NCBI RefSeq assembly: GCF_002571385.2
Contig: NW_019217898.1
Location: forward strand, 74,317 to 138,316
Source of the DNA: Stylophora pistillata
Lineage: Eukaryota
Direction of reading: 5' to 3'
Length of the DNA stretch: 64,000 nucleotides
Below are positions 1 through 64,000 of this stretch, piece after piece. A model generated the notes under the pieces. The model made no database searches and was not told where the DNA came from. It saw nothing but the letters and a program-made list of their open reading frames with translations. How positions within the stretch are numbered: the first letter of the stretch is position 1; each line of letters begins with the position of its first letter. A program made the translations under genes and the position numbers.

Positions 1-305
1 CAGATTTTCGCTATTGCTTAAATAGCGCTATCTACTGCGAGGATCGTGCATCATACGTATCAAATACCGCAGTTCAAAATATATGATTTTCATATATTTA
101 TCCTATCTCATTTATCACTTTCACGGGTTCATTACGAATCAACTTAACGGCCTGCTCTCAGTTGGCTTGTTAGCTCAATTGGTAAGAGCGCTGCACTAGT
201 ATCGCAGAGGTCAGTGGTTCGAGTCCCGTGCAGGCCTGATTTTTTTCAGATTTTCGCTATTGCTTAAATAGCGCTATCTACTGCGAGGATCGTGAATCAT
301 ACGTA
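1..305 (+). repeat. Tandem tRNA-derived (SINE-like) repeat, unit about 247 bp; tRNA-like head at 164-237 followed by a T-tract
   Basis: A-box TAGCTCAATTGG, B-box GGTTCGAGTCC, pairing acceptor stem GGCTTGT/GCAGGCC. Sequence 1-58 recurs at about 248-305. Near-identical copies at 22919-23513. The anticodon arm is non-canonical. Confidence 0.8.
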
Positions 306-2121
306 ATCCTATTATTGTTATACGATTCATCCGTCACATCACTTGCGTCTCAATTTTCATGATTTTTTTTCTCAGTAAACGAGCCAAGTTCACCAAAAGT
401 TGCAAAAATATACAACTACTTTCAATAGCTCCTCATTAACACGCGTATTTCTCTTCAGGGCTGGAGCGAGGTGAAATGATAAACACCCCTTCCTAGAGCT
501 CGAGAATTTTGTTTTGAAAAACTGAAGAACCTCAAAATGTATCATTTAATTATGATTACTTAGAGGACAAATTATAAAAGCTGGTTGACTGTATTTTTTT
601 ATAACTGCTCGGTTAAGTACAGGCAAGTTATACATAAATGTATAGTCTATTGTCTAAATACTTATTATCACAATCAAATTTAAAGTAATCTAAATTGCTC
701 AAATCACTTTGCTACTGCTAATTTTGTTTAATTTAATTTATATAATCTAATTAATATTTATACTTCGCACCATAAATTCAGTGTCATACTGATCCATAAA
801 CCCATGCGATCCCTTCGTATTTATTTGTTCAACAGCAAGAATTTTTTTCAACTATGAGCACAAATGAAAAATAGTATTTACAGTGCTATCTAAATATGAA
901 GGACCAAAAGTGAGCATGTCTGCCATAGGAGAGAGTTGATCTTCACCGCTACCTTCAGTCCGGTCTTAGTGGCAGGAAGTCGGGCTCCTTTCCCGACCTG
1001 CGGCTGGTTATCGAGCCCAAGCGATCATAGAAACACAGCGGTCAAACGTTGAGCGTGCGCAATGAATCAATTGTAATCAGTCGTGCGCTGATTTCCTGCG
1101 CACAAATTTGAGGGAAAACATAAAAATCAACATGTGTCGAGCAAAATTTACAATAACAATAAAACTGAAATGTTCAAAGGAATCTGTGAAACGAAACTTC
1201 ATTAGGGAAGTAGGGGAAAGGAAAACTTAAGACTTCTTGCAAAGCGTATAAATCAAAGGTTTTCTGTCGATTTACCACCTTGTTTTGAACTCTACCAAAA
1301 TGGCTATTCGTTTTCAAGGAAACCTCTCTGTTCGTTTTGAACTCTTGTGGTTCTACCTGTGGTTCTGATGGCCTGAAACCATAATGTCGCGAAGTACTTT
1401 TGGCCGTCTCTTAGCTATCAAGGCGTTTGCAAAGACGCAGATTTTTGACCGCTGTGATTTCTACAGCGAGTGTTTAAAACGGCTCATACTTCTCTGATCA
1501 CGGGCTCATATCACAAACACTGCTTGGAACTAGTCCTCGCACAGAAATAATGTGCTTGCATGTACAAGCATTGCGATTATGATCTGTAAGCTGATAAATT
1601 TCACGGTTTTCGAGCACATGGAGCTTTTGCAAAATATTCCTATTTCAAAATTAGATGCATAAGTAATATACAAACAATGATTATGGACACTGAGAATCTG
1701 AGAGCATTAACAGGCCTCTAACCTCTGAAAAAATATAACCTTAATAGATATTCGATGAAGCCCAAAATAAAAATATCATATTCTTCTTGTTTTGAATTAT
1801 TGCACCCTTCAACTTCCTTGAAAACCCTCTACATTGAATTATCTCTACGAGCTGTTTTCTGCTCCTCGCCAAACTAATTCGTCGCTTTCGCGATTTAGCC
1901 GCGAATTTTGATTGGTTTATGCTGATCTGTTTTCACTGGATTGTCATTGGCCAGACGCCATCCTGGTAAATCTATGGCTCTGTTATTAAAAACCGCTGAC
2001 TTCACACCACTGTTACAGTTATTTTACTCAAAATATGTAGATAATTTTTTTTTTTATAAATATAGTCTTGGAACCTGCCACTACACTGCTAATTGGGGTA
2101 GTATTAAGTCCGGAAGCCTGA

Positions 2122-5100
2122 TTAAGGCGAATCATCATCATGATCTCTAGACATCGACAGCCGTCGCAATCCACTACTGAAACTACTCTTGGAATCCTTC
2201 ACTGCTTTATGCGTGATTTTCATTTCTGGAATTAGACGACATAAGTGTACAATTAACGTTTTCTGTATGGTCTGCAAGAATGGGACTGATAACATCTGCN
2301 NNNNNNNNNNNNAAGAAGTAGCCGTTTTGTAAGTTTAAGAAGCACAAAAATATCAACTGTCTAAACAAATGTGAAGAGTTCGCAGGGGAAGCAAAACTAC
2401 CGGTTTGCTGGCATGCGTGGCGACGTTTTGCTAAAATGAAAAAAAACAAAAACAAAATCGATGTCACTGAGCTCTCTGCTACCTTAATCGATCAATCGCA
2501 AAAAAAAAAAAGGGAGAAAAAATAATCATTCCAAGAGCGTGCTTTGGGTATGAGATGGAACATAGCCAACGGGGCGCGTAGCACCGAGATGGCTATGACC
2601 AATCTTGTATCCAACGAGCGCGAATGGAAGGTGAATCAGAACACTAGAAATACAATAATCGGAGTTGAAAATCAAACAAAAGAACGTAACTCCAACCTTC
2701 TTTGTCTTCGTCCGTCATGGGTTGTGAAATGACTTTTGACAAACAGTCCATCCACATTCTTCTTTCATTTTCAGTATTCGCCATCATAACAAATTCTCGT
2801 TTAGGTGTTGTAAGAGTGAAGCAGTAGTCTTCGTCCTGATGCTTTCCTGATTTAACTCCTTCTTGAAGAGCAAAGCCTTCAGTGTGGGAGCCAATGATCA
2901 ACTCACCTTTCGCCACAGCGTCCTGTTCAAAAGTCACAACTTAGTTAGCCCTTGGACCCTCTAAGAGTGATTAGCATCTACTTTCTCCTTACAACATCAC
3001 CCCTGAATCAAACATTGATTTCACAAGAGTAAAGGAAATGATCATCAACTATAGAAGTTCTTGATCGTTAAACAAGTTCTCCTTGTAAGGACGTTGAAAT
3101 GAGTAGAGAACAGTATGGAGAATATGCATACTGAGGAACGCTGGAACGGACGAATAACACCCCTGATGAAGGCACTAGAGAGGAGTGTCGAAACGTTGGG
3201 TCAATGAATTGAAATTCCGGTTACATTCATTAAATCTTTAAACCAGAGTAGCATCTAACCATGTCTGACTTTCCTTTGTTTCTGCTTTACCTCGGTCTGT
3301 GATTGGTCCATTCTCTTCACCAACAACACGTTAATATCTCGTTAGCCAATTAGAACTCAAAGTAAATACAAAAAATAAACGGCTATGAAATTCGAGAAAA
3401 CATAAGTGATCAAGTAAATCGTAAAGAATTTAACTTTGCGTCTGATTTGCAAAGGAGATGGCGTGAGTCTTCCGGAACGATCACATTGTGAAATATGGCA
3501 ACCCAAGACAATCATGTATAACAACCCAATTTTCATACTGGATTATGAATTGGATGCCTCGATATACACGAACTCTTATCATGTATTAGTATATACCAAG
3601 ACAGTGGATTACGTTGGAGGAGCGCTCTCATTGGCTACCCAAACTCGGTAAATACCTCCACTTCGGTGAATACTTTTTTAGTATTGGTCGTACGTACCAT
3701 TGGTTGTTCGAAGTACAGAAGTCTTCTGACATCAAGCGAAAACCACCTTTTCCTCCACGGTTCATCCTAATAGAATGAAAAATAACGAAAAACATTTTTT
3801 CGGACTGCCATCCATCTATTTGTAAAACATTTTGTATCGATCGCCAAGAATTACTGGGATAAACTCGGACAGTCGTGGGGATTTATGGTCGTTTCCTTGT
3901 TTAGTCTTGGAGCAAAACGACTTAAATTTGTGTCGAATCGACCACTGATTTGGAGCGAAATGACTTTGTTGCAAATCGGCTTCAACTTTTCAAGAACTCT
4001 GTAGCGAAACGATTGGAAATTATCGTGAGCAAGCACATTCATTATACTAAAAATTACCGATTGAAAATCTATCACTTTTCATCGAATTTCCAAAAATTCT
4101 ATTATACATTTCATTCTCACCCTTGGTCCTCTCTTAGACAAATATCCTTGCATAGTGAAGTCCCTGGTGAGCTCTTTCTCTAACTACAAAACAACACAAA
4201 ATGACAGTTAAATCCACAGCTTGAAATGTGATATGCTCCATACATTCCAGGGCTCGGCACTAACTTCTCAACTTACTAGCCCAGTGGCTGGTGACATCTT
4301 AGATTTTACGACAATTTCAGTTTATTTACTAACCAAACTGGCTAGCGGAAATCGAAAACCACTAGCCAAAACTGAATTTCTACCAGTCTGTGGCTAGTCG
4401 GCTACCCTTACTGTCGAGCCGTGCATTCCCTTGGGAATCAGATTGTATTATTTCTTAGCTTCTTAGCTTCTTAGCTTAGCGGATAGTAGTGCTCAACTAG
4501 AATCTGGGAGGTAAGGGTTCAGTGTGGGTCAAAGTTGCCAGCTATTGTTTCAGACTTCTCATTCTGCACTGCAAAGATACATGGCCAAATTACAGCCAGT
4601 GGAATTTTTTTTGTTCAATAGCAACTCTGATTGAACAACCAAAGCCCTAAAGCAAGGATAAGAGTAAAAAGATTTTTAACAATCTGATTCTATTTGTTAC
4701 CCTACCTTCTCTTGGTCAACATCAGATTCATTGTATCCAAGTAAATCAAGTTTTGCTTTCCTGATGGCCATGTACCATTCCACAACCTCCTGGAGAATTA
4801 AAAATAAATTAATTATCAGCATAAGAGAATAGCAAACTGATTTGAACTTATAACATTATATCTTTCAGTACTCAATGATCAGTTTTCAAAATCTCCCTCC
4901 CTCCCTCCCTGCTGTATCTCAAGTTTTGTTCTAACAGGATGTTGTAATTACTTCGGTCTGTTTGGGTCTTTCAATACTAATATGTAAAAATGCATTGTAT
5001 GTCTTTTAATGTAGTATATAGGCTATAAGTTAAGTATCCCAGCCCTATATTGTACATAGGTATTGCCAACATAAGGAAAGTGGTCTTGGCATTGCAGTTA

Positions 5101-8100
5101 ATTTGCCCCACACCTCCTAATATAATTTTTACCCACTCCCCAGTCATTCTACACTCTACTGCATCATTCCCATTTCCAAAATCTAAATGTTGCCCTCTCC
5201 CCACCCACTACCCCATAACTGCACAATCCCAGCCACCTTCCTGCCTTCACACAAATTTAATCATTGTTCTTCATTACTCTATCATTGTCATCTTTATATT
5301 ACACAAATAAATTCATGCTTTTTAAAACAAACCTGTCCATTTTCAGAGTACACAAAGTAATTCCTTGTCCGTCCCTTTGTAACATATGTTATCTGAAGAC
5401 TATTTTCCTTATTAGTTCTTTCTTCCGCAAAGGTGACATTAATCTCAGTGATTTTCAAATCCTTTTTCGGTTCCCTATCCTAAAAGAAATAAATGTAAGG
5501 ATAGTCACCAATGAACTCAGAAAGTAGTTTAATTAGATGACGAAAAGATGACAGCATGTAATAGATCTTTGTTTCAAGTTTGCACTTACAAGTGCAAAAT
5601 TTATTCCATTCTATTATCCGATCACAAGGTTTACAGTCTTTCAGAGTCATGAATTTCCAAGGAAACCTTCACTCAAGTTAAATAAGGTTGATTAAAGTGC
5701 CTATGACATGAATTTTGTTTTCTCGGTTTTTCTTAGCTTGATGCATATAAAAAATGATTCTAACCTTCAATCCCGTGGAAAAGTTTTCAATCCTGAATTC
5801 TTGTGCTCTAAAAAGTACTATTTTGTAGTGAAAATTGTCTCAGAGTCTGGGACCTAGTTCAACCCTTGCGACAGCCTTTGTGACATAATTTTGTGTACAC
5901 AAAACACCAAGTTGCGGAACGTGTGGAGGTGAGAGGCGAGTCATTCATTCATTTTAGCGAGTGTCACTCTACTGATTCTATAGATTATAGAATCACTCTT
6001 TTTGCCGCACTGTCATCCATGTTGGTTTCGATGGCTGTACACAACTCGACGTCACGAAAGAAAATCACGTGACTTTTAGGCCGTGCAGAAGAGGGGACTA
6101 TTTCATTCGCAGATAGCGCGTGTTTTGAAATAAAAAAAAGGGGTTTGAAGACATTCCCTCCCAGATTAAAGGTTAAAATCGTTTTTCATCTGCATCAAGC
6201 TCAGAAAAACCGAGAAAAAAAATTCATGTCATTGGCACTTTAAATCAAAAAAGCCTTTTGTAAGGACAGAGATCAAATAACACTTCAATTTAGCTAGTTA
6301 CTAACTAAAGTCAACAATGATATCTCCATGTGTTAGAGTATCTTCACGGTGCATAGTGAAGATATCTGTTTTAGAGGCAATATAAATTTTCCCCCATTTT
6401 TCCCAGCATCCAAGCATGGCAACTAAAAAATACCTGATCTCTAATGTAGTAGGCAAGTGAATTGTCCGCCGCAGATAGAACAAAAAGTCTCAGGTTCCAG
6501 CTGTTATCTTCTTTTCCTTTTTTTCTTAAATATCCTCTCAATGAGCCTGAAGTAATAAATTGCATATATTTAATTAATTGGTAAAGATGAATAACAAAAT
6601 CAAATAGAGAATGGAAAAGTTAATTTAATTCAAAAACCAAAGAAACATTACTTGCACAACAAAATGGAGTGAATTAGTGTTGTACAAAGTGACAGATGAA
6701 TGGATAATTGATTGATTTACAGGGTTTTCCAAAGCTAGCCTTTCACTCTACCTGTTAAATAACTTGGCTCTGGTGCACCATCAATAAACTCTTTTCGCTC
6801 ATATTTTGCTCTTATCCACTGCTCCCTCAGCACACTGAATTTTCCCAAAATCAAATGAAAAGGTAAGAGAATGAGGAGAGGAAAAAGTGAAATCTTTAAT
6901 TTATGAAATATCAGATATAAATTCAAAAAAACTAATACATTAGATGGTTTGATCTCAGGGAAAATTGACATGCTTTCAATTAACTATGCTGCTTTGTATT
7001 TTCTATTGAAGATAACAAAAGCATTCTATTTAAAAGATGAAATTGATGTAGAGTATAAAACACAGATAGACTCCCATCACAGAATTGAGCCATTTCACCA
7101 TTATTGACATGAATGCACCAGTATGGCAGTAAGGCACCTTCAGTTGCCAGAATCCTTTTTCTAGGAAGACCCTTCAGGTTTTAACTCTAACTCCTATGAT
7201 CTGATTACAAATTCTTCCCTCTAGCTGCTACACATTTCCTTGTAAAGTGGTTATGAGAATTTGGTGTTAGGTCAAGATAACAACTTCTACCTGATAAGTT
7301 TGAGTATTCTCATAACATATGGATTTAGTATAATTTCAGAGCTGAGTAAAGAGTTTCCAGCAATCTGATTGGTTGAGAGGTTCCTAATATGACACTATGT
7401 AACCGCTTAACATGGTTGATATAAAATGTTAAAATAAAATGTTAATAAATGTTAGTAAAATGTTATGATTTTAGAAATTTCTCTGTTGTTCAGCTCTAAA
7501 ATTATACTAAAACAATTATTCGCCTGAGGTTCAGTGAATATTCACCTCCCCTACGGCGAATAATTGTTAAATAATAGGGAGGGGTTACATAATTATCAAT
7601 CACCCCTTAGGGGTGAAGGGTTAAGTAACAATTTGTCAATCTTAAGCAATAATCTGTTCATGCATTGTGGTATGTGTAGTCCCAAGCATTGAAAATAAAA
7701 AGTGTATCATTAAAAACAATTGATTAAAAGTGTTCTTACTGTGCATCTGAAGGCTTTGGTCGCCGATAGCAAAGAGGGACATTCTTGGCCCACACTGCAT
7801 TCCCCTTAGCATTGCCATGCTCTTCCATAAACTATGAAGAAGAAAACAAAACAGAGATAGGTAGTAAGAAAAAAAATATTAAGAAGCTGTTTAACTGAAC
7901 AGTAAGGATGTCTGGTCAACTGTTCACTTAACCTATGGAGGTCCAGTGCGCCTGTATGCGCCCATGGGGACCCACACCCTTTCTACGCCTTGTGACGTCA
8001 TCACTTTTAACCCTGGAGCACGACTTTGAGCACGTACTTGAACAGGTTGAAAATATCTTACAAACAATACCAGAATGAGCGCAATTGAGTGAAGGAGATT

Positions 8101-11100
8101 GAGGAAATAGCCAAAAAACCATCTAACTTTGACCTGAAAATCTGGACGAAAATCTTGTTCCATTACCCACCTACCTTTCTGAGCATGTGGTTTGAAAATA
8201 ATGAGTAGTTTCTGAAAAATCACTACACCAAAATGAAGCCTACTAAATTTCCAGCTAGTGAGGAGAAACTTCAGGCAAGGAGAGGGGAAAAAAAGGGCAG
8301 GAGAAAGAGAGAAAAGTAAGTCATAAGTGGGGCATTACTTTTCAACCCAAAAACTATCTCGAAATTTTGCTTTCTGCGCGTGCCCAAGATTTTCAGGCCA
8401 CCATTTTGCATTTTTGCAGCTGTCAAAGGGTTTTTGGTAAGTTTGAGCTTTTAAAACCACAACAGAGACCCGAAATCTGCTCGACTAGCTTCAAAACACA
8501 GTTTTCCACAAAAGCTGCGGCCATTAATGGGTTAATATAATCATCACAGGAGGGTGGGGTACCCACTGTATGTAAGTACCTCCAGTTGTCCCTCACAAAT
8601 CCTTTGGAAAAGTCTTCTGAGGATTTTTGAAGGGCAACAGGCAGCCCTTACACTGGGCACGGTTTCTGTCCTGTTATGACTCTCTGCCCAGTCCTATAAT
8701 ACAATGTCAGACAAATGTCAAGAAGATTTCAAGACTGCTTGATCAAGATCAAAACATTAATGATACTCTGACTGATAATATTTCTATGTATGCATATAAA
8801 AAGTACATTGTTAAATGATGAAAACGTCATTAAATAAAAAGTTGAACTGAAAAAATACATCCAGAAATATATTAGAAAACAATTTCACCCACAAAGCCTT
8901 TTCTGATGTGCTGCATAATTGATGACATGTTTACACATTTAAATTGCCATGTTGTTCAATTACAGCTGGTACATCACTGAATTGTTCAGCTGACAATCTT
9001 CTCCCCTCAATCTAATTTTCCTTTTTGTCTTAGTAAGACAAGAGTTGGCAGTCACTGGGTGGCAAAATTCTAAGGTCTTGTCACTCCACCTAAATTATAG
9101 TGATTTCCTTACATTTCAAAGACTGCATTACAGTTTAGCCATTGTTTGGCATGTTGTTTGCTTATTTGTTTTGTTTTGGTATCAGTAAACAGAATTTTTA
9201 GAATGTTTGTTACATTGTTAGAATTACTGCCTATTTGGAGATACCAGGAAGTCACTTGAAAGCTCCAGATGAAAAGGGATACATTGGTTTTTCACCTCAA
9301 GATTTTTGAGGATCAAATTTTGCTCCCATATTGATTTCTTTTTAATCAAGGGAGTTGTATGTACTTGCCTGAGGGATTCAAACACTAAATCACAAGAGGA
9401 ATGTCAAATTTAGAATACATAATTAAAAGAATTGCCCTCAAATCCATCAATACATGACTAGCAGCAACTTGTACTTCAATATTGTTTCTGGTCCATGGTG
9501 TTTAGCTGTGGTCTGATCCAGTAGAATGGATATCGTTGCTTTTATAGGATAGATTAAGAAATGATAAATGTAACATATGTTCACCCTATCTATTAAAATA
9601 TTTTATGCAATAAGCTGATCATATGTGTATTTTTATTGATTCTTACTTATAATCTATTGGAGGAGAGAAATGTAAACAACATTTTTCTTCTACATCATAC
9701 AACAAACAGATTCTATAGCATTGTGGGTCTGTAAAGTACACAGAATCTATTTGTTTAGTAGTTAATTTCCCTGTAGGTGATGTTAGTTTGAATTTTGGAT
9801 TGGGCAAGTTTTCAAAATCAGTGTAAGTCATCCTTCCTTAGTTTCAGATCATGCCAAAGGGTTGAATAATGATATAACTGGTTTGAAATTTTTCAACAAA
9901 GAAAACCCTGAATCAGAAAAAACAATTTACAAGTTGTAAACAAATATAGAACCTCCACAAAACAGCCATTAGTAGATATTTTCTAGAAATATCTTTGTTG
10001 CAATTATAATCAGCCAAAAAATATTATATAAACTAAGTCTACAGAATGTAGTCACTTAGCTGTTAATTGAAATGATATTTTGGCTTTCAACCCCGGACCT
10101 TTCTCTTTATCTTAACTAAGTCTGATATGTATAATATTTAAAATTTTCTTCATATTTCTCCGAGGGTCAAATATTAAAGGATTATCTTTGTTTCCTTTTG
10201 ACTTGCTGTGCCAGTCACATCATGGAATTTGAAAACAACTGTTTTACACTTATTTGTTGTTCAAAATAACTGTTATATTGAATATTTAAATTAGGAAACT
10301 CAATCTGATAATTGTCAACGTCAATTGAACGATAATCAAATATAAATGGCCAAGTCAATTTGGCATAATAGACATTTCTAAAAAATGACAGTTGAGCAAG
10401 GAAATGAATAAGAAACTCATAAAAATAACACACAAATGCTTATGCAATGGATGATTTTCTAGGCTAAAGCGGAGTCCGGCGGAAAAATCCAGGTGGCAAG
10501 CCTTGCTGACAGTGATTCGAACGGAGTATTTTAAAGGTTTTAGGCGTAAATCGTATGTACAGGTCAGTGTTAATTTCAATATGACATCTATATGTACCGT
10601 TGAAAAATCATAGCTTAGCCCGACAAGCAATATTGAATTGAGCCTCTCATAATTTCCATATAAAGTCAAATGATCGGAGAATCTAGTCTAGAGCAATGAT
10701 ATCTGACGCCTTGAGAAGGACACATGGGGTATTGAAAAAATAGAATAGAGGTCTGAACGCTTTGACGCACTGAAAGTCGCAAACGCCTTGATCAATCTCG
10801 AGTTTACCTTTAATTTTTCATCTGTCCAAGTATCAAGCCTTAAACTCTTGACGACAGAGAGCTGTGGTCCTAAATTCCTGTGAATTCCACTGCACGTGAT
10901 ACAAATGAACAGCCCTTTTGACGCTGATGACCATTCGGGATCTGCACGACAGAACATTACAGGAAGTTGCAAAGGGAATCAATCGAAAATTCAAAATAAA
11001 TTTTCAGAGCTGGCCCTCTGGTCATCTCGAATGACGACCTAAGCTTTAAATTCTTACTTGGAGCTCCACAATCCGCACATGTGTTGTTTGAAGGCTGTTT

Positions 11101-11139
11101 CATCAACTCCAATATCGCTACCCTGTTCTTTTCCGTCAT
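2122..11139 (-). CDS. ADAP1: ArfGAP with dual PH domains (centaurin-alpha, ADAP1/2-like), 11 coding exons
   Basis: Exons 11139-11058, 10941-10808, 7831-7740, 6834-6752, 6546-6434, 5479-5333, 4789-4706, 4183-4121, 3766-3698, 2922-2697, 2204-2122 (last exon less certain), all GT-AG and phase-consistent. Motifs: CADC-x16-CITCSGIHR, REQWIRAKYERKEF, PH1 GYLRKKG..WNLRLFVL..EWYMAIR, PH2 GYLSKRGP..WRKRWFSL..RRMWMDCL. Confidence 0.92.
3159..3201 (+). ncRNA. Minimal hammerhead ribozyme-like motif (Penelope-like element type)
   Basis: ACCC-CTGATGA-A-GGCACT-agagagg-AGTGTC-GAAAC-GTT-GGGT: core boxes, 6-bp stem II, 4-bp stem I, palindromic ACGT in place of helix III. Confidence 0.55.
4248..4423. mobile_element. 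Short MITE with hAT-like termini in an ADAP1 intron
   Basis: Ends CAGGGCTCG / CGAGCCGTG, flanked by a CATTC 5-bp direct repeat, with internal repeated CTAGCC/GGCTAG motifs. Confidence 0.5.
5696..6239. mobile_element. Non-autonomous DNA transposon, TTAA TSD, about 85-bp imperfect TIRs (Kolobok-like)
   Basis: TTAA|AGTGCCTATGACATGAATTTT ... AAAATTCATGTCATTGGCACT|TTAA. Confidence 0.75.
7932..8531. mobile_element. Possible TTAA-flanked (piggyBac-like) non-autonomous element
   Basis: TTAA|CCTATGG ... TAATGGG|TTAA with weak TIRs; more CpG-rich than the flanking intron. Confidence 0.35.
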
Positions 11140-12274
11140 TTTGAATGCGGCGAGCTCATCGCGTACCAACGGGGGTGAGGAAAGTATCACGCTCTCCCAC
11201 GCTCATTTCCTCTGTATTGTTATTCTTCCCCATTCCTTGCGCAACATAAGGACATTCGAAACCATACAGGAACACATAAATACCACAATTGGAAACAGGC
11301 AGAAACAAACTGACAGGACTTTTGCGTGCGAATATGGGGAAAGCACTTGTAGAAGTGAGATACAAGTAATTTCGAATAGTTATGTTTTTGAAAAGGTTTG
11401 TTCGAATATAAGGTTAAGTTCCGACGGTACTGTTTATACTATGTCGGTGAATTAAGTAGGAAATAATTGTCGTGTATTTCCATTAGAATTTTCAATCAAT
11501 TTTTTATTAAATATTATACGTTTTCTTGCAGCTTGGCCAGTGGAGGTGAACTGGTTTTGGCAATTACGCTGCAGATGGACAAATTTCTCCGCCTCATGGG
11601 CGCCTTAAGGGCCCCGGAATATTCCGTTACTTAGTGAATAGAGAAGCATTATTTACTTTGCTATGACTTTAAAAGGAATGGCAGAAATCTGTGTCTTTGA
11701 CGAACAGGGAACAAAGACCACGAAATTTTACAATGTCAATCATTTAAACAAAACCACTTCCTTGACAGCCTTACTCTGTACTGCCGATACAGACCATTAA
11801 ACAAGGAAGTGTGAATGGAGTGGGTCTTGCGTCGCTGCTCTGAGTGCGCGCATATCAAATGAAGATTTGGTGCTTATGATAACTGATATCCAGTTAATGC
11901 GATCGCTTTTATGCTAACCCAAAAGAAATTGTCATCTCTACCATAGTTAGTAGTCTACTAACTATGTCTTTACTGATTGATTTCGTGACTTGCCGTTGAC
12001 GCGTGACAAGGTTTCGTGCGCGCGAAAAGAAAACATTGCATGTTCAATGGCGTGAATCGGGATCTCGGAGCACCATTCCACAAATAAATTTCATGAATAA
12101 AATCAACGAAGTATTTGGATTTCCAGGGCCTTAGAGATAAAGAAATTTCCACAAAATTCTCGTTCATGATTGTTATGTGATCTAGTGATATGAAATACAT
12201 CCAGGTCATTGTGACATGTACATAGTATGGTCTCTATAGAGATTCAAATAGTTGAATAATGCGGTTTCCATTAC

Positions 12275-12998
12275 CTGTAGAGTTTCTTCATTCCAGTTTC
12301 CTAGATCAATAGATTTAGTCCTTGAATGTGTAGCTCCAAAACTTGTGTGGACTTGAGCGCAGTTTTGGCATAAAAATAGCCCTTTCTTCAGACAAGTGAA
12401 GCTAGGATCTGTTGGGAGAAACCATAGATGCTAATTTCTAAGTTTAAGCTTATTAGGAAGTAAGTGTCACATCAACTTATCGTTCAGACTGATTCTTGAC
12501 TTGAGCCTTGTGAGTCCATCGGTTTGTCTGTTCAAATGCTAGGCTTTATTTACTGTCGCGTGGAGGAGCTTATAAAATCCCTCTAATTTGAAAAGCGAAT
12601 GGATGAGGTAGTACGATGGAAAGACACTATCACCTATAATAAGCGACCTTAAAGCACAGCTTTCCTTGAAGCACCGACTTCTGAAGCGCTTGTATCGGCC
12701 CACAACGCCTTCTGACAGTTACAGACATTTCATATCTACGATACCTCGCCGCTTTTTCTATGGCTTTGTTCGATACTTACAAGAATAAAGTTTTGCGCAG
12801 CTACCCAGCTAATTGCCATTTTTTTGGATGCATTAGTGGACTCGTTAACAACGCCAGGAAACATCTAAACATATCTCACCAAAATATGACACCATTACCT
12901 TGTTTGCAACAGTCCGCACAGACATCGTTTCCATTCTCTTGTTTTAGCGCCACAATGGCAGTTTTAGCCTTTTCATTTTGTCTCCTAACCGTGGACAT
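12275..12998 (-). CDS. Duplicate, divergent ArfGAP exon 1b (12998-12899) and exon 2b (12408-12275); probable alternative N-terminal cassette of ADAP1 lacking catalytic residues
   Basis: Translates to MSTVRRQNEKAKTAIVALKQENGNDVCADCCKQ/DPSFTCLKKGLFLCQNCAQVHTSFGATHSRTKSIDLGNWNEETLQ. GT-AG sites are intact. Exon 2b is 134 nt, the same as exon 2a, with the same phases (1 and 0). Confidence 0.85.
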
Positions 12999-13798
12999 CT
13001 TTTTCAAACATTTGCCACCGATAAACTTGTTAGTCAGTTAACTTATTGCTCAGTCATGCCAGGACGATAATTATATTCTAGTGAGCCGAACATTTGTCCG
13101 AAACTGAATTATTTGTCAACAGTTGAATTGATTTGCTTCGGGTCGACAATAACAGGCCAAAATCTCGTATCACGTGAGCCACATGTCAAGTCTGTTTCAG
13201 TTTAAATAGCATTATCTAGCGGTTCGCGGAAAAAAAAAAAACGCCCAAAAAGGAAGCTTGGAAGTCAAAACTGAAAAAAAAATCAAATATTTTGCGCATG
13301 GAAAAGCTTAAGTCCTTCTAACATGATTCGCTAATTCGCAGTGTCTTGCCTCCGTGAGGTCAACTTTTTACATAGCTTTAGTTAGTAAAACGAACGTTCT
13401 CTTTCTAAAGATTCTTTTTAAAAACGAAATACCCATATACTTTGAAGTATAAATCGAACTTTACTCAATGAACCTTGGGTGCCCAGAACGGATATTTGTT
13501 GCACTTTCTTCGATTCAAACAGAAGTAAATAGCGCATTCTTTATCATTTAGCCATCTTACTGAAAACGAAAATTTCAATTTGTCTTTGTAATTACCACGG
13601 AAAACTACAAATTCGGAAGTTGACTCATCAACGTTTCATCAGTAGAAAGAAGGAACGTCAGTAATGAGAACATACTTCCGCCTGCAGCGATATATTTTTC
13701 ATTCATTTTGAGGTTGTCCCTTTTCGATACAAATGAATAAAGGCTGATAGTCTCGAAAGAAACTGTTTGGGGCTGCGCCGGTGGGAGTAACGAAATAA

Positions 13799-13957
13799 TT
13801 TGGATATATCAACAAAGTTGAAATGGTAAATTGGCCACCGTAACGATTACAAAAGCTGACGTTTCGAGCGTTAGCCCTTCGTCGGAGCGACGAAACGTCA
13901 GCTTTTGTAAACTTACGGTGGCCAATTTACCATTTCAACTTTGTTGATATATCCAAA
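13799..13957. repeat. Palindromic copy of a Penelope-associated repeat carrying a degenerate hammerhead motif
   Basis: Arms TTTGGATATATCAACAAAGTTGAAATGGTAAATTGGCCACCGTAA and their reverse complement. Related partial copies near 17673-17766, 48003-48083, 49294-49357, 57483-57567. Confidence 0.7.
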
Positions 13958-14156
13958 CCTTTTCGATACACTTCAGGGAATCCCGTGGGATGCTCCAACG
14001 TGGAAATAAACAGAAACAGTGGGGATCCCCCCCGAACGTTCGAACCTACTTGGAAAACGAGGGCCAATTATGGTTCGAATCCTTTGCAAGAATAATTCTC
14101 CTTTTCCGAGATCTTAATTTCAGTACTGCTTTAGTACCGTAGCTAACTGCGATATT

Positions 14157-14531
14157 AGGGAATTTAAGCAAACCATGACGGCAACGGCAACGGCAACGAG
14201 AACTTGGAAAAACAATAGATCTAATTGGCAGAACGATAGCCTAGCACGTGCGTTTTAAAACTTTGTACATTTCTTATCCGTCCTTTGCAAAACAATAAAC
14301 GTGAAATCACCCAAATTTGTGTCGTCTGCGAACCGAAACCGCGGCGGCAAATTATTTTAATTTACATTTGGAACTCAACGCTACTTTTACGCGTTATGTT
14401 GAGTTTGAGGTCTGGCGCCCTATGAGACGGTAAACACATGCAGCCATTTTCGAAATTCTAACTAAAAGTAGAAACTAATTTTTTAATCGACGTCTTCCGA
14501 GGTGTTGCCGTCGTGACTGCTTAAGTTCCCT
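14157..14531. mobile_element. MITE family with AGGGA..TTAAGC termini and GGCAAC/GAC repeats
   Basis: TIRs AGGGAATTTAAGCA / TGCTTAAGTTCCCT; full-length homologue at 31823-32194. Confidence 0.75.
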
Positions 14532-15306
14532 ATTCTCTCTCTTTTACCCAGGAAGCCTGGGGCAAGGGAGGGAGAGAGGAAATATAGAGGGAAGGGAGTT
14601 GGTAACACGAGAGACGATGAAAGGGTTACGTCATAGTGTTTTTAGTCTTTTTTTTCTACGAGTAAAAAAAAGAAAAAAAAAGTACAAGATAATTATAAAC
14701 CGAAAAAAGAACAAAGATGGCGAAGGATGAAGAGGATTGAACTAGATTGCACATATGTATTAGTGATATAGACACGGGCCTTCGAGTTGACTAACGATGA
14801 AAGCGAGACAGTTGCTAATGCATTGGAAGGCGATGTAAATCAATTCAACTTTGGCTCTTTCCTTATTAATGTGTTGAAGAGAAACTCCAATCTTGTTCTG
14901 TAAATGACTTCCAGTTATGTTGTCACCACACATTTATCAAAAAAATCTAGTTATGAAACTGGACAACACGACAATGTACCTATCTTTCCGTGACCAAATA
15001 GTTTTGACCTATAGGTATTCTTGAGCGCTTAAATAGCGACTGTTATAACATTCGACTGAGACACTCCTTCAGCGTTCTAAATACTGAAATCTTTGTTCCG
15101 GAACTTCGGCCTGTCACATGATAAAAACGAGGTGTGAAAAGATCGTGTCCCTTTATCAGACATTTCAGAAGTTCTGTGACTCTGCATGTGCAGCGATGGT
15201 TGACCATGTCGGATCTCAAAGATCTTTCGCCGAGCTATCAGTCCTCTTGAAAAGACGAAGTGGACGAAACATCTTCGGTGAATACTCCCATAGTTTCCTT
15301 CATTGA

Positions 15307-18300
15307 TCACAAGTTGTTTTCAGAGTTCTGTGTGGGTCTGTAGGGATATTTGTGATGAAGAATGTGACTAGTTTCCTGAGTTAGCTGTCTTTGCACATTC
15401 TGTGTTACATATCTCTCCAGTGTTACCTCTTTGAATACCTCGCTGACGGAAATCTGTTATCAAATGAGAAAAAAAATTATAAATCTGATCAAATTAATGA
15501 GTTCAATAGCTTTTATTTCACTCTGCAAAACCTTCAATTTGTTTTTCTTGTTTTGCTGATGTCTCCAATTTTATATATTTCCGTAGGCGTATATATAAAT
15601 TAGCTTTACATTTGACATATAAACTATACCTTGCAGAGCTAGGCTCATTCGAATTGTTCATTTAATGTATCTATTACCTCACGAAATCACTGCACTATTG
15701 TCCATGTTGTTTTTATTCTAATCACCATACTGTAGAACACAGTGTAGGGATTCGACAGCCATAAACTTATAAGAAAAACTGACTTTATAATCATTTCATG
15801 AATAGGACAAAAACGCTTTTCCCCAGACCTCCACAAAACCCAATTTGCGGAATAGTGCTAAACTCGGTTCGTTGCCGCAACCAATCTTCGCTATATATTT
15901 CTGTATTCCTAGGAAGGTGACGCCTGGAATTGACAGACGAGAGATAAAGTCAGTATCACGACAAAGATAAACAAAACCCGTGATAAGTATACTAACGGTC
16001 CCAGTGGGATATAAGAAAGACTAATGGTCAGAAACTCTGGCCATGGATAAAGAGTTGTGAGTTGGACCTCTCTTGCGGGGGGTCATAACGCTGTGTCATG
16101 GCGCCGATGTTCTTGGGTAAGATACGTTAACATTATAGTGCCACCGTGCAACCCAAGAGCGTACATAGATGCAACTATCTCGTAAGGTAATTCCAAAAGG
16201 ATGCGAAGAGAAATATTGGACGAATGAGCATTCTACCTGGGAAAAGTCATAATTCAGTTTTACTCCTAGTCATTTCTTGCGATAGAATTTGCCCCCGACG
16301 CTAAGTTATTATGCTGACCGTGTCTACAAACAGTGCTTTTTTTGTGGAGGAGGGGGGGGGGTGACTTCTACAGTGCTTTTTTTGTGGAGGAGGGGGGGTG
16401 ACTTCTACAGTGCTTTTTTTGTGGAGGAGAGGGGGGTGACTTCTACAGTGCTTTTTTTGTGGAGGAGGAGGGGGGGTGACTTCTACTATGTCACGGCAAA
16501 ATTGGGATTGTCCAGGCTGGTTAGAAGGATAAATACAAAATTTAAAAGGAAAAATCTTACTTGAAACCTAACTAGGGGTGATTATAAATTTGAGTTTCCC
16601 ACAAAATGAGTACAATAGTTACCATAACTCATCATGATTAATAGGGCTTCTCTTCCAAGGCCACACCTTCGACAAGACGGTTCTGTAAAGTACATGACAT
16701 TGGATTAATGGCGTAATGTGTTTTACGTGCACTGAATTTGAGGCAGACACTTGTTTCAAAATGAGTCGAGTTGCCACATGACCTATACTTAAATCTCCTG
16801 CAGGGCAGCTTGTAAGATAACATAGTCTTGCATGGCAGTAAGTCGCAACCCTTTTTTGCCAACCAGAGAACTTAGCATAATGCAAGACAGAGTTATGAAA
16901 TGAGTGAGAAAAATGAAGGTGATCTTGCCTATACTAAAAGGAAAGGCAAACAAAGATATGTAGGCTACACATACTAGGCAAGAAACAATTCTCTGACTCA
17001 GGGAGTTACTTTGTTGAAAGGAGGAGAAAATGCTTTTAAAAATTATCACAGTAAATTCTACCTGCTATCATAATTTCTATCTCAGCAACTTCTTGCTGGC
17101 TGTCATTGAAGAACAAATTAACATCACCAGCCATGCATTCTTTGAACAAAAAACAATTTATATTTAGTTCACAATCAAACATATACTAGCAACAAAAATA
17201 TTCTTTAAGTTACTTATGGCCAAAGTTATGTTTATGACTTAATTCTGGACAAATAATCTTTCCCTTTCTAATTGTGAATGCCCTTTTCATAAAAAAAAAA
17301 CATCAATTACTGAAGGTTATGTTAATGCCACATATAAATTTGTTAATCAAATATTTATCAGCATATAATAATACCGGTACGTACATATTGAGTAAAGAAG
17401 CAGACAGGAAAATATATAACTTGAGATTGTGACACATGAACTGTGAGCAGTGAAGAGTTTACCACTTTACAATTGCACAGAAGCCCATTTGGGCACTAGG
17501 ATGCTGACCAGCTCAGAAAGATGCAGGTCATTTGGCCATGTTGTTTTGAATTAGTCATATGTTCTTCCCTCTTAGTGACTTATCATCTATTTATCTTTCA
17601 TGTAAGTAACCTTGTCACATTTGTAGCTTGCTCTCAGGACATCATTTAGATTGTGCTGGCTGTATTTAATAATTTGGATACATCAACAAAGTTGAAATGG
17701 TAAATTGGCCACCGTAATGATTACAAAAGCTGACGTTTCCAGCGTTAGCCCTTCTTCCGAGCGAAGGTTCTTTTTATATTTAATCGAGCTTTAGCCCTTA
17801 CTCGGAGCCAATAGAGAACTACTTTACTGGCATTAGAACTACTTTACTGGCATTTTTCGCTCACTAGTAGGAATCCCTAATTGCTTTTAATTAGCTTATT
17901 AATTAAACAGGTTAAAAAAAGGGTGGTATCTTCAAGCAGTATGGTCCATAACTTCATGAGCGAAGGCCAAACATTTTCCTTTGCAGCCCAACAAAAATTA
18001 TCAATGTGACATGGTTTTGTTAAAAAATTTTATAACACAAAGAGTTTTTGTTACTCCAGGGAAACTGATGTAACAATCATGAACAGTTTACAAACCTATT
18101 TCTGTAACTTCTGGTTGGACCCATTTGCTTTTGTCCAAGATGATAAACGTACACTCTAAATTGTTAAAAAATAATTATATATTTAAAAAATTATTAGCTT
18201 ATTAAAATTTGAATCTGGTATGTGGATCAAATGGTTGTTCAATTTCAGCTGTAGGATAACAGGCCTGGACTGATTGAACCTTTTGTCTCAAACCCTTTAC

Positions 18301-20486
18301 ACTCTAACATTCATATTTGTCTTCTCCTCACTGATCTCTCCACATTTCCTATGGTAATGGTAAAGAGAATTTATTTGACAATCAGGAGTTTCATAAATTG
18401 GTGATTATTCCATTATTCTCATGACATATACATTTCATCCAAGGGTGATACTGTAAAGGAGGAATTAGAAGCCAGTCATACTATAATTATGATTAAGAGG
18501 TTAATTGTCCTCTTGACTTTTTCCTTACAACAAGGACTGCCTTTTTAATACAGCTGAAGTGGACTGATCTTAGTTTCCATGAATTAGCAACTGACATACT
18601 GTTTTCATCTGAGAACCAACTCTGTTGCATTTCATATTCTTGATCCAGGGTCAGTCTATCAGATGCGGTTTGCTCCAACAGTTCTGGTGACTGCATCCAG
18701 TCATGATATCTTGAAGATAAAACAGTGCAATACAACTGAATAGGATAATTAATGATGAAAATTAATGAAAATTACACTTTGTAGATTCTAAAGATTTGTA
18801 GATTACACTTTGTAGATTCTAAAGAATATTATTACAAAGAAATTTACTGTGCTCCAATTCAGACTCTCCTTACTTCATGTTACACTCAGCAGAGGGTATA
18901 CTCACTGACTGACAAACTGACCCGCCAACCAGCTGACTAATTGATTGATTAAGGTGGCTCAACACAGAGAGAAGGAAAAATTTTTCACCTATTTCTCTAA
19001 AACCCTCAATCCCTTGGTCGCCAAAAATGGCAGCAAGCAAGTTAACAACACAAACTTTGTTTTTTTGATGGTTAAACTGACGTATGCATCATTGCCATGG
19101 CAACATAAACAAATATAAATTGGCTTTTAAAATCGGTTTTGTTTATTTGTAGAAAATCTAGTCATTAGATTTTCTTATAATTTGCATGCAATGAGCTTGT
19201 AATGATACAAGTTGACACCATTTTGCTAATAATTTAACAGTTAGATCTTTAATTATACCTCGTTGAAGGTTCACTGAAATATCTAGAATTTCCTTTGTTA
19301 AAGTTCAGTTTTTTTTCAATACTCCAGTTACTTATTTCCTAAAGTATTTCTGTGCCAAATTTTGTGAAATTCTAATGAGTGGTTTTCAAGAAATAGGCGT
19401 ATTTCCAAGAAAGCAGTTTTCCATTCAATCGCAATTTTTTTACTTCCTTCACATGCGCTGCATTTGACTGGGTTCTTTCGGTAACAACGAAAAAGCTGAG
19501 AATTACTGGGTTCTTTACACTTTCACCTTTCCTAAAATATCTTTGTAATAAAAGATTAAAACCATCAATACACTGCATCATCTGAATCCCTTGCAATTTT
19601 CAAGAAGAACCTCAAAACATACTTGTTCAAAGATGCTTTTTAAATTACGATTTTTTTAAAATTTAATTGCTATGTTAATTAGTCTATATTTTTGTAAAGC
19701 GCTATGGAGAACTAGTCGAGCTTAGCGCTATATAAATGCTTTATTATTATTATTATTATTATTAACTATAAAGAAAAATAGCACAGATAGTGCGAGTACG
19801 GGTACGTGTTGAGAAAATAAAATGACCGCTCTATTGATGGCACGTTTGTTTTTTTACAATCCTTGTGCACACGCTGAATTGCATTAGCAAAAGTGCACAT
19901 GAAAACTGTGTTCGGCCACCTTAACCCTTTCACTCCCAAGAGATCTCATTAGTAATGCTGCTTACTGCCTGCCATACAATTCTTATAATATTGGTTTTGA
20001 GAATTTGGTGTTGGATCAACTGATAATCCCCTGATTGACATTCTTCTTTATTCTCATCACTTGTCTAATTGATACAGTATTGAGAGAAATTCTAACTTGG
20101 TCACTTGTGGAAGTAAAATGGATAACTCATGGATGGACAGAAGGACACAGTTAGGTAGACTGACTGATACCAAAACAACTTAAGTTTTTTTAGTTTATCT
20201 TCAAACGTATAATCTTGAACCTAGAATGGCAAGATTTCCATATAAACTGATACGTCATTACACCTGAAGTTCTTACATAGAAGAAGACAAAGGCAAAACA
20301 CCACATAGATTTGCATCTGAGGTTATTGCTTTGTTTTAGATTATTACACGGTTATTGAGAAATCTTTGCCCCAAAATTCATTTTCAATTACACGATTCTG
20401 CAAACATACCTTGGAACGTGTTCTTTTCTGTAAGGTACCAAGACTATCTTTCTCCCCTCCAAGACTGTATCACTGTTGATTTTCAT
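15307..20486 (-). CDS. NAT9: N-acetyltransferase 9 (GNAT family), 7 coding exons
   Basis: Exons 20486-20410, 18709-18600, 18155-18096, 17139-17062, 16682-16623, 15923-15829, 15453-15307 give [128 protein letters not shown]. Confidence 0.93.
16331..16487. repeat. G-rich minisatellite, about 4 x 35-39 bp, in a NAT9 intron
   Basis: Unit CAGTGCTTTTTTTGTGGAGGAGGGGGGGTGACTTCTA with variable G and T run lengths. Confidence 0.9.
18953..19920. mobile_element. Non-autonomous DNA transposon, TTAA TSD (Kolobok-like)
   Basis: TTAA|GGTGGCTCAACACAG ... CTGTGTTCGGCCACC|TTAA. Confidence 0.7.
19921..20124. repeat. Abundant ~200-bp interspersed repeat (TTAACCCTTT..AAAGGGTTAA family)
   Basis: Shared core TTCTCCTTACTG..GAGAATTTGGTG..GGATCAA; diverged copies near 2945-3135, 7181-7320, 18292-18500, 22630-22800, 26870-27060, 27520-27695, 34420-34590, 41878-42078. 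Confidence 0.7.
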
Positions 20487-20771
20487 AACTCACTCACCCC
20501 AACCCACTTAATTCACTCACCCCCCAACAGTTGTAAAGACAAATAGTAGTCAGCGGTTATGACAAGTAGGTGAATGTCTTCACTCGTCATTCTCGAAGTC
20601 TGGCTCTGGAAGACTGGATGCAAATTATTCAATTTTTCGCTTTACGACCATGATGCAACGCAATCAGAGTGCGCACACACTTTCTCCGGAAGTAAACATG
20701 TGACTAACCTCTGGGGTAAATCTTAGGACTATTTTTGCCGGCTAACCACTGGAATATCTTTAACGTTCAGA
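20487..20771. promoter_or_regulatory. Bidirectional promoter between NAT9 and TMEM104
   Basis: Divergent ATGs only 285 bp apart; ETS/GABP-type CCGGAAGT at 20686-20693; TGCGCA (NRF1-like core) at 20670-20675; locally CpG-richer. Confidence 0.75.
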
Positions 20772-21303
20772 ATGGTTGCAGTTACCGAGACTGGCTCTCT
20801 TTATTCCTCGCCGGTAGGTTATTTTCTTTTCAAGGTTGTTATTCTTGATTCATCTCTGCGTTTGCAAGGGAGGTAATTTACTTGCATCGAATTTTCTCGC
20901 TTTCCCCCTCGACGTCACGAATGTTTAAAGAAGGTTCTGCTTTTGCGTATTTTTTGTTCATGTGTTGTCCGTAATTGCTAAAACATGTGAAGAAGTTGAG
21001 TTATTTATGATTGAAAGCTCTGAACTCTAAGCAGAAGACAAGAACAATGTTTGACTGACTTCTGCGAAATTGTGTAATGAGAAAATTTTACCAATCAGCC
21101 CATGGAAATATCGTTTTATTCTCTCCTTCATCCGGACAGGTGGCCTTTATATACGTTTTTAATTTGATTATTGGAGTTGGAGCATTGACAATGCCCAAGG
21201 CATTTGCAAATGCTGGCTGGCTGATTGCATCAGTTCTGATTGGTGTTTTGTGTTTGATGAGGTAAGTGTTATTATTGTGTTAACTATGATTGTTATCATT
21301 ACA

Positions 21304-21342
<39 letters not shown>

Positions 21343-24300
21343 TGTTTTTATTTGCTTTTATTCATTTTTTGCAATCCACTAACCAGTAACCAACCATAAT
21401 TCCATTGCTCTTGTTCCTCATCCTCCCTTCTAACTCTCCCCACTTCCAAACCAAGCCCCTCCAGTCACCCCCCCCCCCATATCTCATTACATGGACATGT
21501 TGGTCACAGGCCTTATGAAGATCAAACTGCTTCATGATACAGCTCCACGATACAGCTCCACTGAACATGTCATCTGAGGATGCTACAAAATGTTACATGA
21601 TACAATGATCTTAGTCTTAAGTCAAGAGATGTACAGTATTTCAATAGTCAGCTGATAAGCAGGTGACAGGTGATCAGTGGATAGTCAACTGTTATTTGTC
21701 TATCTTTGTTTATCAACTGACATGTCAATTTATTATCAACTAGTGTTGAAGGTTTAGCTGAACATTGACCAACTATCCACTGACCAAACATCAGCTTTTG
21801 ACTTAATTAATCTGTCTTTGAAATAAGATTTTCCCACATTGTGATTGAATGAATCATGGAGAGGTCTCTGTTATTCATTCGATTCAAAATAGCTGTAAAT
21901 CCATTTAACACTGTGCATTTGCAAACCTTTCATAAAATATTTAAAATAGTATGTGCACTCACAATGGTATGTTTGAATGAAGGTAGACAAACACAATGAG
22001 ACATCACACTTTCTGTATTTCCATTTATGTTTGAGAAATTTTCATAATATTAAGTAATAAGGGACTTTTTCTGTGTTTCATCAGCCTCATCTTATCAACA
22101 AGGGGGTTGAGAAAATTTTTGTTGTTAGTTGGGGCCATTAATTAAACATGGAAAAGTCCTCTATTGCTTGCATTACAGAAATCTGTTAACCTTATGATTC
22201 AGTTACCTCTATCAACCCTTTTATAAGCAAGGTCTCATGTGATAATTCTCCTTAAACACAAAGGCACATTATGAAGGGAGAGGTCACTCATGTGCCTGGT
22301 AGACGAACAAAATGAGCTAATGAGATGTTTACTTCCACCAGCATGGTGGCAATGATGTAACATGCGAACCACCTACTTCAATTTCAAATTTACTGCCACA
22401 AATAAAGACAGTTTCCATTGGAGAAAGGAAATACAAATCTCAAAAATTCTTATTTTGTGATGAAAACATAAAACAATTTTAAGGAATGCACCCGCTGTTC
22501 ATTGCTTTGGATTAGCTATAGCTCAGGCTGACTTGACTCGTAGAGTTCTACATCACACGATGGTTGATTGACAACTGATTCAGAGGTACCTAAGGCACCT
22601 CTCCTTTTATAGCGCGCCTTCATGTTTAATGTCTGCCATGCCATTCTCATGAGGTTGGTTGGGAAATTATGGTATTGGATCAGCTTATAATCCACCAATT
22701 GATATTTTTCATCTTTATTCTCATCTCTTGTTTGCTTGATGTCACATTAATATTTAAAGGAGAGATTCTGTCTTAGTCACTCGTGGGAATAAAAGGATAA
22801 GTATGTAGAAGAATAATATAACTTATATTTTTAAGTTTCACACATTATCATTCAAGTTCTGGTTTAATTTTTTTATCCTTTTTTCTACACATGCTTCACT
22901 TGTTAATTTCTTAAATTATACATATGATGCACGATCCTCGCAGTAGATAGCGCTATTTAAGCAATAGCGAAAATCAGACCTGAAAAAAAATCAGGCCTGT
23001 ACGGGACTCAAACCACTGACCTCTGCGATACTAGTGCAGCGCTCTACCAATTGAGCTAACAAGCCAACTGGGAGCAGGCCGTTAAGGTGATTCGTACTAA
23101 ACCCGTGAAAGTGATAAATGAGATACAATGAAATATATGAAGTTCATATTTTTTGTACTGCGGTATTAGATACATATGATGCACGATCCTCGCAGTAGAT
23201 AGCGCTATTTAAGCAATAGCGAAAATCAGACCTGAAAAAAAATCAGGCCTGTAGGGGACTCCAACCACTGACCTCTGCGATACTAGTGCAGCGCTCTACC
23301 AATTGAGCTAGTTGGCTTGTTAGCTCAATTGGTAGAGGGCTGCACTAGTATCGCAGAGGTCAGTGGTTCGAGTCCCGTACAGGCCTGATTTTTTTTCAAG
23401 TCTGATTTTCGCTATTGCTTAAATAGCGCTATCTACTGCGAAGATCGTGCATCATATGTATCTAATACCGCAGTACAAAATATATGAACTTCATATATTT
23501 CATTGTATCTCATTCTTAAATTATGTTCAAACTGACTAAAAAATTCAGGCATGTGAATAACTTGTGATTAGCATGTGAAAAACATGTGATTAGCATGTGT
23601 AAAACATGTGATTGTAACCTTATTTACAAAATTCTTATACAAATGATTCAGTTTATCTTTCCTTTTTATTTTACTCTAACTTTTGCTTATTAAATGCTCC
23701 AAACTGAATGTTTTGAGAAAGTAACCAGTTGTAGTGTTATGACTGTCCTATTATTTTAGCTGCCAGGATCTTGGCCTTTATCTGGAGGTCACAATGATGT
23801 CACTGATTTAAGCAAATTTTCAAAAGTGATATATGCAACTGCGCTTATTGACCCTGATACTAGGTAAATTAGTGTAACCACTGATATTGCTAATAAAATA
23901 AATTGAAACTTGAAATACTTTTCAAATTTTTCCTTTAGTTTTATAACCTCCACATTCATGGTAGAGGCAATGGCTGCTGCTAATGCCATGTTACGACTAA
24001 AGGCAAGAGAAAAAAGTTTGTCAGCATCAGTAAGTATTGACTGCACCTTTTTTTGTTTTGATTATTGTAGTGTATTGTACCAGAAGTGTGAAAAGGTTGT
24101 GTTTGTAGGCATCCCGTGATGCCTAGTGAAAGTTGTTGTTGTGGTACTCGTTGGCTGCCATGTGGATTAAAATATTGAAATCAAAGAACATCGAAGGTTT
24201 TTATTGCCGTATATCCAAATATCACAATTATGGCTTTTGCTTTGGCAGTGAGGAATCAGCTTTGCCTTCCCATTGTGGCTTAGCTGTTAGAGCTCCTTAC

Positions 24301-27300
24301 TGGTATTAAGAAACATCACTGTCTTGTTAGGGCCCCATCAGTGCCTCCCACATTCACCTGTAAGGACAAATCATCTGATTATTGGTAAACCAACATAAAA
24401 TTGAAAAAAAAAAATTTTTTATTTAAAGCATTAGATTCCCTTTCCACACTTGAACCTTATGTATGTTGCATTAGCTCACAAAAAGCCTTTGCCTCTCCAG
24501 GCAGTAAGTTTGTGAGGACAAGCAAAAGAGCAAGGCAAGCAAGGGAAAAAGCACTGGAGACGAAAACCCCAACCATTTTCTCTTATCTGCCTATTTGTTT
24601 GTCTCCACAAAAAAGACCCAGCAATTTTCTCTTGCCTCCCTAATTTCTTTGTATCTGCTGACTAAAAGCCCAGCATTGGCTAGGAAAGTTCCTAATCTCT
24701 ATCACTCTCCAAAGTATTAAATTTCCTAAATTTGAAGTGTTTTCATGTGAACAAACTACATGATTACACTTACTAAACTCATTCTTCAACAGTTTATTAG
24801 TAAAGAGATAAACAAGGGTGGTGATCATGTCTTCTCTTTTTGTTTTAGATACATCCTTCTAGTATTAATGCAGCTGTAAGTGTTGATACTGTTGTTGAAA
24901 GAGATGCATCTCCTAATGAATCTGATGAAGAAGTGCCACTTATCAGTGAGTATATAATATTATATATATGGAGTTGATAGACTGAAAATTTTTTTATTTG
25001 GTATTTGGCAACCTATCATTAAAAAGAGATCTTCAGAATTAAACATTTTAGCTGTTGCAAAAAAAAAGTAAGGACAAATGGAATAGGAAAAAAGAGAGCT
25101 TGAATTAAGGGAATTATGTTAAATTATACATGACATACTGTACTTCTGGCCACAATTGCTTGCTACTGAAATACAGTTTACAATATGGTTAGCAAATGAC
25201 AACAATAAAGGTTCACATGATAAGTTGAGGCCTAATACTTGAAAAACCAAAAGGAGAGATGACAAGCCTTAGTTAATTATATTTCATGAATATGGACTTC
25301 AGACTGTACACACTGGATGCTTAAAAAGCACCACTGTCAAGTTTGCTTCATGTCTGCTGAACATGAGTAGCCAAAGCAGTGACAACCAAAACAATGGCAG
25401 CTTGGAGCTCTGTGATGACATTTGGCAAATAAGGCAGCATCCCTAGAGCTGAATTTAGATTGTAAAGCACAAGGTTATAAAGAAAGCTGGTGATGTATGA
25501 TGTACTAGATACTTGCATGGTTTAGAGAGATGCCTATCTGATCAAAGAGCTTGGCATAAAGATTTGATGACATGGTTTTCTTGTAAAACTGTTAAATTGT
25601 GTTCATCTTTCTGCTGAAATATATATATATATATATAATATTTCGAGAGCTTTTCTTAAAAATTTTTAGCCGGAAAAATTCCTGTTTGAATTTTTTGTAA
25701 AAAAAAATTAATAATGTGGAGCATGATTATTGAATTTCCCTAAATACAGAGCTTACACTTAAAAAAAAAAAAATACTTTATCGAAGGCAGATAATGTTCT
25801 TGTTTACCACCACTAGATACGTTGGGTGGCTCAAGAAAGGAGCATGATCTCTATGAAATAACCAAGCGCGTAGAAATGGTGAGGGTTCTATAGAGACTCT
25901 TCTCTCTTTGCTTTTGAGCAATTTCCACACAGTAACTGGATGAGAAACAGCCAAAAAATCTTTGTTACATCCACTTTTAAATTACTGGTGATCCTTGTAA
26001 TCTGATTTGCTCTTATTGGTACAATTTATTTATCATCACACTGTTTCTTTTTCCCAACTGATGAGAAAGCTTGACTAATTAAAAACAAATCAACTTATTA
26101 AGGCTTGTTTTGAAAGTAACCAATCAAATTGCAGGAAAATGGTAGACACCTTTTGCAACTTTTTACAAATGTGTGTATGTGTATGTGTATATGATTTCAG
26201 ACCAGATTGCACTCCACTTGGTTCAATTACCATGTTTATACACTTGTAATCGTCATATCATGATAATCAAGATATCTCTGTCCTATAGTAGTGATACATT
26301 TTTTTTCTCTATTCATAGGGTCAGATGGCCAAGCTATTTTTCAGCAAATGTAAGTAATGAATTAAATTGCTGGTCCAAGAACAGTCCCATCATTTTTTAC
26401 ACAGAAACTCTTTGCTTTTAGGCCCAGTGTTTTTGCAAGAGTAAGGGTACAAACAAAAGGCAGGCAATAAACAACAGAAACAACACATACTTAATGTAAT
26501 AACCTTTGACAGACATACTCTGTTCAGTTCATAAACATATCTGAAACCACCCTTATAACAAAACTTGTTTTGTTCTCTCTTCTCAATTATTTTAACCAGA
26601 GAATTGCAGGACACCTCAACAAATAATGATTTTGGTACAAAATTTTAGAATGGTTGTAAACAGTTCTTTAATATGAAAGAATTCCATATTTCTTCCATGT
26701 CCAGAAAACCAGAGAACATCTTTTCCTGCATAATTAGTGTGCTAATGTCCTAACTAGGTTGCTTGAAACTCCCAACCTCCCCCCACCCCTCCTGAAAGAA
26801 AAAAAGAAAATGTCTAGAGTTAACTGCACACAGTGATGATAATACATAACTATGACTTGTAAGTCTGGATTAACTCTTTATTTCCCAAGATCTGATTTTT
26901 AATTCTCCCCTCTAGCTGCTACACGTTTCCTCATAAATAAGTTATGAGAATTTGGTGTTAGATCAGATAAGTTTGAATATTCTCATTATCTGTTTGCTGG
27001 AGAATGTATGGATATTAGTGGGAGAAGTTTCATGTTAATCACTTGAGGGAGTTAGGTTAGAGGGTTTATTACATCCATTTTGAAATCACTGGTGGTCCCT
27101 GTAATCTGATTGGGTCTAATTGGTGTGATTTATTCACGAATCACACCATTTTTTGCTCTAAATCACATCCTTTTATGCTTGACTGAGTTTTTGACACATG
27201 ACATCAAAGTCTTTCTGTTTTGCATACAAAGTAAGATGTAAAATCGTTTCCGGTTTCGCTTTTTATTTAAAAACCGGATCAGTACTGCATCAATAAAATA

Positions 27301-30196
27301 TTTGAACTGACCAAGTCCTGTATTTGGGCAATTTCAAAATGGATGTAATAAAGTGGTAATTGAACCTCATGTCGTGCAATTTTGGTCTAAAATCATACTT
27401 GTGATTTCAAATTGAACTCACGCTGTGCACTCGTTCAATTTTGAAATCATGCATATGATTTCAGCCCAAATTGCACTCCACTCAGTGCAATTACCATTTT
27501 TAGTGAGCATTGGATTTCCCCTTACAGCGTAACCACAGAGTCACACATTATGGTGATAAGGAGATGAGGATAAAGAAAACGAAGTGATTTCCTTGTAAAG
27601 AATAGCTTGATGTTCAACAAATTATTCTTGTCAGTAGTTAAAGAAATATAAAGAAAATGGTGTGGAGAATTTGCATACTGATGTTGGGGTGTAAATTCTC
27701 ACTTCTGAACAACTCAGCCCCATTTACTTTGCTATAATACTCTATGGCCATTTCATTCAACTTTGATGTTCTTAATATTTAATATTGTGTTAATACTATT
27801 TATTGATAGTTGGATTGCGACTGTTCTACTTCTGTATCGTTTTGTACCTGTATGGTGACTTGGCAATTTATGCAGCTGCTGTTCCAAAGTCTTTAACCAA
27901 AGTGGCATGGTTAGATGTGTAAATTATATTTATTAAGTAATTTAGTTATTCTTTTTGTTATTGTTGTTGTTTTTGTTCTGGAAATCATAAGGGCCTCACA
28001 GGTTTCTTGTGAAGTCTGCAAGGGTTTAACTGGTCTGCTTTGTTCTCCGGCGGGAGGTCCACTAGAGATCTGGTGGATCCCTTGCCAGCTAGCTATAAGG
28101 GTAAGAAAGCTGCAGCTTGTTTATCCTGTGGATTGTGTTACAATGCTAACAGCATTCTCAAAAGGAGAATTGGAGATTCCTAACATCACCTATAAGTACA
28201 TGGACTTTCCCCTACTAATTGCAACCGTCACAACATGCCCCTGAACAACATTTGAAGGCGTCTACTGTCATTATTCTTAATCATTTTATTGTTGTAATAC
28301 TCATATCCCACTCAGAAGAGAGCTGCAGTACCGTTGCAAAGTGTTGTGCAATACTTCCTTTTGATTTTATTGTTTTGTTATTCCTCTGTTCCCAGCGGAT
28401 CTTGGAATGAAACTGATTCTACCCAATCCAACAACAAGCCTTGTCCAGGTTGGGGCTCGGTCACACAAGGCAATGTTTATCGTGTCTTTTTAGTAAGTGT
28501 TTTTCCCCAGCAAGCTCCTAAGTTGTTGACAAAAAGAATGCGTGATAGTACGCGTGAGAGTATGCGTGATAGTATGAGTGATAGTATGCGTGATACTATG
28601 CGTGATATGTATTAGTGCGCATGAGAGTATTGATAATAGTATTTATGATAGTATACGCGATACTATGCGAGATATGTGCGAGAGTACGCGAGAGAGTATG
28701 CATAATAGTATGTGTGATAGTATGCGTGATACTATGCGTGATATGTGATAGGACGCGTGAGAGTATGCATAATAGTATGCGTGATAGTTTGCATGGTACT
28801 ATGCGTGATGCTATGCGTGATAACTGATTCGAGCTTCCCCCTCGCCAACTATCACACACAGAAATCGAGAGCTCGTTTTGTAATTGTTAAAGAAGAGTGT
28901 TTGTATGCGTCTCTTTACTCAAAACACATGATCCTGAAGCAACATGTGTGAAAGTAGGGTGTAGTACTTGACCAATCGTTTCTGTTCCTTTTTCAGGCCA
29001 TTTTCACTGTCACATTAGGACCATTTGCATTTTTCAACGTACAGAAAACAAAGTACTTACAGATTTTTACCACAATTATGAGATGGATTGGTGAGTAGAT
29101 GGTTTACATGTACTCACTTACTGATTCTTGTCTTACGGCTGTTTTGTTCACATCAGCGTGTTGCGTATTTTAAAAATTTTTTGTTTCGTCTACTATGAAA
29201 TCACCCCCGCATGAAAATTACTCTTAATCGGAACAAAAGAAATGAAAGAAATAATTGCCAAAACATGAATGCACAAGAGTGTGATTTAAAACCCTTATAT
29301 TAAGGATAGCCGTGTATTTCTCACCTTACCCGTATGCAAACCGTTTTGGTCTCCTCTTTCTCCCGTCTATGTACTGGGTCTCTCTCTGGTCTGTCAGAGA
29401 TGAAGAGGAATGAGGAAGTAATGCTCATGTGTTTTACGACTGCTCCTTAACAGCTTTTATCCTGATGATTGTCCTCGCGCTAGTCAAGATTGGTAAAGGC
29501 CAGGAGGAGCACGATACTCCTACAGCAAATTTCTCAGGGCTGCCTAATCTGTTCGGGGTGTGTGTGTACTCATACATGTGCCAGCACTCGCTCCCCTCTC
29601 TGATCACGCCAATGAAAAACAAGTCGCGTGTCACACTGCTCTTTATCGCTGACTTCGTCATAGTCTTGGTGTTTTACGCTCTGTTGTCATTCACCGCCAT
29701 CTTCGCTTTCCGCGCAGAGGACTTGAACGACTTATATACGCTCAACTTCAGGAAAACTGCAGGAAGTTTTGTCGGATATTTCCTCGCTCTGTTTCCCGTT
29801 TTCACCCTCAGCACCAATTTCCCAATCATTTCCATAACCCTCCGCGACAATCTAAAGAATTTATTTCTCCGTGAAGGACACCCCTACCCCTGGGTAGTGG
29901 ATCGGATCGCTTTTCCACTCGCCACGATCACCCTACCTATCTTAGTGGCATTCATCACGCAGAACTTGGAAATACTCGTCGGCGTAACAGGGTCTTACGC
30001 CGGCACTGGGGTGCAGTATGTAATCCCGGCCTGCCTCGCGTATTTTGGTAAGAAACATTTGATGGAGATGACCGGTTGCTATGACAACAAGCACAAGTCT
30101 CCATTCGGAATAAGTTTCTGGATCCTGTTCGTGATTGGCTGGGCGTTTATCTGTATAGCTTTAGTGACGACAAATCATATCATAACCGGAAAATAA
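20772..30196 (+). CDS. TMEM104: Transmembrane protein 104 (SLC38/AAAP amino-acid transporter-like), 10 coding exons
   Basis: Exons 20772-20813, 21140-21261, 23939-24029, 24849-24945, ~25817-25878, ~26319-26349, ~27810-27909, ~28397-28492, ~28997-29090, 29454-30196. Peptides: MVAVTETGSLYSSPVAFIYVFNLIIGVGALTMPKAFANAGW, TSTFMVEAMAAANA, EITKRVEMGQMA, YLYGDLAIYAAAVP, FFNVQKTKYLQ, GVCVYSYMCQHSLPSL, FPVFTLSTNFPII. Confidence 0.93.
22919..23513. repeat. Cluster of tRNA-derived repeats: two minus-strand units (second truncated) joined head-to-head to a plus-strand unit
   Basis: Same family as 1-305; junction AATTGAGCTA|GTTGGCTTGTTAGCTCAATT at 23310/23311. Confidence 0.85.
28538..28822. repeat. 12-bp minisatellite (TATGCGTGATAG)n, degenerate, in TMEM104 intron 8
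   Basis: About 23-24 units; it generates the spurious MRDS and VIVC repeat ORFs. Confidence 0.9.
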
Positions 30197-30271
30197 CCTG
30201 ACAGAATCATTACCAGAAATGAATAATATGCTGTGAAAACGATGGGTGGGCGGGTTTAAGAACAAATATAG

Positions 30272-30315
<44 letters not shown>

Positions 30316-31229
30316 AATTTATAATTAACTGGAAAATTGATAGGCTGCTTTAGGTGTTGAGATTGTGATAATTAAGTAAAAACCAGAGGACACATGGTGG
30401 ATATGAATATGATTTTAAAGTTGCTGATTTGTTTTCGATTAATTGTCGATCACAGTAAGTGGGTAACGGTTGATGGTTTTGTCTGATCATCCTGGTGAGA
30501 GTAGGACTCTTGTTGGAAGAGTCAGGGTTTATTGTAGAAATCGGTCGAAGAGGGTCCAGTGGGCCCCTTCAACTTTCAATGGAGGCCCTTTGTCAAGAAA
30601 GGGGGCCAAGATAGCGGGTACCCAGAAAGGTGTGTAAACTTGACTGTGACAATGTGTATAGTCTAGTCAGTGAGAAAAGTAGGAAGAGAAAAGGAAAGCT
30701 GCGCTCTTGGGTAAACCTTGGCAGTAGCTGATTTTTTGACAAATTGAGAGGAGTGATCATAGTCAAGTGAGGAGGTGATTGTCGGTTGAATCTTATTATA
30801 AGTTTGGTTCGTGAAAAGTAAGTGGTTGGTTTTGATGTGATTTTATAGGCTGTTAGATTCAAATCATTGTGACCGATAACATTACTTTTCACGTCCAGAG
30901 GAATGCATACTTACCATTTTATTGATTTTCAATATCCAGAAGTTAAATACTGTTTCACGGGCTTAACTGAATCACTCCTTTCGTAAAAATAAAGGCCTAT
31001 GGAATAAATTATTTTATAGTGATGTTGTAATCCGCTCTTTTGTTTAATTTGTGCTTCTTATTTATAACAGTGCCTTCATTATTGTAGGCATTCAGCCGCT
31101 CCCTAGAAGGTTTCTTGTACGTTTGAGCATTGCCCTTTAACCAATTTTGAGGGTTTTCAAGCTACCGGTACTTATATAACATTTTCCAGAATTAGGATGA
31201 ATAGAATGCAAGCTTGTTAATACTCGGAT

Positions 31230-31742
31230 CATAGGCAACCCAAGCTCACTACTAGAAAAGCGGACGTGACTCTTACCGTGTTGCGCAACGTTTTATATTA
31301 ATAAAGGTTTGTATGGGATGTTATCGGTTTGCCATAAAAGAGAGAAAAAAAATGTCTTGTTTTGAAATAAAATGGACTTACCTTATTGCCTGGTTGTTTT
31401 CTTTGTTGATTTCTAGAGTCTCAGGCCATTTTGAAGCGTTTTCGGCGAGTTAGCGCTATGTTGGTGTTCAACTACTAAAAGAAAGACTTTCTTTTAGCAG
31501 TTGAACACCATCATAGCGCTAACTCGCCGTAAACGCTTCAAAATGGCCTGAGACTCTAGGAATCAACAAAGAAAACAACAAGGCAATAAGGTAAGTCCAT
31601 TTTATTTCAAAACAAGACATCTTTTTTCTCTCATTTAAGGCAAACCGATAACATCCCATACAAACGTTTATAACTATATATCGTTGCGCAACACGGTAAG
31701 AGTCACGTCCGCTTTTCTAGGAGTGAGCTTGGGCTGCCTGTG
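31230..31742. mobile_element. Foldback non-autonomous element with 7-bp TSD (P superfamily, Galileo-like), internally deleted copy
   Basis: CTCGGAT|CATAGGCAACCCAAGCTC ... GAGCTTGGGCTGCCTGTG|CTCGGAT; about 255-bp arms with almost no spacer. Confidence 0.85.
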
Positions 31743-31822
31743 CTCGGATGCGTTCGTGTTAGTCTGTGATTGGATGTGCTGTAGGATCGGTGAGTTAGAG
31801 CTCTCGAGTGCCTTTACGAAGT

Positions 31823-32194
31823 AGGGACCTTAAGCAAGCAAACCACGACGACGACAGCAACGAGGACGTGACAAAACAAAAGATCTAATGAGCAGAAAAC
31901 AATAGTTAAGCACGTGCATTTTAAAATTTGTAGATTTCTCAGCCGTCCTCTGCAAAACAACAACGTGAAATCCCCAAAATTTACGTGGTCTAACAATGGA
32001 AACCCCGACGGAAAATTAGCTCAGTTTCCATTTGGAACTCAACGCTGCTCACATACGTTAAGCTGAAGTTAAGATGTGGCGCCGTGAGAGACAGTAAACA
32101 CATCCAGTCATTCGCCAAATTCTAACTAAAAATGAAAATTCCTTTTTTGATTCACGACTTCCACGGTGTTGCCGTCCAGACTGCTTAAGGTCCC
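31823..32194. mobile_element. MITE, same family as 14157-14531
   Basis: AGGGACCTTAAGCA ... TGCTTAAGGTCCC with homologous internal sequence. Confidence 0.75.
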
Positions 32195-34274
32195 GAGTGA
32201 CCGATTGGAGACCGAGTGTTTGTTACTGGTTTCTCTTCATTGGCAATCGGGGAATTAAGATTAATGGTATGTTTTAAGTTCTTTTCTTCAATTTTGTGTT
32301 CTTCTGTTTGTTTCTTTGTTTTTGTTGTTGTCTTTTTTTTTTTTCCCCTCATAAGGATATGATTGATCATCACTTGACCTTTTTCAATTTATTAGGAATT
32401 TCTTCGACCGGACACGTACAACTTCACATGTCTGGAACAAAATATTGTCTGGCCTTTATTACTATACAACCTCTTTAAATACAGTGCAAATTCTTCACTT
32501 ACAGACAGAACCGTGAATTTTAAATAAGGTAACAATAAAACATTTCTGCTTCTGTCTTTTCGAGTCCTAAAACATACGAAAATACTGTTTTGTGCCTGTT
32601 GTACAACCCGTCTTTCTCTCTATTGATAAACTAACAATACTATTTCCACGCAACTGTTAAAAGCATCACTCTTTTTAGCCATCCATGCTAACTCAGTAAC
32701 TATTTTCAGTCAATCTTGTGGACGAGACCTCGTTATCAAAATTTTCATTCACACGTCTGTACAAAGCAAAGCTTTTGCAAACTTTATATATTATATCCTC
32801 ACTGACCTGAACTTATTTTTACGAAAAGGTCTTTTTCGCGCTCGGAATATTGCACACGATGATTGACCGAGTAGATGGTTTGCGAACCCGAGCGAAAGTC
32901 ATCAATGTTCGGGATCGGTAGTTCTATCTTTCCGGACAGGCAAACAAATCCGAGCATTTTCCAAAGAATTGTGCAAGCGTGCAAGACTCGTTTGATCGAT
33001 TGTCCTGCACAAACCTTGCTGCAATGGAATTGTAGTCACAATCACTCTGTATCAACAGTTTAAAACGAAACAAACTACTTTGAATTAAAGTATGATCAAA
33101 AACCTGTGTTGTAAATTCAAACCAAAGTATTTCCTTTTTACTCGCGACACACCTGCGAGAAAACTGTATTCAAATGCTAAAACCACCTCATTCAGTTTTT
33201 CTACAGCCAGACTCACACGTGCTTTAAACATAGAGACGCTTAAAGTTGCTTTCACACGCGAATCCTTTTAAAGAAGGAAACAAATCGAACGTTTGGAAAA
33301 TAAGCGCAAACAAGATGCGTGTTAAACGACGCCGAGTCGAAAGAGACAGTGAAATGTCATCTAAAGAAATTATCACCCGTCACTAATTGGATTTTGGAAT
33401 TGTTAACTTTCTCAAATACTCCCACTTTCCACTAAAAGACTGAGAAATTCGTGGCTATTTCCTAGACCGATCGCTAGTATTTTCCTTTTTCCATTCTGTA
33501 CGTTGTTGAACCAAGAAACAAAGACCCACATCGTATTATTAGACTCGTTCCCAGTCTATCCCATTTGTTGCTCAAACGCGATAAAAATCCGAGGACCATA
33601 ATGTCGTGGCCAAGATGGCGGGGTATGCTGGGAAGGAAACGAGGAGGTCCGATACAACGCGTTTTCATCAAATTCTTTTTGGAAATGACAAGGAAAGAGT
33701 CTTTAAATACAAAGTTTTCATTGGCAAGTTCTTTTGTCCCAAACACCGACATGTCACCATAACTATATGTAAAAGATAAACTTTGCCAGCGTAAATTACC
33801 TTACAAGGACTTTTCTTTATAATGCTGCAAATATATTAAGTGAAATTCTTCTCAGCAAGCATTCCTTATGAGATAAACTTGACAAATACATGTGGCTACC
33901 GCAAGGTGTTTTACTTTGTAAGTGCGGTTCCTATAGGAGGAGAAACGTGTTCAAGTTTAACCATCCCCTTTCGTTTAGAATCATTTTTTCTTGATTGGCC
34001 TTCTCTCTCCTTACTACATAATCAAGTTTTGTTTTGTTTTGTTGTTGTAGTTTTTATAGTTTTCATGCATTAAATAGGGATTATCTGCAGCACCGAAACG
34101 ACTTCAATACCCCAGAATTCTAGGACTGAAAACTACTGGACGGAGTGCCGCACCGCTTTCATTATCTAAAAATTTGCCACACTACAGTTTACACATTTAC
34201 ACCACAAACTAGCCAGTAGTTCTAATTTAAACTTAAGTTGTTGGGATATCGTTTCCATTGTTTACACATGTTGG

Positions 34275-37200
34275 CTAACAGTTGGCCTCCGTCTTAATTT
34301 CTGGTTTCGCATACTCGTAGTTCTGCTGAAAAAAAAAAATAAAAAGCCGGGAAAATAAGTAAAGAACCGTAAAATAGATACGCCGTAAGTAAAAATCCAA
34401 AGACCCTACAACTTAAAATTTGACCAAGCTGGGGTATCAAAATGTGTTTTCTCCTTACAAGATCAATACACTATCAGAGAACAAGCGACGGTGTCATCCT
34501 GATATGACAGTAAATTCTCTCAACTGTTTTTAAGAAAATGTAGAAGATAAAAGGGAGAGTTTAGATCAGATGTTTGGATGTTAAAGGTTAAAAGAAACGA
34601 TTCAATAGAATCCCGGTTTTTCGAACATCCCTCAGAAAGGGAAAGAAATATGGAAAATCAAAGGGAAGGTTCGAACATCATTATTGGGAAACGCTTTTTT
34701 TTTTTTTTTCATTGATTTCTAAAGGGATTGTACACACAACGGAGCCAACTTGGCTCTAAACACGATCCAGCTTTCAAAGTGACTGTTTCAAACTTTCCTT
34801 ACACTTCTAGAACTATTTTGGGTAAGATCAATTGGAGTAACAAAATGAAAACAACAAACAAACAAATAATCAAATGACTGGAAGCCTTACCGTTATTGGT
34901 AACGTCTTCTCGTAATTGGGATTTTCGATGGATCTCGCTTTTGGAGGCTTTTTATCTGGGAGACTAAACGAAAAGAGGAGTTACAACATAAAGAAGACTG
35001 TGTAAGAATTATGTTGACGTTCTCATGAAGTAACAGATTCTGGTTCAAATGAACATGGCAACCAAATAAAACCCAGTTTCAAAATCCCACAAATCCACGC
35101 CTTCAATGTGGTCAAGCGTCGAGCCTCTGTTGTGTGAATGAGCTTCATTGCATTTTTTCAAATCATTTTTCGGTATGGAAAATGAAGGTTTCATACCTTC
35201 CTTCGTTTTCGAAGCAAGTCTATGCGCTATTATTTTTGTAATTATTATTAGTCGAACCAAAGACATTTAAGCGCTGCAATCGCAGTTGATTGGTTCAAAC
35301 TGAGAATTGAAGTGTTTTCCGGAGAGCTTCTACCACGAGCTTCTTTAAATTAATACAAACTTAGCTAACGATCATAACAGGCAACTTATTTCCCTTTGTT
35401 TTGATTGGCGGTTGTGAAAACTTCCGTTTTGATACGATGACACTCAGTCGAAACGCACTTTTTAGCGAAAAAGGATTGCTTTCGACCATTAATATTTTTA
35501 AATATTGATATAAATATAAATATTGATTTAAATATTTTTAAATATTATATAAGTCTTAAAAGACTTTCCTATCATTAACTTATCGATCGAGCAGGTTGTT
35601 AGAATACCTGTAATGACTCTGTGCTACACCGTTCGGTGGCTTTATTCTAGAGACAAAAAAAAAAAACGGCAGATTAACATCTAATAAGAGAAACTTAACA
35701 ATTGGAAAAGCAGTTAAAGGCGAAAATGAACAGTGATGAACGGAAAGTAGTGTTCGTATTACGTTCAGAGAGTAGAACTGAAAACTCGGTCAGTTTGGCT
35801 GTGAAACTCTCAGCTAATTGCAAACACTCTGTCTACTTGCAGTTCATCTTGTTTTCTCTTCAAAATCGCGATTTAGGGCTCCAGAGCGTTTTTTGTGGGG
35901 AGAGGGGGGGGGGGAAGGAGTGGATACTGCATTTATCTTTCTGGCCTTCAACGAGTTCGAGACGTTCCGAGTGACTGTTCAAGTAAAACTTTCCATCCCG
36001 ATTGGTTATCTTTCGCAGATTTAGTTTAAACTGTTGAGTTTAACTGAATTTTATCAGATGTTCTTAAGTAAAATTTCGATAGGATAAGCGAGATAACTTA
36101 CAATTCGTATCCCTGGTCAGCAATCTTCTTGGTTGGAGAAGAGAAACTGCAGAGAAATCGGTCGCATTAAAAGAATGCAAAATACAAATACAAATAAACT
36201 TGTCAAAAGGGCACACACAGTAAACTTGTCAAAAGCAAACAAAGTTTGACACATACCCCATTGGAAGAGGATTTTCTGTGATGATAAGCACGGGACAACT
36301 GCAATAAAACAAATGTCATCATTTAAACTGGGCAATTCGAAACACATCCCCTAGAAAGAATGTTTCCTAATCATTACAATACCCAACTGATGTAACTAAC
36401 AATTGATGACTAAAGTGAGGCTACAAGCACATGTTTACACAAAAAAATAGCGATGAAAAAAAAATTGTGGATCTCTTATATTAAAATTAATTTGCACCGT
36501 AGAAACATTTATTTCTATTCATTATTATAATTAATGAGAAATCTACCTGTCATACGGGGCTACTTCTTTTTTCGCAGCAATGTAAGTTTCGGGGCTGTCG
36601 GGGCTGTCGGCGCTAAAAAGAAGAGTGGACAAAAGATACGTGAGGAAGTCCATCCACAGTTATAAATCACACTTGGAACATTCGTACAAATAATGAAACA
36701 TGTTCAGTCCAGTTTCCTCCTCCATGTGTGTTGGGTGACTGGTGAAAAGTGTCAAAGGTGACAGCACAGGGAGCCCAGACAAGCGACGAGTCTGGTTGTT
36801 TATTCGAAATAAAAAGGAATATATGGGAGAATACTGAAGAGTCTTATTATCGTTAACTTACGATAATAAGACTCTTCAATATTCTCCCATACATTCCTTT
36901 ATATTTCAAATACACAACCAGACTCGTCGCTTGTCTGGGCTCCCTGTGGTCGGAAGGAATAAAGCGAGCTAAAGTAGAAATATACTAGAGAAACCAAACT
37001 GTATCCATCTCTGCTATTTAAAAATATATGTGAAACATTTACCATTTACCGCGTTAGGAGAATCGAAAAAGAAACTTAACCGTTCGAAAACTGTTTCAAG
37101 ATGCGTTTAAAATTTGACTGTTCACTGCTAGTAACCTGACCGTACACACAACATCAACGCGTGCTTCCCAAACAGCTTTAGCTCAGGTTATTGCAAAAAC

Positions 37201-40200
37201 AACAATGAACAACAACAACAAACAAACAAACAAACAAAACAGAAACTACAAAAAAAGCAAAACAACAAAAACATTCAAACACTATTTGAGTCAAAGATGC
37301 CTCGTTCGCGTCAGTTACCGTTAAAAGGTAAGCGGCCAGGCTACTAAGCAAGATGAGAGATAGCGCGTCCATTAGACAGAGCTGAATAATGAAATGCTAC
37401 GTCCGCGTGTATGCGGTCAACAACGCGGGCTCAAGTGTCCTAAAATTTAGCGAAATTAGCGGAAAAAAACAAGGGCTGAGCTTTAAAACCGAGGAACTCT
37501 CTTTTCGTCGAAGGCACTTTCCTATTTTCAAAGGTTTAAAGGAGAAAATTAATTTTTGAACATTTTGAAGGGGTGTACCAAATTTTTAGAGGTTGTTCTG
37601 TAAAAGAAAAGCGGCAAGGAAAACGACGCCTCGAGGCAACAGAATAGGAAATCAACCATGCGAACGACTCAAAATCTGTGTTTCCGCGGCAAAACCTGGC
37701 GCATGCGTATACGTTATTCAGCTCTGTCCGTCCACTACTCTGTAGACTATCCAAATTCGACTATTGGTACAATTCGATACATAAAACTTGTATGGTGGGG
37801 GTGAAAATGTTATGGTTTCCAGAGCAAACTTCTCACAACAGCGAAATCGTGGGTGATGGATTCCGACGGTTCACAATCAAAGGTACCAACCCACCCAATG
37901 GACGGTAGCCTTTGACTTCTTGCGATGAGGGAAATTTTAAAGCACTGCATAGATGTGTTCGGTAAGGTCAGTACTGAATAACCTTTGTCAAGATTTTTTA
38001 GCACTGCCCCATAATTTATTATGCATACAATTCTTTGATAAAAAAAAAAAAGAAACAAAACAAAACACAACAATGCCCTTGGGCTTGCGGCTTTGTTTTT
38101 ACAGTAGTATGGGGCAGTGTGTGGAATCAATGCGTGTTATGTTTTTATTGGAATGAGGTAATAGTTGTACCCACCTTTGATAAAGCATATTCTCTGTTTC
38201 ATATTCTTTGGCTTTGGAATCGTGAATAGACCTAAAAGTACGAATAAATCAGTTAAAAGTTGAAATAACAAAACTACCGTGAAGGGAAACTAAAAGATGG
38301 TACACTGATGAATGCATCTCTCCCAACTCTTTGGCCTCTAGTATCCAGGTGTTACAAGTGGGCGAAATTTGTTCTTTTTCTCGTTTGAAGAGGTTCTTTA
38401 AAGAGTTTTTTTTTTCAGTTTTCCAAGCTCTATAAATACTCCTTAATCACACTCATCTGGAAACAGGTGAAAAGTATGGCATCATTTTTGTGGATTTGCT
38501 ACTGCATTTATTTATTTTAGCATCTATTCTTTATCAAGGTCTTTCTTTGCTAAATAGGTATTCATTGATATTTTTTCCTGGTATTTTTCTTAAGAGATTA
38601 AACTCAGGGACTAATAATTACACACACACACACACACAGAACCAACAGTATAATTATTGGATGAGGTTTATGTGATATCTGGAATAATCAAGGTTGAGGT
38701 AAGTGTTATCAGCTGATGCCGAAGGCTGAGGCTGATAACACTAATTGAGACCTTGATTAGTCCGGATATCACAAAAACTGAATCCAATAATTGTTTTATT
38801 ATACATTGTTTTNNNNNNNNNNNNNNNNNNNNNNNNNNNNNNNNNNNNNNNNNNNNNNNNNNNNNNNNNNNNNNNNNNNNNNNNNNNNNNNNNNNNNNNN
38901 NNNNNNNNNNNNNNNNNNNNNNNNNNNNNNNNNNNNNNNNNNNNNNNNNNNNNNNNNNNNNNNNNNNNNNNNNNNNNNNNNNNNNNNNNNNNNNNNNNNN
39001 NNNNNNNNNNNNNNNNNNNNNNNNNNNNNNNNNNNNNNNNNNNNNNNNNNNNNNNNNNNNNNNNNNNNNNNNNNNNNNNNNNNNNNNNNNNNNNNNNNNN
39101 NNNNNNNNNNNNNNNNNNNNTCCGAATCTTTATCTTCAAGTAATTTCTCAATTTCTTGCTGGGTCAATGATGCGAATCGAGAAGCCATCCTTACTTCACT
39201 GTCCGTGAACTTGACATTACTCCACCAGAAATCATGCATTGCACGCACAACCTACAGATTATTCACTAATCTGTAGGTACAGATTAGTGAATAATTTGTA
39301 GGTTGTGCTGTTTGCCAGAATTAACTAGGGGCGTCTAACCAATGAGAAGACAGATGGTGACTACAATGTATAATAAAAAAGATTAATTGAAATCACTGAT
39401 TGTCAAACCTCTTTTTGGTACCATTTGCTGGAGTGGCATATTTTCCCTCTAATGATGAGAGAGTCATCGTTGGAAGAGGGTTTCCTCTGTCCTTCTGTGC
39501 GCTGATGTAAAAGGAAACAAATTAATTAAAATGTGTACAATAACTGCAAATTGCCTATTGATCACTGCAGAGATTAAAAGGAAGAAGTGGACATCACAAA
39601 GTGATTCCTTGATAAGTATGCCATTCCAATAAAACTTGTTAGACAAAGTGTTAATGGAAGTGTTCTTAATTAACAAAGCTCTCTGTGCCTTGGCACATCT
39701 CAGAAACAGCTTTAAAAATCTACAACTCTCCAGTTGAATTTTTAAGTCTTTTTCTTTTCTTCAAGGAATTTGAGTCTTTTGGGCTTGAGTAAAATAAAGT
39801 TGTCGAAAGGAAAACAAAATGCTTTTTGAGATGGCAAAATCATTGTGCCAGTTATCTAAGACAAGCTTATATGCTGTGTAAAACAAATTCCAGGCAACTG
39901 AATGTGCAATCGTCTTATCACATACCGTTTCCTCCAAAAGACAAACAAAGTAATGAGTACTGCCCCAACGACTATTACAATACCCACAATTCCAACCAGT
40001 GCTTCCACTGGCAATCATGTTGCTGTCTGAGCTTGCTTTACACTTACTTCTGGATCTTCCTTAATGGTTGGTTCAGTGATTAAAGTTGCGAAATATGGAA
40101 CTTTGGTGGGTTGGGCAGTGGATGCTGCTGAAGAGCTCATTTGTGTTGGTTTGGTGGATAGTGCTGTAGAGCTCATTTGTGTTGGTGTGGTGGATAGTGC

Positions 40201-43200
40201 TGTAGAGCTCATTTGTGTTGCTTTGGTGGATAGTGCTGTAGAGCTCACTTGCATTGGCTTGGTGGGTATTGTTGAAGGTCCTGGGGCTGAAAATTAATAA
40301 AAATAACAACAGGCATTTTAGTGCAGAGCAAATGTATCCTATCATTCCACACAACTTGAACCGCACAGATAACAAACACCATATTGAGTATCAGAGAATT
40401 TATGCATTTAGGCTGTAATTACTGGGTGAAATATATCATTTTTGTCTGTTGTATTTAAAATTCAGAAGAGTGAGCTTGTAGATACGTGGGTCCAGCAATT
40501 TTTTCTTCGTGGTATATTCATACTAGACAGTCTTTTAGTTGTTCATGTTGAAATAATCTCTGTGCCCCAGGCACATAACAGTTCCATTTAAATTCAAAGT
40601 AAAAGTGAGCTGCAGCCAAACAATTAAATGTTTAGTTTTGTTTTTTTCCTTTACTGATTTACCTGTAGCTGACAAATTACCTCCTACATCAGTTTACTTA
40701 CTTCTGATGTTTCTACTTGTACACTGAAAGAATATTTGCAGTTGACGGGTTTCAGAGCCTTTGGAACAATTGTAATCAAACAGAGCTCCTTTAACAGGGA
40801 TGTGACATTCTTTGAAATCCTGGCACATTGATACAACTTTACTGTTAACATCAACAGGTGGGCAAGATGGAGATGACACCTGCTGTCCACAAGTGTATGG
40901 AAAAGAACCATATGTTGCATGTAATATGTTTATCGTGTATTTGTATCCTGAACAGTTCAGTGCTAAGAAATCTCCATCACAGGCTTTTTCAGCATGTATG
41001 TTGTCTGAACCTGTTACAAAAGAAAGCAAAATATGAATATCAAATAAATTGTAATGTTTGGGCCTTTTTCTCTTATCCAACTTTATTTCTACTTCAGTCA
41101 ACATTTCTTACAGTATTATGAACATAATTACACATGTTTTTTTCTACTGTCTTAGGATTTATCCCAAAGGTTTCTGTCTCTGCTATTACATTGTTTGAGA
41201 AATAAACTGGTTACCAGGTTTTCAGGGTCAATAATTTTTCTCTTTTTTGCCTTGCTTTTTACATTTTCTAAGTGACTATACTAAAGTAGTAAATAAGATT
41301 AGGGCCAGGATTAAGTAGTGTGACACAAATGTCTTCTAGAAATTATACCAAAACAACTCATGAGCACCAATACAAACATATAACAAGTTTATCTTTTGCA
41401 CCTATTAATACCTGGTGTTATGGCAAGGTAGTTTATCTGAAATCCTTTCTGAGTTGCAGTGGTGTTGCCAGAGTGAAAGTTTACTCTGACTGTACTTGCA
41501 GAAGTAGTTATTAACATGGATGTGTTCCCATTGCAATATTTTCCCCCAGTGTGAGGAGATAAATCAGTGAGACCATCCTGAACTTTGACAAAATCTTCCT
41601 TACAAAATGGTGGACTTGAACTTCGTCTTATATCAAAGTGTGTGAACATGAGAACCAAGTTTTTTCTTCTTGGAGCTGAAATGATCCATACACAGTCTTT
41701 GTTGGAGGGGTAACCAACTGGATAGCCTGGACTTGCAATGATGCCGGAAGGAATTGTTGAAAAACTTGAACAATTATCTGAAAAAGCCATTTCATTAAGA
41801 ATACTTTTAAAATTATGTGAAAATTCCTGATTATTTTGTTACTGATTGTGTTTATGCTCTTATAACACTTGATAAAATAACCCTTTCACCTCGAGAAGTG
41901 ACTAGTACCCAATTACTCCTTACAATATCAAACATTGAGGTCACGAAACTAAAAGAAGTGATCACCAACAAAGCTCTTGATTGCTAAACAAATTCTCCTT
42001 GTCAGCACCTTACAAAATGTACACTTTAGAGAACAGTATGGAGAAGATGCATACTGATGTAAGGATGTAAAAGGTTAATTAGCAAAAAATGATGACAACA
42101 ACATGTCTGGGATTCATATAGACTATGAAGATGCAATATTTGTAATGTTTGAAGTTCTCAAACCAAATACACTTACTCAAAAAGATACAATATTTAGTCA
42201 AAATTGTCTTGATGATAATTGAAACAAAGGATGAAATGCTGAAATAGTTACATTTTAAAGGCTTCCATCTCATCATTTACATTCTCATGATAGTACTAGC
42301 CTATCAAGAGAACTGCAACAGCCTTTGTAACTGGCAACAGCCCTTATAACTGTGCTTCAGTATTGTTAATGTTATCATCATACATGAACTTGTCAATATT
42401 GTCTATTTTTCCCAAGTTCAAGGACACAGTATTTACCATAAAAAAAACTCCTATTTGTTAAAAAATGAAACTACTTAAATTTGAGTTTTCTTATTTGTCT
42501 TTTTCAAAGTTAGGGTGTTGTCTCATTAACCCAAATTTTATTGCAATAATAACAAATGGGACTTTCATTTCAAGATACTGTTATCGAGTAAACTTACCAG
42601 CTACATCACTGCAGCCATACACTTCAACTCGAAGACACATGTCAAATCTATGATCCTTTGGGTATATCCTGAGGTACCTTGTTACAAATGTATCTCTAAA
42701 GTTGTTCCGTTTCACACTCTTGGCATCTGAATTTCCAGTGAATAACTGAAAAAAATAAAGGGAAAGAAAATCACATTTCCCACCATTGTACATCAACATG
42801 ATTGTGAATGTGAAAAACCATACCTGAAGACATGTGGAGGATTACATACCCTATCAGAATCACCATCACTGTCTTTGTAAGTCAACCAATCCATTCCATT
42901 ATAACTGTACTTTATTGTATATGTTTTAACATAGTAGCTCAATAAATTCCAATTTTTTACTCCTTGTGTAGCAATGGCTGAAACATGTCTGACCCTCAAC
43001 AAGTCTATCTGAAAGTATTCGGATGTTTCATCATTGTTTTTGCTGCACCAAGCTCCATTATTGTTCAATCTACCATACTCAGGAAGCCAACCAGAAGAAA
43101 ATGTGTTGCTGCTTAGCTGGGAATCTTGAATTTTGTTGCTTTCCATACCAAGAGCATCTGTGCAATCTAAAAGGATTGATGATTAAGAGAATATTTCTCA

Positions 43201-45124
43201 GTTTTAAAGAGATGCAAGGATTGTGATGTGGGAGATGGGGGTTAACTAAATTCCTGTCTGTCTACAGATGGGTTACTTCTTGGCCATCTTTCTTTCTTTG
43301 CTTTTCTTTGTTGTGAAATCATTTGGGCAATATATATTTTTTGTCTCTGTAACAAAGACACTACCAGTGGCATTAGCAAGGTAGCTAAAGGAATCTTTCC
43401 TTTTAACTGGCTCATACACTTATCCTAGAATTTAGGTGTCTTTTTTGTGTGTGAGGTAAAATGTGTGTGGAATTGTTTCTGTGAGAAGTTAACTAGTCCA
43501 TACAAGTTTATGGTGGCCTTTAAATTGTTGGTTGAATTTCATCTCAGTACTAAGGATAATTTTGAAAAACTGAGTTTAAGAATCATTACCACTTCCTGTT
43601 TGGTAAAAAGCTTGTTTACCATATGACAGCCCATCAGAAATTCAGACAGGTGTTGTGAAGTTTCTGGGAGTGCTACATCCCTTTCGGAGATGCTTATTTA
43701 CCATCAGAAAATTAGCCAGATGTTAAGAATTTTCTACCAATCTAGTGCAATTCGGTTATAATGGTCGAATTGTTTCGAAAAGCCCAGGCAAACTAACAGT
43801 CTTTGTGTTTTTAGAGCAAGCTTAAAATATTGATAAACACTGTTGACTTTCTTTGGCAAAATAAAACAATAACAAAATTATGATATACAAGAAACTTCCT
43901 ATTTAGCGAAGGAATATTGCAGTGGCCTAAATATATTATCAATGCTAAAGCAAACAATTGGAAAACGAATGGATCTGTAAGGTATTTTTCTCTCACCAGG
44001 AAATAGAAAGAGAAATTTCCTTAATAGGAGGGGGCGTGTGAAGGGCCGGTCAGTTGGCAAAATACCAAAATTGCAATTATTTTCTGTCTCGCGAATGTTT
44101 TCTGCGACTCAAAGAAGCTTTCTTTCCATAGATTTTCCCTCATTTAGGAACCAATGTGTAAAACATACCCCAAAAGGCTGCGAAAGAGCCCAAATTCTTC
44201 CCGAATTTATCTATAACCTGAATCTCATCGAGCAATGTTTGTTTATTCGAACTTTATGCAAATGACGAAAATCGCTTCTTTGACGGCCGGCCAAGATTCG
44301 TCACACCAAAGTTCTCCCTGAACGAACAGGATTGTATATGTTTTGTTTACACCGAAAAACTGTAGAATAAGCGCTTTCATAGCTTTGATAAACTTGAACT
44401 AACCCTCCTTTTAATCAACCTAAAACAATTATAGTGTACACGTTGTACGAATAGTTCCCGTATCTTTCTTTCATGAAGTAGGCTTAATCTTTTTGTTTAC
44501 AACGCACAAAAGCTAAAAACGACTCCTTCATCAATTGAACTGAACCCCACTGGTTCATACTAAGCGAAAACCAGGAAGAGTGTACATGGTACATTTTATT
44601 ACAACAATTTCAATGACAAACGCAATGAACCTTCGTAAGGACTACTGTGCTCTGAAATGGTTCGTGATAAATATCACTTGCGACTATTGTAAGTTGTTCT
44701 TCGAAGAACCTTCTTGTGAGTACTGGGGAAATTTGAAATTTTCACAGAGGAAATAATAGAATTTGACGCTAGGTTACGTTATCTAATAAAAGTCCGTGAT
44801 CAATGAAAGGAGAATCAAATTCTTTCCAAGAAATTAAACTGCCAAGATACGCAGAAACACATCCTCTTTAATATTTGCAAATTATATTACTTTACTTCGT
44901 CGCTCGATGAGTTGCGTTGTTTTTCTGTAAAGCTTAAAACCTAAATTATTTCATGAACACGTTGAAAGGATTCCTTTTACGTTTACCTCGTGCTTAAGAC
45001 TAGCTGGTATGAGGTGTGAAAAAGCTATTTGAAAAACTTTACCTTGCCGTGATGCGTCGCTGAAAAGGAAGCATCGAGCCACGTAAACTGCGAAGAAGAG
45101 CGCGAGGTTAAAACTCGGACTCAT
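34275..45124 (-). CDS. Type I membrane protein: signal peptide, F5/8 type C (discoidin), CUB, SUEL/galactose-rhamnose lectin, Ser/Thr stalk, TM, Tyr-rich tail. In-frame TGA before the TM; 3' end uncertain.
   Basis: Exons 45124-45043 (signal peptide), 43166-42850 and 42745-42598 (DCTDALGMES..AIATQG..TRYLRIYP..CLRVEVYGC), 41777-41412 (SPGYPVGYPSNKDCVWII..YCNG..VNFHS..KGFQINY), 41010-~40702 (8-Cys SUEL fold), 40286-39926 (stalk + TM), 39501-39422. Candidate tail exons near 36690-36740, 36547-36612, 36102-36147, 34963-34891, 34325-34275. Confidence 0.75.
36765..36948. mobile_element. 184-bp near-perfect palindrome (MITE) with CACAGGGAGCCCA termini
   Basis: CACAGGGAGCCCAGACAAGCGACGAGTCTGGTTG ... 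CAACCAGACTCGTCGCTTGTCTGGGCTCCCTGTG; termini resemble 48368-49182; no clear TSD. Confidence 0.75.
38649..39375. repeat. Interspersed repeat spanning an assembly gap (N at 38813-39120)
   Basis: Hairpin GTGTTATCAGC..GCTGATAACAC; related fragment at 53255-53340; short ORF MASRFASLTQQEIEKLLEDKDS reminiscent of Crypton-type remnants (unverified). Confidence 0.4.
40132..40248 (-). repeat. Coding 36-bp tandem repeat (SSTALSTKPTQM x ~3) forming the mucin-like stalk
   Basis: GAGCTCATTTGTGTTG..TGGTGGATAGTGCTGTA repeated; in frame within the stalk exon. Confidence 0.85.
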
Positions 45125-48100
45125 CTTGACGTACAGAGAAGCCAAAATTGTTTCAAAACAGCCCGGGAAAACTCTGAAGAAGAATTAAATAAACAAAAGA
45201 ATGTTATTCGAGCTCTTAGTCGAAAAATAATTCACAGCATGCCATCAACTTACGAGAGATTGCGTTGCGTTTTCAAGTGAAGCAGTCTTTGTTTGCAAGG
45301 AGGGGGGAGGGCATGGGAAGGGTAAGTCCATGGGCGGTTGTGGGGGAGGGTCATTTCCGCATACATTTTAATTTTGTTGGTTGCGTGAAAAAATGTCAAG
45401 TAGAGAAAAAAGCTGGTCTAAAATATAGCCAGAGTGCAATGAATCCTAATTATAATAATGTAGTATTATTATCTAAATTTTTCGAGGGACGAAAAGATTC
45501 AAAATTTTATTAGACAAAGCTTAAGATTAGCTCGTGTCCAGCTCCCGAACAAGTTAGGATCTGGGAACGAATATTAGGGTTACTGTGGTTGCATAAGAAT
45601 TTTGCTTACGTCAATTAACCCCAAACACATAATCTTGTAGCTTGTGCCCAAAGTATAACTAAAATATCCGAACTGATCACGAAGCAAAGAATTCCTACAT
45701 GCTAAATTCAAAATGTCGACGTAGTAAATCGGTTGGAAACTGAAAATGTCTACGTAGATATACCTTCTACAGATCACTGGGTTTGATCGACATGTTTCTG
45801 ATTAACGTTTTTTTTATGTATAAATGAGTGGTTGTTCAATGTTTTCATTCTAGTTGCCGAAAAACAGGAAATACTTGTTAGTTATCGAAATTTTGAATTT
45901 AAACATTCGATTCACTGCAAAACTTCGAAGATCAGCGAAGTGTTTACAGTGATATAGGAAATCAGAACCCATATCATAAAGCTCTTCATTAACTATGTTC
46001 AGTTCTTCCAGAATAAAACACAACTGGTTTTTATTAAAACTGCAGTTTTGAAGCTCACCTTGACTTCTTAATTTTTATCTTGCTATCTGGATAAAATTGG
46101 AAAAACACCCACAAAACCGACAAACTTATGTCATACCCCCAAGCTAACTGAATTAAGATTGTTATGATCTTTAATTATATAGGGTCGCTAATCCTGCGTG
46201 CGTTTGAACTGATAAAGTTCTTGATTGATTTGGAGAAAATGTTATATAGTTGTTTGCATGATGGCAAAATAAGAAAATGGACTGAACACTCTTCACACTG
46301 AAGATGGGGGTTAGAAAAGGTTAATGAATATCTTGAGAACAGTAACCATTTAGTTTGTATTAGTTAGAAAAATGGGCTATGTGCAGCGTCGTCAAGATGT
46401 CTCCTTCGATTTCTCGTCTCGTGGAATTCTTCGAAATATAGAAGGGGACCCAGAATAGCCAGCGAATATTGCTGTGTTAAATCACCGGCATAAATGTCCA
46501 GATGGTTCTTGTGTAGAACTCGATGTTCGGTTTGCGTGCAACTCAGCTGGCGACGGGCTTTACATAAAATATTTTAAGTGGAAATATAATAACCGTTTGC
46601 GTTTGTAATTGGCCGTGTGATGATCAACAAACCACAATAGCAGAAAATTAGGCTCCAAATGGCAATAAGGTTGCGTCATTGTAAACCATTTTACAAGTTG
46701 GCGAAACCCAAAGAACCTTCTTCTGATCCAGGTCAAAATGACTTCCAATTTCTAAAATGTTTCCCTGAGTCATAAACGTCACAAACTGTTGTCTATTTGA
46801 GAAGTTTCAAGTAGAAGTTTAAAATGAAACCTTGGAGAGGATTTGTTGTATATTGGGCGAGTGCTCTTAAGGTGTTTTCTCATTAGGGGGCAAGTTTATG
46901 ACGAGCTTAATTCGGCGCGTTCCCTTTGGCCTTGAGCCAAATAAACAAACAAGAAAACCAAACGATATTTCCTTACACTGAGCACAAAAGTGTATTAATG
47001 GAGGCACAGATGAGCAGTTCATCAATTTAAAGGCTCTCTTTCCTGTTGGAGAAACAATGAACTGAATGGGGCCGGTAACAAGGCTGTGTTAAACGCGACT
47101 GTTAAGAGTAAGCTTAGGGTAGTTACGCAATAAAGTGTTTATACGAAAAGGGGTACTCTTTAGACAGTCATGTCGTTTTACGGTCTTTAGGCACTTGGAA
47201 AAGTGCCAGACTGTCTACCGCCTTTTTCTGTACCAGGCTGTCCGTTACAACGTTTTTTGCTTATCCTGAGCGACTGAACTACACAAATATGGCCTCTTTC
47301 TCATGTATATGAAATCAAAAGCACACTACTCAGTGAATACGCGCGCGCGAGTTTCGATGCCTCGCTCGTTATCACTGAATTCTAGAAGTATTCTACAAGT
47401 TTGGACGAGTTCTTACAAAGAGTCGTGATTTGTCAGTGACAAGTGGAGTAATTATTTGCAGAAGGCTGAGACAAATAATCGGCCTGCAAGACGCTGATAA
47501 ATCACAATTTTGCAATAATTAATCAGCAATTGTTTTACCATCAGATTACCGCCAAGTTTGCTCTCCATGATTGTTTTCGATATCCGCTCTCTGACAGCTT
47601 AGGGAAATGAATTGCCATTTTCCATGGATCAGAATGGACACAACTAAGCACAAAGAGTATTTCATTGGCGGCAAACTGATAATTAGACGGTATGACGTAT
47701 GATCAGACCAGAGTTAATAGTTAACTCTGATCAGACGTAAACGGTTATTTGCATGACAGGGTTGCCTCTCGACCAATGATAAGTAAGAAGAATTGTATCG
47801 AATGCTAAACGAAATTGTTACCCAAAGCGTGAAAAAAAAGTATTGAAAAGGAACGCGAGGAATATCGGGATTTGTCAGTAACAAGCATGTTTGCCTCGTT
47901 CACAACTCGGATTTGCGTCACGATATAATGGATGCCCTACGAAGTCCAACAGCTGCTTGTTATATCTTGATAATTTGGTTATATCAACCATATGTATCAA
48001 CCAAGTTGAAGTGGTAAATTAGCCACCGTAAAGGGTTAAAAAGCTTTTTAACTCTTTACGGTGGCCAATTTACTATTTCAACTTAATTACCTTGTTACCC

Positions 48101-48367
48101 CGACCGACGCAGGACCACAGTTTCTTTAGAAACTTACCCTCTTTATTATATCTTGAGCTGATTTACGCATGTATTTTGGTTGATACCAATCATCTATTGG
48201 GGACGTAGCAATAGCCTAGATAACGTCACCATCAAGTTTTTTTGGCTACTTTATTGTATAAAAAAGTTAATTTCAAGTTAGCGTGTGTCTGTTCTGTAAC
48301 AGACCACACTGAGATGAGGTCGAAATGTTGCAGGAACGAAAACGTGGCTCACGAGGTGCAGTGTAAC

Positions 48368-49182
48368 CACAGGCAGCCCAAGCTCACTACTAGAAAAGCG
48401 GACGTGACTCTTAACGTGTTGCGCAACGTTTTATATTTATAAAGGTTTGTATGGGATGTTATCGGTTTGCCTTAAAAGAGAGAAAAAAATGTCTTGTTTT
48501 GAAATAAAATGGGCTTACCTTATTGCTTTGTTGTTTTCTTTGTTGATTCCGAGCGTCTCAGGCCATTTTGAAGCGTTTTCGGCGAGTTAGCGCTATGTTG
48601 GTGTTCAACTGCTAAAAGAAAGACAAGGCCGGAAACCTATTTTAGAAGTGTCCGTCGCCCGAAGCAAATAATTCCGCCAAAAAATTACCACCAGTCTCGA
48701 TTCCTCCAGAAAATCAAAGCAGAGATGTTGCAGTTTCATTTCCATTCACTCGATTCCCAATTCCTCCCACAGATCTTTCACTAGCGATGCTTTTATCTCC
48801 AGATCGATCGGCTTTCCAATTTCGNCTCTGCTTTGATTTTCTGGAGGAATCGAGACTGGTGGTAATTTTTTGGCGGAATTATTTGCTTCGGGCGACGGAC
48901 ACTTCTAAAATAGGTTTCCGGCCTTGTCTTTCTTTTAGCAGTTGAACACCAACATAGCGCTAACTCGCCGAAAACGCTTCAAAATGGCCTGAGACGCTCG
49001 GAATCAACAAAGAAAACAACAAAGCAATAAGGTAAGCCCATTTTATTTCAAAACAAGACATTTTTTTCTCTCTTTTAAGGCAAACCGATAACATCCCATA
49101 CAAACCTTTATAAATATAAAACGTTGCGCAACACGTTAAGAGTCAAGTCCGCTTTTCTTGTAGTGAGCTTGGGCTGCCTGTG
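48368..49182. mobile_element. Foldback non-autonomous element, about 356-bp TIRs, 7-bp TSD (P superfamily, Galileo-like)
   Basis: GTGTAAC|CACAGGCAGCCCAAGCTC ... GAGCTTGGGCTGCCTGTG|GTGTAAC; arms nearly identical; about 100-bp spacer containing one N. Confidence 0.88.
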
Positions 49183-49332
49183 GTGTAACATGCCAATATA
49201 TATAATGAACATATTTTTTGGCACCGTCATTTGCGATATTCGTTGCTTTTTCTCAAAGTAATTTTGGTTTTATCAACGAAGTTATTTAATAATGTAAATT
49301 GGCCACCTTACACACTTTGAAAGCTGACGTTG

Positions 49333-49363
<31 letters not shown>

Positions 49364-50087
49364 GGAAACGTGGATTGTGTGTGTGGACGTGTGTGCGTGT
49401 GTACGTGCGTGCGTGCGTGCGTGTGTGTGTGTGTGTGTGGTTTGTTTATATGCAGAAAATGGAGCTACGCGAGAAAAACAAGAATAAATAAGTAGAATGA
49501 AAAGTGTTCGTTGATACCTCAGTTTGGGATTAAGTTAATCAAACATGACATATTCCCTTTTTGGGAATAGAAAAGCATCCCCTCCCTTTAAACTACCATA
49601 GTGTTTAGCAAATGCATCTAAGGTTCTTTGAACTCATATCAAATGATTGAGAAATGTCAGGAATGTTCGGTAATTTTTGGCAGCATGACTCAATCTCGAT
49701 TTTGCTCTTTCCTCATGGATAAATATAAATGTTACTTAATAATTAGGAAATAACCTAGTCGGTAATACGCGCGCGCTTTCATTTATCATTAGGTGTGTTT
49801 GCATAGGAGGATCTTAAACATAGGATTTGTGAGATAAGGCTATAACATTTGGGAAAAAGTTATAAAAGTTGGCAACAGCTTTATTTATTATTATTGCACA
49901 AGATCAACATTATTACAACGCTTCCTATTACAATGAAATTAACACAATTTTGAACAGAAAGTCTCAGAAACCTTCTTCGGTTTATCTGGGAGACCCCCCT
50001 TTACTATTTGAGAAGACAAGTCTGACGGTCTACGATTTACAGATCCTGTACATTGATTTGCATTTATATATATATATATATATATAT

Positions 50088-50405
50088 ATATCTTATTAAC
50101 CAAGCGCGAGGGCCGTACTGGGAGAATATCGGCCCGAGGTCTTGACAGTACGGACCTCGCTGCGCTCGGTCCGTACAAAAAAGACCGAGGGCCGATATTC
50201 TTCCAGTACGGTCCCGAGCAAGCTTGGTTAATAAGAGATTTATTATACGACTGAAGTTCAAAGGGACACAAGTGCGGTATCATTCGGGACCATTCGGGAC
50301 AGTGCCCGGTCCAATACTGAGAGAATATTGACCGGCAATAGAGCATTTTGATTGGTTGATTTTAGTTATTGGCCCTCTGACTGCCCGAGTCGTGTAATAA
50401 GAATA
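50088..50405. repeat. Nested-hairpin interspersed repeat next to an (AT)n tract
   Basis: TCTTATTAACCAAGC...GCTTGGTTAATAAGA outer stem with inner stem GTACGGACC/GGTCCGTAC; second copy in reverse orientation at 59030-59342. Confidence 0.85.
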
Positions 50406-51386
50406 NNNNNNNNNNNNNNNNNNNACGAAGAAATCATCGGCTTAAGAAGTCAGTTTCTAAATATTTATTGCATGCTTCGAGGCTCCTCCACTTTGAGAAC
50501 GGCTGACTTCCTGAGTACCTGCTCCAGCCGGAAACTGCTGTTTGAGTTTCAGGGTTTGAACTTGAACTATTGGAAGACCTAGCTTGCAAGACTTCTTTGA
50601 ATTGAGGATGATCAATAATCTGGCGAACAAGCAAGTCGACAGTGGGAGTAGAGTTCGCCATAATTATTCGATTCCTCGATCAAAGTTTTCCCGCTTTCCA
50701 AAATAACGCCGCTGGCCAAAGCGATAACGGGCACAATAGCCGAATATATTTTACTTACTTTTGTCCTGTCATATATTTATTTATTCAGTACCATATACAT
50801 TGACTTGGTCCATGCCATATATATGTTGCACATATATTCTATTCATATATTTATTTGATCCCTGCCATATGTACGTAACTTTTGCATTTTATTTTTTGGG
50901 CACACAATATTGTCCTATGTAGCACCCGATTAAAAATAAGGCCTGAAATAAAATTCTGGCCCGTACGGGATTTGAACCCATGACCTTTGCGATACCGATA
51001 GTGCTTGGGGTATTGCTTTGCTGTTTAATAACAATGCGTGAAAAACACGGTAAGTCTTTGTTATTGCATGAAAGCATTGTTTTATTTACTCGAAAGAAAA
51101 GATTTACTTAGAATTGTCACGAATTTCTGATTTAGTTTGATTATAGTTAGAGTTCGCTTCCTTCTTGCGAATGTGTATCTTCTTCATTTGAATTTGTTCT
51201 GATTGAGTCCTTCATTTGATTATTTTAAGCACAGTATGCATTTAAAATCAGCCTTTACTGGGAGACAGAGAGGACTTTCATGTCTAAGTCTGATGGAAAA
51301 AATAATAAAAAAGTAATCCTCACATTAGACCCGGCCCAAGAGCCATAATTATGGCTCTTATAACCCGGCCTTAACAGCTCGGCGCG

Positions 51387-51394
51387 TGACGTCA
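51387..51394. promoter_or_regulatory. Full palindromic CRE (TGACGTCA) about 125 bp upstream of the WD40-SOCS ATG
   Basis: GCGCGTGACGTCACATAAGATGG in a CpG-rich promoter; AAGATGG resembles a YY1 core. Confidence 0.5.
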
Positions 51395-51518
51395 CATAAG
51401 ATGGTCGCGGCATCCACCTACTTATAATCCCTACGCGTCAATATTTTTTTGCAGCTGTTGCCTGGCATTTCAAATCGCTGTCTTCTTCTTGAGACTTCCT
51501 CTAAACAATAACTACGCC

Positions 51519-54500
51519 ATGGGGGTAACCTGTACGACCCATTACTTTCCTCAGTCGCGTCAGGAATCTGCCCCGTTGTCCTCAAAGCTCTACAAACCAT
51601 TTCCGAAGAAAAAGCGCAGTACTCGCGGCGGTGTAATTATGCAATTAACGGGGGAAGGACTGGCAAGTAGCATCCCTCCGCGATACATCAACGAGCTGAT
51701 CTCTTCAGTTCGATATCGTTATCAATACCAGTGTTCCTTTGCTGCCCAGGATGACTCCGAACTTATTTACGGTAAGATACGATACACGATATTTCTCAGT
51801 TTCAGAATGTTTAGCGCACGGATGAACTACAAATCCAAAAGGAACGTTATCCATGATTGACCAATGACAAAATCATTGTATTTTGCATTTGGCCATATAT
51901 TATTTGTGTCGAGAATTTCGAAGCTTGTTTAATTTTTAACTCGAAAAGATTGTGATATGGCGATTTTAAAATAGTTCTTTCGCTGGTTGCTTTAACGAGA
52001 TTTTGATATGAATGTCAAGATCGTTTTCAATGTATTTTTTTTTTTCATATAATTACTTGCTGTAGCCGCACTGTTTTACTTACACCTGTACATACATAAA
52101 AGAAAGCAATACCCCAATTTTTATGAGATATGTTTTTTCGCCCGTTGTTTGAATTAGGAGACCGAACACTTTTTTCACTGAGACTAAAAAAGGACTAAGT
52201 CTCCCTTTAAAACGTTGCCTGCGATAAGCCAAGTGTGCGTAGACGAATCGATGAGGAAAATGGCGGTATATAGAAGGGAATATTCATTATATATTTAAAA
52301 GACTGTGTGGATGAAGACGAAAACAGTAAGTCTATCATAAATGCAAATGCTGTACTAAAATTTTCATTTTATAAATATGTGATGATCACGATGGAATAGT
52401 CGACTGATTTAAATAGCGGTTATTTTGCGAGAATAGATTGACGGCACAAGGCTTAATTGTAAGTGAACTATTCATTCTCTTGACAGTTTTGCATATGACT
52501 ACAACAAGCTGCACGGCCATTAAAACTCGTTCATATATTGGTGTGCGCTGAAAATGGAATTCTTTAGGAAGATATGCGTCACAATATCAGGATGACTTAG
52601 CTCCTCGGCCAACGAGCTGATTAAATCAAAAATTAAAACAGGGCGACCCTATCTGAATACCCGAGAAAACAATAATGCAACTAATAACCAACTGTCTGTA
52701 GGACTCTCTCTTTTTTTTACCTGTTCGCCATGATAATCTAATCGACGAAAAGTAATGACAAACATAAGGCAACAGTTCTTTTTTTTTTTTTAATTGTTGC
52801 CTGGGGCAGAGGGTGGAGGATTTTTTTCGGGAAGGGTTACATGGTTTTCATGACGCACGGAGACGAGATCACTCGTCACTCGTCACTCGTCACTCGTCAC
52901 TCGTCACTCGTCACTCGTCACTCGTCACTCGTCACCAACAGAGTTTAGAAAATTGACGACCAATTAACTGCCAACGAAGGGAGGGGGGTCATAATAATAT
53001 TAAAGATCCTTGGGGGGATCAGATAAGATTTATCGTGACACAACCAAAATCCTCCAACCTTCCCCCCTCCCCGGTCCCTAAATTGAACCAAAAAAAGTCT
53101 GTATAATCGATATCGGTGGCACAGTTATTATACCGTAGTTCTTGGATGCACTATATTTTGACTGCTCATAACAGTTTTTTCTCAGACACGAAGTAGAGAT
53201 TTCACTACGGTATACTGTAACTTTATCCCTCCTGCTGGCTTATAGATATTGAAATAATTAACAACTGTTAGATTCGGTTTTCGCATGATAGCGATAATTA
53301 TCAAGGCCAAAGTTTGTGTTATCGGCCGAAGCCGAAGGCTTCGTGAACAGTTGAGCTTATTTTTCACTCTTACATGACTCTTTCCTAGGAGTTGTGGTGG
53401 AGCCAACATATCACTTGGCTAAGCATCCGACCTTTACTTCTCGCACGCGCACGTGGGACTTAGCATCCTCGCCCTCAACGGCCATTACCAAGTATCATTG
53501 CACATTAACTTCCGGTCCTTGGTCGATCTCCCCGGATGGACAACAGTTGTGCTGCTTAGCCATGAAACCGGGCATAGACGAAGAGGAAGATCTTTTCTTA
53601 TCGAGGTACGACTCTACACCGCAGAAATGTACTCCTTGTAATATCCCAGGGAGTTTGTCGGAATATCGACGGATTTATCCCCAGGGATGTCCTTACTCGC
53701 ACGATGGGAGCATGATTGCTTCAAGTCGCGTTGTTGCCGGAGCCCTCCAATTGACAATCACTGCAGCGCGTAACGGAAAGACAATTTGCAGTGGAAGAGT
53801 CAGCAGGGCTTGCTTTGGTTTTCGTGGTGTTGTCGTTAATTGTACATTCTCTCCAAACAATTGCCTTCTTGCTGTTACCTCTTCTTACGGACAGTTATAT
53901 TTGTTGAACTCTACCAGGTTAACCCGTGTGAACAGTTTAGATTGTGCGACTATTCTGTCTCCATACAAAGTTTCAGAACTTGCTAATGGAAACACGGAAG
54001 ACTTCGTCACGCATTCCGTTTGCGTGTTTGATCCACGATTCCCTTTCCAAGAGTTTCTCACTTGCGTCCCGTACGCTGGGGTAGTGAAGATGTGGCATAT
54101 ATCATGTTGCGATAAGAAAGATTCAGAGATTCAAAACAGACATACGTTAACCTTCAAACAGCTATTAAACGTGGTTAGGTATTCTCCTAATGGAACGATT
54201 CTGGCTGTGGGGGGAAACGATGGGACCATCTCTTGTATAAGTGTTGATGATGGAACTGTGAGCTTTGTTCTTGATGTCACACAACAGCCACCAGAATTCC
54301 ACAGTGATGCAGGTGTTTTTCACGTGGCGTTCACGCAGAGTGGAGAGCAACTTGCTGCCAGTTACAGTGATGGTTTCATACGAATTTGGCAACTGCCAAC
54401 AGTTTTTGATCTGAAGTTGCTATGTCGACTAGTGGTAAACGCATGCGTCCCACCCAACAAAGTTCTCCAGCTTCCATTGCCCCTAGGACTTCGAAAATTC

Positions 54501-54521
54501 CTTCTGAACATAAATTTTTGA
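51519..54521 (+). CDS. WD40-repeat and SOCS box protein (WSB-like architecture), 2 exons
   Basis: Exon 1 51519-51771 (GCCATGG, MGVTCTTHYF...ELIY) splices in phase 1 to 53389-54521. WD-type repeats (CTFSPNNCLLAV, VRYSPNGTILAVGGNDGTI, VAFTQSGEQLAASYSDGFIRIW) and a C-terminal SOCS box LKLLCRLVV..LPLPLGLRKFL. Confidence 0.88.
52870..52935. repeat. Perfect heptamer microsatellite (CACTCGT)x9
   Basis: Read directly; lies in the WD40-SOCS gene intron. Confidence 0.95.
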
Positions 54522-55316
54522 TGGTTTTGGAGGAACGTCATTTGCGGCGTGCAAACCAATAGCCCCATGAACTGAAGCAAACTGTTTGCTGAGGCGCGAG
54601 AAAACACGAGCGTCTATCTCGCGGTTATCTCGCGGTTAGTTTTAATTTTTGGTTGGTCGAGGAAGATTGGTTGAAAGTAGCTTGGCTAAACATACGATTT
54701 AAATCCGAAGAGAAACCATACTTTCAAAACATGCAGATGCAAAATCACAAATAAATGAGTTGTTAGCAATCCCGGTCTTGCTCTGATGCTAGGTCCCAGA
54801 TCACCATCAAGTTGTCGTCTTAAATCTACGATAGCAAGAAATTAATTCAGCGCAAAACCCTACCCGAAAGAACGTAACTCCTCTCTTAAGTCACCAAGTC
54901 TGTTCCAAGATGTAATTGTTTTTGGCTACTGTTTCAAAATATGCTCATTAAACGAAGTTATCCCCTTGGTGTAAAGGGAGACGTCAATACAAACATTTTA
55001 ACACCCACTCCTATTGTTCAAGCTTAATTATTCATGGGCGACGTTTTGAAACTACCTTAAAATAAATTGCTATGTCCTTCTAACTGTCGCTAAACATGCA
55101 CAAGTCACGTATAGAAATTGTAAAATAAAAATGAAAAAAAAAAAGGAGTAAACGATTATGAAAATAATAGTGATAAAAAAGCGAGGAAGTTATTATTTCT
55201 AATTTCGAGAAAAGGGGAAACAAAAAGCAACCGACACGTACCAAAACCCTATCAAGAAAAAAGCACAACAGTCAAGTGGCCCGAAAATATAACCGCCCAG
55301 AAAAAAAAAGAGAAAG

Positions 55317-55480
55317 GAATTTGGATTTTGGATTCCAGTGGATGATTTTGGATTTTTAACACTAGTGGCCGATTCTGGATTCTTGCATAATAATGGCTGA
55401 TTCTCGATTTTGGACGTTAAAGGCTGATTTTGGATTTTGGAGACTAGTGGCCGATTTTCGGAATTTGGATACTAGTGGCC
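55317..55480. repeat. Degenerate tandem repeat (GATTTTGGA / ACTAGTGGCC units)
   Basis: Repeated GATTTTGGATTTT and ACTAGTGGCCGATT upstream of PDXDC1. Confidence 0.6.
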
Positions 55481-55768
55481 AACAACATGGAATGCCTTGT
55501 CGTGTGAAAGGAAAGTCTCACAAAAATGGAGTTACAAAATATTTATAATTAACAGGCCAAGATGGATATACTTCATTGCCATGTTTCTCAAAAAAATTTG
55601 AAGAGTTTTCTAAATAGATTTTTTTGTGAAAGTAAAGTTTAGTTTGAGCTTGCGGCCTTTTCCGGTCCATTCCGTAATATTCATAATTGGCGCCCGCGAG
55701 CTCCCAAAAGCCTGGGTTCCACTAGTGACGTTGCGAGTGTCTGCGTGGCTCCTGTAGCGAAAATCAAT

Positions 55769-58700
55769 ATGGCGGACGACAGTGCGGCGTTATCGAGTGA
55801 ACAAAACCGACTTGTGGACGACGATATGAAGAAGCTTTCAGAAGACGGAAAAGTGGACCAGAAAGAGTACCTGGTTTGTTTTTTTCATGCCTTCTTTATA
55901 TTCTTTTGTATGTTTCGTTCTAGACCATAAGCCCCCACAAACTATTTTGTCAGTCCTCTGTTTTGTAAAAGTAACCTTTTAAATATTGTTTGTGGATCAG
56001 CTGTGTTATTGATTTATGGATAAGGTGGAAATAGTTACAACAGGTGCTAAAAGTTTTGGAACTCTTCTATGATTGTTTTGTCGCCTGATACGTATTGTTT
56101 TTTTTTTTTCTATTATAGGAAACATACAATGTTGTTCTCAGTTGTGTCAAGTCCTTGCTTGATTTGAGTCGGTGAGTTTGCTCGCAATTTTGTATCCAAG
56201 ATCGTTTGAAACGGAAGTATTTTTTCATGCGATATGTTGATGTTTAGCTTTTAAATGCTTAAGCGATATTTCTTGACAAAATAGTGAAATTTTTTGTCTG
56301 TTTTAATCTGTCATATTTGACCATGAACGTCATTAGGGCTATAGCTGGTAAATGTAATTACATGTCGTTGATGTGAAATGTTTATACTTTATTGCTATTT
56401 CGATATTCTTGAACAGGGACAAAGAGCACAAAGAGGAGAGTTTGTCTGAGGATACAGATGAACCACAATCGTAAGCTCACTGTTTTTTCACTCATTTGTG
56501 AAAGAAATTTTTTCAATTGTCACTTCTGGTATTAAAGTAAGGAATAGCTTCAGGATAGATTAAAGCTGGTGATCTTGCTCTATTATGCCTTGGCTAAGGG
56601 TCATGCAGCTCCTAAGCTAAGTAATTTTATTCAAGTGTAGTCCTGTTGCCCTCCCCTACCCCCCACCCCCTCCCCACTAGTTTGATTGAATTGACTGATC
56701 ACTTATCACAATTTCACTTGAGGTTAGAAGTATGAGTTGTTTTGATCAATGAGGGACACATTGGCTTCATGATTATTGTTTAGGATTGTATATCAAAAGG
56801 TCTAACTAGCTGTCAGCCTTGGCCAGATTGATGTGTTGTTTTCTTAGTCAGAACACAGAACTCTGTCATTCCCTCTCTCCACCCAGGAGTATAAATGTAT
56901 ACTGACAAACTATTGGGCCAAACTGAAAATGCTGGGGGTTACAGATCAAATACAATGAACTAGTATCCCATCTAGAGAATTAGAAGGAGGGTAGCAATAT
57001 TTTCAGTCACTTCATGCCACTGCAACAATGATAAGCTCCAGCAGGATAGACTGTCAACTAATTTTACCTTTTCTCATTGTACAACAAGTTTAGAACTTTG
57101 ACCACTTTTACTAAGAAACATTGTTGATACTCCTTGCTACCTCAAGGTCCAAACCATTCATTTTCTTATGCACGGATTTCATTAAGGGCCGGGCACCGGC
57201 CAAATTGACCGGTTGTAAGGACGGTTTTGCTCACCTGGTTTAACAATCTGGAGGAAGGTTTATCTTATAAAGTTTAGTTAAAAAAGTTTTGCCCACCTGT
57301 GAAAACCAGTTTCTCTCCTGCTGAAAACATTAATGAAACCCCTGCTTATGCTGATGTTTCATGATTGTGTAAGCCCCTTGTCATAGGGGATCTTTATCAT
57401 GGATTTTATCATGTTTAAATAAATGATGTTGTTGTTGTTGTTGTTGTTGTTATTGTTGTTGTTGTTGTTGTTGTTGTATGGTTTGATGAAGGGCTGATAT
57501 TCAAAACGTCAGCTTTAGAATCTCTTTACCACAGTCAGTTCATATTATCAGTACTCATTTGATAAAACAAAATGTTCCTGTGATACCCAATGGCTTCACC
57601 TAAGCAGCAACACAGTCTCTTAAAGCAACTTTCCCCTTTTTATTCATTTTTTATTTTATTGAGTCTGATTTTCTCTCAGTGTGACTTGACTACACTTAAA
57701 TTAAGCTTTTCCCTTTAGCAAATTCAATCCAACTTTGTAAATTATTATGGCACTGCTGAATACACGTAGACTGGATTAATCCTTACACTCCCAGAAGTGA
57801 TTATGTAGAGGTTATGTGTAGTATGCTATTATTTATGACTCCTAGGAGATAAACTGTTAGATTTGAATTTAAAAGTCATGAATATTTAAGACAGGAAGAA
57901 ATAAATTTCAAATATGTTTCCAGCTGTATTTACTCATTGTTAAGCTCTTCCTAGTTATGCATATATTAAAACTCTTGGTTGTTATGCATGACTTAATGTC
58001 ATTGTTATTGTCAAATTTTTGTTGGGAAACTTCAAATCTGTTTTGGTTTTACATGTATGCATTTAAAATTTACTACAGAAAGTCTACAAGCAGCAGGGTC
58101 TTGCTGCTTTAATTGTGAACAGTTTAACCTTTTTTGTCTTAAATAGTTTTGGTTTAAATAAAGTGTGGTTTAAAGCTTGGATAACTTCCTCATTTAAATA
58201 GGAATTTTTATTGTCTCATTAATAATAATTGTCACTTGGTTGTCACAGGAACAAACCTCTTTTTAAAGTATGTTCTTTTTGACTTGTAATTGATTTTTTA
58301 TCACAGAATTATTAAAAATTTTCTTGTCAACTTTTATACAGGAAAACAGAGTTGAGTAAAGTGCTGTCTCAAATCTGTGGCCTAGTGGATCATGAAAAGC
58401 CACAAATGCAGTAAGTGGTCCTCATCAATTTTTATTTACATAATACTTACTTGTATATACTGGCTTTTTAATTGTTAAAATGAATGGAGAATGGTAGCCA
58501 ATCTCAAGTAACTTCCAAACTTGGCAATCACTTTTCTCTACTTTTTCTTGGTCTTGGCCAGAACCTGTCTATGCTCTTATCTGGGTAGATGCACTGTGCC
58601 TAAGTACATAGAGAGGTTTCCTTCAATCATTCTAGATCCAGGTGTCAAAACAGTAAGCAGAGAATGTGAACCCTGATAAATTGATTGAATAAGGCACAGA

Positions 58701-61014
58701 GTTCCAATTCTTGAAAGTTTTATTTTTCTGTGATCAAGAATGGAAAGACAATTGGGAAAGAAAAACCACTTTAAGTCTCATTTTACTCTGATATTGTTTT
58801 TATTGAAGAATAGTGGGCATTATTAGAATTGTTTCACTTTACTGGATATTTTAAGTCTGTTCAATAACTGATGATGCCTGTGAACAAAAACAGATTCTTT
58901 TGCATATGGACCCTCTGAGAAAAGGGTTCCTATACAAATTAGGGCATCAAATCAAGTCAATATAGTGTGCGCTACTTTGCTGAGAAAATAAAGCCTTGCT
59001 ACAGCAAGTTAGTGTGTTAATAACATTCATTACACGACTCAGGCAGTCAGAGGGCCAATAACTAAAATCAACCAATCAAAATGCTCTATTACCGGTCAAT
59101 ATTCTCTCAGTTTTGGACCAGGCACTGTCCTGAATGGTCCCAAATGATACCGCACTTGCATCCCTTTGAACTTCAGTCATATAATAAATCTCTTATTAAC
59201 CAAGCTTGCTCGGGACTGTACTGGAAAAATATCAGCCCTTGGTCTTTTTTGTACAGACCTCGCTGCGCTTGGTCCATACTGTCAAGACCTTGGGCTGATA
59301 TTCTCCCAGTCCGGCCCTTGTGCTTGGTTAATAAGATATATATAAGTTAGAAATAACGTTAAGGCTTGGATAGAAAGTCTTACCTTTTTACAATGCCCTT
59401 AGTCTGAGAGATGATGATGATGCATTTTTTTTTTCAAGGTTCACCTGTACACCAGATCATTACACTCACGTCAACATCATTGGCAAGACGTTATCATTAT
59501 ATTTATCCTTGTTGGATGAAGCCTATGTAAATAAATTGTCTGCTTGTATCAGGTCTGACTGCTCTCACTGGTTATCTAAGCTGTTTGGGTAAGAAAGATT
59601 TGTCATAATTTAAATTGGAGGTTGGGCTCTTGAAATAAATAGGACACCTTGCATTTTACTTTTTTTGGCTAGTAAGGCTAATATTCACCGCAAAAAAAAG
59701 CACTTGTATATGAAACTATCAAAGCAAATCTAATGCCATAAAGAGTTAATTGATCTCAAGTTTGTTTTAAGAAACTGTAATAGATGCATGATCTGAACTG
59801 ATCAGATGGCTTAATTGAATTATGCCAGAATGGTAATTATGCTTTGCAAATGCCATAATTCTAGGGGGCATCTGGGTACATGCTCCTGGAAAAAATTGCA
59901 TGCTTCTCTAAAAAAAAAATGGAAATTCAAAACTCTTAGAGAGATGTGATTTCTATTGTTCTGGGACATCTGTGAGTAAAATTGAAAATCCAATTTGTTT
60001 TACACATACTCTGTTACATTTGCAGATATGAAAATGCTCTTTGTTGCTTTCATGAACACCAATGGGATGGGTTGGTGCGAGGTAAGGCTTGAATTATTCT
60101 TACATGTGCAGCAGTAAATGTATGCTGATGAATCAAATCTAATCAAAACTATTTCAAAATTCTTGAACCTGATTGGTTATCACTAGCCCAATTTGCAGCG
60201 TATGCGTCATGCTTGTAATAGGACAGTGTAAAAGGACAGTTGACGCATCATACCTGTGTAAGTGGACAGTACATGTCTTGTGCTTGCTGCTGTTGCACAT
60301 TTTCCCATCTAATTGGAAAAAAAAAGGTATAACTGATGTCTAGTTTCTTTTGCAAATGTTGTCATAGTTTGATTAATTAGTAACAGGACTTCATGTTGTC
60401 TAATTCTGTCTGTAATCATCCTTGTGATTGACAAATTGGACTCCCACTTCATCGTTGTCCAATTTTGTTAATCACCTGTTTGATTACAGACTGAACTGGA
60501 CACCACTCAGTCCTATTCCCATTATTAATGGTGCACAAATATGTTAGCTCAAACAACGATCTGTATTCAGTTTGCAGGTTGGCTTTACGACTGAAATACC
60601 CCAAATTTGGAACAGAAGGATTTACAGCTCTGTATACCAGGTAACATTTCTCAGGTCTCAAACTTGGGCATACTCAACAAATTACATGTATATGAAAATT
60701 TAATTTTGGCTTTGTTTAGTCGAAGATGACTACATTTAAGTTAAGATGCTCTTGTAGTGTGATTGTCAAAATATCAGTCACATCTATCAAAGCATACCCT
60801 CAATTAATTAGGAGTAAATGTTGCAAGATCAGTTGTTACACACAACATCCTTTTTTATGATTTGCATTGATTTGTTTGCAGGCCCCCTGTAGTGTACATC
60901 AGTTCATCTGCTTTTAACTCACTAGGACATTATTTGTGTACACAGGTATGTTTTCTGGAGAAAAAATTTCAATTTTAAGTTCTAATTAAAAGTCCTAAGA
61001 ACATAACTGATATC

Positions 61015-61062
<48 letters not shown>

Positions 61063-64000
61063 CTAGCTATCATGGTATATTAGCCAATATACCATAATCT
61101 ACAAATATGGTAAGCATACACATCAGCTTAAAATTAAAAGGGAGCTAAAAATGTAATGAAATTTAATAATTTAATTTTAATTAATGTTTCTAATAAAACA
61201 ATTATTCCACTTGCACTTGTTGGATATGAGATGATTAGAGCGAAGTCGGCATTACGCGCCCCATTGGCTATTTATCATCTCATATCCAATGTGCGCTCAC
61301 AAGTGGAATAATTGTTAAATATACCGTATCTCCTTTTGACATGTATTTAGCTAGGGAATGATGACAGTATGAATGTAAACTTTGCAACATTCATTCATTT
61401 GATATTCTACTTGTTTTAACTGGCTAATTGAGTCATGACCAGAATCTACATTAAAATTAGTTGAGACATAATATTTACAACATCTGATTAAAAAGAAGGA
61501 TATTTAGAATTTATTCCATTTTTGTCTTAACAGCTGGGATTACCTCAATCCAGTGTCTGTAAAGGTAAAGACTTAAAAAAGGTGGTTTAATCCACTTTAC
61601 AATAATACAATTTCTTTGATTTTTTTGGCATGTTAAGTAAAATTATGAAAAATATCTCACTCTGTAAGGAATTCTGTAAAAAATAACTCATCTGTAAGAC
61701 AGAGAAACAGTTTGTGTATACTTAAGGTAAACTGGAACACGAGGAATCCGTAACAGTGTTCGAAATTTGTCATCGCTTTCATTTCTCAATTATATCCAAG
61801 AAAAGATATTTATGTAGTAAATTAGGGTGTTGCAAATTGGTTGACTAACTTGATTTGACCAATACCGGTACCTGTTGTTCCAAGCTATAGAAAAAAACAT
61901 TAATTCTTTTTTGAAATCTTTGTAATACTAATTTTCTTTTCATGTCTTCTCTAGTACCATGCAACACAGTATTTGGTTCAACACATACAATGGTGAGCTA
62001 TCAGTAACTCTACGTTTGACATGGTTGTCTTGGTTTTTTCTTACAAATAGCAGATCTATTTCAAAGACGATCACTGAGTTTGAATACTCTGAAGGCCAGA
62101 TGGGGACCATGTACCATTGGCAAATGAAAGCTCCCTCTTACTGTAAAATGACCTCAAATTTCTTTTTTCTAAACTGGGCTAAACCTCACCCAGCTTTTGT
62201 ATTTTTTTTTTTTTTTTCTGCACACCCAATGCAATATTTGCTCTGTAATCACCTACAGTCTGGTGTCACTGATGAATAACAGGAAAATTTATGGGGTATG
62301 ATTAAAGAGCCTGATCTTGTTATAACTTAAACCATTTTTGTATGCCTCACAATGAAGAATTTCTTGAATTCCCACTTGACAGGACATTGCTGCCTTTGAG
62401 AGGCTCTTCAATGATGATGTATCATGTGGCAAGACACCACTGCTTCTTATTGCTTATGCAGGTCTGTAGATACTTTTCTCTAATGAATCACAACCTTTTT
62501 TAGGCCACTTGAATAAGTCTTATAGCCAATAACATCACAACAAATCAGTTTACACAAACCAGACAATTAAAACTTGACTGACCGCAACTCTTCACTTGAC
62601 TCTGAGGATGACTCCCGCCAGGTTGTGGGAAACAGTCCATCTCGGAACTACCCTCACCTAAAGGATTAGACTACACAATCAACCAAATACCTTTCTCTGA
62701 AAGCTGTTTCATGATGACCTCAGGTTCAAATAGATGCATTGTCATTTTCTCTTGCTTCTGATAATGCTTCTTCCCTCATCATTACTTTTAATTATGAAGT
62801 AAATATTTTGACGAAATAACATTATTCATTGATCTGATTTAAAAAAAATGTTTTTACTTTCTTGTTTTAAACAATTTTTATAGGAACCCCATTGGCTGGA
62901 CATACTGATAATCTCAGTAGATTAAGAGAACTTTGCACACAGAACGGTCTCTGGCTTCATCTAGAAGGGTATGGTTAATAATGTTCTTGTATTGCACTGG
63001 ACAGTGGACTAAGGACTAAGGACTACGGTTTTTTTACGGAGGAACTATTACTCATACTTTTTATTCCTTCTTGCTTGTGAACAGACAATTTAACAGAGGC
63101 ATTTGTACCTGTGGTGAGGGTTCTGAGTGTTTATACTCTCCCAGTAATTGATTCTATGATAACAGTTTTTTTTTTTGGTACATTTTTTTCAAGGGACACC
63201 TTGGCAACTTTGTGTCTTGAAACAGTTCCTGCTTCCTTGAAGGTATTAATTTTGTTATGGAATTTTGTAATGGCCTTCAATTATGTTCATTTAATTTATC
63301 GGGGTAATAAGTTATGCTTCTGTTACTTTGATCTCCAGAGTGCCCCTGCCTGTGACAGCATGAGCCTAAATATCAGCAAATGGTTTGCATTGCCCAGTGC
63401 ACCATATTGTGTATCCTCTGATGATAATTAGACAAGAAAACTAAATGTTCCATGAATTTTTCTCCTCATGTTTTTATAATATGTGGGCCTTTTCCTTTGA
63501 TATAGAAGATAACCTGATCCATGCTTTTGCAGAAATGAATTGACAGTAAAGATTTCCTAAAGCTGATGTGTCAAATGTTAGTCCATCCTCAGAGTGTTTG
63601 ATTGATTAATTGAGAACAATTATAGCAAGGCAGGAATTTTTTGGAATCTTCATGTAGCTACTCTGGGAAAAATTCAGAGAAAAGTTGTATCAAATCATCT
63701 GCATGACTTCTTTCATGACAGGTGGTAGGTGGCCTTTGAAAATGATTCAGGGGTTAAAGTTAATGAGTTCTGTAGCAATATTTGTACTAGATATTATAAG
63801 CTTTTATGTATTTCATGATTATTGTTCATCGAATTACTGTAAGTTACGTTTGTTCATTTACCTCAAATAACAAATGTTTGAGGATAATGCGACTTAACAT
63901 TTGAGGCCTTTAATGCCAGTAGTTAACAATAATGGTAATTTTATTTTAAAACTTTTCTTAATTTGGAGTAAGACATTCTACAGGGCCAAAGATCTTGTTT
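55769..64000 (+). CDS. PDXDC1: Pyridoxal-dependent decarboxylase domain-containing protein 1, 5' part (continues beyond the window)
   Basis: Exons about 55769-55873, 56119-56171, 56417-56470, 58342-58410, 59439-59588, 60027-60081, 60571-60640, 60882-60945, 61534-61564, 61955-61992, 62384-62461, 62884-62968, 63194-63242, 63339-63410, 63973->end. Peptides: VCRLAL, PPVVYISSSA..LGHYLCTQLGLP, VPCNTVFGSTHTMD, PLLLIAYAGTPLAGHTDNLSRLRELC..WLHLEG..LATL, CDSMSL. Small N-terminal exons may be missed. Confidence 0.9.
59030..59342. repeat. CpG-decayed reverse-orientation copy of the 50088-50405 repeat
   Basis: Colinear with the reverse complement of 50088-50405; many differences are CG>TG/CA. Confidence 0.85.
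63411..63972 (+). other. U12-type (minor spliceosome) GT-AG intron in PDXDC1
   Basis: 5' site GTATCCTC; branch-like TTTTCTTAAT at 63953-63962; AG 10 nt later with no polypyrimidine tract; in-frame join SAPYC|TFYRAKD. Confidence 0.7.

Follow-up and report, generated by a model that had tools for sequence, protein, structure and literature searches.

ADAP proteins (centaurin-alpha type) carry an N-terminal ArfGAP domain followed by two PH domains and act as a switch-off enzyme for the small GTPase Arf6. The ArfGAP domain is defined by the motif CX2CX16CX2CX4R, in which the arginine is required for activity (PMC2542466), and activity is lost when this finger is mutated (PMC6724607). In mammalian ADAP1 (centaurin-alpha-1; PDB 3FEH and 3FM8) the R49K mutant is used as a GAP-disabled form (PMC4337568), although stimulation of GTP hydrolysis on an Arf is unproven in vitro for mammalian ADAPs (PMC2542466). 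Pseudo-GAPs, as well as ArfGAP-domain proteins that bind Arf without promoting hydrolysis (the latter mentioned in PMC2542466), show that a conserved GAP fold that lacks, or does not use, the catalytic arginine can be kept under selection for a non-catalytic role. Finally, UGT1A and the clustered protocadherins have several alternative first exons in tandem, each with its own promoter, and promoter choice decides which unit is joined to the shared body of the gene.

We analysed a window of 64,000 nucleotides that carries the ADAP gene of the coral Stylophora pistillata (assembly GCF_002571385.2, contig NW_019217898.1, positions 74,317 to 138,316; coordinates below are those of the window). A sequence-only reading had proposed that two extra exons, 1b and 2b, lie upstream of the canonical exons 1a and 2a and encode a second, catalytically dead ArfGAP cassette. 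The observation is correct, i.e. both exons exist with the proposed frames, GT-AG sites and residues. The parts of the locus are as follows.

12999-13117, minus strand: 5' untranslated part of exon 1b
12899-12998, minus strand: coding part of exon 1b (100 nt) with the ATG, a basic N-terminus and the first CxxC (CADC) of the zinc finger; it ends ..CAA G|gt, in phase 1
12275-12408, minus strand: exon 2b (134 nt; acceptor cag|AT, donor CAG|gtaa) with the second CxxC and with Thr in place of the arginine finger (CAQVHT), Phe for Trp (PSF) and Gly for Asp (SIDLG); it ends in phase 0
11140-12274: spacer between the cassettes, holding the inferred a promoter and a spliced plus-strand (antisense) transcript with an exon ending at 11393, an intron at 11394-11529 and an exon from 11530 to about 12160
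11058-11139, minus strand: coding part of exon 1a (82 nt) with the ATG and the first CxxC of the canonical cassette, 93% identical to Acropora isoform X2
10808-10941, minus strand: exon 2a (134 nt) with the canonical PEW, CSGIHR (Arg49) and SLRLD (Asp64)
7740-7831, minus strand: shared exon 3 (FMEEHGN...), the acceptor for both 2a and 2b
2125-6833, minus strand: shared downstream coding exons 6833-6750, 6544-6434, 5479-5333, 4789-4706, 4183-4121, 3766-3698, 2922-2698 and 2226-2125, encoding the rest of the ArfGAP domain and the two PH domains (whole-codon matches, true exon ends lie within 1-2 nt; a run of N separates the last two)

The phases are the same in both cassettes: exon 1 ends after the first base of a codon and exon 2 ends in phase 0. 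Only the proposed frame of 1b and 2b is open, whereas the other two frames each carry stops. The two second exons are identical at 16 of 44 whole codons and at 48.5% of nucleotides. Third codon positions match at 14 of 44, so they are saturated and the duplication is old. Exons were searched one by one, and full-length comparisons used database proteins. Exon 2b alone matches the Pfam ArfGap profile (PF01412) with E 5e-10 and 39.9 bits against a cut-off of 28.7, which is far beyond chance; exon 2a gives E 2.5e-16. The full b isoform scores 104.6 bits (residues 14-127) and the a isoform 134.8 bits, and both carry two PH domains at about 140-235 and 255-360. This is the ADAP architecture in a protein of about 370-400 residues, and the best named relatives are ADAP1/ADAP2-like proteins from cnidarians to vertebrates. 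High-affinity PI(3,4,5)P3 / Ins(1,3,4,5)P4 binding through the PH domains is a further mark of the ADAP subfamily, and these domains are shared unchanged by both isoforms. No Rfam family matched anywhere in 7600-13400.

The CX2CX16CX2C spacing is intact in the b isoform (C27, C30, C47 and C50), and all four Cys are kept in every b cassette of seven genera. The arginine finger, in contrast, is replaced by Thr55, the conserved Trp by Phe37 and the conserved Asp by Gly70. The motif alignment is unambiguous. The sequence-only reading equated these positions with the catalytic Trp, arginine finger and Asp of ASAP3 (W451/R469/D484). This numbering is consistent: R469 is named as the finger (10.1101/2019.12.18.881771), and our PDB match places W, R and D at +0, +18 and +33, which gives 451/469/484. 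The roles of W451 and D484 rest on the assignment by the sequence-only reading. In ASAP1, W479 and D512 are putative interface residues with the same 18/15 spacing, although none of the papers we examined confirmed them.

Expression was examined in four RNA-seq runs from four studies, here called X1, X9, X21 and X24. The 1b>2b junction (12408/12899) is present in all four (depth 50 in X1 and 3.9 in X9; 2 reads in X21 and 5 in X24), and the 2b>3 junction (7831/12275) in X1 (50), X21 (2) and X24 (2). We note that the counts in the raw-read runs are small (2-5). Exon 2b thus joins the shared exon 3 and not a private one. The a junctions 10941/11058 and 7831/10808 (the latter seen in all four runs) have 3-10 times more support, and the b form makes up roughly 10-35% of transcripts. 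A 1b>2a joint is possible in frame, as the sequence-only reading had pointed out, but neither this nor a 2b>2a joint is listed in these runs, and no hybrid occurs among about 45 database N-termini. Full-length b open reading frames in transcript assemblies carry 1b-2b-3 and both PH domains, and are identical at 400-403 of 404 residues to the database b isoform (P0075).

Transcript contigs of the b form end at 13114 in X1 (record 5, 12899-13114) and at 13117 in X9 (record 15, 12899-13117), depth falls to about zero beyond 13225, and no joint into exon 1b from upstream is listed. The start of the b form is therefore inferred from contig ends without cap data, and since one contig has 22 unaligned letters beyond 13114, an upstream non-coding exon cannot be excluded. 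By this inference the b promoter would lie just upstream. The sequence-only reading had proposed an E-box as part of it. CACGTG is found at about 13171-13176, 178 nt upstream of the 1b ATG, but it is absent from the 500 nt upstream in four other species (loci L007, L009, L010 and L011), so it has no support as a promoter element.

The suggestion that the cassette is hidden was wrong. The b isoform of the window is, residue for residue and exon by exon, the annotated S. pistillata isoform X1 (P0075), and the two isoforms are the same as those in the database (XP_022788454.1 / PFX26918.1). These records are automatic annotations without any remark on the missing arginine finger, on the duplicated-cassette origin or on the Arg/Thr difference between genera, and we found no paper that discusses the b form. 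RefSeq lists matching X1/X2 pairs in Acropora, Montipora, Porites, Pocillopora, Orbicella and Oculina. Orthologous cassettes with intact frames are present in at least seven coral genera. For Nematostella and Actinia RefSeq lists a single a-type product, which is weak evidence of absence. Word-based searches with the Acropora b cassette found only Acropora; the other genera were reached through members of the same sequence clusters. At the genomic level, orthologues of exon 1b lie in loci L007-L014. The order 1b-2b-(antisense gene)-1a-2a-3 is conserved in Porites, Orbicella and Oculina (L012, L013 and L014), i.e. in both major clades of stony corals, a comparison that leaves out Acropora and Montipora. 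The antisense transcript of the spacer, seen from the GT..AG joint 11393/11530 with reads of the opposite orientation, is a remnant of the SMAP-domain gene that is nested here in other corals.

The variability of the two cassettes was compared by calculating dN/dS with counts summed over exons. Cassette b is under purifying selection with dN/dS of 0.14-0.23 among Thr-bearing lineages, significantly below 1 in every pair (Fisher p 1e-8 to 2e-3). Within the Thr-bearing robust corals the values are 0.14-0.17 for b, 0.03-0.08 for a and 0.06-0.11 for exon 3. Cassette b evolves 3-10 times faster than cassette a at non-synonymous sites. The Thr codon itself varies synonymously (ACA, ACT and ACG). One could argue from the faster evolution and the minor share of transcripts that cassette b is a decaying partial duplicate whose use is transcriptional noise. 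However, the open frame, the ATG and all four Cys are kept in seven genera and the splice sites in six species although synonymous sites are saturated, and together with the dN/dS values and the 10-35% share of transcripts this contradicts the decay reading, which we consider all but ruled out.

The residue at the finger position differs between genera. Cassette b has Thr in Stylophora, Pocillopora, Orbicella, Oculina and Acropora, whereas Porites and Montipora keep the Arg and the Asp; every cassette a has the Arg. Acropora and the robust corals have Gly in place of the Asp. In the cassette tree the a and b clades each receive 100/100 support. When the two trait columns are removed, Acropora b groups with Montipora b (94/89), and that pair with Porites (97/97); Acropora and Montipora belong to one family. 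This points to two parallel losses, in Acropora and in the robust-coral lineage, from an ancestral b cassette that still had Arg and Asp. We note, however, that the AU test on the 76-column cassette alignment does not reject a single clade of all Thr-bearing cassettes (p 0.24), so parallel loss rests on the species relationships plus a moderately supported tree. As for the origin of the cassette, exon 2b is no closer to 2a (37%) than to one other paralogue (38%) in this genome, and the intron before P(D/E)W is shared by other ArfGAP genes. The case for a tandem duplication of the ADAP 5' end, rather than an origin from another ArfGAP gene, therefore rests on position, the ATG-bearing first exon and the a/b tree, and not on intron positions.

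Our explanation, to which we give a probability of about 0.75, is that coral ADAP has two tandem, anciently duplicated 5' cassettes, each with a first exon with its own ATG and a 134-nt second exon, together encoding the N-terminal 72-78 residues of the ArfGAP domain, i.e. the zinc finger and the catalytic loop. Transcription from the distal start would give 1b-2b-3, with a splice that skips the antisense transcript, the a promoter and cassette a, and transcription from the proximal start 1a-2a-3. The data themselves establish that both forms are expressed with b as the minority, that the arrangement is conserved in both clades, and that cassette b is constrained but evolves several times faster than a. 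By contrast, the separate promoters and everything concerning function, i.e. catalysis, Arf6 binding and phosphoinositide binding, are inferences from sequence. In this view the b isoform folds as an ArfGAP-like domain that cannot stimulate GTP hydrolysis on Arf6, and would act as a phosphoinositide-binding, partner-binding ADAP without GAP output which may compete with the a isoform for membrane sites or partners. The interpretation of the sequence-only reading, i.e. a pseudoenzyme isoform from an alternative promoter that keeps both PH domains, is well supported at sequence level: every computational test set out beforehand as a possible refutation was run (the junctions, the orthologous cassettes, dN/dS and the acceptor exon), and none refuted it. 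Nevertheless, "catalytically dead" and "dominant negative or scaffold" remain inferences from the missing arginine finger.

Two other readings of the b isoform bear on the same residues. The first is that it is still an active Arf GAP with a non-canonical arrangement, e.g. another basic residue or a co-factor supplying the finger. Purifying selection acts on the whole cassette, an Arg remains eight residues downstream (HSRTKS), and ArfGAP activity can be boosted by partners such as coatomer (PMC2542466). However, the finger Arg is described as invariant and required (PMC2542466, PMC6724607), Trp and Asp are changed as well, and the downstream Arg is common in ordinary ArfGAPs that still need the finger, which makes this reading very doubtful. 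The second is neofunctionalisation, i.e. the Arg-less module binds something other than Arf6-GTP, for example another small GTPase, a kinesin-type partner or a lipid, and so has a positive function of its own. All b cassettes share a signature absent from a (F/Y for W, a Cys two residues later, VH(T/R)SF, SR(T/I)KS and a longer basic N-terminus). This signature predates the loss of Arg, because Porites and Montipora have it too, constraint persists after the loss, and the same two replacements apparently occurred twice. No partner is known and the signature could equally reflect relaxed but still structural constraint, so we regard this possibility as unlikely, although not excluded. The intronless Arf-family genes found in this genome (loci L015-L018) look like Arf1-like or Arl-like paralogues and not like Arf6.

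A more far-reaching reading, which we offer only tentatively, is that stony corals toggle ADAP by promoter choice between an Arf6 GAP and a non-hydrolysing form, and that selection favoured the latter twice, with the same replacements (Arg>Thr and Asp>Gly) at the putative catalytic and interface positions independently in Acropora and in robust corals. The b isoform would then be a positively selected Arf6-GTP "holder", or a GAP-independent PIP3 adaptor, rather than a relaxed leftover.

Compared with mammalian ADAP1, the a isoform has its arginine at exactly position 49 in CSGIHR, and the b isoform is the natural counterpart of the R49K mutant, except that the replacement is Thr and not Lys, that it comes with W>F and D>G, and that the gene itself encodes it through a duplicated two-exon cassette. 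To our knowledge, no such cassette has been described for vertebrate ADAP1 or ADAP2. In comparison to UGT1A and the clustered protocadherins, each unit here has two exons and encodes half of a catalytic domain, so that the choice toggles the catalytic residue rather than a substrate-binding or adhesion specificity. Pseudo-GAPs and non-hydrolysing ArfGAP-domain proteins are separate genes, whereas the coral forms are isoforms of one gene that share the rest of the domain and both PH domains.

Arf GAPs are debated as being both terminators and effectors of Arf signalling, and the two roles are separated with engineered arginine-finger mutants. Here a whole animal order appears to encode that separation naturally, since one gene makes a canonical ADAP and a second form, Arg-less in Acropora and the robust corals, that differ only in about 75 residues of the catalytic half-domain. 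For genome annotation it is a reminder that the "isoform X1" listed first for these corals is the non-canonical, probably inactive form. It is also an example of a pseudoenzyme, as inferred from sequence, created at isoform level by a duplicated exon cassette. The fact that Montipora and Porites still have the finger in the second form, while Acropora and the robust corals do not, gives a ready-made comparative system for asking what the GAP-independent functions of ADAP are.

The region 7600-13400 was read on the minus strand, and the observation made in the sequence-only reading held, i.e. the region contains exactly the exons that it described. The exons concerned are the following.

12998-12899, minus strand: exon 1b, an ATG followed in frame to give 33 codons plus one base, with CADC near its end and a G|gt donor.
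12408-12275, minus strand: exon 2b, 134 nt, with a cag|AT acceptor and a CAG|gtaa donor.
11139-11058, minus strand: exon 1a of the canonical pair.
10941-10808, minus strand: exon 2a of the canonical pair, also 134 nt.
7831-7740, minus strand: the shared exon 3.

The two cassettes have identical phases. The second exons are identical at 16 of 44 whole codons and at 48.5% of nucleotides, and third codon positions match at 14 of 44, so the duplication is old. Only the proposed frames are open, and exon 2b alone passes the Pfam ArfGap cut-off (E 5e-10). The zinc-finger spacing CX2CX16CX2C is intact, whereas the residue four positions after the last Cys is Thr instead of Arg, the conserved Trp is Phe and the conserved Asp is Gly. 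The intron positions are not specific to ADAP, since other ArfGAP genes of this genome share them. A short run of N, seen as X in the ORF list, lies at about 2230-2700 in the intron between the last two coding exons of the gene.

The use of the exons was investigated by mapping reads to 7600-13400 from two transcript-contig runs (X1 and X9) and two raw-read runs (X21 and X24), which come from four studies.

Support for the splice joints in the four RNA runs (depth for runs X1 and X9, read counts for runs X21 and X24).
1b>2b (12408/12899): X1, 50; X9, 3.9; X21, 2; X24, 5.
2b>3 (7831/12275): X1, 50; X9, none; X21, 2; X24, 2.
1a>2a (10941/11058): X1, none listed; X9, 36; X21, 5; X24, 13.
2a>3 (7831/10808): X1, 152; X9, 36; X21, 6; X24, 12.

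All spliced reads have the orientation expected for a minus-strand gene, and from the junctions and the exon depth the b form is about 10-35% of transcripts. No 1b>2a or 2b>2a joint was listed in these runs; the 1b>2a joint, which the sequence-only reading had proposed as a further possibility, is possible in frame but was not seen. Contigs of the b form extend to 13114-13117 and no joint enters exon 1b from upstream, so exon 1b behaves as a first exon, although this rests on contig ends without cap data and one contig has 22 unaligned terminal letters. The E-box (CACGTG, 178 nt upstream of the ATG) that had been suggested as part of an alternative promoter is not conserved in four other species. 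It is conspicuous that at 7794-8569, in the intron between exon 2a and exon 3, the RNA depth is enormous on both strands, i.e. up to about 45,000 in contig depth and 100-150 raw reads per bin, against 2-7 on the exons, with many variant letters, small internal joints and loose ends. This looks like a highly expressed multi-copy repeat; no Rfam family matches it.

Exons were searched one by one, and full-length comparisons used database proteins. A profile-free search of 1.8 billion representative proteins with exon 2b returned five b-type genomic ORFs, whose contigs (L007-L011) each carry both a 1b and a 2b orthologue, in order and with conserved splice sites. One of these ORFs led to RefSeq proteins. 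Acropora muricata, A. millepora and A. palmata each have an isoform X1 (b-type) and an isoform X2 (a-type) that are identical from FMEQHGN onward, and the same pairing exists in Montipora, Porites, Pocillopora, Stylophora, Orbicella and Oculina. The Stylophora pistillata isoform X1 (P0075), which is also the original GenBank product, matches the window exactly, exon by exon, i.e. 1b, 2b, exon 3 and eight further exons down to 2125, and P0048 is the a isoform of the window. The description of the cassette as hidden is therefore not correct. The transcript-assembly ORFs P0081, P0082 and P0087 are 400-403 of 404 residues identical to P0075. At codon 36 of the b isoform (12401-12403) P0081 and P0082 read Arg (DPRF) where the window and P0087 read Ser (DPSF), a non-synonymous polymorphism next to the Phe that replaces the conserved Trp; Pocillopora also has Arg here. 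Both isoforms have an ArfGap and two PH domains, the ArfGap scores being 104.6 bits in b and 134.8 bits in a. In Pocillopora verrucosa the RefSeq models of isoforms X4/X5 (P0074, P0077) join other first exons to exon 2b, one of them starting inside exon 1b in another frame. The products lack the first CxxC of the zinc finger and are probably minor or spurious forms.

The genomic loci of Porites lutea (L012), Orbicella faveolata (L013) and Oculina patagonica (L014) show the same order, i.e. 1b, 2b, then 1a, 2a, then exon 3. The Orbicella assembly shows cassette a twice, identically (L013 16896-17217 and 23093-23414), beside long N runs (11,866 N in the locus), which is most likely an assembly duplicate and not a third cassette. 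In all three loci an antisense gene lies between the cassettes (L012 5013-8126, L013 5357-7860, L014 3763-5848; also L011 2938-3303). It encodes a Lys/Glu-rich protein with a SMAP-type C-terminal motif (LGQWG..DKFLRLMGA; Pfam PF15477 on L011). The second intron of the b form thus spans another gene, the a promoter and cassette a. In the window only a spacer of 1135 bp remains (11140-12274). It still gives a spliced plus-strand transcript with an exon ending at 11393, a GT..AG intron (joint 11393/11530) and an exon from 11530 to about 12160. In this transcript LGQW and DKFLRLMGA lie in different frames, so it is probably a decayed remnant of that gene, transcribed divergently from the a promoter.

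The selective constraint was estimated by the pairwise Nei-Gojobori method, summed over the two exons. Cassette b has dN/dS of 0.14-0.23 in the comparisons where both partners carry Thr (window against L007 and L008, L007 against L008, and Acropora against Acropora), and each differs from neutrality by Fisher's test (p 1e-8 to 2e-3). Within robust corals the same species pairs give 0.14-0.17 for b, 0.03-0.08 for a and 0.06-0.11 for exon 3. Against Porites, dN is 0.35-0.41 for b and 0.03-0.06 for a. At the protein level a is 82-97% identical among genera, the shared body 62-89% and b 43-78%. In other words, cassette b is constrained but evolves 3-10 times faster than a, and the constraint continued after the arginine was lost.

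The distribution of the catalytic residues differs between lineages.

Residues at the finger position and at the Asp position.
All a cassettes, including the sea anemones Nematostella and Actinia: Arg; Asp.
Cassette b in Porites and Montipora: Arg; Asp.
Cassette b in Acropora, Stylophora, Pocillopora, Orbicella and Oculina: Thr; Gly.

Every b cassette has F or Y for the Trp. The codons at the finger position are AGA in Porites, ACA in the window and in Acropora, ACT in L007 and ACG in L008; Arg to Thr is thus one step, and the Thr codon has since drifted synonymously. A likelihood tree of the cassettes separates a from b at 100/100 support, although it does not tell whether the duplication predates the split from sea anemones, and RefSeq lists only an a-type product for Nematostella and Actinia. 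With the two trait columns left out, the tree recovers Acropora b with Montipora b (94/89), and that pair with Porites (97/97), which matches taxonomy as Acropora and Montipora are both Acroporidae. We note, however, that the AU test on this short alignment does not reject a single Thr clade (p 0.24). The most parsimonious reading is two independent losses, one in Acropora and one in the robust-coral stem, each replacing the same two residues in the same way.

The isoform pair is present in public annotation, but full-text searches found no paper on coral ADAP isoforms, and none that pairs 'pseudoGAP' with ArfGAP. We regard the case as an alternative-first-exon gene combined with a putative pseudoenzyme isoform, and the apparently parallel loss of the same two residues makes it of added interest.

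The ArfGAP domain is defined by CX2CX16CX2CX4R, with the Arg required for activity (PMC2542466), and mutation of the finger abolishes activity (PMC6724607). R469 is the finger of ASAP3 (10.1101/2019.12.18.881771), ADAP1 R49K is used as a GAP-disabled mutant (PMC4337568), and the a isoform has its Arg at position 49. The interpretation given in the sequence-only reading, a pseudoenzyme isoform that keeps both PH domains and could act as a dominant negative or scaffold, is supported by the sequence and transcript data, with the loss of activity and the role remaining inferences. The analysis itself demonstrates that two cassettes, each by inference with its own promoter, are joined alternatively to a common body and that the b cassette lacks the finger, whereas the catalytic state and the function of the b isoform are deduced from sequence and literature only. 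It is also reported that mammalian ADAPs lack in vitro GAP activity even with the Arg (PMC2542466), which adds to the uncertainty. In this genome the b isoform would be a natural finger-less ADAP that keeps its PH domains, and we infer that it may act without GAP output, as a competitor of the a isoform or as an adaptor with its own partners. Four intronless Arf-family genes of 184-218 residues lie elsewhere in the genome (C42:195741-196253, C10:478523-479038, C236:313913-314404 and C74:732412-732909; L015-L018). They are Arf1-like or Arl-like in appearance and none is obviously Arf6. The corals with Thr in cassette b would make, from one gene, both a canonical ADAP and a form that may work without GAP output.
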